A stretch of DNA of 35,555 nt from a virus (Duplodnaviria; Caudoviricetes): positions 1 to 35,555 of IMG/VR virus record IMGVR_UViG_3300017766_001320. One strand, written 5' to 3'. The translations under genes were made by a program, and so were the position numbers. Numbering within the stretch: the stretch's first letter is position 1; the number at the start of each line of letters is the position of its first letter. The notes beneath the pieces are model-generated. The model worked only from the letters and a program-made list of their open reading frames with translations. It did not search any database and was not told the DNA's origin. This document shows, one piece after another, positions 1 through 35,555 of the stretch.

Positions 1-30
1 AAGATATTAGACTTTTATAACACCTGTTTT

Positions 31-474
31 TTGAAGCCTATCAATATCTTCAACAATTGGCGCGGCCGCAAGATAAAGATTAAGATTCATGATTATGATA
101 CATGGTCCATGGATTATACTCTTACTTTGATCATTCTTCCTATGCTTAAGCAATTGAAGGAAACTAAGCACGGTTCTCCTCACACTGATCCTGAGGATGT
201 ACCAGAACATCTGCGCCCCGATCCAAATCGTATTAAGATGAAAGAAAATGGTGAACTTCAGGAGTGGGAAGTTGATGACACAGTCCATGAACGATGGGAC
301 TGGATTCTTGATGAAATCATTTGGGTATTTGAAAAACTAAAAGACGATGATGCTGATCATGTATATGATTCTACTGGCGAAAAATTAGACATGATAGAAA
401 CAGAAAAACAAAGCAAAAGAATGAAGAATGCATTGACTCTTTTTGGCAAGTATTATAGGGCACTGTGGGACTAA
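31..474 (+). CDS. hypothetical phage protein
   Basis: 147-aa ORF, co-oriented with neighbours, TAATG coupling to next ORF. Confidence 0.75.
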   Translation: MKPINIFNNWRGRKIKIKIHDYDTWSMDYTLTLIILPMLKQLKETKHGSPHTDPEDVPEHLRPDPNRIKMKENGELQEWEVDDTVHERWDWILDEIIWVFEKLKDDDADHVYDSTGEKLDMIETEKQSKRMKNALTLFGKYYRALWD

Positions 475-758
475 TGAAAAGAAATATTACTTGCGCTACA
501 TGTAACAAAGAATATGCATCACTTTTTGAACCTGCGTTAGGACAAGCAATGAATTGTTCGGCATCTGTCTTTGCTGTGGATGAAGGGCGACTATTGATGG
601 GACATTATGGATCAAAACTTGTAGATGGATGTCTATATAAAGTATTGACGGACGAGTTAAAAACTGGTATAGTATGTGATGAATGTATTGGTAAATATCA
701 GGGCACAGATAAACTAGAATTGTTATCTGACAACAACTATTTTGGTGTACAGTTATAA
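474..758 (+). CDS. hypothetical Cys-rich protein (two CxxC)
   Basis: CATC and CDEC motifs; start moved to ATG 474, which overlaps the upstream TAA. Confidence 0.7.
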   Translation: MKRNITCATCNKEYASLFEPALGQAMNCSASVFAVDEGRLLMGHYGSKLVDGCLYKVLTDELKTGIVCDECIGKYQGTDKLELLSDNNYFGVQL

Positions 759-767
759 GGAGAATAT

Positions 768-980
768 ATGTATAGCATGAATTCTGAAAAGACAATGAAC
801 ATTCTAGAGACGCAGTTTAAGCAGCGTGCGTTTGATGGAAAGTGGGAACGCATAGTCAAGATTGTTGACTATGATAATAAGTACACTTATCAGTCTGAGA
901 CTGGGCAGCGCCACTCTTTGATTCCAACTCGTTGGATCACTGTTGGGGTTTATGATTATCTCATGGAGATTGAAGCATGA
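768..980 (+). CDS. hypothetical phage protein
   Basis: AAGGAG SD upstream; ATGA overlap with next ORF. Confidence 0.75.
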   Translation: MYSMNSEKTMNILETQFKQRAFDGKWERIVKIVDYDNKYTYQSETGQRHSLIPTRWITVGVYDYLMEIEA

Positions 981-1300
981 CTAATAAAGTTAAGTTAATT
1001 AAACTTATCAATGGAATGGATATTTTGGGAGAAGCAGGCAAGCATCAAAATGATGAATATGCTCATCTTTTGATTATTAGAAATCCTGTATCTATTATTG
1101 TTATGCCTAATAGAAACGATCCTAAGACACCCTCTGTAGGTTTTGCTCCTTTTAATCAATTTTCAGATGACAAAGAAGTTATCTTTGATACGCAGCATGT
1201 TCTTTGTATAATGAATCCAATAACGGAATTCATTAATCAGTATAATTCAATGTTCTCTGGTCTTGTTCTTCCAGACAAGCCTTCCATCATCGTTCCTTAA
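977..1300 (+). CDS. conserved T4-like phage small protein, probable Sm-like fold
   Basis: N-terminal VKLIKLINGMDILGE pattern recalled from small proteins upstream of gp43 in T4-like phages. Confidence 0.65.
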   Translation: MTNKVKLIKLINGMDILGEAGKHQNDEYAHLLIIRNPVSIIVMPNRNDPKTPSVGFAPFNQFSDDKEVIFDTQHVLCIMNPITEFINQYNSMFSGLVLPDKPSIIVP

Positions 1301-1447
1301 TGGAAGAAATTTTAAAGTTATTTAAAGAAACAAGAAAGTGGCGGCCTCGAGGCCGCCGCTTGTGCTATTAGAGAATGCGCTTTACTTGACGCATTGACTG
1401 TGTTAGGATTGACTGTTGAACAAAGAAGAAAATTGGAAAAAATATGA
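1300..1447 (+). pseudogene. small ORF broken by a single-base frameshift
   Basis: TAATG overlap at start, ATGA overlap with gp43 at end; 148 nt = 49 codons + 1. Confidence 0.5.
1381..1409 (+). promoter_or_regulatory. sigma70-like promoter upstream of gp43
   Basis: TTTACT-N17-TAGGAT with TG extension. Confidence 0.45.
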
Positions 1448-3993
1448 AAAATTTTTATACGAATGTCCAAGTGTATGGCTCAAAAATTCTTTATCGCGGT
1501 ATAGATAATGGTAGGCGCGTAAGACTAAAATTAGATTATAATCCAACTCTATATGTTCCTTCGCAAAAGCCTAGCGGATTCAAAACAATTTCGGGCGATT
1601 ATGTTCAAGAGATAAAACCAGGAAATATACGCGAGTGTCGTGATTTTGTCAAGCAATACGAGGGCGTTGACAATTTCAAAATCTATGGAATGCAACGTTA
1701 CGAATATGCTTATATCTCGGACGTATTTGAAAACGATATAGATTGGGATATTGATCATATTAATATCTGCAATATAGACATTGAGGTAGGTTCAGAGAAT
1801 GGATTTCCTGAGCCTGCTGATGCACGCGAACCAATCACTGCTATTACTATGAAGAATAGTAATGGTAAGTTTGTTGTGTTTGGTTGTGGCAATTTCAATA
1901 ATACACGCGATGATGTTCAATACTTTAAATGCCGCGATGAAATTGATTTAATCAAGCGATTTATTGATGAATGGACTGGTGACTATCCAGATATCATTAC
2001 TGGTTGGAACGTTGTACAGTTTGATATTCCCTACATTGTTAATCGTATAACGAAGTTGCTTGGCGAACAAGAGGCAAAGCGCCTTAGTCCATGGAATTTT
2101 ATCTCGGCCCGCCAAGTACATGTCAGCGTAACAAAGACATATACCGCATATGAATTGAGCGGCATCGCAACTCTAGATTATATTGATATGTACAAGAAAT
2201 ATGCTCCTGAAGGTAAGTCTCAGGAATCATATAAACTTGATAACATTGCTCATGTTGAATTGGGTGAGCGCAAACTTTCATATGACGAATACGGAAGTTT
2301 GCATACCTTGTATCGCGATAATTTTCAAAAGTTTATGGAATATAACATTCGTGACGTTGAACTTGTTGAGAAATTAGATGATAAGTTAAAACTGATTGAA
2401 CTTGCACTTACTCTTGCATATGATTCTAAGACAAATTATAGTGATGTGTTTACACAGGTTCGCATGTGGGATGTCCTCATTTATAATAACTTAAAACAAC
2501 AAAACATTGTTATTCCTCCTACAATATCGCACAGCAAAGATTCTGCGTACATTGGTGCATATGTAAAAGAACCAAAGCCAGGAATGTACAACTGGATTGC
2601 GTCTTTTGACTTAAACTCTCTGTATCCTCATTTGATAATACAATACAATATAAGTCCAGAAACGTTTATAAATCCTGAATCATGGAAAGAGCAGCATTTC
2701 GCAGTTCGTAAACAAGGTATTGGTGTTGATAGTCTGTTGTTTAAACAGATTGATACCTCTTCATTAAAGAAAGTTAATTCAACTGTTACTCCTAATGGAC
2801 ATTTTTTCTCTACAGAAAAACAAGGCTTTTTGCCAAAGATGATGGAAACAATGTATAATGATAGATCGGTATATAAAGATAAAGCAATTGAAGCAAAGAA
2901 AGAATTGGAGCAAGTAAGTGATCCAAATGAAAGATATGAAATTGAAAAAAGAATTGCAAGATATAACAACTTACAATTAGCAAAGAAAGTGTGTCTAAAT
3001 TCAGCATATGGTGCTCTAGGTAATGAATTTTTTAGATTTTTTGATATTCGTCAAGCAACTGCTATCACAACCAGCGGCCAGTTGTCAATTCGCTGGATTG
3101 AAAAAAAACTAAACGAATATATGAACAAAATTCTAAAAACTGAGGATAAAGATTATGTCATTGCATCTGATACGGATTCAATTTATCTTTCTCTTGATGA
3201 ATTGGTCAGTGAGACTTATATTAAAGAGAATCCGTCTTACACAACAGCAGGCGTTATATCCTTCATGGATAAAATTTGCAAAATTAAAATTCAATCGTTT
3301 ATTGACAAAAGTTATTCAGAACTTGCTGAATATACTAATGCCTTCGCACAAAAAATGATTATGAAGCGTGAAGCCCTATCTGATAAAGGTATTTGGACAG
3401 CAAAGAAGCGTTATATTCTTCGCGTTCATAACAATGAAGGTGTGCAATATAAAGAACCCAAGATTAAAGTAATGGGGCTTGAAATGATCAAGTCTTCAAC
3501 TCCGACTGCGTGTCGCATAAAACTTAAAGAGTCTATTGATGTTATATTCAATGGAACAGAAAATGATGTTATTGACTTCATTGACGCATTTCGGGAAGAG
3601 TTTAAAACATTACCTATCATGGACATTGCCTTTCCTCGCGGTGTAAATGGTCTAGATAAGTATAAAGGTGCTGGTAATAAAATATATGGTGAAAAGACGC
3701 CTATCCATGTTCGCGGATCGTTGATCTATAATCATCTTTTACAAAAGCACAATCTCACTAAGAAATACGAACTAATCAAGGAAGGTGAGAAGATTAAGTA
3801 TATATATTTGAAAGAGCCTAACACTATTCAAAGTGATATCATTTCCTTTCCTATTTCTATACCAGAAGAGTTTGACATTGCGAAGTATATAGTCTATAAT
3901 ACTCAATATGAAAAGACTTTTGTTGAACCACTAAAACTTATATTGAATAGTATTGGTTGGAAGACGGAGCATGTAAATACTCTATTTGGATAG
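1444..3993 (+). CDS. 43: family B DNA polymerase (T4 gp43-like)
   Basis: ExoI DIE, SFDLNSLYPH, KVCLNSAYG, SDTDS motifs; 849 aa. Confidence 0.98.
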   Translation: MKNFYTNVQVYGSKILYRGIDNGRRVRLKLDYNPTLYVPSQKPSGFKTISGDYVQEIKPGNIRECRDFVKQYEGVDNFKIYGMQRYEYAYISDVFENDIDWDIDHINICNIDIEVGSENGFPEPADAREPITAITMKNSNGKFVVFGCGNFNNTRDDVQYFKCRDEIDLIKRFIDEWTGDYPDIITGWNVVQFDIPYIVNRITKLLGEQEAKRLSPWNFISARQVHVSVTKTYTAYELSGIATLDYIDMYKKYAPEGKSQESYKLDNIAHVELGERKLSYDEYGSLHTLYRDNFQKFMEYNIRDVELVEKLDDKLKLIELALTLAYDSKTNYSDVFTQVRMWDVLIYNNLKQQNIVIPPTISHSKDSAYIGAYVKEPKPGMYNWIASFDLNSLYPHLIIQYNISPETFINPESWKEQHFAVRKQGIGVDSLLFKQIDTSSLKKVNSTVTPNGHFFSTEKQGFLPKMMETMYNDRSVYKDKAIEAKKELEQVSDPNERYEIEKRIARYNNLQLAKKVCLNSAYGALGNEFFRFFDIRQATAITTSGQLSIRWIEKKLNEYMNKILKTEDKDYVIASDTDSIYLSLDELVSETYIKENPSYTTAGVISFMDKICKIKIQSFIDKSYSELAEYTNAFAQKMIMKREALSDKGIWTAKKRYILRVHNNEGVQYKEPKIKVMGLEMIKSSTPTACRIKLKESIDVIFNGTENDVIDFIDAFREEFKTLPIMDIAFPRGVNGLDKYKGAGNKIYGEKTPIHVRGSLIYNHLLQKHNLTKKYELIKEGEKIKYIYLKEPNTIQSDIISFPISIPEEFDIAKYIVYNTQYEKTFVEPLKLILNSIGWKTEHVNTLFG
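3872..3900 (+). promoter_or_regulatory. consensus sigma70 promoter embedded in 3' end of gp43
   Basis: TTGACA-N17-TATAAT exact. Confidence 0.75.
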
Positions 3994-4001
3994 GAGTCAT
4001 T

Positions 4002-4328
4002 ATGACTAAATATGCAGAAAGACCTTGGGGAACATGGGAAGTAATTGATGAAGGTCCATGGTATAAAGTAAAGAGACTGATCGTTGAACCTAATAAATCA
4101 ATCTCTATGCAATATCATAATCATCGTAGCGAAACATGGGCAATTACTCAAGGTCTTGGTGAAGTGATACTTGATGAAAAAAAGTTTAAGGTCAAACGTG
4201 GTGATACCTTTGTAGTGCCAATTAAGGCAATACATAAAATCACTAACACATCAAACATTCAACTAATCATAATAGAAGTCCAGTGCGGCACAGTGTGCGA
4301 AGAGGACGACATTGTAAGGTTGGGTTAA
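4002..4328 (+). CDS. cupin protein, mannose-6-phosphate isomerase type II C-terminal-like
   Basis: RPWG, SMQYHNHRSETW, IEVQ, EEDDIVRL; AGGAG SD before ATG 4002. Confidence 0.9.
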   Translation: MTKYAERPWGTWEVIDEGPWYKVKRLIVEPNKSISMQYHNHRSETWAITQGLGEVILDEKKFKVKRGDTFVVPIKAIHKITNTSNIQLIIIEVQCGTVCEEDDIVRLG

Positions 4329-4343
4329 TAAGGAGAAACTTAT

Positions 4344-5384
4344 ATGGATATTTTTTCAACTCTAATTAAAGAGACAGGTAATGAGTATGCTTCAATTGCG
4401 GAAGATGGTATTGAATCTGGTGACGTTACTGGGCTTATCAATACCGGTAGTTATTCTCTTAATGCTCTTCTTTCTGGATCGCTTTATGGCGGTATTCCTG
4501 CCAATAAAGTAACAGCGTTTGCTGGTGAACCATCAACTGGTAAGACATTTTATGCAATCAATATTTGTCGCCAGTTTCTAAAAGATAATCCTGAGGGATT
4601 TGTATTCTACTTTGAATCTGAGTCTGCAATATCTAAGTCTATGTTAGCAGATCGTGGTATTGATACTCGTCGTATTGCCATCATGCCAGTTGCAACTATT
4701 CAAGAATTTCGCACACAGGCTGTAAAAATACTTGATAAGTATATGGAACAGAAAGAGCGTAAGCCTATGATTTTTGTTCTAGACTCACTCGGTAATCTTT
4801 CAACTGAAAAAGAAATGCAAGACATTGCAGACGGTAAGGATACGCGAGATATGACACGCGCACAACTTATTCGTGGCGCATTTCGCGTTCTCACCCTAAA
4901 ACTAGGTAAGGCTAAGGTTGCTCTGATTGTAACTAATCACGTTTACGATCAAGTTGGTGCATATGTTCCTACCAAGAAAATGGGCGGTGGTTCTGGATTA
5001 GAATATGCGGCTTCTACAATTATCTTCCTTTCAAAGAAAAAGGATAAGATGTTAGATGATGATGATGGACGCACCGGCGCAGTCATTACTGCACATACCA
5101 AGAAAGCAAGATTAACTATTGAAGACAAGAAAGTTGAAACTTGGCTAAACTATGCTACTGGTCTTGATCCATATTATGGCATTCTTGATCTTGCAGAACA
5201 GTTTGGTATCGTTAAAAAGGTTTCTACCAAGTATGAATTTCCTGATGGTAGTAAGCAGTTTGAATCCACAATCAAAAAGAATCCTGAGAAATTTTTCACT
5301 AAAGAAATTCTAGACAGAATTGATGACGGATGTAAGAGTGAATTTATTTATGGTGCAGAAATACAGAAGGAAGATGAACAATGA
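4344..5384 (+). CDS. uvsX: UvsX RecA-like recombinase
   Basis: Walker A GEPSTGKT, FVLDSLG, DMTRA, MGGGSG; T4-like synteny. Confidence 0.96.
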   Translation: MDIFSTLIKETGNEYASIAEDGIESGDVTGLINTGSYSLNALLSGSLYGGIPANKVTAFAGEPSTGKTFYAINICRQFLKDNPEGFVFYFESESAISKSMLADRGIDTRRIAIMPVATIQEFRTQAVKILDKYMEQKERKPMIFVLDSLGNLSTEKEMQDIADGKDTRDMTRAQLIRGAFRVLTLKLGKAKVALIVTNHVYDQVGAYVPTKKMGGGSGLEYAASTIIFLSKKKDKMLDDDDGRTGAVITAHTKKARLTIEDKKVETWLNYATGLDPYYGILDLAEQFGIVKKVSTKYEFPDGSKQFESTIKKNPEKFFTKEILDRIDDGCKSEFIYGAEIQKEDEQ

Positions 5385-5728
5385 TTGGAGTTAATGATTT
5401 TAGATTTAGAGATGACCTAACAAAGCCAGAATCTGGTGACACTGTTGCAATAGAAATATTGACAGGACCTTATAAGAATGTTATATTTCGTTATGTTAGA
5501 GTTTCTGTGCGCGAAAAAGAAGAAAACGAGGCAGTTCTTCAATATCAATATGAATTGATTGAAATGGGTAATCACACAGAGACACAATTGCGCAAAGATA
5601 CCAGATTCTCACAACATCTAGGCATTTTACTTAATCATTTAATACTTGAATCATTGGAGACACAACAGTATGCAAATAGAGAAAATGATTCTGAAAAATT
5701 TAATGAGGAACGAAACCTATCTTCGTAA
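5381..5728 (+). CDS. 40: probable gp40 head vertex assembly chaperone
   Basis: Position between uvsX and 41, size, IEILTGPYKNVIFRY pattern. Confidence 0.7.
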   Translation: MIGVNDFRFRDDLTKPESGDTVAIEILTGPYKNVIFRYVRVSVREKEENEAVLQYQYELIEMGNHTETQLRKDTRFSQHLGILLNHLILESLETQQYANRENDSEKFNEERNLSS

Positions 5729-7052
5729 AGTTCTTCCATTCATCAAGAATGAGTATTTCACTATTGCAGAAGATCGTGTATTATTCAAAGAGATAAATGA
5801 CTTTGTTCTAAAATATAACAATCTACCTACATCAGATGCTTTAATAATTGAAGTTGATAATCTCGGTTCTCTCACTGAAGAACAAGCAAAATCAATTATC
5901 AAGACAATTGAGGAATTGAACACTGATAAGATTGATACTAACTTAGACTGGCTGGTAGATAATACCGAAAAGTTCTGTCAGGAAAAAGCAATCTATCATG
6001 CAATCAGTACTTCAATTGAAATCATGAATAACAAGAATGGCTCTCTCACAAAGGGAGCCATTCCACAACTTCTTTCAGATGCGCTTGCAATATCTTTTGA
6101 TCCTAATGTTGGTCATGACTATCTTGAAGAGTTTAATGAAAGGTATGAGTACTATCATAGAGTTGAAGAAAAAATTCCATTTGATCTAGAATTTTTCAAT
6201 AAGATTACTAAGAATGGACTGCCAAAGAAAACTTTAAACGTTGCTCTCGCAGGTACTGGTGTGGGCAAATCTTTGTTCATGTGTCATGTCGCAGCATCTT
6301 GTCTAAACATTGGCAAGAATGTTCTGTATATCACTTTAGAATTGGCCGAAGAAGAAGTTGCAAAACGCATTGACGCCAATTTAATGAACATTACGTTTGA
6401 AGATTTGCTTGCTCTTCCAAAGGAACTTTATGAACAGAAGGCCAATCGTCTAAAGAAAAAGACAGACGGTAAACTTATCATTAAAGAATATCCAACTGCT
6501 GGTGCTTCAACGATCCACTTCAAGTCATTACTGAACGAATTGAATTTGAAGAAGTCATTCAAGCCAGATATTATCTTTATTGACTATCTGAATATCTGTA
6601 TGTCCGCACGCATCAAACCAGGAGGTGGTGTTAACTCTTACACTTATGTCAAGAGTATTGCAGAAGAACTTCGTGGAATGGCAGTTGAATATAACATTCC
6701 ACTTGTTACAGCAACACAGACAACGAGACAAGGTTATTCATCTTCTGATATTGAACTAACAGATACTTCTGAATCATTTGGTCTTCCTGCAACAGCCGAT
6801 TTTATGTTTGCACTCCAGACAAATGAAAATCTGGAAGCCTTGGGACAGATTATTGTCAAACAACTAAAGAACAGATATAACGATCCTACAGTCAATAAAA
6901 GATTTGCAATAGGTATTGACAGATCAAAGATGAAATTGTATGATGTTGAACAATCAGCACAAGTAGATATTAGCGATTCTGGACAAGACGAACCTGTATT
7001 TGATAAGTCGGAAACAAATACCAGAGATAAATTTAGAAGATTGAAGGTTTGA
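5670..7052 (+). CDS. 41: DnaB-like replicative helicase (T4 gp41)
   Basis: AGTGVGKS, IFIDYLNI, TSESFGLP, KQLKNRY; GGAG SD before ATG 5670. Confidence 0.97.
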   Translation: MQIEKMILKNLMRNETYLRKVLPFIKNEYFTIAEDRVLFKEINDFVLKYNNLPTSDALIIEVDNLGSLTEEQAKSIIKTIEELNTDKIDTNLDWLVDNTEKFCQEKAIYHAISTSIEIMNNKNGSLTKGAIPQLLSDALAISFDPNVGHDYLEEFNERYEYYHRVEEKIPFDLEFFNKITKNGLPKKTLNVALAGTGVGKSLFMCHVAASCLNIGKNVLYITLELAEEEVAKRIDANLMNITFEDLLALPKELYEQKANRLKKKTDGKLIIKEYPTAGASTIHFKSLLNELNLKKSFKPDIIFIDYLNICMSARIKPGGGVNSYTYVKSIAEELRGMAVEYNIPLVTATQTTRQGYSSSDIELTDTSESFGLPATADFMFALQTNENLEALGQIIVKQLKNRYNDPTVNKRFAIGIDRSKMKLYDVEQSAQVDISDSGQDEPVFDKSETNTRDKFRRLKV

Positions 7053-7053
7053 T

Positions 7054-7464
7054 ATGATTGATTCCTTTGAAAAGCAATTAGAAGCAAAAAAATTTGAAAT
7101 GGCTTCCGATAGAGTAAAGTTTTGTTTGGACTATCTTAAAGAACGCGGATACTTTGTTGTGAAAGAAAAAAATGAAAAGCCTGAAATGAAAAATCCTTTC
7201 ACTTCTTTTGATCAAAATAGTATTACAACATATAGAGCACATTTGGACGATAATCTTATAGCCGCCAGATTTACTGTGAGTAAACAAGAACTTGATCATG
7301 TAAAGAATGTTTCTTATATTAAACAATATGTAGAAGAAAGTCTAGCGCAAGGAATAGCATCAGAGGTCGTAAAAAAATTTACCAAAGATATAGTTCGTGA
7401 AGAAGATTGTTTCCGTAACTGTTGCACATATACACTACAACTTAGAATCAGGAGCAACAAGTAA
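7054..7464 (+). CDS. hypothetical protein
   Basis: 136-aa ORF tightly packed after 41. Confidence 0.7.
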   Translation: MIDSFEKQLEAKKFEMASDRVKFCLDYLKERGYFVVKEKNEKPEMKNPFTSFDQNSITTYRAHLDDNLIAARFTVSKQELDHVKNVSYIKQYVEESLAQGIASEVVKKFTKDIVREEDCFRNCCTYTLQLRIRSNK

Positions 7465-7700
7465 TGAAAAAATACAGTGTTGAAGCGACACACATTGCAG
7501 ATGACTATTTCTGGAATGTGTATGAAAAGCAATCAAATCAGGTTATTCGGACATTTTATTTTGAGGATGATGCCAAGGAAACCGCGAAGTTCATGGAGAA
7601 GGGCGGGGCTTTTGACGGCTTTACCCCAGCCTTTATGCTTATTTCGGTTACACTTCCTGGAGAAGACATAAACCAGCGTTTCCGGCGCATATTTTCATGA
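7464..7700 (+). CDS. hypothetical phage protein
   Basis: AGGAG SD, TAATG coupling. Confidence 0.75.
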   Translation: MKKYSVEATHIADDYFWNVYEKQSNQVIRTFYFEDDAKETAKFMEKGGAFDGFTPAFMLISVTLPGEDINQRFRRIFS

Positions 7701-7701
7701 T

Positions 7702-7759
7702 GGCTAAGTGACTGATTTCGTTTAGATTCCAGAAGTCTAGCAAAATCAGTCACTTAGCC
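7702..7759. repeat. inverted repeat with 17-bp perfect arms
   Basis: GGCTAAGTGACTGATTT (7702-7718) / AAATCAGTCACTTAGCC (7743-7759). Confidence 0.9.
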
Positions 7760-7760
7760 C

Positions 7761-7805
7761 TGCGACATCCTGTCGCATTTACTTCTTCCAGCATCCTGCT
7801 ATAAT
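7761..7805 (+). promoter_or_regulatory. early promoter with upstream palindrome
   Basis: TGCGACA-N3-TGTCGCA, then TTTACT-N16-TATAAT with TG extension. Confidence 0.7.
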
Positions 7806-7832
7806 GCTTACATGATGAAAAAGGAGGTTAGC

Positions 7833-7982
7833 ATGTGGTACGTTGATGTCATCCGCGACGGAGAATATATTCACTGTTCCACCCACGATAATCGTGAGGA
7901 CGCGGTCGGTGCATATAATGACTTCCGCCGCACATACGGTGATGAATATATCGTTACCATATATTCGTATGATGAGGAATAA
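7833..7982 (+). CDS. 49-aa acidic early protein (MWYVDVIRDGEY...)
   Basis: AAGGAGGT SD, first ORF after promoter; not in ORF track. Confidence 0.75.
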   Translation: MWYVDVIRDGEYIHCSTHDNREDAVGAYNDFRRTYGDEYIVTIYSYDEE

Positions 7983-7983
7983 A

Positions 7984-8079
7984 ATGCTCACAACCAAAGA
8001 TGTGGAAGCAATGGCCTTTCGTCTGGTCATTCTGATCCTTACCCTGTCTGTAATCTTCATCGCTGCAATGGAAGGCTAA
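7984..8079 (+). CDS. 31-aa single-TM protein
   Basis: GAGGA SD; hydrophobic LVILILTLSVIFIAA. Confidence 0.6.
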   Translation: MLTTKDVEAMAFRLVILILTLSVIFIAAMEG

Positions 8080-8081
8080 TC

Positions 8082-8492
8082 ATGGCTTATATGAACCAAG
8101 AGCGTAAGGCAAAGCTTGCTCCCGCAATCAAGAGTATCCTTAAGCGTTACGGCGTCAAAGGTACCATTGCCGTCAGGAATCATATGACGCTGGTCCTCAA
8201 TATCAAGTCTGGTTCGCTGGACTTTATTAAGGACTATAACGAAACTGTCGGCAGTCAGCCTGGCGGCTTTCGGCTCGGTTCGCCTGCAACGACCTCGCTT
8301 GATATCAACCCATATTGGTACAAGGAACATTTCAGCAATAAGGTCATTCGGAAGTTTCTGGATGAAATCCTTGCTGCGATGAATGTCGGCAATCATGACA
8401 ATTCGGATTCCCAGACGGATTACTTTGACGTTGGTTGGTATGTTGACGTTAACGTAGGCAACTGGAACAAGCCTTACATTCTGGAGAAGTAA
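8082..8492 (+). CDS. conserved phage early hypothetical protein
   Basis: C-terminal DNSDSQTDYFDVGWY motif recalled from many phage early proteins. Confidence 0.8.
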   Translation: MAYMNQERKAKLAPAIKSILKRYGVKGTIAVRNHMTLVLNIKSGSLDFIKDYNETVGSQPGGFRLGSPATTSLDINPYWYKEHFSNKVIRKFLDEILAAMNVGNHDNSDSQTDYFDVGWYVDVNVGNWNKPYILEK

Positions 8493-8493
8493 A

Positions 8494-8730
8494 ATGGATC
8501 GTTATGATGTTATGCGGCTGATTGAGGAAGATGTCCACGCCGATATCTACGGCGACCTTTATGGGCATGGTCGGGTAGCCGAATTGGTCGTGTCTTATAT
8601 TGAAGGACTTCAAGCTAAGATCAAGGAGCTTGAAACGAAGCTGGATAAGAAATCTTGGGAAGGCTATGTTGATCGGCAGGGTGGTAGTTTTACCGATCAG
8701 GAAATGCTAGATCGAAACACTTGGAGATAA
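8494..8730 (+). CDS. hypothetical protein
   Basis: GGAG SD; DRQGGSFT motif. Confidence 0.75.
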   Translation: MDRYDVMRLIEEDVHADIYGDLYGHGRVAELVVSYIEGLQAKIKELETKLDKKSWEGYVDRQGGSFTDQEMLDRNTWR

Positions 8731-8954
8731 TGATGAACACTATGGTTACTCTTACCCGTCGTTCACCTTTCTCTGGTAATGTCAATACCATGACATTTAA
8801 TGTATCTGAGGAAGAGTTTGACAAACGATATGAAATGTGGCAGAATGGTACTCTAATTCAGAATGCATTCCCAATGTTGAATGCGGATGAACGGGAGTTT
8901 ATCATGACTGGCATCACTTCCCAAGAATGGGACGAAACTTTTGGAGATGAATGA
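8730..8954 (+). CDS. hypothetical phage protein
   Basis: IQNAFPMLNADEREFIMTGIT pattern; GGAG SD. Confidence 0.8.
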   Translation: MMNTMVTLTRRSPFSGNVNTMTFNVSEEEFDKRYEMWQNGTLIQNAFPMLNADEREFIMTGITSQEWDETFGDE

Positions 8955-9274
8955 TGACTTTCTATACGTTTAATCAGAATAACTCCGGTGGTCACTTTGA
9001 CGTTGACGAAAACGTTTGTCACCGCGTTATTATTGAAGCACTGAATGTTGAACACGCCATCGCAAGAGCCGAAAATATTGGCATCTACTTTGACGGTGTT
9101 GAGAAGGGAATTGATTGCCCATGCTGCGGTGATCGCTGGTGTGAGCCTTGGGACAACGAAGGTACTGATACACCTATGATCTATGGTGAACCAGCATCGG
9201 AGTATTATAAGTCTAGCTGGACGATTCCTTCAGTAATTATCCATTATGCAGACGGACGAAAAGAATCTTTCTAA
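8951..9274 (+). CDS. hypothetical phage protein
   Basis: FNQNNSGG and DCPCCGDRW motifs. Confidence 0.8.
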   Translation: MMTFYTFNQNNSGGHFDVDENVCHRVIIEALNVEHAIARAENIGIYFDGVEKGIDCPCCGDRWCEPWDNEGTDTPMIYGEPASEYYKSSWTIPSVIIHYADGRKESF

Positions 9275-9277
9275 GTC

Positions 9278-9306
9278 TTGACATTTTGATCTAAATAGAC
9301 TAATAT
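9278..9306 (+). promoter_or_regulatory. sigma70-like promoter at start of tRNA region
   Basis: TTGACA-N17-TAATAT. Confidence 0.65.
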
Positions 9307-9316
9307 ATAACAATAT

Positions 9317-9331
9317 CCGTGCGTAGCCGAG
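9317..9331 (+). pseudogene. 5' fragment of a tRNA gene
   Basis: CCGTGCG-TAGCCGAG resembles the 5' end of tRNA-Pro at 13084 (CCGTGTG-TAGCGCAG). Confidence 0.4.
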
Positions 9332-9367
9332 GGGAGTTCCTGCATAAATACAAGAAAGGAACTTCCT
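9331..9367 (+). promoter_or_regulatory. RBS-sequestering hairpin with late-promoter-like CATAAATA in the loop
   Basis: GGGGAGTTCCT / AGGAACTTCCT 11-bp stem covering the AAGGA SD. Confidence 0.75.
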
Positions 9368-9955
9368 ATGATTATATGTAAATATTGTAAAAACGAAAAT
9401 GTCTCTTCGGCACACATTCGTTGGTGTGTGGAAAATCCGAAAAGAGAAATCAATAGACAAAAAATGTTGGACACAAAACGATCAAATGTCCAAGTTCCTT
9501 GGAATAAAGGAATCAAATGGGAAAAAAAGAATAAGTTTTCAAAAGGAATGACAGGTAAAAATCATTCTAACGAAACTAAAAAAATATTGAAACAAAAGGC
9601 ATTATCTTCAGACCATAGAAGATTGAAACGTAAAGATATAGAATATAATGGCATTCTGTTAGATTCTACATGGGAATTATATCTAGCCCAACGACTTGAT
9701 GAACAAAACATAAAATGGATTAGACCTAATCCTATAAAATGGATAGATAAAGGCGGAAATATACACAACTACTTTCCTGACTTCTATTTACCTGAATATG
9801 ATCTATATTTGGATCCTAAAAATCCAATAGCATATAAAGTTCAAAGTGAAAAGATAGAATGTCTAAAAGAACAGTTGACAAATCTACACATTCTATGTAG
9901 TATAGAAGAAATAGAAAACTTTACCCCCGTAATGGCCGCGTCTTCTAAACGATAG
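9368..9955 (+). CDS. putative homing endonuclease (Zn finger, NUMOD3-like, PD-(D/E)XK)
   Basis: CKYC..H..WC, GKNHSNETKKIL, DSTWE...YFPDFYL...LDPK. Confidence 0.8.
   Translation: MIICKYCKNENVSSAHIRWCVENPKREINRQKMLDTKRSNVQVPWNKGIKWEKKNKFSKGMTGKNHSNETKKILKQKALSSDHRRLKRKDIEYNGILLDSTWELYLAQRLDEQNIKWIRPNPIKWIDKGGNIHNYFPDFYLPEYDLYLDPKNPIAYKVQSEKIECLKEQLTNLHILCSIEEIENFTPVMAASSKR
9875..9903 (+). promoter_or_regulatory. sigma70 promoter embedded in endonuclease ORF
   Basis: TTGACA-N17-TAGTAT, 20 nt before the tRNA-Arg-like gene. Confidence 0.65.
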
Positions 9956-10001
9956 GTGCATAACTGGAATAATGCAGGTTCAAGTCCTGTCGGGGGTGCC
10001 A
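9923..10001 (+). tRNA. atypical tRNA-Arg(UCU), D-armless with enlarged variable region
   Basis: Acceptor ACCCCCG/CGGGGGT-GCCA, loop CT-TCT-AA, T arm GCAGG-TTCAAGT-CCTGT. Confidence 0.7.
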
Positions 10002-10028
10002 GTTTAGATAGGTTAAACTTTGGAGAAT

Positions 10029-10208
10029 ATGATGACGAATAAGATCATGAATAAGATTGATGCATGGAAGAGCGGTAAAAATCCGTGGGTAACTTTTGAG
10101 ACAGGGCAGAAGAACATGCCCTATAAGCGTCAAAAGGCTAATGAAGTGTGGGGTGATCCTCGCGCACATTGGGCTGATCCAAAGGGTAAGAAAGAAAAGA
10201 CAGAATAA
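10029..10208 (+). CDS. small basic hypothetical protein
   Basis: GGAG SD; AWKSGKNPWVT motif. Confidence 0.7.
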   Translation: MMTNKIMNKIDAWKSGKNPWVTFETGQKNMPYKRQKANEVWGDPRAHWADPKGKKEKTE

Positions 10209-10216
10209 CAAATAAT

Positions 10217-10292
10217 GCCTGCGTAGCCCAGCGGCAGAGGCAGGGGACTTAAAATCCCCAAAGCGTCAGTTCGAATCTGACCGCAGGTACCA
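10217..10292 (+). tRNA. tRNA-Leu(UAA), short variable loop
   Basis: GGGGA-CTTAAAA-TCCCC; encoded CCA. Confidence 0.92.
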
Positions 10293-10296
10293 TATT

Positions 10297-10371
10297 GCGC
10301 GAGTAGCTTAATGGTGAAGCCGGCCGCTCATAACGGTCTTAGTGGGAGTTCGATTCTCTCCTCGCGCACCA
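10297..10371 (+). tRNA. tRNA-CAU, probably Ile2 (lysidine type)
   Basis: GGCCG-CTCATAA-CGGTC; CCA. Confidence 0.85.
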
Positions 10372-10451
10372 GAGGCAAAAAATGTTGAAGTCCAATTCAA
10401 CACTCAACGGATGTAGGTGACGATGGGGGATATCGGAACCTTCACTATTTT

Positions 10452-10542
10452 GGGAGTGGCTGTTGGTACAGGGGAAAGTCTTATAAACTTTTAGCGGCAG
10501 ATTACCGTTTTCCACAGTGTTCAAATCACTGCACTCCTACCA
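10452..10542 (+). tRNA. atypical tRNA with UAU anticodon and long variable arm
   Basis: GGGAGTG/CACTCCT-ACCA; AAAGT-CTTATAA-ACTTT; T arm CAGTG-TTCAAAT-CACTG. Confidence 0.75.
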
Positions 10543-10564
10543 ACACTGCGACAATATAGCACAC

Positions 10565-10593
10565 TTGACGTTCCAGTATAATTGTGTTATATT
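10565..10593 (+). promoter_or_regulatory. sigma70-like promoter
   Basis: TTGACG-N17-TATATT, preceded by a TGCGACA half-site. Confidence 0.6.
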
Positions 10594-10619
10594 GTATAAA
10601 GAATAAGACGAGGTAACAA

Positions 10620-10820
10620 ATGCTAGAAGTGGCAGAATATGTCTTTGTTGTAACTGAAGAGGTGGGCAATCGCGTCAAGTTCAAGGGAACATTTGATTCT
10701 TATGCTGAAGCCCTCACTGAATACTCAAAGCGTATCAAGAATGCGCCAACTGAAAATGTAATTTCTCTGCAAAAAGTAGAAAAATATTTTCAGTCTCTTG
10801 ACAATCCTGCAAAAAGGTGA
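10620..10820 (+). CDS. hypothetical protein
   Basis: GAGGT SD; 66 aa. Confidence 0.7.
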   Translation: MLEVAEYVFVVTEEVGNRVKFKGTFDSYAEALTEYSKRIKNAPTENVISLQKVEKYFQSLDNPAKR

Positions 10821-10828
10821 TATAAATA
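10798..10828 (+). promoter_or_regulatory. overlapping sigma70 and T4 late promoter
   Basis: TTGACA-N17-TATAAA; the -10 is also TATAAATA. Confidence 0.75.
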
Positions 10829-10833
10829 TAAAC

Positions 10834-10926
10834 ATGAATACAAAACATTACTTCCAAAATATGAATACGAAATCTGAACGACCATGCTATGGTATTGGTA
10901 GTTCATGGGTTCTTGTGAGAATGTAG
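10834..10926 (+). CDS. putative attenuator leader peptide MNTKHYFQNMNTKSERPCYGIGSSWVLVRM
   Basis: ATG at predicted +1 (leaderless); 18 different amino acids in 30 codons; 3' end overlaps antiterminator strand. Confidence 0.65.
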   Translation: MNTKHYFQNMNTKSERPCYGIGSSWVLVRM

Positions 10927-10956
10927 ATACTCTTAGGTCTACATACTAAGTTCAAG

Positions 10957-10985
10957 AACCCTAGATGAAAGTCTAGGGTTTTTTT
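10957..10985 (+). terminator. intrinsic terminator (attenuator)
   Basis: AACCCTAGAT-GAAA-GTCTAGGGTT followed by T run. Confidence 0.9.
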
Positions 10986-10990
10986 ATATC

Positions 10991-11003
10991 CGCTGTTTGA
11001 CAA
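10991..11003 (+). promoter_or_regulatory. boxA-like antitermination element
   Basis: CGCTGTTTGACAA vs rrn/lambda boxA (T/C)GCTCTTTAACA. Confidence 0.5.
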
Positions 11004-11010
11004 TTAAATG

Positions 11011-11203
11011 CAACTTTTTCCGGCTTTAGAGAAACCGGACGCATTGCACCGCGATAGCAATGGCGAGAAGACTTGTGCAAAAGTCTCTCGCACCTTATCT
11101 TGGGCACACTGTTAACAAATCAGTCTGGGAAGACTTACGAGGCTATACTAGTTAAATTTAGCCCGTTCGTAGAAAAATCTACAGTGTGCCTTAGATAGAG
11201 TTG
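11011..11203 (+). ncRNA. candidate multi-stem ncRNA
   Basis: TCCGG/CCGGA, CATTGC/GCAATG, GCGAGA-AGACTT/AAGTCT-CTCGC, GGCACACTGT/ACAGTGTGCC stems; no credible ORF. Confidence 0.55.
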
Positions 11204-11229
11204 ACAAACAAACAATCCTGATGTAGAAT
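11201..11229 (+). promoter_or_regulatory. sigma70 promoter before tRNA-Tyr
   Basis: TTGACA-N17-TAGAAT. Confidence 0.65.
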
Positions 11230-11255
11230 ACAAAATGTAAAGTGAATTAAAGTTT

Positions 11256-11347
11256 GGGGAGTGCAAGTAAGGACTGGCTGGTGCCGTCGGGACGCTGTAA
11301 ACGTCTTCCTTATAGGCAAGAGGTTCGATTCCGTCCATTCCCCACCA
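11256..11347 (+). tRNA. atypical tRNA-Tyr(GUA)
   Basis: GGACG-CTGTAAA-CGTCT; 8-bp acceptor GGGGAGTG/CATTCCCC; bulged T stem; CCA. Confidence 0.8.
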
Positions 11348-11354
11348 AAAATAT

Positions 11355-11431
11355 TCCCAAGGAGCCTGATTGGTACAGGCACGTGACTGTTAATCACGCC
11401 GCTATAGGTTCGAGTCCTATCTTGGGAGCCA
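11355..11431 (+). tRNA. tRNA-Asn(GUU)
   Basis: CGTGA-CTGTTAA-TCACG; U1-A72; GCCA. Confidence 0.93.
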
Positions 11432-11501
11432 AATTTGATGTGTATAGCCAAAGACGAAGGTCGAAGGATATAGTCTGTGTTAAGTCGTAAGCCACGTAAA
11501 G

Positions 11502-11584
11502 GGACTGGTTACCGTAGTGGCGAACGGCGCAGACTTTTAATCTGCTATACAACATCGTGGGTTCGAGTCCCACCCAGTCCTCCA
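11502..11584 (+). tRNA. tRNA-Lys(UUU), 11-nt variable region, U73
   Basis: GCAGA-CTTTTAA-TCTGC; GGACTGG/CCAGTCC-TCCA. Confidence 0.88.
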
Positions 11585-11590
11585 ATATGC

Positions 11591-11665
11591 GCAAGTGAGT
11601 CCGAGAAGCGAGGGCCAGAGCTGATAACTCTGTGGTAGAAGGAGCGTTACCTTCCGCTTGCACCA
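11591..11665 (+). tRNA. tRNA-Ile(GAU), non-canonical T loop
   Basis: CAGAG-CTGATAA-CTCTG; T loop AGCGTTA; ACCA. Confidence 0.82.
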
Positions 11666-11671
11666 ATTATT

Positions 11672-11781
11672 CAAAAGGGGAGAAGGCGGAATAGGCGCGC
11701 TTCGTTCCAAATCCGCAAATAGGAACAAAGCATTTTGCGGATGCTTAAGTTGAGGTTCAAGTCCTCACTTCTCCTCTTTTG
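11672..11781 (+). ncRNA. tRNA-like RNA with pseudoknot in place of anticodon arm, no CCA
   Basis: 14-bp terminal stem, T arm TGAGG-TTCAAGT-CCTCA, ATCCGCAAA/TTTGCGGAT crossing GTTCC/GGAAC. Confidence 0.65.
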
Positions 11782-11911
11782 TATAAATGGCAATCACGAG
11801 GCTCGGTGGTCCAGAAGCGGTCTCCCATATATGTAATGTATATGATGGATAGAACTTACTAGAATGCGTAATGTCGGTACTATGAAACGTCCGATGCACC
11901 GATAACAATAT

Positions 11912-11989
11912 GCGGTAGTCTTCTAATTGGACTAGGAAAACAGACTTTCAATCTGTGCAATGAGGGTTCGAGTCCCTTCTACCGCACCA
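11912..11989 (+). tRNA. tRNA-Glu(UUC)
   Basis: ACAGA-CTTTCAA-TCTGT; CCA. Confidence 0.92.
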
Positions 11990-12220
11990 TTTTATCCTGC
12001 TTTCTAGATACGCAGGAGAGACCTGGGCCAGAGTAACATGAGGAGAACGCTGGTTAATATCGGATTGCTTACCTCTTCAGATCAATGGGCTGAACCGATA
12101 AGGTGTATGGAATACAGTTGCTGGAGTGCTATAGAAACGGTGTCCATGGTCTGTTTCTTGTGTGTACCAGTAGTGGGGCTGCGATAAACTAGCCACTATA
12201 AAAGACGCGGATGAATAAAC

Positions 12221-12295
12221 GGACCCCTAGCTCAGAGGAAGAGCAACCGCCTCTTAAGCGGTAGGTCGAGATATCGTAATTCTCGGGGTCTACCA
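12221..12295 (+). tRNA. tRNA-Lys(CUU)
   Basis: ACCGC-CTCTTAA-GCGGT; T loop ATCGTAA; CCA. Confidence 0.88.
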
Positions 12296-12349
12296 AAGTT
12301 TTTTTTCAAAAAAGGTAATCTATTTTGAAAAAATAGAAGTCAAAAGCCT

Positions 12350-12484
12350 ATGTCCGAAGAAACAAAAGAAAAGATACGAGAGAAAAGAAAAACTCAAATT
12401 CCACCTAATCTAGGAAGAAAGATGAGTGAAGAAACGAAAGAAAAAATTAGACAGTCTATTATCAATAAAAATATGCCTGTGTAG
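12350..12484 (+). pseudogene. NUMOD3-repeat remnant of a homing endonuclease
   Basis: MSEETKEKIR occurs twice; no nuclease domain; stop lies inside tRNA-Met. Confidence 0.75.
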
Positions 12485-12549
12485 TTCATTGATAGAACCT
12501 GCGTCTCATAAGCGCAAGGTAGGTGGTTTGATTCCATCCGCAGGCACCA
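12475..12549 (+). tRNA. tRNA-Met(CAU), probably elongator
   Basis: TGCGT-CTCATAA-GCGCA; GCCTGTG/CGCAGGC-ACCA. Confidence 0.85.
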
Positions 12550-12569
12550 AACACACAAAGAGAAAGACA

Positions 12570-13079
12570 ATGAAAAATATTTGGATTATATCCGACACAC
12601 ACTTTAATCATGAAAACATTATCAAGTATTGCAATCGTCCATTTGCAAATGCTAAAGAAATGAACGAAGCACTAGTTGAAAACTGGAATAGTGTTGTCAA
12701 GGATGATGATATCATTTATCATCTTGGAGACGTTTATTTTGGTAGAGATAGTTCATGGTCGTCAAAATTAAATGGTCGTAAGCGGCTGATTATAGGAAAT
12801 CATGATAATGTTAAGAATGTTGTTTTGACAAAAATGTTTGAAAAGATCATGATTTGGCGTGCGTTCCCAGAATTTGGTTTGTTTCTAAGTCATATGGCAG
12901 TTCATCCGTCTGCTTTTGAGTTAAAAGCATGTCGTAATCTTCATGGGCACACTCACGATGTTGATGTTTCAGATGAAAAAATTACTCTTGACAACGAGAC
13001 ATTTTCCAAGTATTATAATGTATGCGTTGAGAAAACTGGCTACAAGCCAATCAACATTGAGGAATTAAGAATTAAGTAA
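12570..13079 (+). CDS. calcineurin-like metallophosphoesterase
   Basis: SDTH, GDVY, GNHD, SH, HGHTH motifs; start moved to 12570. Confidence 0.93.
   Translation: MKNIWIISDTHFNHENIIKYCNRPFANAKEMNEALVENWNSVVKDDDIIYHLGDVYFGRDSSWSSKLNGRKRLIIGNHDNVKNVVLTKMFEKIMIWRAFPEFGLFLSHMAVHPSAFELKACRNLHGHTHDVDVSDEKITLDNETFSKYYNVCVEKTGYKPINIEELRIK
12988..13016 (+). promoter_or_regulatory. sigma70 promoter embedded in phosphoesterase 3' end
   Basis: TTGACA-N17-TATTAT. Confidence 0.55.
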
Positions 13080-13083
13080 CAAT

Positions 13084-13160
13084 CCGTGTGTAGCGCAGCC
13101 TGGTAGCGCATCTGCTTTGGGAGCAGAGGGTCGGGAGTTCGATTCTCTCCACACGGACCA
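13084..13160 (+). tRNA. tRNA-Pro(UGG)
   Basis: TCTGC-TTTGGGA-GCAGA; CCA. Confidence 0.95.
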
Positions 13161-13166
13161 AAATAT

Positions 13167-13242
13167 GCTTCTCTGGCGTAACTGGTGTGCGCGCTCCGCT
13201 GAAGACGGAGAGGATGCAGTTCGATTCTGTGGGGAAGCACCA
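13167..13242 (+). tRNA. tRNA-Phe(GAA)
   Basis: CTCCG-CTGAAGA-CGGAG; CCA. Confidence 0.9.
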
Positions 13243-13243
13243 T

Positions 13244-13319
13244 TGGCGCATAGCTCAATCGGTAGAGCGACGGTCTTTGAAACCGTAGGTTGAAGGTTCA
13301 AGCCCTTCTGCGCCAGCCA
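13244..13319 (+). tRNA. tRNA-Gln(UUG)
   Basis: ACGGT-CTTTGAA-ACCGT; U1-A72; GCCA. Confidence 0.93.
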
Positions 13320-13323
13320 ATTT

Positions 13324-13406
13324 GCGTCAGTATCGGCCTCCGCTACGAACGGAGAGTAACGTAACTGGAAAGGAAGATGTGGGTTCGAGTCCTACCTGAC
13401 GCTCCA
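13324..13406 (+). tRNA. atypical tRNA-Arg(ACG), D-armless with enlarged variable region
   Basis: GCGTCAG/CTGACGC-TCCA; CTCCG-CTACGAA-CGGAG; T arm GTGGG-TTCGAGT-CCTAC. Confidence 0.78.
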
Positions 13407-13532
13407 TAGCCTAGGATGATCATAGGTACTTATCGTCTCATATAGTGGCCACTGTTAAGACACTAAGTCACAATTCTATGTCATTTGCGCCCAATATCTG
13501 TGCGGGCGACTCAACTATATAATATACAGTTT

Positions 13533-13606
13533 GCGGGTATCGTATAAAGGTATTACGGCGCGTTGCCAACGCTCAGAAGTCGGATCGTTCCCGACTACCC
13601 GCTCCA
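13533..13606 (+). tRNA. tRNA-Gly(GCC)
   Basis: GCG-TTGCCAA-CGC; GCGGGTA/TACCCGC-TCCA. Confidence 0.9.
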
Positions 13607-13612
13607 TTCAAT

Positions 13613-13687
13613 GCGATCATAGTGCTAGAGGTAACACATCTGGCTTCCAACCAGAAATCGTCGGTTCGATTCCGACTGGTCGCTCCA
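13613..13687 (+). tRNA. tRNA-Gly(UCC)
   Basis: TCTGG-CTTCCAA-CCAGA; TCCA. Confidence 0.94.
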
Positions 13688-13731
13688 TAAAACAAAGGCG
13701 GGATGAGTAATCTGTAAGACCTATGAATCAT

Positions 13732-13805
13732 TGCGGGCGGGGGGTCAGTATCCTCTTGGGCTCATAACTCAAGGAACGTCGTGCAACTCGGCGGCAACGC
13801 AACCA
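13732..13805 (+). tRNA. initiator-like tRNA-Met(CAU), irregular acceptor stem
   Basis: TTGGG-CTCATAA-CTCAA; TGCG.../...CGCA-ACCA; T loop TGCAACT. Confidence 0.7.
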
Positions 13806-13817
13806 AATTCAAATAAT

Positions 13818-13892
13818 GCACCTATACGCATCTGGTGAGGCGACCCGTCTGTCTAACGGGTGAGGAGGGCTCGATTCCCTTTAGGTGCGCCA
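13818..13892 (+). tRNA. tRNA-Asp(GUC)
   Basis: CCCGT-CTGTCTA-ACGGG; GCCA. Confidence 0.9.
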
Positions 13893-13896
13893 TCAT

Positions 13897-13972
13897 TGGG
13901 GATTAGTTCAGTTGGTAGAACGCAGGATTCTGATTCCTGATGTCCGAGGTTCAAGTCCTTGATCCCCAGCCA
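13897..13972 (+). tRNA. tRNA-Gln(CUG)
   Basis: CAGGA-TTCTGAT-TCCTG; GCCA. Confidence 0.94.
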
Positions 13973-13987
13973 ATCTAAGGATATATC

Positions 13988-14140
13988 ATGGCTCATAAAG
14001 CAAGACGTAGGCCATCTTGGAAAAAACGTAAGTCTAAGTATCTTGATAAAAAGAAGAAGGATTTATTTGATCTTCTTGCTTTGGAAATTCGTAGAGAAAT
14101 TGACAAAGAGATTATAAGAACTTTATTTGCTGTTAAATAA
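13988..14140 (+). CDS. 50-aa basic protein with gp23-like C-terminal helix
   Basis: AAGGA SD; MAHKARRRPSWKKRK...LLALEIRREIDKEIIRTL; not in ORF track. Confidence 0.7.
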   Translation: MAHKARRRPSWKKRKSKYLDKKKKDLFDLLALEIRREIDKEIIRTLFAVK

Positions 14141-14144
14141 TAAC

Positions 14145-14222
14145 GGGGAAGTGCGCCGGAATTGGTTACGGCAGGGTCTGCAAAACCTACGAATGCGAGT
14201 TCGAGTCTCGTCTTCCCCTCCA
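14145..14222 (+). tRNA. tRNA-Cys(GCA)
   Basis: GGGT-CTGCAAA-ACCT; U73-CCA. Confidence 0.92.
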
Positions 14223-14240
14223 TAACAAAAAGGAAAGAAA

Positions 14241-14462
14241 ATGCTAAGAACAATTTATAAATCTTTGATCATGATTTTGTTCTTGACTTCCTTAGCATAC
14301 GCTGCTAAAATACAAATAATAGATGAGGCAGAGTGGATTGTTCCAAACAATGTCAACAAAGTCCGCTTCATATATACAAGACCAGATGGATCAATAATCA
14401 TTGATCGTGAAATAAAAACAGTTACAGGCGAAAAGTTCGTGCTGCGAATTGTCAAGGAGTGA
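14241..14462 (+). CDS. small exported protein
   Basis: Signal-peptide-like N terminus ending AYA. Confidence 0.7.
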   Translation: MLRTIYKSLIMILFLTSLAYAAKIQIIDEAEWIVPNNVNKVRFIYTRPDGSIIIDREIKTVTGEKFVLRIVKE

Positions 14463-14467
14463 AGAGA

Positions 14468-15052
14468 ATGAAGTTTAAGGCTGCTATTGTTTCTTTGGCT
14501 ATGTTTGCTACTTCTGCATATGCGGGAGAATCATTTTTTTCATTTGATGTTCGGTCCGGACCTTTCATGGTCTATGGTGTAGCGGGCGAAACAAATCCGC
14601 GAAATAATCCTGCTTGCTATGCAGAAGTTACTTGGCGCGATGGTTCTAAATTCCAGTTAATTCGCGATCTTGATGACGGCGAACTTTATATCTTTGTAAG
14701 GAATAATACATGGAACGTCACTGACGCGCCTGGCATTTATAATGTGCGTATCAATTTTGAAAAGTATGGAAGCATTATTAATGGATTAAATTTTCAGTAT
14801 AATCTTCTCAATAAAAACACTATTGTTATTCGCAATATAAAGAAGGAAACTTTTTTACCATTATTCTCAAATGGTAATAAGATGATCTTTGTAATGCCCG
14901 GTTCAATTCAAAATGCAGAAGTATCACTTGAAGGTTCCACTCGCGCATTAACAGAGATTGCAAATTGTGTCGATAGGTCTACAGGTGTTAATCTTTGGCC
15001 TGATGGCAAGCCTAATGGTGAGAATAACAATAGGTTGTTTGACCGTATCTAA
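14468..15052 (+). CDS. exported/periplasmic hypothetical protein
   Basis: MKFKAAIVSLAMFATSAYA signal peptide; two Cys; AAGGAG SD. Confidence 0.8.
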   Translation: MKFKAAIVSLAMFATSAYAGESFFSFDVRSGPFMVYGVAGETNPRNNPACYAEVTWRDGSKFQLIRDLDDGELYIFVRNNTWNVTDAPGIYNVRINFEKYGSIINGLNFQYNLLNKNTIVIRNIKKETFLPLFSNGNKMIFVMPGSIQNAEVSLEGSTRALTEIANCVDRSTGVNLWPDGKPNGENNNRLFDRI

Positions 15053-15062
15053 ATAGAATAAT

Positions 15063-15139
15063 GCTGACATAGCTTTAATTGGTAGAGCAGTCGCCTTGTA
15101 AGCGTCAGGTTGGGAGTTCGAGTCTCTCTGTCAGCACCA
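15063..15139 (+). tRNA. tRNA-Thr(UGU)
   Basis: CGC-CTTGTAA-GCG; GCTGACA/TGTCAGC-ACCA. Confidence 0.93.
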
Positions 15140-15146
15140 TTATAAT

Positions 15147-15236
15147 GGAGTGCATATCTAGTCGGGGATACTAGCACCGCCTTGAAAGCGGTTGGAGCCT
15201 TCGGGCCAGGGGTTCGATTCCGCCATCACTCCGCCA
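15147..15236 (+). tRNA. atypical tRNA-Ser(UGA)
   Basis: ACCGC-CTTGAAA-GCGGT; long variable arm with cUUCGg; bulged acceptor and T stems; GCCA. Confidence 0.85.
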
Positions 15237-15256
15237 TTTTGTAAATGAGGTTAAAC

Positions 15257-15475
15257 ATGATTATAAGTACATATAGTCAAAATCGGCGCAAAGCAATTAT
15301 ACATAAAGAAGATAGTGGCTTTGTTGTTAGATTGTATGAAAACAATGTTTTAGTCGATGTTCGTGATCTATCAAATCATAGCATCCACTATGCTGAATCT
15401 CTTGCTGAAAACTTCGTAGAATATATTGGTGAATTTTATATCGGCAATGGTAATCGTCAACTGCTTACAGAGTAG
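15257..15475 (+). CDS. hypothetical phage protein
   Basis: GAGGT SD; HSIHYAESLAENFV motif. Confidence 0.75.
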   Translation: MIISTYSQNRRKAIIHKEDSGFVVRLYENNVLVDVRDLSNHSIHYAESLAENFVEYIGEFYIGNGNRQLLTE

Positions 15476-15486
15476 GATTTAAAGAA

Positions 15487-15843
15487 ATGGCAAAGTACTG
15501 GGGTTATCATTTAATGTTGGATTGCTCTCATTGCAATGAGTATGCAATTCGTGATTATGACACGGTGTATAATTTTACCAAAGAGTTGGTAGAAAAGATT
15601 AAGATGGTAGCATATGGTGAACCTCAGATTGTTCATTTTGGTAAAGATGACAAGGCTGGTTTTACTTTGGTGCAACTGATTGAGACTTCGAACATTTGCG
15701 CCCATTTCGTAAATGCTGAGAATGTAATCTATCTTGATGTATTTTCTTGCAAAGAGTTTGATCATAATGCTGTTATTGAGACTGTCAAGAAGTATTTCGA
15801 TGCAATTCATGTAAGAATAAATTACATTACGAGACAGGTATGA
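15487..15843 (+). CDS. speD: S-adenosylmethionine decarboxylase proenzyme-like
   Basis: GYHLMLD, LIETSNICAH, YLDVFSCK. Confidence 0.85.
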   Translation: MAKYWGYHLMLDCSHCNEYAIRDYDTVYNFTKELVEKIKMVAYGEPQIVHFGKDDKAGFTLVQLIETSNICAHFVNAENVIYLDVFSCKEFDHNAVIETVKKYFDAIHVRINYITRQV

Positions 15844-16037
15844 AGACCGAGAAAGTCTCTCTTAGAGAGATTATGGAAGATGATAACTCACCTTACATGA
15901 AAAACCTTGTAGATAAATTTATGAAACAGTATGGTGATGAACTTGGAAAGATTATCGCAGATAGTAACAAAAGAGTGGATAGCAGAATGGGGCGCGACAG
16001 CAATCTTAATCGTAGGCGTAGCACTCGTTGCGTTTAA
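15840..16037 (+). CDS. hypothetical protein (3' half overlaps next gene)
   Basis: ATGA coupling to speD. Confidence 0.45.
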   Translation: MKTEKVSLREIMEDDNSPYMKNLVDKFMKQYGDELGKIIADSNKRVDSRMGRDSNLNRRRSTRCV

Positions 16038-16188
16038 TATCTATCCACTTGGCATCTGGTTTTCTCTAGCAGGTAATCTTGGATGGCTAATTGTTGGGTG
16101 GATGTGGCGTAAGTGGTCGCTCTTGACAATTCAGATAATTGTTGCTACAATATATATCGTAGGATTGATCAATTATTATGGAAACTGA
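15937..16188 (+). CDS. small 3-TM membrane protein (PnuC-like pattern)
   Basis: Three hydrophobic segments, Trp-rich, NIYPLG motif. Confidence 0.7.
   Translation: MNLERLSQIVTKEWIAEWGATAILIVGVALVAFNIYPLGIWFSLAGNLGWLIVGWMWRKWSLLTIQIIVATIYIVGLINYYGN
16123..16151 (+). promoter_or_regulatory. sigma70 promoter embedded in CDS
   Basis: TTGACA-N17-TACAAT with TG extension. Confidence 0.6.
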
Positions 16189-16345
16189 AATGACTGCAAG
16201 CAACGAAGATTATGCAAAGTTACATGCTGACTATGTGTGGTGCAAGGATATACTTGAACGCATTGCAGAAATTCTAAAGAACGAATCTTTAGAACCTGAT
16301 GATATTGAAGCAATCAAGTGGCTTGTCGAGCAGGGTTTAAAGTAA
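16178..16345 (+). CDS. 55-aa hypothetical protein
   Basis: METEMTASNEDYAKLH...; fills gap before tRNA-Ala. Confidence 0.6.
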   Translation: METEMTASNEDYAKLHADYVWCKDILERIAEILKNESLEPDDIEAIKWLVEQGLK

Positions 16346-16352
16346 TAGTTTC

Positions 16353-16425
16353 GGGGGATGCTCAGGGCAAGCACGAATCCTTTGCAAGGAATCTGAGATC
16401 GGTTCGAGTCCGATATCCTCCACCA
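16353..16425 (+). tRNA. tRNA-Ala(UGC)
   Basis: TCC-TTTGCAA-GGA; G3.U70 pair; ACCA. Confidence 0.88.
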
Positions 16426-16428
16426 AGT

Positions 16429-16527
16429 TTCGGAATCTAAGCGGTGTAAATAGGGAACCCGCTGAATGTTGAACTGCTGGTAAAACCGATAAAATCACCT
16501 ATGATGTGCAGGACGCAAGATTCCGAA
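16429..16527 (+). ncRNA. candidate structured ncRNA
   Basis: 10-bp closing stem TTCGGAATCT/AGATTCCGAA; inner AGCGG/CCGCT; possible ATAGG/CCTAT pseudoknot. Confidence 0.55.
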
Positions 16528-16588
16528 TCCTATAAGGGTGGCTACTTAATAAGCTCGCGTGGGTCCACGGTTAGCCCACAACAGTTTC

Positions 16589-16664
16589 GCCTCGTGCGCC
16601 AGATGGGACGGCTGCGCGTTTACACCGCGCCATTGACGGAGTTCGATTCTCTGACGAGGCACCA
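16589..16664 (+). tRNA. tRNA-Val(UAC)
   Basis: GCGCG-TTTACAC-CGCGC; ACCA. Confidence 0.88.
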
Positions 16665-16669
16665 TTATT

Positions 16670-16700
16670 GCTCTAGTAGCCCAATTGGTAGAGGTGCTTG
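16670..16700 (+). pseudogene. 5' half of a tRNA-Leu-like gene
   Basis: GCTCTAG-TAGCCCAATTGGTAGAGGTG, then abrupt change to AT-rich HNH remnant. Confidence 0.7.
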
Positions 16701-16733
16701 AAATTATAAATATGTTTATCTCCACTGATAAAC

Positions 16734-16872
16734 ATGCCTAATCCAAAAGATCAAGTTAGAAGTTGATCATATAGATGGAAACAAGATCAACAATGTCAGA
16801 ACAAATCTTAGAGGTTTGTGTCCTAATTGTCATTCATTCACAGATACGTGGAGAAAGAAAAAGCGCGGGTAG
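16734..16872 (+). pseudogene. HNH endonuclease remnant
   Basis: LEVDHIDGNKINNVRTNLRGLCPNCH out of frame with ATG 16734; TATAAATA at 16705-16712. Confidence 0.85.
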
Positions 16873-16939
16873 CCCAATGGCAGGAGGCAACAGTCTTAGA
16901 AACTGTACAGTGTGAGTTCGAGTCTCACCTCGCGCACCA
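16863..16939 (+). tRNA. tRNA-Leu(UAG), short variable loop
   Basis: ACAGT-CTTAGAA-ACTGT; ACCA. Confidence 0.92.
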
Positions 16940-16963
16940 TTTTATGTATTATAAGGATACAAT

Positions 16964-17143
16964 ATGTCTGAATGTATCATAGAAGTTGAGAAAATTTTTC
17001 AATCACCTACTACACCAGTTCATGAAGTGGTGTATCTAGTTAGAATTACTTTACCCGAACAGTCCGTAGAATTTCAAAAAGAATTACTAGAATTCTTAGA
17101 GAAGAAATCTAATATCCAATTTAAACAAACAATGCCTATGTAG
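16964..17143 (+). CDS. 59-aa hypothetical protein
   Basis: AAGGA SD; stop codon falls inside next tRNA. Confidence 0.6.
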   Translation: MSECIIEVEKIFQSPTTPVHEVVYLVRITLPEQSVEFQKELLEFLEKKSNIQFKQTMPM

Positions 17144-17210
17144 TCCAACTGGTAGAGGCGTCGGCTTCAAACTCCGAATGTTGGGGGTTCGAGTCCCTCC
17201 ATAGGCACCA
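17134..17210 (+). tRNA. tRNA-Leu(CAA), short variable loop
   Basis: TCGGC-TTCAAAC-TCCGA; GCCTATG/CATAGGC-ACCA. Confidence 0.88.
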
Positions 17211-17231
17211 TCTTAATGAAAGAAAGTAATC

Positions 17232-17360
17232 ATGAATAAGTACACTGAATCTAAAATCTTCAAGAGGGCTAAGAGTGCGTTTGATATTGCTGCCACAATA
17301 TCTATCATCTTTTGGATTCCTATCATAGCCATCATTTTTAGCGCACTGTTTATCTGGTAG
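17232..17360 (+). CDS. 42-aa single-TM protein
   Basis: MNKYTESKIFKRAK followed by hydrophobic C terminus. Confidence 0.6.
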   Translation: MNKYTESKIFKRAKSAFDIAATISIIFWIPIIAIIFSALFIW

Positions 17361-17366
17361 TTATTT

Positions 17367-17441
17367 CCTAACTTGGTGTTAATGGTAGCACGCTGTGTTG
17401 TGGCCACGGAAGCCTAGGATCGTAACCTAGAGTTAGGACCA
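17367..17441 (+). tRNA. tRNA-His(GUG), no G-1, A73
   Basis: CTGTG-TTGTGGC-CACGG; CCTAACT/AGTTAGG-ACCA. Confidence 0.9.
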
Positions 17442-17465
17442 TTAGTTGCATTGTTGTCGTTTTAG

Positions 17466-17483
17466 TATAAATAAGTATAAATA
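17466..17483 (+). promoter_or_regulatory. tandem T4 late promoters
   Basis: TATAAATA twice. Confidence 0.75.
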
Positions 17484-17503
17484 TCATCTGAAAGGTGACA
17501 TTT

Positions 17504-18055
17504 ATGCTAAGATTCAAACAATTTCTAGAAGAAAAAGTTCTCTCAATAGGTTTAAATCCTAAACATGAAAAATTTCGTGAAAAGTATCGTGCAGATATGC
17601 ATGATGTTATTCGCAAATCATATTCTAATGTTGAGGGAGGATATGCCGGATTAAGTCACGGCAGCAAGGAAGAAAGTGATGCAATTCATAATGATATTAG
17701 CAATTCAGCGATCAAAGCAATTAGACGAGATGGACGTATCACTGCTGTAAATCTGTACAAAAAATCTCATGGTCGTAAATCAATTGCTATGGGACATGAC
17801 GGAACAGATCAGGGAAAGAAAGATGTACGCCAGATTATGTCAGATGATAAAAAGAAAGAGCGTTCCTGGGGCGAAGTATCTGGAGCAGTGGAACACATCA
17901 GACGTAAAATGGGTTATCCTGTTATTCCTTCCAGTAGAGCAAAAGAACTGACTGGAAAATCAGATGTGAGGGAAATTGATCCAGAAAAATATGAGCGTCA
18001 GATTGGAAAAGAAAAACACGTAAAGACTCTCATGGGATACCCAAAAAAAGATTGA
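17504..18055 (+). CDS. basic late protein, probably capsid-targeted
   Basis: MLRFKQFLEE N terminus resembles the T4 internal-protein capsid targeting sequence; late promoter upstream. Confidence 0.75.
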   Translation: MLRFKQFLEEKVLSIGLNPKHEKFREKYRADMHDVIRKSYSNVEGGYAGLSHGSKEESDAIHNDISNSAIKAIRRDGRITAVNLYKKSHGRKSIAMGHDGTDQGKKDVRQIMSDDKKKERSWGEVSGAVEHIRRKMGYPVIPSSRAKELTGKSDVREIDPEKYERQIGKEKHVKTLMGYPKKD

Positions 18056-18080
18056 CTTTCTAAATAAAATGATCTATAAT
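18052..18080 (+). promoter_or_regulatory. sigma70 promoter
   Basis: TTGACT-N17-TATAAT. Confidence 0.7.
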
Positions 18081-18102
18081 ACATGTAAGATAGTGAGAGG
18101 CG

Positions 18103-18624
18103 ATGAAAAAGGTAATCATATATTGTCATGGATATAATTCCTCGGCCCAGAGCGACAAGGTAAAGCGTCTGACTGCGGCTGGTGAAGTGTTTGCTTGGGA
18201 TATCAATATTGATCCTGAAGTATCCTTGAATGATCTTGAACAAAAGATAGATGATCTTCTCATTTCCAAAATGAATGAAGATTTTATGTTGGTATTTGTT
18301 GGCACATCTCTTGGCGCTTGGTATGCTTCAAAGTTGGCTGATATTTATGCAGCATATGCCGTTCTAATCAATCCTGCAATAAACCCAAAAACAAGTTTGG
18401 CTAAGTATGGAATTGAAGAAAGTGTTTTGAATAACTACCTAAATCCAATTTTCTTTTGCACTGATGATAAGGTTTTCATCGGCACAGAAGATGAGGTTAT
18501 AGACTTTAGTAATGTAAATTTTGGACCCGCAAATGTTGAATATGTGAAAGCAAAGCATCGCTTCAATGGACCAGAATTCGAAATGGTAGTTGAGTATATA
18601 AAAAACTTGAGAGAAGTAAAATGA
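18103..18624 (+). CDS. YqiA/YcfP-type alpha/beta hydrolase
   Basis: HGYNSS, GTSLG, LINPA, DEVID, HRF. Confidence 0.9.
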   Translation: MKKVIIYCHGYNSSAQSDKVKRLTAAGEVFAWDINIDPEVSLNDLEQKIDDLLISKMNEDFMLVFVGTSLGAWYASKLADIYAAYAVLINPAINPKTSLAKYGIEESVLNNYLNPIFFCTDDKVFIGTEDEVIDFSNVNFGPANVEYVKAKHRFNGPEFEMVVEYIKNLREVK

Positions 18625-19100
18625 GAAAGAAGCTTGATCTAGACGAAGTTAGACAGTTCATCATGAACAGTTCCGATACAACATCAATTTATATTGGTGC
18701 AGACTCAGAACGTTATCGTGGTAAAGATGATGCATGGTATGCAGACTATACTGTGGCTATTGTCGTTCACATGGATAGTTCACGTGGCTGCAAGATTTTC
18801 GGCCAGGTAGACACTGAACGAGATTTTGATAATCGTCATGATCGTCCTGCAATGCGTCTGATGAATGAAGTCTATCGTGCATCGCAGATGTATCTTGATC
18901 TAGCGGAAGCAATTGGTGATCGTCACGTTGAGGTGCACTTGGACATTAACCCAGACTTAATGCATGGTTCTTCTTGCGTTGTGCAGCAGGCTATTGGTTA
19001 TGTTCGTGGTGTATGTAATGTGATACCAATGGTAAAGCCAAATGCATTCGCAGCATCTTATGCGGCAGACAGACTCAAGGAAGTTCTGGACGCAGCATGA
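18621..19100 (+). CDS. RNase H-like YkuK-family protein
   Basis: YIGADS, RLMNEV, VHLDIN, KPNAFAASYAAD. Confidence 0.88.
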   Translation: MRKKLDLDEVRQFIMNSSDTTSIYIGADSERYRGKDDAWYADYTVAIVVHMDSSRGCKIFGQVDTERDFDNRHDRPAMRLMNEVYRASQMYLDLAEAIGDRHVEVHLDINPDLMHGSSCVVQQAIGYVRGVCNVIPMVKPNAFAASYAADRLKEVLDAA

Positions 19101-19195
19101 AAAATAAACAGTATAATGACGAGATAGAAATAATAGTAGGAATAGGCATCTTCGCTATACTTCTATCCGTCATTAGCATTATGTTCTCAAGATAA
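19097..19195 (+). CDS. 32-aa single-TM protein
   Basis: ATGA coupling; hydrophobic core. Confidence 0.5.
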   Translation: MKNKQYNDEIEIIVGIGIFAILLSVISIMFSR

Positions 19196-19202
19196 TAACA
19201 AT

Positions 19203-19290
19203 GGAGCGTGGGCAGGCTGGTAATGCAGCGGTTTGCTAAACCGTACAACCCCTAAAGGTTGAATAGGTTCGATTCCTATACGCTCCGCCA
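19203..19290 (+). tRNA. tRNA-Ser(GCU)
   Basis: GCGGT-TTGCTAA-ACCGT; long variable arm; GCCA. Confidence 0.94.
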
Positions 19291-19348
19291 AAAAATAACA
19301 CTTGACATCCTCAAAAGAAATAACTGTAATATATACAACTGAGAAATT
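19290..19348 (+). repeat. 59-bp promoter-containing direct repeat, copy 1
   Basis: 57/59 identical to 20566-20624; TTGACA-N17-TGTAAT. Confidence 0.92.
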
Positions 19349-19377
19349 GAAACGAACACAAGCCCGGAGATTATATT

Positions 19378-20130
19378 ATGGCTAAGATGCATGAACTTCT
19401 CGCAGTTGAATCGGCGGTAACTGCAAACTTCCAGCGCGATCTAGAAGAGACACTAAAGGTACTAGCACGACCAGATCATTTCCAGAAGCAGGTAGCACAA
19501 AAGACTTTCTTCGCTGAAGAAGACCAGAGGCTCAACGTTTCTGAAACAAAGGACATTACCACTACAGTTGGTGAGCGTCTAAATTGGTTTTCTGGTGCAG
19601 CAGAAAAGTATCTAGATGTTATTATTCAGAAGGACAAGACAAACCAGAAGGCTGTCGCCGACATTGCTCTTGACGATGGTACTGTAGTTGCTGCGGATGT
19701 ACCAGCAACCACACTTCTGGCACTTGAAACAAAGTTGCAAGACTTGCGGAAGGTTTTCATTGCTGTTCCTACTCTACCTTCGGGTATTATGTGGGAATGG
19801 GATGCTGCTGAGAACCTTTGGAAGACAAAGGAACCTGTTGTTACTTTCCAGACTAAGAAGACTGCTAAGGCGGTTGTTCTTTATGAAGCGACCAAGGAGC
19901 ATCCTGCTCAGGTTAAGGAAGTCTTTGAAGACGTTCCTGTTGCAAAGATTACCAAAGATACCTATAACGGTATGGTAACTTCTGCACAGAAGGCAGAGGT
20001 TCTAGGTCGTCTAGATTCTCTCTTGAAGGCTGTTAAGCAGGCACGTCAACGCGCCAACAACGTTGATGCAGACAAGACTAAGATTGGTCCTGCTATTACT
20101 AAGTTTCTTCTTGGTGATATCAAGAAGTAA
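19378..20130 (+). CDS. conserved helical protein of unknown function (recalled as DUF7873-like, unverified)
   Basis: 250 aa; MAKMHELLAVE, VPATTLLALE, ATKEHPAQV, AVKQARQRAN; GGAG SD. Confidence 0.85.
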   Translation: MAKMHELLAVESAVTANFQRDLEETLKVLARPDHFQKQVAQKTFFAEEDQRLNVSETKDITTTVGERLNWFSGAAEKYLDVIIQKDKTNQKAVADIALDDGTVVAADVPATTLLALETKLQDLRKVFIAVPTLPSGIMWEWDAAENLWKTKEPVVTFQTKKTAKAVVLYEATKEHPAQVKEVFEDVPVAKITKDTYNGMVTSAQKAEVLGRLDSLLKAVKQARQRANNVDADKTKIGPAITKFLLGDIKK

Positions 20131-20134
20131 GAGT

Positions 20135-20561
20135 TTGGGTGGGAAATTTCCCACCCAATATTGGGCGTACCTGAGGGGGTACATAGTTCGTCGTTAAACT
20201 CTTAATCAAACTAAAATGCGGAACTACTCCATCTGCAATTGCAGATGTCCGTTTATCGTTTAGCCCAGAAGTTTAACAAACACTATAGGGTTCTTGAGCA
20301 TATAGACAATTATCTAACAGACGATGGGGGTTCGATTCCCTCATCCCTCTCCACAGATGTATCGCGGTATATCTTTGATGAGGGATTAGGTTAATGGTAA
20401 ACCGTCTGATTGAAACTTATGTTTATATGTCTAAAAACAAGTGACTAGAGTTCCCATGCTCGTCATGTTGGAACTACCCGAAAGTGATGTCATCTGACAG
20501 AGACTGTGAATCTCTAAACCAGACCACGGGGTGTGCAGTCGGATATGCTGCACACCTTTTT
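20135..20561 (+). ncRNA. large structured RNA containing a circularly permuted tRNA module (20318-20408)
   Basis: Order is T arm, acceptor 3' strand + TCCA, linker hairpin, acceptor 5' strand, D arm; multiple outer stems; no ORF. Confidence 0.75.
20530..20561 (+). terminator. intrinsic terminator
   Basis: GGTGTGCAG/CTGCACACC followed by TTTTT. Confidence 0.88.
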
Positions 20562-20565
20562 CTTT

Positions 20566-20624
20566 AAAAAATAATACTTGACATCCTCAAAAGAAATAAC
20601 TATAATATATACAACTGAGAAATT
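20566..20624 (+). repeat. 59-bp promoter-containing direct repeat, copy 2
   Basis: TTGACA-N17-TATAAT consensus. Confidence 0.92.
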
Positions 20625-20652
20625 CAGTTAGCAACCCACTAGAGAAAAAAAC

Positions 20653-20739
20653 ATGAAGACTAGTACAATCGTTGGTATTGCTGTTGCGGGATTTGTTGTT
20701 CTATCAGCAGTTGGTGGTGGATCATCAGGAGATTACTAA
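20653..20739 (+). CDS. 28-aa hydrophobic ORF, possibly truncated
   Basis: MKTSTIVGIAVAGFVVLSAVGGGSSGDY after promoter. Confidence 0.45.
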   Translation: MKTSTIVGIAVAGFVVLSAVGGGSSGDY

Positions 20740-20749
20740 ATATGACAAT

Positions 20750-20825
20750 GCATCGTAAGCATTTAGGGGCGATGCTTCGGTCTCCAAAACCGAGGAGTGG
20801 GGTTCGAGTCCTCAACGATGTGCCA
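20750..20825 (+). tRNA. tRNA-Trp(CCA)
   Basis: TCGGT-CTCCAAA-ACCGA; GCCA. Confidence 0.9.
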
Positions 20826-20827
20826 TC

Positions 20828-21043
20828 ATGATTCCAATTCTTGATACAATATGGACAAGACGAAAGAAAATAGCCGATGAAAGGCTAAAAGTATGTAAGT
20901 CTTGCCCAGAATTTAATGTTGAAACAACCAAGTGTTATAAGTGTGGTTGTTTCATGTCTTACAAAGCATTTCTTCCATACGTTTCATGTCCTTTACAAAA
21001 ATGGGATGCTATAAATATAGAAGAAGATAAGGAGTCACAATAA
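20828..21043 (+). CDS. small Cys-rich protein
   Basis: RLKVCKSC, CYKCGCFM, CPLQKW. Confidence 0.8.
   Translation: MIPILDTIWTRRKKIADERLKVCKSCPEFNVETTKCYKCGCFMSYKAFLPYVSCPLQKWDAINIEEDKESQ
21010..21017 (+). promoter_or_regulatory. T4 late promoter upstream of dps
   Basis: TATAAATA. Confidence 0.65.
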
Positions 21044-21492
21044 TGGCGTCAGATGAATTGATTAATAAGACAAAAAAATGTCTAGCAAATACTTTTGTTA
21101 TGTATATGAAAACACATGGATATCATTGGAACGTTATTGGATCTGATTTTCCTCAGTTACACGGTTTCTTTGGCAGTCTATATGAAGAACTTCATGGTGC
21201 GGTTGATGATATTGCAGAACAAATTCGTTCTATAAATTCTTTTCCTCAAGGCACTCTAGCGCGTATGATCCAGCTTGCAGATATTAAGGAAGACGAAAAG
21301 ATTCCTCCTGCTGCTAAGATGGTAACCAATCTCATTGATGCAAATGATTCTGTTATGAAATGTGTAACAGAAGCATATACTATGGCGGAAAACGAAAACG
21401 AATTTGCACTTTCTAACTTCCTTCAAGATCGTCTCACAGCCCACTCCAAGCACCGCTGGATGCTCAAGGCCACGGCGGGACAGAAAGTCTAA
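21043..21492 (+). CDS. dps: Dps ferritin-like DNA protection protein
   Basis: HWNVIG.DFPQLH, DDIAEQIR, KHRWML. Confidence 0.95.
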   Translation: MASDELINKTKKCLANTFVMYMKTHGYHWNVIGSDFPQLHGFFGSLYEELHGAVDDIAEQIRSINSFPQGTLARMIQLADIKEDEKIPPAAKMVTNLIDANDSVMKCVTEAYTMAENENEFALSNFLQDRLTAHSKHRWMLKATAGQKV

Positions 21493-21512
21493 AGTTTCAT
21501 ATGATCTATATC

Positions 21513-21538
21513 AAAGCCGCCTTCGGGCGGCTTTTTTT
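21513..21538 (+). terminator. intrinsic terminator with cUUCGg loop
   Basis: AAAGCCGCC-TTCG-GGCGGCTTT followed by T run. Confidence 0.95.
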
Positions 21539-21577
21539 ATGTTTGATAAATATAAGAAAAATAGGACACTATCGTAA

Positions 21578-22807
21578 ATGGCATCAACAGGTCAAGCCGC
21601 TTGGACTAAGTACTATCAAGGTAAGGGTGATATACAAACTGTCATGAAGAAAGACAGTGCTATGTATGATGCCGAAAATGGAACTAAAAAGATAGCAAAT
21701 GTTCCTGCTGGTACTCCTGTCACATATTTTGCCACTAAAAAGTATGAATCTAAAGCTCTTATAGAATGTACGATCAACAGAAAGAAGTTGAGCGGACGAG
21801 TAATCTTTGACAACATAGTCAAACCAAATGTCAAGTCATCTGGTGCCGCCTCATTGAAACCTCAAGCATTCAATGTTGGTGAAACCAAATACTCTTTCTC
21901 AACATATAAGACCACAGTTTTAACATCTATAAGCGAAAGAAAAGACTTATCTGGACCTGTCAGATCGTATCTGGAGGCTTTGTTCAAACACTATTCTGGA
22001 ACAAACTCATCTACACAAGCTGTGACAAAGATATACAAAGGTGCGAGCGATAGCCTACCACTAAACGACATCAACAAAGATTTTGGTGAAGTTCTAGGAC
22101 CCGTAGCTATACTACAACTAGGACTTTTAAGAAGTAAGAACATATTATTGTCTAGAAACTCAGCCAAGATTTATGTGCCTTCTAGACCAAACGAACCTTT
22201 GATGGACTATGCTCTCATCGACGGAGAAACACAGTACACCATATCTGCTAAGAGCGGTTCAATCACAAACACAAACGTTGTCAAGCCTGCTGACGTCATA
22301 TCTCTGTTATCTAAAAATCCTAAGAAGCTGAGAAAGTGGTCTACAACAAACGAGTTTCAGCTATTGCAAATATTGGCCAATAACAATGCATTGACTGGTC
22401 CAATCAAAGCTGTCGCCAAGTTTAATCCAAAAATGTTGAGTGAGAACGCAGCCAACAGTGTCACCAGAGATTCTTATGATGAGAAGGCTTTCGCCGCAAT
22501 CTTCTCAAACAATGCATACCTAAAGTTGAAAAAGAAACCAACCGTCAATGAGATCATGTATGAGTGTGAGAAGATTATACAATCACAAACGAAAGACGGC
22601 ACATTCAACATGACAGATATATTCTCAGATGCTATTGAGAATCAGGTGATCTACGTAAAGTTTTCTATAGATGCTAGAACTGGTCTAGCAGACTGGGATG
22701 TAATATCATCCGAAGATATCAGAAAAGTTAAATCTGGTGCACCAGTCTATCTGCGTTCAAAGAATGGTTATACAAGAGCTACAGACAAAATGGGCATACA
22801 AGTATGA
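21578..22807 (+). CDS. basic protein with possible PD-(D/E)XK nuclease-like core
   Basis: DFGEVLGP...EPLMDYAL...TISAKSG; GATAAATA upstream. Confidence 0.7.
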   Translation: MASTGQAAWTKYYQGKGDIQTVMKKDSAMYDAENGTKKIANVPAGTPVTYFATKKYESKALIECTINRKKLSGRVIFDNIVKPNVKSSGAASLKPQAFNVGETKYSFSTYKTTVLTSISERKDLSGPVRSYLEALFKHYSGTNSSTQAVTKIYKGASDSLPLNDINKDFGEVLGPVAILQLGLLRSKNILLSRNSAKIYVPSRPNEPLMDYALIDGETQYTISAKSGSITNTNVVKPADVISLLSKNPKKLRKWSTTNEFQLLQILANNNALTGPIKAVAKFNPKMLSENAANSVTRDSYDEKAFAAIFSNNAYLKLKKKPTVNEIMYECEKIIQSQTKDGTFNMTDIFSDAIENQVIYVKFSIDARTGLADWDVISSEDIRKVKSGAPVYLRSKNGYTRATDKMGIQV

Positions 22808-24039
22808 TATCTCTATCACAATACATCACCGAATCAAAAGAAGGTAAGAACGTACACCTTGAGCATATTGAAGATGAGCCACTGAATCGTGGTGTAGAAG
22901 GCACTCACAGCGCTATCAATTTTCTTTTATCGCTTAGAGACATGCTTGCGGGGCACACTGGCAAACCTAGAGTTAATCTAACAACAAAATGGGACGGTGC
23001 ACCTGCCATCTTTGCGGGCATTAATCCAGAGAACGGCAAGTTCTTTGTTGGAACAAAAGGTATATTTGCTAAGAATGCAAAGTTGAATTATACTGATGCA
23101 GATATTAATGCTAATCATCCATCAGAAGGTCTAAACAAGAAACTCAAAATTGCTTTGCGTTATCTAAAGCAACTTGGTATTACAAATGTCATTCAAGGTG
23201 ACATGATGTTCACTAAAGAAGATTTGAAGCGCGAGACAATTGATGGTGTAGATTATATCACATTTCAACCTAATACAATTATATATGCAGTGCCTGTGGA
23301 TTCGGGTCTAGCAAAACAAATTCTAAGTGCGCAGATGGGTATTGTCTGGCATACATCATATGTTGGTGATGCATTAGAAGATATGAAAGCATCGTTTGGT
23401 GTAGATATTGGTAGATTGAAACAGACAAAAGATGTATGGTTTAGAGACGCTTCATTCGTTGATGCATCTGGTACGGCTACATTTACAGATAGTGAAACTA
23501 AAACTTTAAATACAATCCTAACACAAACTGGCAACCTATTCAGAACAATATCAGCCAGAACTCTAAACGAGATTGCTACAAATGAGACATATCGTTTGCA
23601 AATCAAGACTTGGAATAATTCTAAAGTTAGAGAAGGTCAAGCGATAACAAACACTTCTGCTCATGTCCAAGGATTGATTCTTTCAATAGAAGAAAAGTTA
23701 AACAAGTCTATAGCAGAAGCAAAGAAAGAAGATACCAGACTGAAGCGCCAGAAAGAAAAAACGTTAATTCTGAATTGGTATAAACAAAATAAGAATGAAC
23801 TAAAGAAGATATTTGATCTACAAAACTTGCTAGTTGAAGCAAAAAATATGATTGTTCGTAAATTAGAACAAGTTCAAGGCGTGACAAATACATTTATGAA
23901 AACCGATAATGGATATAAAGTCACAGCACCGGAAGGTTTTGTAGCAATTGATGTGTTGCAAGGTAACGCAGTTAAATTAATTGATAGACTAACCTTTAGC
24001 TTCAATAACTTTACAGCGACTAAGAATTGGAGTAAATAG
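22804..24039 (+). CDS. conserved T4-like protein with ligase-type nucleotidyltransferase motifs (recalled as DUF6267-like)
   Basis: TTKWDGAP (KxDG), QGD, EGFV, VKL; MISLSQYITE N terminus. Confidence 0.8.
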   Translation: MISLSQYITESKEGKNVHLEHIEDEPLNRGVEGTHSAINFLLSLRDMLAGHTGKPRVNLTTKWDGAPAIFAGINPENGKFFVGTKGIFAKNAKLNYTDADINANHPSEGLNKKLKIALRYLKQLGITNVIQGDMMFTKEDLKRETIDGVDYITFQPNTIIYAVPVDSGLAKQILSAQMGIVWHTSYVGDALEDMKASFGVDIGRLKQTKDVWFRDASFVDASGTATFTDSETKTLNTILTQTGNLFRTISARTLNEIATNETYRLQIKTWNNSKVREGQAITNTSAHVQGLILSIEEKLNKSIAEAKKEDTRLKRQKEKTLILNWYKQNKNELKKIFDLQNLLVEAKNMIVRKLEQVQGVTNTFMKTDNGYKVTAPEGFVAIDVLQGNAVKLIDRLTFSFNNFTATKNWSK

Positions 24040-24470
24040 TGAATATTGAAATTCCTAAAATTGGGATGACATTTTCTAGGTTACTGATGCCTCAAATAAA
24101 GGACAGAAAGTCTTTCTTAAAAACATTGGATAATCAGAATATAAAATATGATAACATCATAGTAAATCCAGAGGGCATGAAAGCCACACAGTCTGAATTT
24201 GATTTGGATAAAGTCAGACTTATGATGAGTGAACCTTTAAGAGAAGATTCTGGAATAATTATATCAAATGATAATTATATTTTAGATGGTCATCATAGAT
24301 GGATCGTATATTTTAATTTAAAAAGAAAAATGAAAGTTATAAAAGTAGATTTACCCATACTAGAATTGATGAGGATTGCGAAAGAACAGAAAAACATAGA
24401 TTATAAGCCAGTAGTTGAATGTGTCATAAATGTGATAAAATCATCTCTAGCAACCAGAAAGTATAAATAG
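24039..24470 (+). CDS. ParB/Srx-like domain protein
   Basis: ATQSEF and YILDGHHRW. Confidence 0.8.
   Translation: MNIEIPKIGMTFSRLLMPQIKDRKSFLKTLDNQNIKYDNIIVNPEGMKATQSEFDLDKVRLMMSEPLREDSGIIISNDNYILDGHHRWIVYFNLKRKMKVIKVDLPILELMRIAKEQKNIDYKPVVECVINVIKSSLATRKYK
24462..24469 (+). promoter_or_regulatory. T4 late promoter
   Basis: TATAAATA. Confidence 0.65.
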
Positions 24471-24507
24471 TTCATAAGATTTTCGCAATCCTTATAGAGA
24501 AAAGTTG

Positions 24508-26517
24508 ATGGTTGAACAAAGAAAACCTGGCGTTGCTTTCTATGGTAAAGTTCGTTACGCAACTCTGGGACATAAAAAAGCAATAGATACAGCAAAAAGT
24601 GTCGCAGATAGAGTTGGCGGACGTCTTCATATCGGTCTGTCGGGCACATCTGATACACTAACACCATCTCAAAAAAAATCACATGCAGAAGCAGTGTTTC
24701 AGCATCCGGTTGAATCTGGATCTGATCATACCAAGAACCTATTCAATTATCTCTCTCATTTAAATAAGCACCATGACGAAATTCATCTTGTAGCCGGCTC
24801 GGATCGTGCACCTGAATATGAGCGCACGTTGTCACAATGGAATGGCAAAGCAGATAAAAGTGGTAAAGTAGCATTCAATTTCAAGAAATGGAAAGTTCAT
24901 GAAGTTGCAGGTAAAAGAGAAGATAGTGATAAACATCCAACAAAAATGAGTCGTGATGAATTAGAAAAGTCAGCATCGGCCACTAAAGTTATTGGTCTTG
25001 CAAAAAGCGGTGACTACGAAGGCTTTAAAGCCTATCATCCAGATGCACCAGAAAAACACGTTAAGCGTGTATATAATCAAATCAGAGCAGGATCACAACT
25101 GAAAGAACATGCAGACATTGGTGAACTGAATCATGAAAAGTTTGGTCCAATGCTTGATACATTTACACAATTTGCAGCTAAGAAACTAGGCATCAAATCA
25201 ATGCCAGTCATGGAACTATCTAAAGACGATCTTGGTACATCGTTTGGTGGTTATAATCCAGCAACAAAGAGTATTGTGATTTCAACTAAGAACAGACATC
25301 CTATGGATGTTTATCGTACAGTTGCGCATGAATTGGTACATCATAAGCAGAATGAAGATGGTAGACTTGGTAATGATATCAAGCAAGAAGGTGCAACTGG
25401 TAGCGAATGGGAAAACGAAGCAAACGCACATGCTGGTATGATCATGCGTTGGTTTGCTAAGAAGAATCCAGACGCATTCAAGACCGGTCATATTGTTGAA
25501 GCAGTTCGCGCATCAACCTTGCAAAAAAATAAACCAGAGCCATATCAACCGTCGGCATCTGAACAAGAGCAGGCAAAGCGTTTGGGTATAAAGCACGTAG
25601 GAGATGGCATGTTTGGTATAAGTGCAACACATCTTAGTAAAGGTGGTCAATTATTCATGAATAAATTAGAAGAAGCCCGCAAGATGAAAAATGATCCTTG
25701 CTGGAAAGGCTATCAGATGATCGGTAAGAAAAATAAAAACGGCAAAGAAGTACCTAATTGTGTACCTGTAGATGAAGCATTTGCAACTTTTGCCGAAGAA
25801 AATAAACCCTCAGATCGTGAATGGGGTACGGATAGTCTAACTCGCACTTATAAAGAAGGCACACCAGGACAAACAACACCTGCAAATCCTCTTTCAGAAA
25901 AGAAAAAGAAACTTAAGAAAGAAGATACTGCACCCGCTCTAGGCTATGAATTTGGTAATAATGGTATTGGTCCAACATTTGGTGTAGTTCGCTCACCGAA
26001 TGGTCTTGGTACTGGTTACTCTATGCCAATGACAAGCATGGCAGAATCTGTACAGAAATGGGCAGCAAAGCCATCAACTATTGAAAGATTTACTAAGCGT
26101 TATGGTAATCTTGCTGAACAAAAAATATATGATGCAGCATTAAAATTAAATGAAATGGATTTCAAGCCAAGATCATTTACTTCAATTCGCGAAGCATGGG
26201 AAGCACTCGGCGGTCGTGATATGGGAACTGTTGCAAAGCAGAGTAAAGAGGAACTAAATGAACGCGGTGCAGATTCAAAAGGTCTTTATAGATCAACAGA
26301 AAGTGGTGCAGGTCTAACAGCAAAAGGTGCAAAACATTTCGGTGTTAAGACAGCCGTTACAACACCACCTTCTAAACTAAAACCTGGATCAAAAGCCACT
26401 AAAAGACGCAAATCATTCTGCGCTAGAATGGGCGGAATGAAGGGTCCGATGAAAGATGAAAAAGGCAGACCAACACGTAAAGCCATGTCGCTTAGACGTT
26501 GGAATTGCGAAGAATAG
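24508..26517 (+). CDS. multidomain protein: cytidylyltransferase-like, HExxH zincin-like and small C-terminal modules
   Basis: TLGH, VAGSDR, SASAT; VAHELVH; PCWKGY...VPNCVP; RRKSFCARM...RRWNC. Confidence 0.8.
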   Translation: MVEQRKPGVAFYGKVRYATLGHKKAIDTAKSVADRVGGRLHIGLSGTSDTLTPSQKKSHAEAVFQHPVESGSDHTKNLFNYLSHLNKHHDEIHLVAGSDRAPEYERTLSQWNGKADKSGKVAFNFKKWKVHEVAGKREDSDKHPTKMSRDELEKSASATKVIGLAKSGDYEGFKAYHPDAPEKHVKRVYNQIRAGSQLKEHADIGELNHEKFGPMLDTFTQFAAKKLGIKSMPVMELSKDDLGTSFGGYNPATKSIVISTKNRHPMDVYRTVAHELVHHKQNEDGRLGNDIKQEGATGSEWENEANAHAGMIMRWFAKKNPDAFKTGHIVEAVRASTLQKNKPEPYQPSASEQEQAKRLGIKHVGDGMFGISATHLSKGGQLFMNKLEEARKMKNDPCWKGYQMIGKKNKNGKEVPNCVPVDEAFATFAEENKPSDREWGTDSLTRTYKEGTPGQTTPANPLSEKKKKLKKEDTAPALGYEFGNNGIGPTFGVVRSPNGLGTGYSMPMTSMAESVQKWAAKPSTIERFTKRYGNLAEQKIYDAALKLNEMDFKPRSFTSIREAWEALGGRDMGTVAKQSKEELNERGADSKGLYRSTESGAGLTAKGAKHFGVKTAVTTPPSKLKPGSKATKRRKSFCARMGGMKGPMKDEKGRPTRKAMSLRRWNCEE

Positions 26518-26561
26518 TTTTCAAATAAATATAAGTAACAAACTCTAAAAGGATAATAACA

Positions 26562-28232
26562 ATGTTTAATAAGAATGACCCACTAATTAGTTCAGTACAA
26601 AAAGTAATGGAAGAAAATGCTCGCCGTCGCGACATTGAACAGAAACTTTGTGAAGAACTTGGTATCTATTCACGTAAACAACTTCCACATGAACATCAAG
26701 TAAACTATGATGCATTGCTTGAGCAGCGCATTAATGAAGCTCTGCATCCAAATCAGCAAAAGTTAGATGTTCATGAGCCAGAAAAAGATAAGTTGACAGC
26801 ACAAGATTTTAAAATGCTTCGTGCTGGTAAAAAGAATATGAAGGAAGCAGAACTTGCAGCACCTGAGACCGGTTCAAAAGGTCCTTCAGGATCCAGATCA
26901 GTAAAGAAGTCAATAATTGTCAAGGAAGAAGGTGAAGAGACTCGCGAGGGTGGTGCAGTAGTTGACACTAAGACAAACAAACCAGTAGTTTCATCAACAG
27001 CATCACAAGCTTCAGGCACAGGTCCATCGCAGGCTGAACGTTCTGCTTTGACAAATAAAATTAAGCAGATGAAAGAAGCTATGCTCGCTGGTGCTGAAAC
27101 CGGTCCTCGCAAGACGCCCGGTTCTAATCAAATGGCTGAGGAAACACAGCTTGATGAAAAGGCAGTATCAAAAGCCCAGCATCGTTTCTTCGGACTAGTT
27201 AGAGCCATTCAGAAGGGTAAGGCCGAAGGTAGTGAGAAGGCTGAAAAAGCAGCAAAAAAAATGTCCGTGAAGTCTGTTAGAGATTATGCAAAGACTAAAG
27301 AAAAAGGTCTTCCAGAAAAAAAGAAAGAGATGAAAGAGTCTATAACTCTTAATGATGTAATGGAAGAAATTAAAAGAAAACTTGGCGATAAAAAGATGAA
27401 GGAATTAGACGAAGTTGAAGGTTTTGATGCAGATAAACATATTCACCGCCTGCCGCTTCCAGGAGCAGGCGGTGCAGCAACACCTGAAAAACCTATTGCG
27501 CCAGCAAGCGGTAGCGGAAGAGCGCAGGGTAGAGAAGGACCACCTGAACCCGCTCGCGCAGCAGCTCCTAAGCCAGCTGCAACTGAAACACCTAATAAGG
27601 GCGGTCCGATGTCTCCTGCCGAAAGAGACGGGACAGATAGGGCCCCCCCGCAAACAAATCAACCGCCTGAAACTGTAGCAACTAAGGCTGATCGTGATGC
27701 ATTTAGAGCAAGAACAGGTTCTACTGTTGACTCATCAACAGGACAAGTGCAAGCAAATCAACCGCCTGAAACTGTAGCAACTAAGGCTGATCGTGATGCA
27801 TTTAGAGCAAGAACAGGTTCTACTGTTGGCGCGCCACCAGCAGCAACACCTGAAAAACCTATTGCGCCAGCAAGCGGTAGCGGAAGAGCGCAGGGTAGAG
27901 AAGGACCACCTGAACCCGCTCGCGCAGCAGCTCCTAAGCCAGCTGCACCAACACCTCCTTCAAGACCAACAAGTGGTCCTGCGGCTAGACAACAAACGTC
28001 TGCTAGACCACAGGCAACTGCACCATCTGCGCCCACACCACCAGACTACTCATCATCTGACGATTGGGGTGGTAGATCATCATCATCATTCTTTGCACAA
28101 GATCGCGCAAGACAGCAAGCAGGCAAAGTATCAGGTCCATACAATCCTATGAACCGTGCTCCTAAACCGGCCGCGCGCGCAGGACTTCGTGAAAGTCTTG
28201 AAACAACAATCAAGAATATAATAAAGGGCTAA
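26562..28232 (+). CDS. low-complexity probable virion/head protein
   Basis: Pro/Ala-rich repeats, recurring (I/L/M)xE sites, AATAAATA upstream. Confidence 0.8.
   Translation: MFNKNDPLISSVQKVMEENARRRDIEQKLCEELGIYSRKQLPHEHQVNYDALLEQRINEALHPNQQKLDVHEPEKDKLTAQDFKMLRAGKKNMKEAELAAPETGSKGPSGSRSVKKSIIVKEEGEETREGGAVVDTKTNKPVVSSTASQASGTGPSQAERSALTNKIKQMKEAMLAGAETGPRKTPGSNQMAEETQLDEKAVSKAQHRFFGLVRAIQKGKAEGSEKAEKAAKKMSVKSVRDYAKTKEKGLPEKKKEMKESITLNDVMEEIKRKLGDKKMKELDEVEGFDADKHIHRLPLPGAGGAATPEKPIAPASGSGRAQGREGPPEPARAAAPKPAATETPNKGGPMSPAERDGTDRAPPQTNQPPETVATKADRDAFRARTGSTVDSSTGQVQANQPPETVATKADRDAFRARTGSTVGAPPAATPEKPIAPASGSGRAQGREGPPEPARAAAPKPAAPTPPSRPTSGPAARQQTSARPQATAPSAPTPPDYSSSDDWGGRSSSSFFAQDRARQQAGKVSGPYNPMNRAPKPAARAGLRESLETTIKNIIKG
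27474..27947 (+). repeat. in-frame A-B-B-A perfect repeats
   Basis: A 108 bp at 27474 and 27840; B 75 bp at 27655 and 27754. Confidence 0.92.
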
Positions 28233-28234
28233 TA

Positions 28235-28666
28235 ATGTCTAATAAAGTATCACTAGAGCAAACTGTACGCGGTTTGCTCTCGGAACAAAAAGCGGTTCCA
28301 GAAAAACTAAAAATTGATATTGGTGGTAGTAAACATGATCCCACTAGTCCTAATAAGTCTCATATAGAAGAAGATGAACAAATTGATGAAGTTATGGGTA
28401 CCGCTACAGCATTTGGCGGCAAACATAATCCAAGAAAATCTATGGCAAAAAATAGTTTAGCAGGCAAAAAGTTGATGCAAAGAACATCACTTCAGAGATC
28501 GGGCAATCAAAAAAGATCGCCAGGAATTTATGAAGAAATGAACAAGAAAGTTCTAAAAAAAGTTATGGAAAAAAAATCAGAAATTGCTCTGGGTAAAACT
28601 GCTACAGGCAAGTCAAGTGAAACAATTGACACTAAGCCGCAACAATTACCAGTTTCAGGTTATTAA
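28235..28666 (+). CDS. hypothetical basic late protein
   Basis: 143 aa; LLSE, QIDE sites. Confidence 0.7.
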   Translation: MSNKVSLEQTVRGLLSEQKAVPEKLKIDIGGSKHDPTSPNKSHIEEDEQIDEVMGTATAFGGKHNPRKSMAKNSLAGKKLMQRTSLQRSGNQKRSPGIYEEMNKKVLKKVMEKKSEIALGKTATGKSSETIDTKPQQLPVSGY

Positions 28667-28695
28667 TAAATAAATTAAAATAGGAGATTTAAAAA

Positions 28696-29298
28696 ATGCT
28701 TTGGAAAAATATAGACTATCCATCAAGTAACGGTAAGCCTTTGTATGCAAATACTACAAATGCTTCGTCTAATTCCGTAATTAACGGAACTAAGGCAAAT
28801 ACAGATAAGTATTATGGTATCGTAGCTGGCGTATCACCAACAGAAACACTAGAATCAACGAGTGCTGCTAATCATCCTGCTCATGCTGGTTGGGTTAGTT
28901 TGAAACTCGGAACAGGACCTTTTATAGGTATTCTTGCAACGGACGCATCAGGCATCAATGCAAGTGGATTTCTGAGAATTACAGATATATCAGCACATGG
29001 CCAGGGAACTGGTGCTAATATTTCTTATACAACTGCAAATGCACAAAACACTCTACAAACTTATTCATCAAATGCACAATTGAATACATTTGGTTCGTTT
29101 ACAGTTGTAAGTGGTGGCTCAGGTTATTCAAATTCTGCTGCTATCACAATTGGACCAACAGGCACTTCAATTTCAAACGGAACTATTACAGCAGTTCTAG
29201 GTGGTCGTGCAGGTAGATTCGTAGCAGAAACATTGGTAGCAATGGGTTCAATTACTCTTGACGATCCACGCGATAACGTTTGGTTCTCAGGTATTTAA
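28696..29298 (+). CDS. probable virion structural protein
   Basis: HAGWV and ETLVAM motifs, Gly/Ser/Thr-rich; AGGAG SD. Confidence 0.75.
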   Translation: MLWKNIDYPSSNGKPLYANTTNASSNSVINGTKANTDKYYGIVAGVSPTETLESTSAANHPAHAGWVSLKLGTGPFIGILATDASGINASGFLRITDISAHGQGTGANISYTTANAQNTLQTYSSNAQLNTFGSFTVVSGGSGYSNSAAITIGPTGTSISNGTITAVLGGRAGRFVAETLVAMGSITLDDPRDNVWFSGI

Positions 29299-29300
29299 TT

Positions 29301-30464
29301 ATGAAGAGATTTAAATCATTTATTAAAGAAGAAACAATGCCTTACGCCAACGTAAAAAGTGGCGTAATGGACATTAATGATTCAGATGTTCGTGATCAAG
29401 TTAATCAATTACTAGCAGGTGTAACAGCACGAAAGTTTGTTACACCTTACATTGCAATGGAAAGAGTAGCAAAGACTCTCGCTAACTTTCACATTTATGT
29501 TCCAAATCAAGGAATTCTTGAAGGAGATTCAGGTTCAGTTGTTTGGCCAATCAATCAATTTGGTGGCAAACTCGGCATGACAAATGATGCTGAAGTTGTA
29601 GTTGCACCTTCTTCTCAGTACTCAGTTTTCTTTGAATATCGCATGTCAGATTGTGGTATGTTCATGGTATTCTGTGAAGTTGTAGATCAAGATGAACTAG
29701 AAGAAATCATGAACGATCTTGAAGCAGAATTAAATGGCGAAAGTGAAGACGAAGAAGAACTGGACGAAGGTTATGTTTCTTATCGTGTTGTAAAAAAGAG
29801 CGATGGAAAAAGTACCTATGATAAGTTCGGCGACACTAAGTCTGGTACAGTTACGATAGGTGATAAGAAGCGTGCTGCAAAAGATAATGAATCAGATAAG
29901 AAAGAAGATTCAAAAAGAACATCAGCAGCAGAAAAGAAAGCAAGATTTGAAGAAGAGTCTGGATATTACTACGGTAAGCAACCAGTTTCTGAATTGAAAA
30001 TGTCCGATGAACAGCAGATGGATGAAGTTTCAAAGGGAACTCTCGCTTCGTATATCAAGAAAGCATCACATGATGTAGCAACTAAGTCAGCACAGGTTCG
30101 TGGTCATGCTATGAAGTCAAAAGAAGCTGTTGATAAGCAAGATATCACAACTGCAAGAAAAGAAGATGAACGCTCAAATAAAGCATTCAAGAAATCTTGG
30201 AAGCGTCGTGAGGGTATCGCAAAGGCTGCTGACAAACTAGCTAAAGAAGAAACTCAACTAGACGAGATTTCAGATAAGCTAAAGGCTCGTTATGTTAAAA
30301 AGGCTGAAAAAGATAAGGCTCATGCAGAACGACAAGCAGCGCATTCTGAATATACAGCATCACATGCTCAACCAGAAAGAAAAGCTGCTTGGAAAAAAGA
30401 AGCTGAATGGTTAAAAGGCATTGCTGCTAAGAGAGCAAAAGGTATAGAACGCGCTAAAAAATAA
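29301..30464 (+). CDS. probable capsid-targeted protein
   Basis: MKRFKSFIKEE; repeated Q(M/L)DE(V/I)S...Y(I/V)KKA. Confidence 0.78.
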   Translation: MKRFKSFIKEETMPYANVKSGVMDINDSDVRDQVNQLLAGVTARKFVTPYIAMERVAKTLANFHIYVPNQGILEGDSGSVVWPINQFGGKLGMTNDAEVVVAPSSQYSVFFEYRMSDCGMFMVFCEVVDQDELEEIMNDLEAELNGESEDEEELDEGYVSYRVVKKSDGKSTYDKFGDTKSGTVTIGDKKRAAKDNESDKKEDSKRTSAAEKKARFEEESGYYYGKQPVSELKMSDEQQMDEVSKGTLASYIKKASHDVATKSAQVRGHAMKSKEAVDKQDITTARKEDERSNKAFKKSWKRREGIAKAADKLAKEETQLDEISDKLKARYVKKAEKDKAHAERQAAHSEYTASHAQPERKAAWKKEAEWLKGIAAKRAKGIERAKK

Positions 30465-30850
30465 TGATTGATAATTTACATGATGATAACTTTATGATCT
30501 ATGCAATGAAGGCCTATGACAGTCCAAATTGCATACAGTCTGAATTTGAAGAAGACTTGAAAAGATTAAAGTATGTCAAGAGATTGATAAAGAGATATAG
30601 GATTACGGGTGAGTTGAGAGAAAGACTCATCCTTAACCACATAACAATACTTGGAAATGTATTTGGAGTTGAATCTTGTGTTAGAATGTTATTCTATAAA
30701 CTAGACAGAGATGACTTTGATATACTTAAGACGTTTCTTCTTTTCCTCAACTACATGCCTCAAATAGTAACTGGAATAAGAGGTAACAACATAAATTCAT
30801 CTGATATATCAGTTGATTTATTTGTAGCCAAAAGACTAAGAAATATATAA
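30464..30850 (+). CDS. conserved T4-like phage hypothetical protein
   Basis: YAMKAYDSP, EFEEDLKRLKYVKRL, RLILNH. Confidence 0.82.
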   Translation: MIDNLHDDNFMIYAMKAYDSPNCIQSEFEEDLKRLKYVKRLIKRYRITGELRERLILNHITILGNVFGVESCVRMLFYKLDRDDFDILKTFLLFLNYMPQIVTGIRGNNINSSDISVDLFVAKRLRNI

Positions 30851-30878
30851 AACTATTCATATCATTGAGTACATAGCA

Positions 30879-30907
30879 GTTATACCACATTGTCAATAGC
30901 GAGTCAA
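30879..30907 (-). promoter_or_regulatory. antisense sigma70 promoter
   Basis: Minus strand TTGACT-N17-TATAAC with TG extension. Confidence 0.65.
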
Positions 30908-30914
30908 GAGCAAA

Positions 30915-31355
30915 ATGAAGTTAGTTAGAAAAAAAGTTCAAGAAGATGCTTCTGCTAATAATGTCGGTAGTGGCAATGTAGCAGGTCTTGGTGTTGGTCC
31001 TAAAGGTGAACCTGGTATAAGTATGCCAGCCAGAAAAAAATATAAAAAGCGTAATCAGGAAGATATTCAATCAAGAGAGACTGAATTATCTTTATTCCGT
31101 CGTAAAACACCTATGATGGAAGAAACACGTATGGGTAAATTTGCTGGTCATGATACATTCATTGTGCCATCTGATATGTTTCACAAAGCAAGATTTGAAA
31201 AGAAAAAGGGCAAACACTGGAAAAAATACATCGGCGAAGATGATCATGGCAATGCGATCCGAGCTTATGATCGCAAACACAAAGGCAAAAAGCCTATCAT
31301 TCTTCAAGATGAAAAGACTGGTGCTATGTGTTATGCACGATATGGGAGAAGATAA
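30915..31355 (+). CDS. conserved basic hypothetical protein
   Basis: GEPG and IILQDEKTGAM motifs. Confidence 0.78.
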   Translation: MKLVRKKVQEDASANNVGSGNVAGLGVGPKGEPGISMPARKKYKKRNQEDIQSRETELSLFRRKTPMMEETRMGKFAGHDTFIVPSDMFHKARFEKKKGKHWKKYIGEDDHGNAIRAYDRKHKGKKPIILQDEKTGAMCYARYGRR

Positions 31356-32155
31356 TGATTACTAAAGAAATACTTAAACGAATTGCTCCTGCATCTAAAG
31401 ATAAAATTATCACAGACTTAGAAAAATATTTTGATAAGTGGTTATCTGTCAGCACTATCAACACCTATCTGCGCGTATGTCATTTTATTGCACAGTGCGC
31501 GCACGAGTCGGATCAATTTAAGACACTAGAAGAATATGCTTCTGGTGCAGCATATGAAGGTCGCAAAGATTTAGGTAACACACAGCCAGGTGATGGTAGA
31601 AGATTTAAAGGTCGCGGCATTATTCAACTAACAGGCCGTGCAAATTATGCTGAATGTTCGCGTGATTTAGGAATTGATCTAGTAGGTAATCCTGAATTAG
31701 GAGAAGACCCAGAAATATCTGTTCGTACTGCAATTTGGTTTTGGGAAAAACGCAAAATAAACAGATTAGCCGACAATGATGATATATTTGGTGTTTCAAA
31801 GACAATCAATGGTATAAACAGAAGAACGGGTCTTCCAAATGGATATGAAGACCGAAAAGATAAACTTGCTCGCGCTAAGAGAGCATTAGAAGATTTTGAT
31901 TTTGATGACTTTGGAAAAAAGCCTGAAGAAATAAAGACAGATCCATTGAACATTGTTGTAGCAAAACGAGGTGATAAGTCAGATTATGTAAAAGACTTGC
32001 AACAAATGCTAATCAACAAAGGTATCAAAGTTGTTGCTGATGGTGATTTTGGACCAAAAACCGAAGATGCTGTTAAAGAGTTTCAGAGATGGGTAAAATT
32101 ATCTGCAACTGGACAAATTGATACTAACACACTAAATGAGTTGATGAAGTCATGA
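31355..32155 (+). CDS. GH19 endolysin with C-terminal peptidoglycan-binding domain
   Basis: AQCAHES, FKGRGIIQLTG..NY, INGIN; DGDFGPKTEDAVKEFQ. Confidence 0.93.
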   Translation: MITKEILKRIAPASKDKIITDLEKYFDKWLSVSTINTYLRVCHFIAQCAHESDQFKTLEEYASGAAYEGRKDLGNTQPGDGRRFKGRGIIQLTGRANYAECSRDLGIDLVGNPELGEDPEISVRTAIWFWEKRKINRLADNDDIFGVSKTINGINRRTGLPNGYEDRKDKLARAKRALEDFDFDDFGKKPEEIKTDPLNIVVAKRGDKSDYVKDLQQMLINKGIKVVADGDFGPKTEDAVKEFQRWVKLSATGQIDTNTLNELMKS

Positions 32156-32424
32156 ACGAAGAAGAACACTGGTTAAAAACATACTGGCGACCTGTTATGG
32201 CATGGTCATATGCAGCCGTATGTCTTTTTGACTTTTTAATTGCTCCTATTATGGTAATGTCATTTAATTATTTGGTAAAGGGCGAATATGTACAATGGGA
32301 TCCTATCACACTAAAAGAATCTGGATTCTATCATATGTCTATGATGGCAATAATTGGTGTTGCTGCATGGACAAGAGGCATGGAAAAAATAAAAAAAATA
32401 AATTCCGAAGAGGGAGATAAGTAA
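32152..32424 (+). CDS. holin-like membrane protein
   Basis: WRPVMAW, two TM segments, RGMEK; follows endolysin. Confidence 0.7.
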   Translation: MNEEEHWLKTYWRPVMAWSYAAVCLFDFLIAPIMVMSFNYLVKGEYVQWDPITLKESGFYHMSMMAIIGVAAWTRGMEKIKKINSEEGDK

Positions 32425-32924
32425 TGTTTGCTCTATTATCGCCACTGATTGGCATTTTTGGCAGCTTGTTACCTAATATTGTGCGAATTTTTGAACGCAA
32501 GCAGGAGATGCAGCATGAAATTGAACTCACAAGAATTAAACTTGATGCGGCTAAAGAAAACGCAAAACTTGAACTTGATACTGCGAATGTTAAGGCTGAC
32601 GTTGACGAGGGAAAATCTGTTCGCGATCATGATAGCAGTCTTGATGGTGGAAAGTTTATTAACACATTACGCGCTTCTATTCGCCCAGTAATTACTTATG
32701 TATTCTTTTTTCTATTTGTCGCAGTTAAAGTTGCTGCTGCATATGTAATGTTAAAAAATGGTCAGTCTGTACCTGAAATGCTTAAAGCAGTATGGGATCA
32801 GGAAACAATGTCATTGTTCTCAACAATTATTGCTTTTTGGTTTGGTGCTCGCGTGTTAGAAAAGATGAATAATCGCGTAAGCAATACACGAACAATAAAC
32901 GTAATAAATAACAAGAAGCCATAA
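32424..32924 (+). CDS. 3-TM holin-like protein
   Basis: N-terminal amphipathic helix, IRPVITY, FWFGAR. Confidence 0.72.
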   Translation: MFALLSPLIGIFGSLLPNIVRIFERKQEMQHEIELTRIKLDAAKENAKLELDTANVKADVDEGKSVRDHDSSLDGGKFINTLRASIRPVITYVFFFLFVAVKVAAAYVMLKNGQSVPEMLKAVWDQETMSLFSTIIAFWFGARVLEKMNNRVSNTRTINVINNKKP

Positions 32925-32936
32925 AAAAGGATCACT

Positions 32937-33446
32937 ATGTCTACGGAATTTGATAGTCGCGTTGAAATAGAACTACTTAAAAAAGATGTAACTATTATGG
33001 CAACTCTTTGCGAGAAGTTTGATACCACAATAGATAAGATGCAAGAAATTGCATCTAATCTTTCAAAAATGGTATCATTGCAGGAGCAAAGATTACTTAC
33101 GCAAGAAGACACAACTAAGGACATTCAAAGCAGACTGGAAATGCGCAGATTAGAACATAACGCAGAAATTAAGGAACTCCATTCTAGAATAACAACTGTC
33201 AATCGTGAACTAACAGAAAAAATTGAAGATACAGAAAAGACTATCTTGGAAGAATTGCGTTCTATTCGCGATGAAATGAAAAAAGGAAGAAAAAACTCAG
33301 ATAATGATAATTATTCGGAAAATAGTCTGAGTAGCCGCATAAGTAAAATTGAAAATTGGCAATATATGGTAATAGGCGCAATCATTGTTATTACCTGGAT
33401 TTTAGCCAAGATAGATTTCCCTAAGTTTATCAAACTCATTTTTTAA
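32937..33446 (+). CDS. coiled-coil protein with C-terminal TM (T4 61.1-like position)
   Basis: ELHSRITT motif; directly upstream of primase. Confidence 0.75.
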   Translation: MSTEFDSRVEIELLKKDVTIMATLCEKFDTTIDKMQEIASNLSKMVSLQEQRLLTQEDTTKDIQSRLEMRRLEHNAEIKELHSRITTVNRELTEKIEDTEKTILEELRSIRDEMKKGRKNSDNDNYSENSLSSRISKIENWQYMVIGAIIVITWILAKIDFPKFIKLIF

Positions 33447-33495
33447 TTGTAATTCCATAAAACTTAGTGTATAATAAAATCCTTTACTAAAGGAT
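33447..33495 (+). promoter_or_regulatory. promoter and SD-covering hairpin before primase
   Basis: TTGTAA-N17-TATAAT; ATCCTTT-ACT-AAAGGAT. Confidence 0.5.
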
Positions 33496-33503
33496 AGTTC
33501 ATC

Positions 33504-34517
33504 ATGTCTTTGCATATTGACAGGAAATTTGTCAGTTTCCTAGCACCCAGATTACAAGGATTCCATCAGAAGTCTGACTATCTGTGGAATTTTCGTTGTC
33601 CTATCTGTGGTGATTCACAAACAAACAAAAGGAAGATGCGTGGGTATATCTACCGACGCAAGAGTGATCTATTTCTTTCCTGCCACAACTGCGGCGCGTC
33701 TATGTCCTTTGGAAATTTTCTTAAGCATATGGACAGAAGTCTATATACTGAATATCAGATGGAAAGATTTAAGAACGAAAGTCAAGGTAATATCAAAAAA
33801 CCAGACTTTTCTTTGGTGATGGAAAAGCCTGTCTTCAATACAAAGAAGCGCATTTGTCTTCCTACTATTGAATCACTAGATAATGATCATTCTGCAAAGA
33901 AGTATATGATAAAGCGCAAGATTCCTAAGCAGTATCTTACTAAGACATATTATGCAAATGATTTCAAGGAATTCATTGACGATTTGATGCCTGGTCATGA
34001 CAAAGAATTGAGATCAGAAGATCCTCGCATTGTTATTCCATTCTATGACGAAAAGAACAATCTTCTAGGTGTTCAAGGTCGTGCAGTAGGCGAGTCTAAA
34101 GTAAAATATATCACAATTAAAATTGCTGACGAAAATCAGAAAGTTTTTGGTCTAGACACATTAGATAAAAACAAAACAATCTATGTTGTAGAAGGACCAA
34201 TTGACTCAATGTTTATAAAGAATAGTATTGCAATGATGGACGCAACCTTGTATAATGCTGTTTCTTATGTCGGTAATTATGATTATGTCTTTGTATATGA
34301 TCGTGATCCAAGAAATGCTCAAATATGCAAACACATAAAAAAAACAATTGATATGGGTCATAAGGTTTGTTTGTTTCCAGATAATATACGGGGAAAAGAT
34401 ATAAACGAATTTGTTTTAAACGGAATTTTGCCTGAAAATATAATGAGCCTTGTAACTAAATATACTCATCAAGGATTGAGGGCGAAATTGGAGTTTGAGC
34501 AATGGAAAAAAATTTAA
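33504..34517 (+). CDS. 61: DNA primase (T4 gp61)
   Basis: RCPICGDS...CHNCG Zn finger; VEGPIDS, KDINE Toprim motifs. Confidence 0.96.
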   Translation: MSLHIDRKFVSFLAPRLQGFHQKSDYLWNFRCPICGDSQTNKRKMRGYIYRRKSDLFLSCHNCGASMSFGNFLKHMDRSLYTEYQMERFKNESQGNIKKPDFSLVMEKPVFNTKKRICLPTIESLDNDHSAKKYMIKRKIPKQYLTKTYYANDFKEFIDDLMPGHDKELRSEDPRIVIPFYDEKNNLLGVQGRAVGESKVKYITIKIADENQKVFGLDTLDKNKTIYVVEGPIDSMFIKNSIAMMDATLYNAVSYVGNYDYVFVYDRDPRNAQICKHIKKTIDMGHKVCLFPDNIRGKDINEFVLNGILPENIMSLVTKYTHQGLRAKLEFEQWKKI

Positions 34518-35083
34518 TAGTATATAGACTATTCTTTAGAAACAGTGACAAAAGTTATATAGGAATAACAAATAATCTAAAAAATAGAATTGATCAACAT
34601 ATAAGAAATGCTTTAAATTATAATAAACAATTCAGTATTTCTAAAGCGATAAGAAAATATGGAAATCCAGAATATGAAATATTAGAGGTCGTGAACAATG
34701 TAGAAATTCTCTTGGAAAGAGAACAATATTATATTGATAAGTATAACAGTTTCAAACATGGATATAATGAAACATTGGGTGGCGAGGGTAGTTTCGGTAG
34801 TTCAAGAAGAAAATCTACAGAATGGAAACAAGAACATTCAGAAAGAATGACAGGATCAAAAAATCCTAGATATGGTATCTCATTAGATGAGAAATATAAA
34901 CATGAACAATCAGAAAGAATGAAAGAGTATTATAAAAATAATCCAGACAAAAAACCTTTTGGTAACAAGTCTTGTTTTGGATTGATGTGGATAAATGATG
35001 GCTTTATTGAAAAAAAAATAAATAAAGATCAGGAAATTCCTTTAAACTTTAAAATAGGTAGAAAAAGAAAACATACGTCGTAA
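34502..35083 (+). CDS. GIY-YIG homing endonuclease (Seg-like)
   Basis: IVY...YIG, RIDQH, EQYYI, GYNETLGGEG; NUMOD-like tail. Confidence 0.9.
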   Translation: MEKNLIVYRLFFRNSDKSYIGITNNLKNRIDQHIRNALNYNKQFSISKAIRKYGNPEYEILEVVNNVEILLEREQYYIDKYNSFKHGYNETLGGEGSFGSSRRKSTEWKQEHSERMTGSKNPRYGISLDEKYKHEQSERMKEYYKNNPDKKPFGNKSCFGLMWINDGFIEKKINKDQEIPLNFKIGRKRKHTS

Positions 35084-35154
35084 TACGTTTTCAGATCAAA
35101 GAGCAATGTTAGAGTCCACGATGTGGACCAAGGTATATAATCAGGAGAAAGAAC

Positions 35155-35555
35155 ATGACAACTAGCAACTACTTACCAACACTATATCAACAATTCATCC
35201 ACAAATCAAGATATGCAAGATGGCTTTGGGATGAAAATCGTAGAGAAAATTGGAACGAAACTGTTGCTAGATATTTTGACTTTTTCACTGAACATCTAAA
35301 GGAAAATAATAACTTCATTCTTACAGATGATGTTCGTAAAGAATTGGAAGAATCTGTATTATCACTAAGGACCATGCCATCAATGCGCTGCTTGATGACT
35401 GCTGGTGAAGCACTAAAAAGGGAGAATGTATCTGGATATAATTGTTCTTATGTTGCTGTTGATAATCCTAGGTCGTTTGATGAAATTCTTTATATCTTGA
35501 TGAATGGTACAGGCGTTGGCTTTTCTGTTGAAAGTAAATACACAGAACAGTTGCC
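35155..35555 (+). CDS. nrdJ: class II (B12-dependent) ribonucleotide reductase, 5' part; runs off window
   Basis: SRYARW, MPSMR, YNCSY, LMNGTGVGFSVE; AGGAG SD. Confidence 0.85.
   Translation, partial: MTTSNYLPTLYQQFIHKSRYARWLWDENRRENWNETVARYFDFFTEHLKENNNFILTDDVRKELEESVLSLRTMPSMRCLMTAGEALKRENVSGYNCSYVAVDNPRSFDEILYILMNGTGVGFSVESKYTEQL

Follow-up and report, generated by a model that had tools for sequence, protein, structure and literature searches.

Why phages carry whole sets of tRNA genes is an open question, to which the standing answers are codon usage and counter-defence. The locus described here raises it at close range. In a viral stretch of 35,555 nt (hereafter the window) a short ORF followed by a terminator-like hairpin lies ahead of tRNA genes for all 20 amino acids. 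The question is whether this element attenuates transcription, what it senses and how far it controls the array. Judged from sequence and folding, the element is very likely an attenuator that couples transcription of tRNA genes to the ribosome. Its leader probably tests the decoding of codons that are served by the downstream phage tRNAs, a stall giving more transcription into the array.

About 22% complete, the window is a 35.6-kb piece of an uncultured phage whose PHROGs (DNA polymerase, UvsX, helicase and primase) mark it as T4-like. Its helicase shares 60-65% identity with helicases of cyanophages and Methylophilales phages, and the sequencing runs holding its sequence are labelled freshwater metagenome. 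A Polynucleobacter-titled MAG that contains one member of the subfamily described below gives a hint only of the host.

ARAGORN finds 24 tRNAs in the window, from 10217 to 20825, to which Rfam and inspection by eye add atypical Arg(TCT), Tyr, Ile(GAT), Arg(ACG) and Ser(TGA) genes. Four tRNA genes on the plus strand (9923..10542; ARAGORN, Rfam and eye) are upstream of the element and outside the switch, namely Arg(TCT, atypical), Leu(TAA), Met/Ile2(CAT) and Ile(TAT); this block, whole or partial, also stands ahead of the leader in all six close relatives. It is the downstream set that covers all 20 amino acids. Its proximal block (11255..15232, plus strand) runs Tyr, Asn, Lys, Ile, Glu, Lys, Met, Pro, Phe, Gln, Arg, Gly, Gly, Asp, Gln, Cys, Thr, Ser, with Tyr and Ser(TGA) detected at relaxed thresholds only, Ile(GAT) at 11590 called by eye and Arg(ACG) at 13324 by Rfam and eye. 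The distal block (16353..20825, plus strand) runs Ala, Val, Leu, Leu, His, Ser, Trp and lies beyond more promoter-like sites (16123, 18052 and 20578).

Several other features accompany the tRNA genes. The tRNA-like genes at 9923-9998, 11590-11665, 11679-11778 and 13324-13406 are atypical and were not called by ARAGORN: the D arms of Arg(TCT) and Arg(ACG) are unusual, the T loop of Ile(GAT) is non-standard and a further gene has a long anticodon arm. They are possibly nuclease-evading or repurposed variants. An S-adenosylmethionine decarboxylase-like gene (phrog_3125) lies within the array at 15487-15843. The stretch 20130-20540 resembles a tmRNA or another structured RNA, beta_tmRNA matching weakly at 20326-20388 (E 0.001), and has a terminator 3' of it at 20530-20556. 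A 59-nt direct repeat, 97% identical and carrying a TTGACA-type promoter, occurs at 19290-19348 and 20566-20624; similar repeated promoter modules follow the terminator in four other loci (L016, L040, L053 and L084).

Leader ORF and alternative hairpins of the window

A promoter-like site can be read directly on the plus strand at 10798..10828, with a -35 box TTGACA (10798-10803), a 17-nt spacer and a -10 box TATAAA(TA) (10821-28). The -10 box extends to TATAAATA, five bases 5' of the ATG at 10834. The same octamer is the T4 late-promoter motif in the available text of PMC3014915, and at 10821-28 it is a candidate promoter of that kind. A simple scan listed neither this promoter, whose -10 box ends in A, nor the terminator, which was found by a separate detector. 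The leader ORF (10834..10926, plus strand) has 30 codons, is predicted to be leaderless and encodes MNTKHYFQNMNTKSERPCYGIGSSWVLVRM before its stop. The product contains 18 amino acids, each three times at most, and lacks Ala and Asp. Such diversity in 30 codons has a chance probability of 0.033 by base shuffle, 0.082 by codon-position shuffle and 0.022 against protein windows of the phage's own genes; taken alone it is borderline. The initial annotation had also noted several synonymous Ser, Thr, Arg, Tyr and Val codons, but diversity at the codon level is not above chance (24 distinct codons, 23.0 expected) and was discarded as a feature of the window.

Upstream of the leader, a 66-codon ORF (10620-10820) has its own promoter-like site (10565) and ends 13 nt 5' of the leader ATG, so that transcripts from upstream could also supply the leader with ribosomes and run into its terminator. 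In metatranscriptomes one contig was found, its coverage confined to 10488-10666 and so outside the leader, and three DNA runs held no variants within the leader.

The leader RNA can fold in two mutually exclusive ways. The 5' arm of a putative antiterminator, GGGTTCTTG (10907..10915, plus strand), occupies codons 25-28 and is marked by sequence, folding and family covariation. It is the exact 9-nt complement of the 3' arm CAAGAACCC (10953..10961, plus strand), which is also part of the 5' arm of the terminator; an exact complement of this length in such register arises in about 7 per 10,000 shuffles. Between the arms lies an inner hairpin (10921..10944, plus strand; ATGTAGA at 10921-27 with TCTACAT at 10938-44), present in both folds and containing the last Met codon and the stop codon of the leader, the latter 17 nt past the arm start. 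The intrinsic terminator-like hairpin (10959..10985, plus strand), seen in sequence, folding and detector output, has an 8-bp stem (10959-66 with 10971-78), a GAAA loop and seven T (10979-85). A further hairpin, H1 (10875..10905, plus strand), lies inside the ORF and ends just 5' of the antiterminator arm, which it does not sequester; it is a probable RNA-polymerase pause hairpin. The initial annotation had placed the promoter, the 30-codon ORF of 18 amino acids, the complementary arms, the inner hairpin, the terminator and further promoter-like sites at 11201 and 12988, and every one of these coordinates is exact. Rfam gave no match, T-box included, over 10798-11003 at E up to 1.

The two folds are closely balanced. 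The RNA from the ATG to the T run has a folding z of -3.5, with the antiterminator as its minimum-energy form and the terminator as its centroid, and forced folds give -38.0 kcal/mol for the antiterminator and -37.9 kcal/mol for the terminator. On nascent RNA without a ribosome, before the 3' arm of the terminator is made, the antiterminator has a probability of at least 0.98, and with a ribosome modelled at codon 25 or later the terminator reaches 1.00; both hold in the window and its six close relatives. Against this reading, the full-length RNA at equilibrium favours the terminator at most stalled ribosome positions in the window and in one relative (L171), so that readthrough in these two would rest on the order of folding.

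A ribosome masks about 10 nt beyond its codon according to the text available of PMC4615214, and codons up to 21 would therefore leave the antiterminator arm free. With a sensing zone defined by codons ending at least 5-10 nt before the arm, codons 2-21 are predicted to sense 15 amino acids, the start Met included. Five are unsensed, since Leu, Val and Trp codons lie on the arm and Ala and Asp are missing. The idea that stalling at almost any codon would suffice is thus overstated for the window: it would apply to 15 amino acids and not to those on the arm. The tRNAs for four of the five unsensed amino acids sit in the distal block beyond the promoter-like site at 16123. The more distal position of tRNAs for unsensed amino acids gives p 0.003 by rank test in the window, as a post hoc pattern, and is not significant in the six relatives, which are truncated contigs (p 0.05-0.39).

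Conservation in close relatives and the wider family

The exact arm pair occurs in 36 viral stretches, with a terminator immediately after it and tRNAs nearby in 13. Narrower scans gave six distinct relatives (L167, L169, L170, L171, L184 and L194), which together with the window form a subfamily of seven; L177 is identical to the window and was excluded from every count. In all seven members TATAAATA is invariant and lies 4-5 nt 5' of the ATG, the first 36 nt of the leader RNA are unstructured, and the leader ORF is 29-31 codons long and divergent in its peptide, every indel being a multiple of three. The stop codon falls 14-17 nt past the arm start, and the inner hairpin, terminator and boxA-like site are kept, again in 7/7. 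The arms are invariant across the alignment; in L194 the inner hairpin carries TGA in place of TAG. H1 is present in all seven members, built from different sequences (z -1.7 to -2.5). As a family-wide feature H1 was rejected, being found in 7/48 clusters against 9/49 controls among the matches listed.

On bacterial chromosomes the narrow pattern yielded 21 contig matches with tRNAs at two of them and no chromosomal case: L194 is a member of the phage subfamily, and L191 has neighbour genes that we take to be phage-like. Eleven viral loci with a relative of the ORF at 8951-9274 are without tRNAs and therefore give no information on synteny.

A looser pattern occurs in an estimated ~560 viral stretches, and in at least 119 among the matches listed. 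The 173 matches listed fall into 119 clusters, of which 48 have a tRNA within 1 kb downstream and 50 do not; the other 21 are undecidable, having less than 1 kb of downstream sequence and no tRNA, and were set aside. The 48 tRNA-linked clusters represent about 24-30 lineages, one with 14-15 members. In the whole-record search, 43 of 44 records held exactly one match, and the reversed pattern was found in none of the 44.

Among the matches listed, a short ATG ORF stopping between the arms is present in 45/48 tRNA-linked clusters against 11/50 others (Fisher p 7e-14), its stop lying 6-34 nt past the arm start and its frame relative to the arm using all three registers (22/16/10). This position of the stop, along with fold order and ribosome masking, supports the attenuator anatomy and the direction of switching that had been put forward at the outset. 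Watson-Crick pairs at arm positions 6, 8, 9 and 10 occur in 46, 40, 39 and 28 of the 48 clusters among the matches listed, where permutation predicts 25, 22, 25 and 18. Control matches also pair above permutation, at positions 6, 8, 9 and 11, but less so; the excess in controls arises because the register was chosen to maximise the helix. The mean arm helix is 11.2 bp in tRNA-linked clusters against 9.8 bp in controls, again among the matches listed. The unconstrained positions of the antiterminator arms covary across the family.

Amino-acid content was counted with a leader start rule blind to content. Among the matches listed, 19/48 leaders contain all 20 amino acids against 0/21 control ORFs; in 15 of these 19 the last of the twenty to appear lies 5 nt or more before the arm, and 7-9 of the about 24-30 lineages have such a member. 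The six close relatives of the window have 16-17 amino acids, none significant singly (p 0.14-0.56, five tested).

Downstream of the terminator, the window carries a boxA-like site, GCTGTTTGACA (10992..11002, plus strand), a candidate Nus-factor antitermination signal for the readthrough RNA. It matches 10 of 11 positions of a degenerate consensus drawn from the accessible text of PMC13753749, on boxA antitermination of rrn operons and CRISPR arrays, and 9/12 positions of the E. coli consensus UGCUCUUUAACA, differing at 3. A boxA-like site precedes the first tRNA in 30/48 clusters against 1/50 controls among the matches listed. Such a site, a candidate for Nus loading, would suit a long untranslated readthrough RNA. 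As a positive control, 41 genomes from the genus of the L194-bearing MAG showed enrichment of the motif, but this control failed in that 0/20 fetched sites lay near 16S rRNA. The ORF enclosing the recurrent site at the one locus examined is presumably ribosomal protein S4. From the boxA-like site to the promoter-like site at 11201, the window (11003-11200) contains a run of hairpins with a long enclosing stem at 11103-11189, and relatives have a different structured insert at this position, with a CTATTCA/TGAATAG stem. The stretch is without an Rfam match and is a possible small RNA.

The same design is found in a cultured phage. Sinorhizobium phage Phosso (PV764938.1), reached via tRNA similarity, has an unrelated sequence in which 'hypothetical protein 599' is a 54-codon ORF with 19 amino acids (L265 9433-9650, equal to PV764938.1 419754-419971). 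Its antiterminator is 10 bp long, differs in sequence from that of the window and has z -4.4; its terminator lies 387 nt before the tRNA array, and two promoter-like sites follow. A generic detector flagged Phosso as the one positive among seven cultured tRNA-bearing phage regions, being negative for Mendera, Kikimora, RHph_I1_18, phiPMW, PBES 02 and crAss001; the detector has false negatives, having missed a leader in phage G086 that was found by eye. By blastn, the region and three leaders gave tRNA or chance matches only among cultured phages, and the Phosso leader has no relative in the cultured-phage collection. Matches in phiM12 and GR7B were rejected as ordinary intergenic terminators without tRNAs.

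Leader content, tRNA blocks and rival explanations

The deciding test asks whether arrays that supply only some amino acids have leaders limited in the same way, as they should if the leader samples the supply of the array. Long flanks were obtained for 28 loci and 26 were kept, L091 and L121 being dropped for short flanks. Leaders contain more different amino acids where the tRNA block supplies more, with rho 0.87 (n=26) by locus and 0.78 (n=16) by lineage, while leader length against block number gives rho 0.15. For 10 partial blocks, the share of leader residues with a cognate tRNA in the block is 0.75, against 0.57 permuted (p 1e-4). One locus (L128) has the leader MCSIFSTLTNGGRIICCGFL and then tRNAs for Cys, Ser, Phe, Gly, Ile, Asn, Thr and Arg; another (L038) has an Asn/Thr/Ile/Leu/Val leader, then tRNAs for those amino acids. 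In L095 the leader is without Asp, His, Arg and Tyr, and there the Asp, His and Tyr tRNAs and one Arg tRNA lie upstream. Some loci fit poorly: L078 and L048 have 19 tRNA types but 14 and 16 leader amino acids, and the leaders of L069 and L169 match their own block no better than foreign leaders do.

A 175-kb phage, G086 (L262 / L211), which the boxA-like motif alone brought up, with no use of the antiterminator pattern, has two leaders. One contains Ser/Leu/Gly/His/Tyr, is followed by those tRNAs and has no clear antiterminator. The other contains Ile, Arg, Lys, Trp, Phe and Cys, has a clear antiterminator unrelated in sequence to that of the window and precedes a block of Trp, Phe, Arg, Lys, Ile, Ile, Met, Arg, Lys and Cys. 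G086 also carries a tRNA with a CTA anticodon, and its leader without a clear antiterminator ends TAG TGA.

The match extends to codons in the subfamily. AGA is missing from its sensing zones, at 0/13 Arg codons against 41% in the genes of the window's genome, which is significant for counts that rest on seven mutually related leaders; TTA (0/9) and ATA (0/7) are likewise missing, neither significant alone (0.16 and 0.12). AGA, TTA and ATA are the codons of tRNAs that lie upstream, outside the switch. Leader content that tracks the tRNA block bears out part of the initial 'pan-amino-acid' reading, but the all-20 leader becomes a special case of matching to the block. Separately, leaders rich in Ile, Thr, Asn and Ser stand before matching partial blocks in L092, L096, L045 and L038. 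ANN codons, whose decoding depends on t6A-modified tRNAs, serve many of these amino acids, and these leaders are a possible modification-sensing variant.

The matching bears directly on a reading that takes the attenuator as real but has it respond to total translation capacity or to coupling (ribosome availability, leaderless initiation, host shut-off or antibiotics), its mixed codons merely avoiding bias toward a single amino acid. Default-on logic suits this account, as an untranslated leader would likewise give readthrough, and so do the borderline diversity of the window and the low share of regulatory codons, which in the accessible modelling of PMC1183508 means low sensitivity to any single amino acid. 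Yet sensing of rate has no need for partial-block leaders skewed to the amino acids of their own block, nor for two G086 leaders that match different blocks, and we hold this account to be unlikely.

How far the switch controls the array of the window is a separate matter. A second promoter-like site, TTGACA-17-TAGAAT (11201..11229, plus strand; promoter scan, 11 of 12 match), precedes the first downstream tRNA and bypasses the switch, and a further promoter-like site lies at 12988. Among the matches listed, 17/48 family clusters have a promoter-like site between the switch and the first tRNA, three of which overlap the boxA-like motif. With a consensus promoter at 11201 ahead of the first tRNA and four tRNA genes upstream of the switch, the 'gating' of the initial annotation is overstated; the switch is more likely a booster that would add to basal transcription from 11201 than a sole gate. 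A stronger version holds that an ancestral switch, working in relatives, is here a bypassed relic and that the 11201 promoter now drives the array. The closeness of that promoter to consensus and the presence of more promoters inside the array fit such a loss, as do two respects in which the window stands apart in its subfamily: it alone has a free-standing promoter before the first tRNA, and its sensing set is the second smallest. Against this, all parts are intact, an extra A-T pair is retained on both flanks of the terminator and H1 has been built anew, and tandem promoters past the terminator are common in intact family members; we think it very unlikely. Least probable of all is an independent small gene for a functional peptide or small RNA, with the antiterminator pairing incidental: promoter, ORF and terminator do form a complete unit and the tRNAs have a separate promoter, but the peptides are not conserved and the frame varies against the arm while the pairing covaries, leader content follows the neighbouring tRNA set, and Rfam gives no match.

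Proposed mechanism and comparison with known systems

For a leader that tests the decoding of codons served by the downstream tRNAs, the following order of events is proposed. The conserved spacing suggests that the first transcribed base is the A of the ATG and that the resulting leaderless, unstructured 5' end is where a ribosome loads. Polymerase would pause after H1 until the ribosome catches up, and the antiterminator is computed to form first, before the 3' arm of the terminator exists. A ribosome that passes about codon 22-25 and comes to the stop would, by the same computation, cover GGGUUCUUG and free the CCC arm, with termination at 10985. With the ribosome held at codons 2-21, or with none, the antiterminator would stay intact, and polymerase reading through would pass the boxA-like site and could cross the long untranslated array. 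Coupling of transcription to translation in the host of the window is an assumption of this mechanism. In attenuation modelling, as far as the text of PMC1183508 was available, sensitivity stays low when regulatory codons are few, unless decoding is severely slowed. With each amino acid represented by one or two codons, the switch should respond to deep tRNA loss or general slowdown more than to mild starvation, and the physiological signal may be deep tRNA loss, as from host tRNA nucleases, rather than mild starvation.

A broader proposal is more tentative, and we put it slightly short of an even chance: many unrelated large phages may place a codon-inventory leader before each tRNA block as a feedback loop on their own tRNAs, so that a tRNA drained by a host anticodon nuclease or by infection itself would stall the ribosome, flip the switch and lead to transcription of replacements. 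If true, this would be a sensor-actuated counter-defence and the first case of tRNA genes under attenuation, and the tRNAs that a phage guards could be read off its leader sequence. A switch tied to the decoding of the same codons would mark phage tRNA sets as an inducible reserve. The condition that flips the switch would then be the condition for which the tRNAs are kept, making the purpose of tRNA sets testable. The switch could also serve as a compact reporter of tRNA loss during infection, and a cultured carrier, Phosso, gets round the need to identify the host of the window.

No account of attenuators before phage tRNA genes was found in the literature searched, mainly the main texts of open-access papers. 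Phage tRNAs are described as offsetting host tRNA nucleases such as PARIS AriB in the part of PMC12409363 available, which supplies a reason for a sudden need of the phage's own tRNAs for several amino acids together; the account there covers tRNAs and not a sensor that raises them. As in the boxA-headed rrn operons and CRISPR arrays of PMC13753749, in its accessible text, a boxA-like sequence would head a long untranslated transcript, while the candidate boxA of the window differs in following a switchable terminator.

Other known systems share part of the logic. In T-box riboswitches tRNA status sets the choice of terminator or antiterminator, one uncharged tRNA being bound directly with no ribosome needed; the likeness lies in that choice, and the element described here differs in its conserved ORF and in having no Rfam T-box match. 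The thrL and ilv leaders are multivalent attenuator leaders.

The closest comparison is with E. coli trpL and hisL, leader-peptide transcription attenuators of amino-acid operons (PMC4615214 and PMC1183508, as available in part). Features of that class found here are a stop just past the arm and mutually exclusive hairpins of similar stability with covariation; regulatory codons cognate to the supplied products are found at the family level, the window alone being suggestive only. As in the accessible accounts of trpL and hisL, a short ORF is combined with antiterminator and terminator hairpins that exclude each other and are about equally stable, its codons correspond to what the operon supplies, and fast translation would lead to termination; H1 would probably be the counterpart of their pause hairpin. 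Unlike trp and his, the element would control tRNA genes rather than biosynthetic enzymes or synthetases, represents many amino acids by one or two codons each where those leaders repeat one, is predicted to start leaderless at a T4 late-like motif, has a boxA-like site after the terminator and is borne by a phage. Unlike trp, H1 does not pair with the arm (no 1:2 sequestering), and the predicted untranslated default is readthrough where that of trp is termination. Attenuation would in this way be extended from amino-acid operons to tRNA genes, with its default logic reversed.

Follow-up and report, generated by a model that had tools for sequence, protein, structure and literature searches.

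The closest described counterpart in build of the RNA reported here is YrlA (RF02553), a Ro60-linked RNA of ~100-150 nt. In the accounts drawn on here, the T arm of YrlA is followed by a closed acceptor stem and then by the D arm, the Levitt pair covaries, and the open anticodon stem runs into a protein-binding handle made of the flanks (PMC4201824; 10.1101/312249). YrlA of M. smegmatis is described as being cleaved by RNase P and gaining CCA (PMC4201824). Two-piece tmRNA (RF01849-51, RF04321), which is described as being cut by tRNA-processing enzymes (PMC11915505), carries the acceptor 3' strand, CCA, an intervening sequence and the acceptor 5' strand in succession. In red algae and Thermofilum, according to 10.1101/312249, permuted tRNA genes place the 3' half before the 5' half, and their acceptor is initially closed into a loop. 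The same source, discussing Burroughs and Aravind 2016, mentions b7a-tRNA, a predicted tRNA-like RNA beside RtcB and a Band-7 protein.

The RNA found downstream of a DUF7873 gene in the window (the whole stretch of phage DNA analysed here, 35,555 nt) showed the T arm, closed acceptor and D arm in the YrlA order, with the tRNA tertiary contacts present, and its anticodon stem was likewise open and ran into a handle. Unlike YrlA, it was linked to DUF7873, with Ro60 not adjacent, and was ~300-450 nt long; its handle consisted of two blocks of 6-nt repeats, its CCA was usually encoded, and it was extended by a module that carries an anticodon and by a terminal hairpin. No Ro60 gene lay within ~4 kb of it in the window, the distance by which YrlA is recognised. 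The RF02553 model, with a gathering score of 69 bits, left the window domain unmatched at E<=1 and gave homologous domains 19-37 bits. The motif GNCGAAN0-1G was found 5' of the domain in 2 of 142 cases (2.5 in shuffled sequences) and its relaxed form in 3 of 142 (5.0 shuffled), a weak test, since the literal motif was also missing from 5/5 TROVE-linked RNAs. The succession of acceptor strands, CCA and intervening sequence was that of two-piece tmRNA, but the RNA was without the G3.U70 pair and the tag frame and had a full D arm and anticodon stem. Like b7a-tRNA, with which it was compared by description only, it is a tRNA-like RNA beside a non-Ro60 protein, and b7a-tRNA may resemble its module B, whereas RtcB and Band-7 did not recur at the present loci (one Band-7 gene near L010). 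In contrast to the permuted tRNA genes, conserved anticodon-loop halves were missing at the open end, and therefore no working tRNA can form. In build the permuted mimic is YrlA-like, yet by Ro60 linkage and by the Rfam threshold it falls outside YrlA, and it is part of an undescribed multi-domain RNA linked to DUF7873; a literature search found no account of a DUF7873-RNA system and no paper under the name DUF7873.

The permuted tRNA-like domain and its acceptor end

The window is a contig of a T4-like phage (completeness 22%) that encodes DNA polymerase (~51% identical to cyanophage enzymes), UvsX, helicase and primase and carries 24 tRNA genes. Other tRNA-like features were seen on its plus strand: a 91-nt tRNA that has a long variable arm and reads UAU at its anticodon (10452-10542), a tRNA-Tyr-like gene with a GUA loop, a long variable arm, an ACCA end and an odd D region (11256-11347; no ARAGORN or Rfam call), and three tRNA-like genes without an ARAGORN call (9923-9998, 11679-11775 and 15147-15232), whose Rfam scores were weak (25.8 bits, 25.6 bits and, with the tRNA-Sec model, 36.5 bits). 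Between tRNA groups, a non-coding stretch (10840-11200, +) showed several hairpins by eye and no Rfam match.

Table 1. Features of the DUF7873 gene and the RNA element downstream of it (positions in the window)
Feature	Position	Strand	Remarks
DUF7873 gene (PF25283)	19378..20130	+	250 aa; Pfam E 5.6e-67; probable partner of the RNA
G+C hairpin 3' of the stop codon	20135..20158	+	possible processing site or minus-strand terminator
Repeat block B1	20184..20219	+	U every 6 nt, five successive units; divergent; by eye
Variable hairpin between B1 and B2	20230..20247	+	
Repeat block B2, CCC core	20251..20276	+	~50 nt 5' of the T arm; by eye
Closing helix, 5' strand	20298..20308	+	below the anticodon stem; own vs foreign flank pairing
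Domain A, circularly permuted tRNA-like domain	20318..20408	+	open anticodon stem; fold, scan, covariation
Domain A: CAGAC	20318-22	+	read from sequence
Domain A: GAT	20323-25	+	read from sequence
Domain A: T arm	20326-42	+	read from sequence
Domain A: acceptor 3' strand	20343-49	+	7-bp acceptor
Domain A: U (discriminator)	20350	+	
Domain A: CCA	20351-53	+	
Domain A: linker	20354-79	+	26 nt
Domain A: acceptor 5' strand	20380-86	+	followed by TA
Domain A: D arm	20389-20403	+	
Domain A: GTCTG	20404-08	+	
Closing helix, 3' strand	20420..20430	+	
Module B, reduced form	20493..20523	+	anticodon stem-loop, free, above an outer stem of 4 bp
Terminal hairpin and U tract	20528..20558	+	terminator-like; loop type NGGN(A/T)A

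The initial annotation had read a circularly permuted tRNA in the window, and each of its elements was found where it had been placed, base for base (Table 1). Domain A begins 188 nt 3' of the DUF7873 stop codon. Its minimum-energy fold was the permuted cloverleaf with all the helices that had been claimed (-35.4 kcal/mol, z -2.5), and an equally good energy was reached by 2 of 200 shuffles. A structural scan of the window returned a single permuted cloverleaf, none on the minus strand and none in 300 Markov resamples. Refined numbering placed the anticodon stem at 27-30/40-43 (TCTG/CAGA, 4 bp), and the 4-nt variable region ended in U48, giving the Levitt pair A15-U48. The pair at 3:70 was G3-C70, with U73, in agreement with the reported absence of G3.U70. 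The larger element around domain A (about 20168-20558) and its separate anticodon stem-loop had been overlooked. In one metatranscriptome, a 230-nt contig spanned 20057-20285 and left domain A uncovered, and is uninformative on transcription or ends.

The covariation in homologues on which the permuted cloverleaf had been staked was present: 93.4% of the cells were paired in 53 sequences, with two-sided changes in 20 of 21 pairs. A MAFFT alignment of the window domain with 52 short-linker domains gave a covariation score of 0.854, compared with at most 0.196 for slid controls. The pairing of the T, acceptor and D helices is partly circular because these helices defined the search, yet their sequences were free to vary. 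Features independent of the search were counted in 134 domains dereplicated at 85%. The Levitt pair 15:48, which was not a search term, was G-C in 83, A-U in 43 and A-C in 7 of 133, and the anticodon-stem pairs 27:43-30:40, likewise not searched for, were formed in 98-101 of the 134, with 38-47% expected. NCCA was encoded in 95 of the 134, CCA not being a search term either, and the acceptor linkers measured 3 to 64 nt. As a permuted tRNA mimic, domain A is real and strongly conserved, and the permuted domain tolerates large linker inserts. Linkers of 104-168 nt were seen in L131, L132, L141, L143 and L023, some of them full of inverted 6-nt repeats.

A processed, two-piece RNA that is charged and serves as donor or acceptor of an amino acid would fit the 7-bp acceptor and the conserved NCCA, and in a subclass with a 13:22 mismatch A73 occurred in 19 of 27 domains, a Leu-like combination. 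The family as a whole argues otherwise. Among 142 domains all four discriminators occurred (U in 45, A in 44, G in 40 and C in 13), G3.U70 was present in 7, and the identity sets of the Gly and Ala synthetases were found in few domains (Gly-like 4; Ala-like, G3.U70 with A73, 3). The G1/A2/U73 of the window does not fit the identity rule for Gly or that for Ala, and a tag frame was found in 0 of 126 loci. A charged adaptor is thus quite improbable, and of the interpretation first given to the domain the structural part was borne out by the homologues, whereas charging gained no support as a family trait. Two-piece processing of the permuted RNA is plausible, and on balance probable by analogy, because of the 7-bp acceptor, the NCCA encoded in those 95 domains and the precedent described for M. 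smegmatis YrlA (PMC4201824).

The DUF7873-linked element and its handle

Loci of DUF7873 relatives were gathered from cultured phages (11 of 75 records) and from viral contigs, genomes and metagenomes, these being limited to the best 80 out of 176 matches and the best 80 out of 464. In total, 233 records matched, and 179 loci, the window (L153) among them, were kept after requiring at least 450 nt downstream and removing identical copies; counts over loci and genomes are taken as they stand, relatedness included. A permuted domain was found within 600 nt downstream of DUF7873 in 126 of the 179 (viral 54/69, isolates 9/11, genomes 25/54, metagenomes 38/45), compared with 2/162 upstream, 5/156 further downstream and 1/179 on the reverse strands. 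A relaxed scan over 900 nt recovered 12 of the 53 misses (138/179 in all), with 0/179 on the reverse strands. An artefact of tandem tRNAs was rejected: just 1 of 143 domain matches overlapped a real tRNA, and it was removed. In 9 of 9 complete phage records the domain beside DUF7873 was the best match of model R1, which was built partly from DUF7873-adjacent loci (the 65 bits of the window, high by construction, were disregarded); in a tenth, PA-SR01, the best match reached only 33 bits and lay ~770 nt after the DUF7873 gene. A divergent DUF7873 clade (L241-L243, L249; E about 1e-28 to 1e-33) retained the RNA and the repeats, its inspected copies were without module B, and both clades occurred in some genomes.

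Comparison of the loci indicates that domain A belongs to a larger conserved, non-coding element of ~390 nt, which accompanies DUF7873. From 5' to 3' the element comprises B1, the variable hairpin, B2 with its CCC core, the closing helix, domain A, module B and the terminal hairpin. Folding of the 440-nt gap after the DUF7873 gene of the window beat 100/100 shuffles (z -4.9). The repeats have a period of 6 nt with A and U at set positions. With a matrix trained on the same 126 regions that it scores, a repeat score of at least 10 bits was obtained in 67% of these regions; the figure was 2% for 630 shuffles, 5% for the 3' flanks and 7% for 124 upstream regions. Matches to the B2 core were found in 72 of 126 loci (8.9 in shuffled sequences), and 65 of the 72 were sited 46-58 nt 5' of the T arm. 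Flanks paired better with their own partner than with a foreign one in 122 of 126 loci, in support of the closing helix. The family matrix gave the repeats of the window only 2.1 bits and its B2 was not detected by an HMM built from the 125 other loci, which is why its two blocks were placed by eye and position. The NGGN(A/T)A terminal loop was counted in 60 of 126 loci (raw count), and a second permuted domain was present in 15 loci, in several of them occupying the position of the variable hairpin. No Rfam family reached its gathering score on the element of the window or on 20 homologous loci. A coding frame in the repeats was ruled out by eye from the stop codons and 1-nt indels in the core across loci. 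Directly 3' of the terminator of the window, a sigma-70 promoter matching the consensus at 12/12 positions (20578-20606, +) precedes a tRNA-Trp and a ferritin/Dps-like gene.

The RNA was retained even where it did not adjoin the gene. Five of five Cytophagales-order genomes with DUF7873 but without an adjacent RNA carried 2-3 whole copies elsewhere, which lay 76-152 kb from DUF7873 in the four genomes with both on one contig and in tandem ~520 nt apart in 4 of the 5, with differing anticodon loops. Since free-standing copies, 2-3 per genome and unlike in their anticodon loops, occur in several Cytophagales, the RNA acts in trans; a purely cis-acting 3' UTR was ruled out by these copies. In 80 chosen genomes, strong domains were found in 29/30 with DUF7873, 12/25 with TROVE only (there mostly a few kb or less from TROVE) and 3/25 with neither. 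Among the top 30 loci, the repeats were present in 25/25 from genomes with DUF7873, of which 15 did not adjoin the gene and at least one, L262, belonged to the training set, and in 0/5 from TROVE-only genomes, which had a different common handle. The handle thus tracks the protein, and this is the main reason to suppose that DUF7873 binds it. The common 5' handle of these TROVE-linked RNAs of the Cytophagales order (L273, L278, L286, L287 and L290) reads GYCGUA ... UUACUUCG.

The same results bear on whether the RNA is a genuine YrlA whose Ro60 is encoded in a missing part of an incomplete genome. The T arm-acceptor stem-D arm order is the same, the YrlA model does give the homologous domains some score, and the window contig represents less than a quarter of its genome. 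Nevertheless, no TROVE was found in the 35.5-kb contig, of 9 complete phage records bearing the module 8 had none, the scores stay below the gathering score with the window domain unmatched, and the TROVE-linked RNAs have another handle, without repeats; we therefore regard this explanation as very improbable. In Rhizobium phage RHph_TM30 (L234, MN988521.1 139475-141332), a Ro60 gene is preceded by two permuted tRNA-like RNAs (36-37 bits, below the YrlA cut-off) and lies ~6 kb from the DUF7873 module.

An RNA repair or decay scaffold resembling Ro60-YrlA, with DUF7873 on the handle and the tRNA-like domains tethering a ligase, a CCA-adding enzyme or an exonuclease, is somewhat better placed, although still unlikely. 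The combination of a handle with a tRNA elbow is common to YrlA in the accounts available (PMC4201824; 10.1101/312249), and the module is often sited within phage tRNA arrays. The element was chromosomal in 44 of 251 Cytophagales-order genomes, and TROVE co-occurred with DUF7873 there (27/44 vs 30/207 genomes; odds ratio 9.4, with lineage and genome size left in). Against such a scaffold, the only neighbours to recur at more than 6 of the 179 loci were two clusters of long ORFs on the opposite strand (at 36 and 21 loci), which we read as shadow frames; without a recurrent neighbour there is no shared ligase. A scaffold would also leave the variable anticodon loops unexplained.

Module B, the DUF7873 protein and the proposed particle

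In 54 of 126 loci, module B is a tRNA-like domain in normal order that begins 48-70 nt after domain A. Its acceptor end is poorly kept: NCCA was present in 3/54 and a complete set of 7 acceptor pairs in 14/54, whereas of 109 ordinary tRNAs from these loci 77 had the former and 94 the latter. The anticodon loop retained U33 in 39/54 and R37 in 45/54. A free anticodon stem-loop was found in 23 of the 72 loci without a full domain B (1.0 expected from shuffles), so that one or the other form was detected in 77 of 126 loci and neither in 49. The window has the reduced form, with a 5-bp stem (20499-20515) and a 7-nt loop containing U33, GUG and A37. ARAGORN calls module B an ordinary tRNA at many loci, and annotations are therefore affected. 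In the pair L014 and L015, domain A is identical and the proteins are 98% identical, whereas the anticodons differ; tandem paralogues likewise differ in anticodon.

Because the anticodon of L014 and L015 changes while domain A stays the same, domain A and module B are not halves of one tRNA. This weighs against a permuted tRNA gene whose product is spliced, alone or with module B, to give a functional tRNA, and against a two-piece tmRNA that has degenerated, explanations to which we assign hardly any likelihood. They could draw on the U-GAA-A immediately after the stem in the window and on a weak match to beta_tmRNA, the best among the Rfam tmRNA models (22.3 bits, gathering score 84). However, downstream of the anticodon stem U33 was present in 56/134 and a purine at 37 in 78/134 domains, near background, the anticodon of module B changes while the acceptor is constant, and a pattern test found no tag frame in the 126 loci. 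ARAGORN found no tmRNA in the window. The analogy with tmRNA that had been drawn for the domain thus survives for processing and fails for the tag function. A standard tmRNA, unannotated in the record, was seen in Gordonia phage Phendrix besides the DUF7873 RNA (L009 1072-1600).

DUF7873 is a family of 2505 clusters at 50% identity, found above cut-off in only 1/401 genomes of the phylum of genome G001. The AlphaFold model of the window protein was confident (pLDDT 84.6, pTM 0.70) and showed a helical bundle with long β-hairpins. No significant match was obtained with Foldseek against the PDB (best E 0.025), in the VIA fold search (best Z 7.4, on helical bundles), in BFVD (best E 1.3e-3, TM 0.14) or in a PDB sequence search (best E 0.16), and the sole named family among the Atlas matches was DUF7873 itself; the null searches of PDB, VIA, BFVD and Atlas do not establish a new fold. 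The protein may resemble DIP1984/DUF6847; the PF20935 profile gave a single match, below threshold, in 5 genomes. Its net charge is near zero, and no known RNA-binding fold was recognised. The family has the invariant polar residues H5, E6, N89, E117, K205, R223 and N227. These residues, the two-part make-up of protein and RNA and the retention of the RNA away from the gene would suit a guard or toxin-antitoxin system, in which the RNA restrains DUF7873 until the bait is cut or modified and the effector is freed, leading to dormancy or superinfection exclusion. We consider this improbable: the PDB, VIA and BFVD searches matched no known toxin fold, which is weak evidence, and many carriers are large, apparently lytic phages.

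The element and DUF7873 probably form an RNA-protein particle, judging from the features apparent on comparison of sequences, namely the fold, the covariation, the DUF7873 link, the repeat handle, the second anticodon module and the stand-alone copies. The RNA would be co-transcribed with the DUF7873 gene, or have its own promoter where it stands alone, and several DUF7873 subunits would sit on the 6-nt repeats, one per unit. By analogy with YrlA, the linker would be lost to RNase P and 3' trimming; the two pieces left would stay together through the acceptor, anticodon-stem and closing helices, and their CCA end would be free and mostly uncharged. Domain A would offer an elbow and CCA without an anticodon, and module B an anticodon loop without a working acceptor, so that translation would be impossible. 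Toxins and defence enzymes aiming at CCA ends or anticodon loops would bind the bait, and the real tRNAs would be spared. Phage tRNAs have been described as countering tRNA-cutting defences (PMC10264068; PMC7824862). This full decoy mechanism, in which the two vulnerable ends of a tRNA would be displayed separately as bait for tRNA-attacking enzymes, is possible but tentative. It is favoured over the rival explanations because the shape of the anticodon loop is kept, the triplet varies, paralogues multiply the loop and it stands apart from every chargeable end. Several points count against it. It leaves the 49 loci without an anticodon loop unexplained, and a pure anti-defence role does not explain the chromosomal element in those Cytophagales-order genomes. 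A multiple-turnover nuclease is poorly inhibited by bait that it can cleave. Phages have also been argued to avoid susceptible anticodons (PMC10264068). The anticodon variation, which rests on few close pairs, could be drift.

More broadly, and at somewhat under even likelihood, DUF7873 and its RNA may constitute a new, Ro60-independent class of RNP, in which the protein, whose fold has no match, would polymerise on the 6-nt handle, and a dismantled tRNA, shown as an elbow with CCA and an interchangeable anticodon loop, would serve as a tunable decoy or tripwire against toxins and defences that attack tRNA; the same guarded judgement covers, jointly, the proposal that this class is common to phages of several host phyla and to bacteria with arrays of differing anticodons. 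The element is carried by two cultured phages whose hosts are harmless, Arthrobacter phage Racecar and Gordonia phage Phendrix, and by a complete Bernardetia genome, and is therefore directly testable. For the large, unstudied DUF7873 family, it provides a testable candidate for an RNA partner. At least two handles occur among permuted tRNA mimics, a Ro60-linked and a DUF7873-linked one. Should the decoy or the guard explanation prove true, the module would be a new counter to tRNA-targeting immunity and would give a reason for the many pseudo-tRNAs in phage tRNA arrays.
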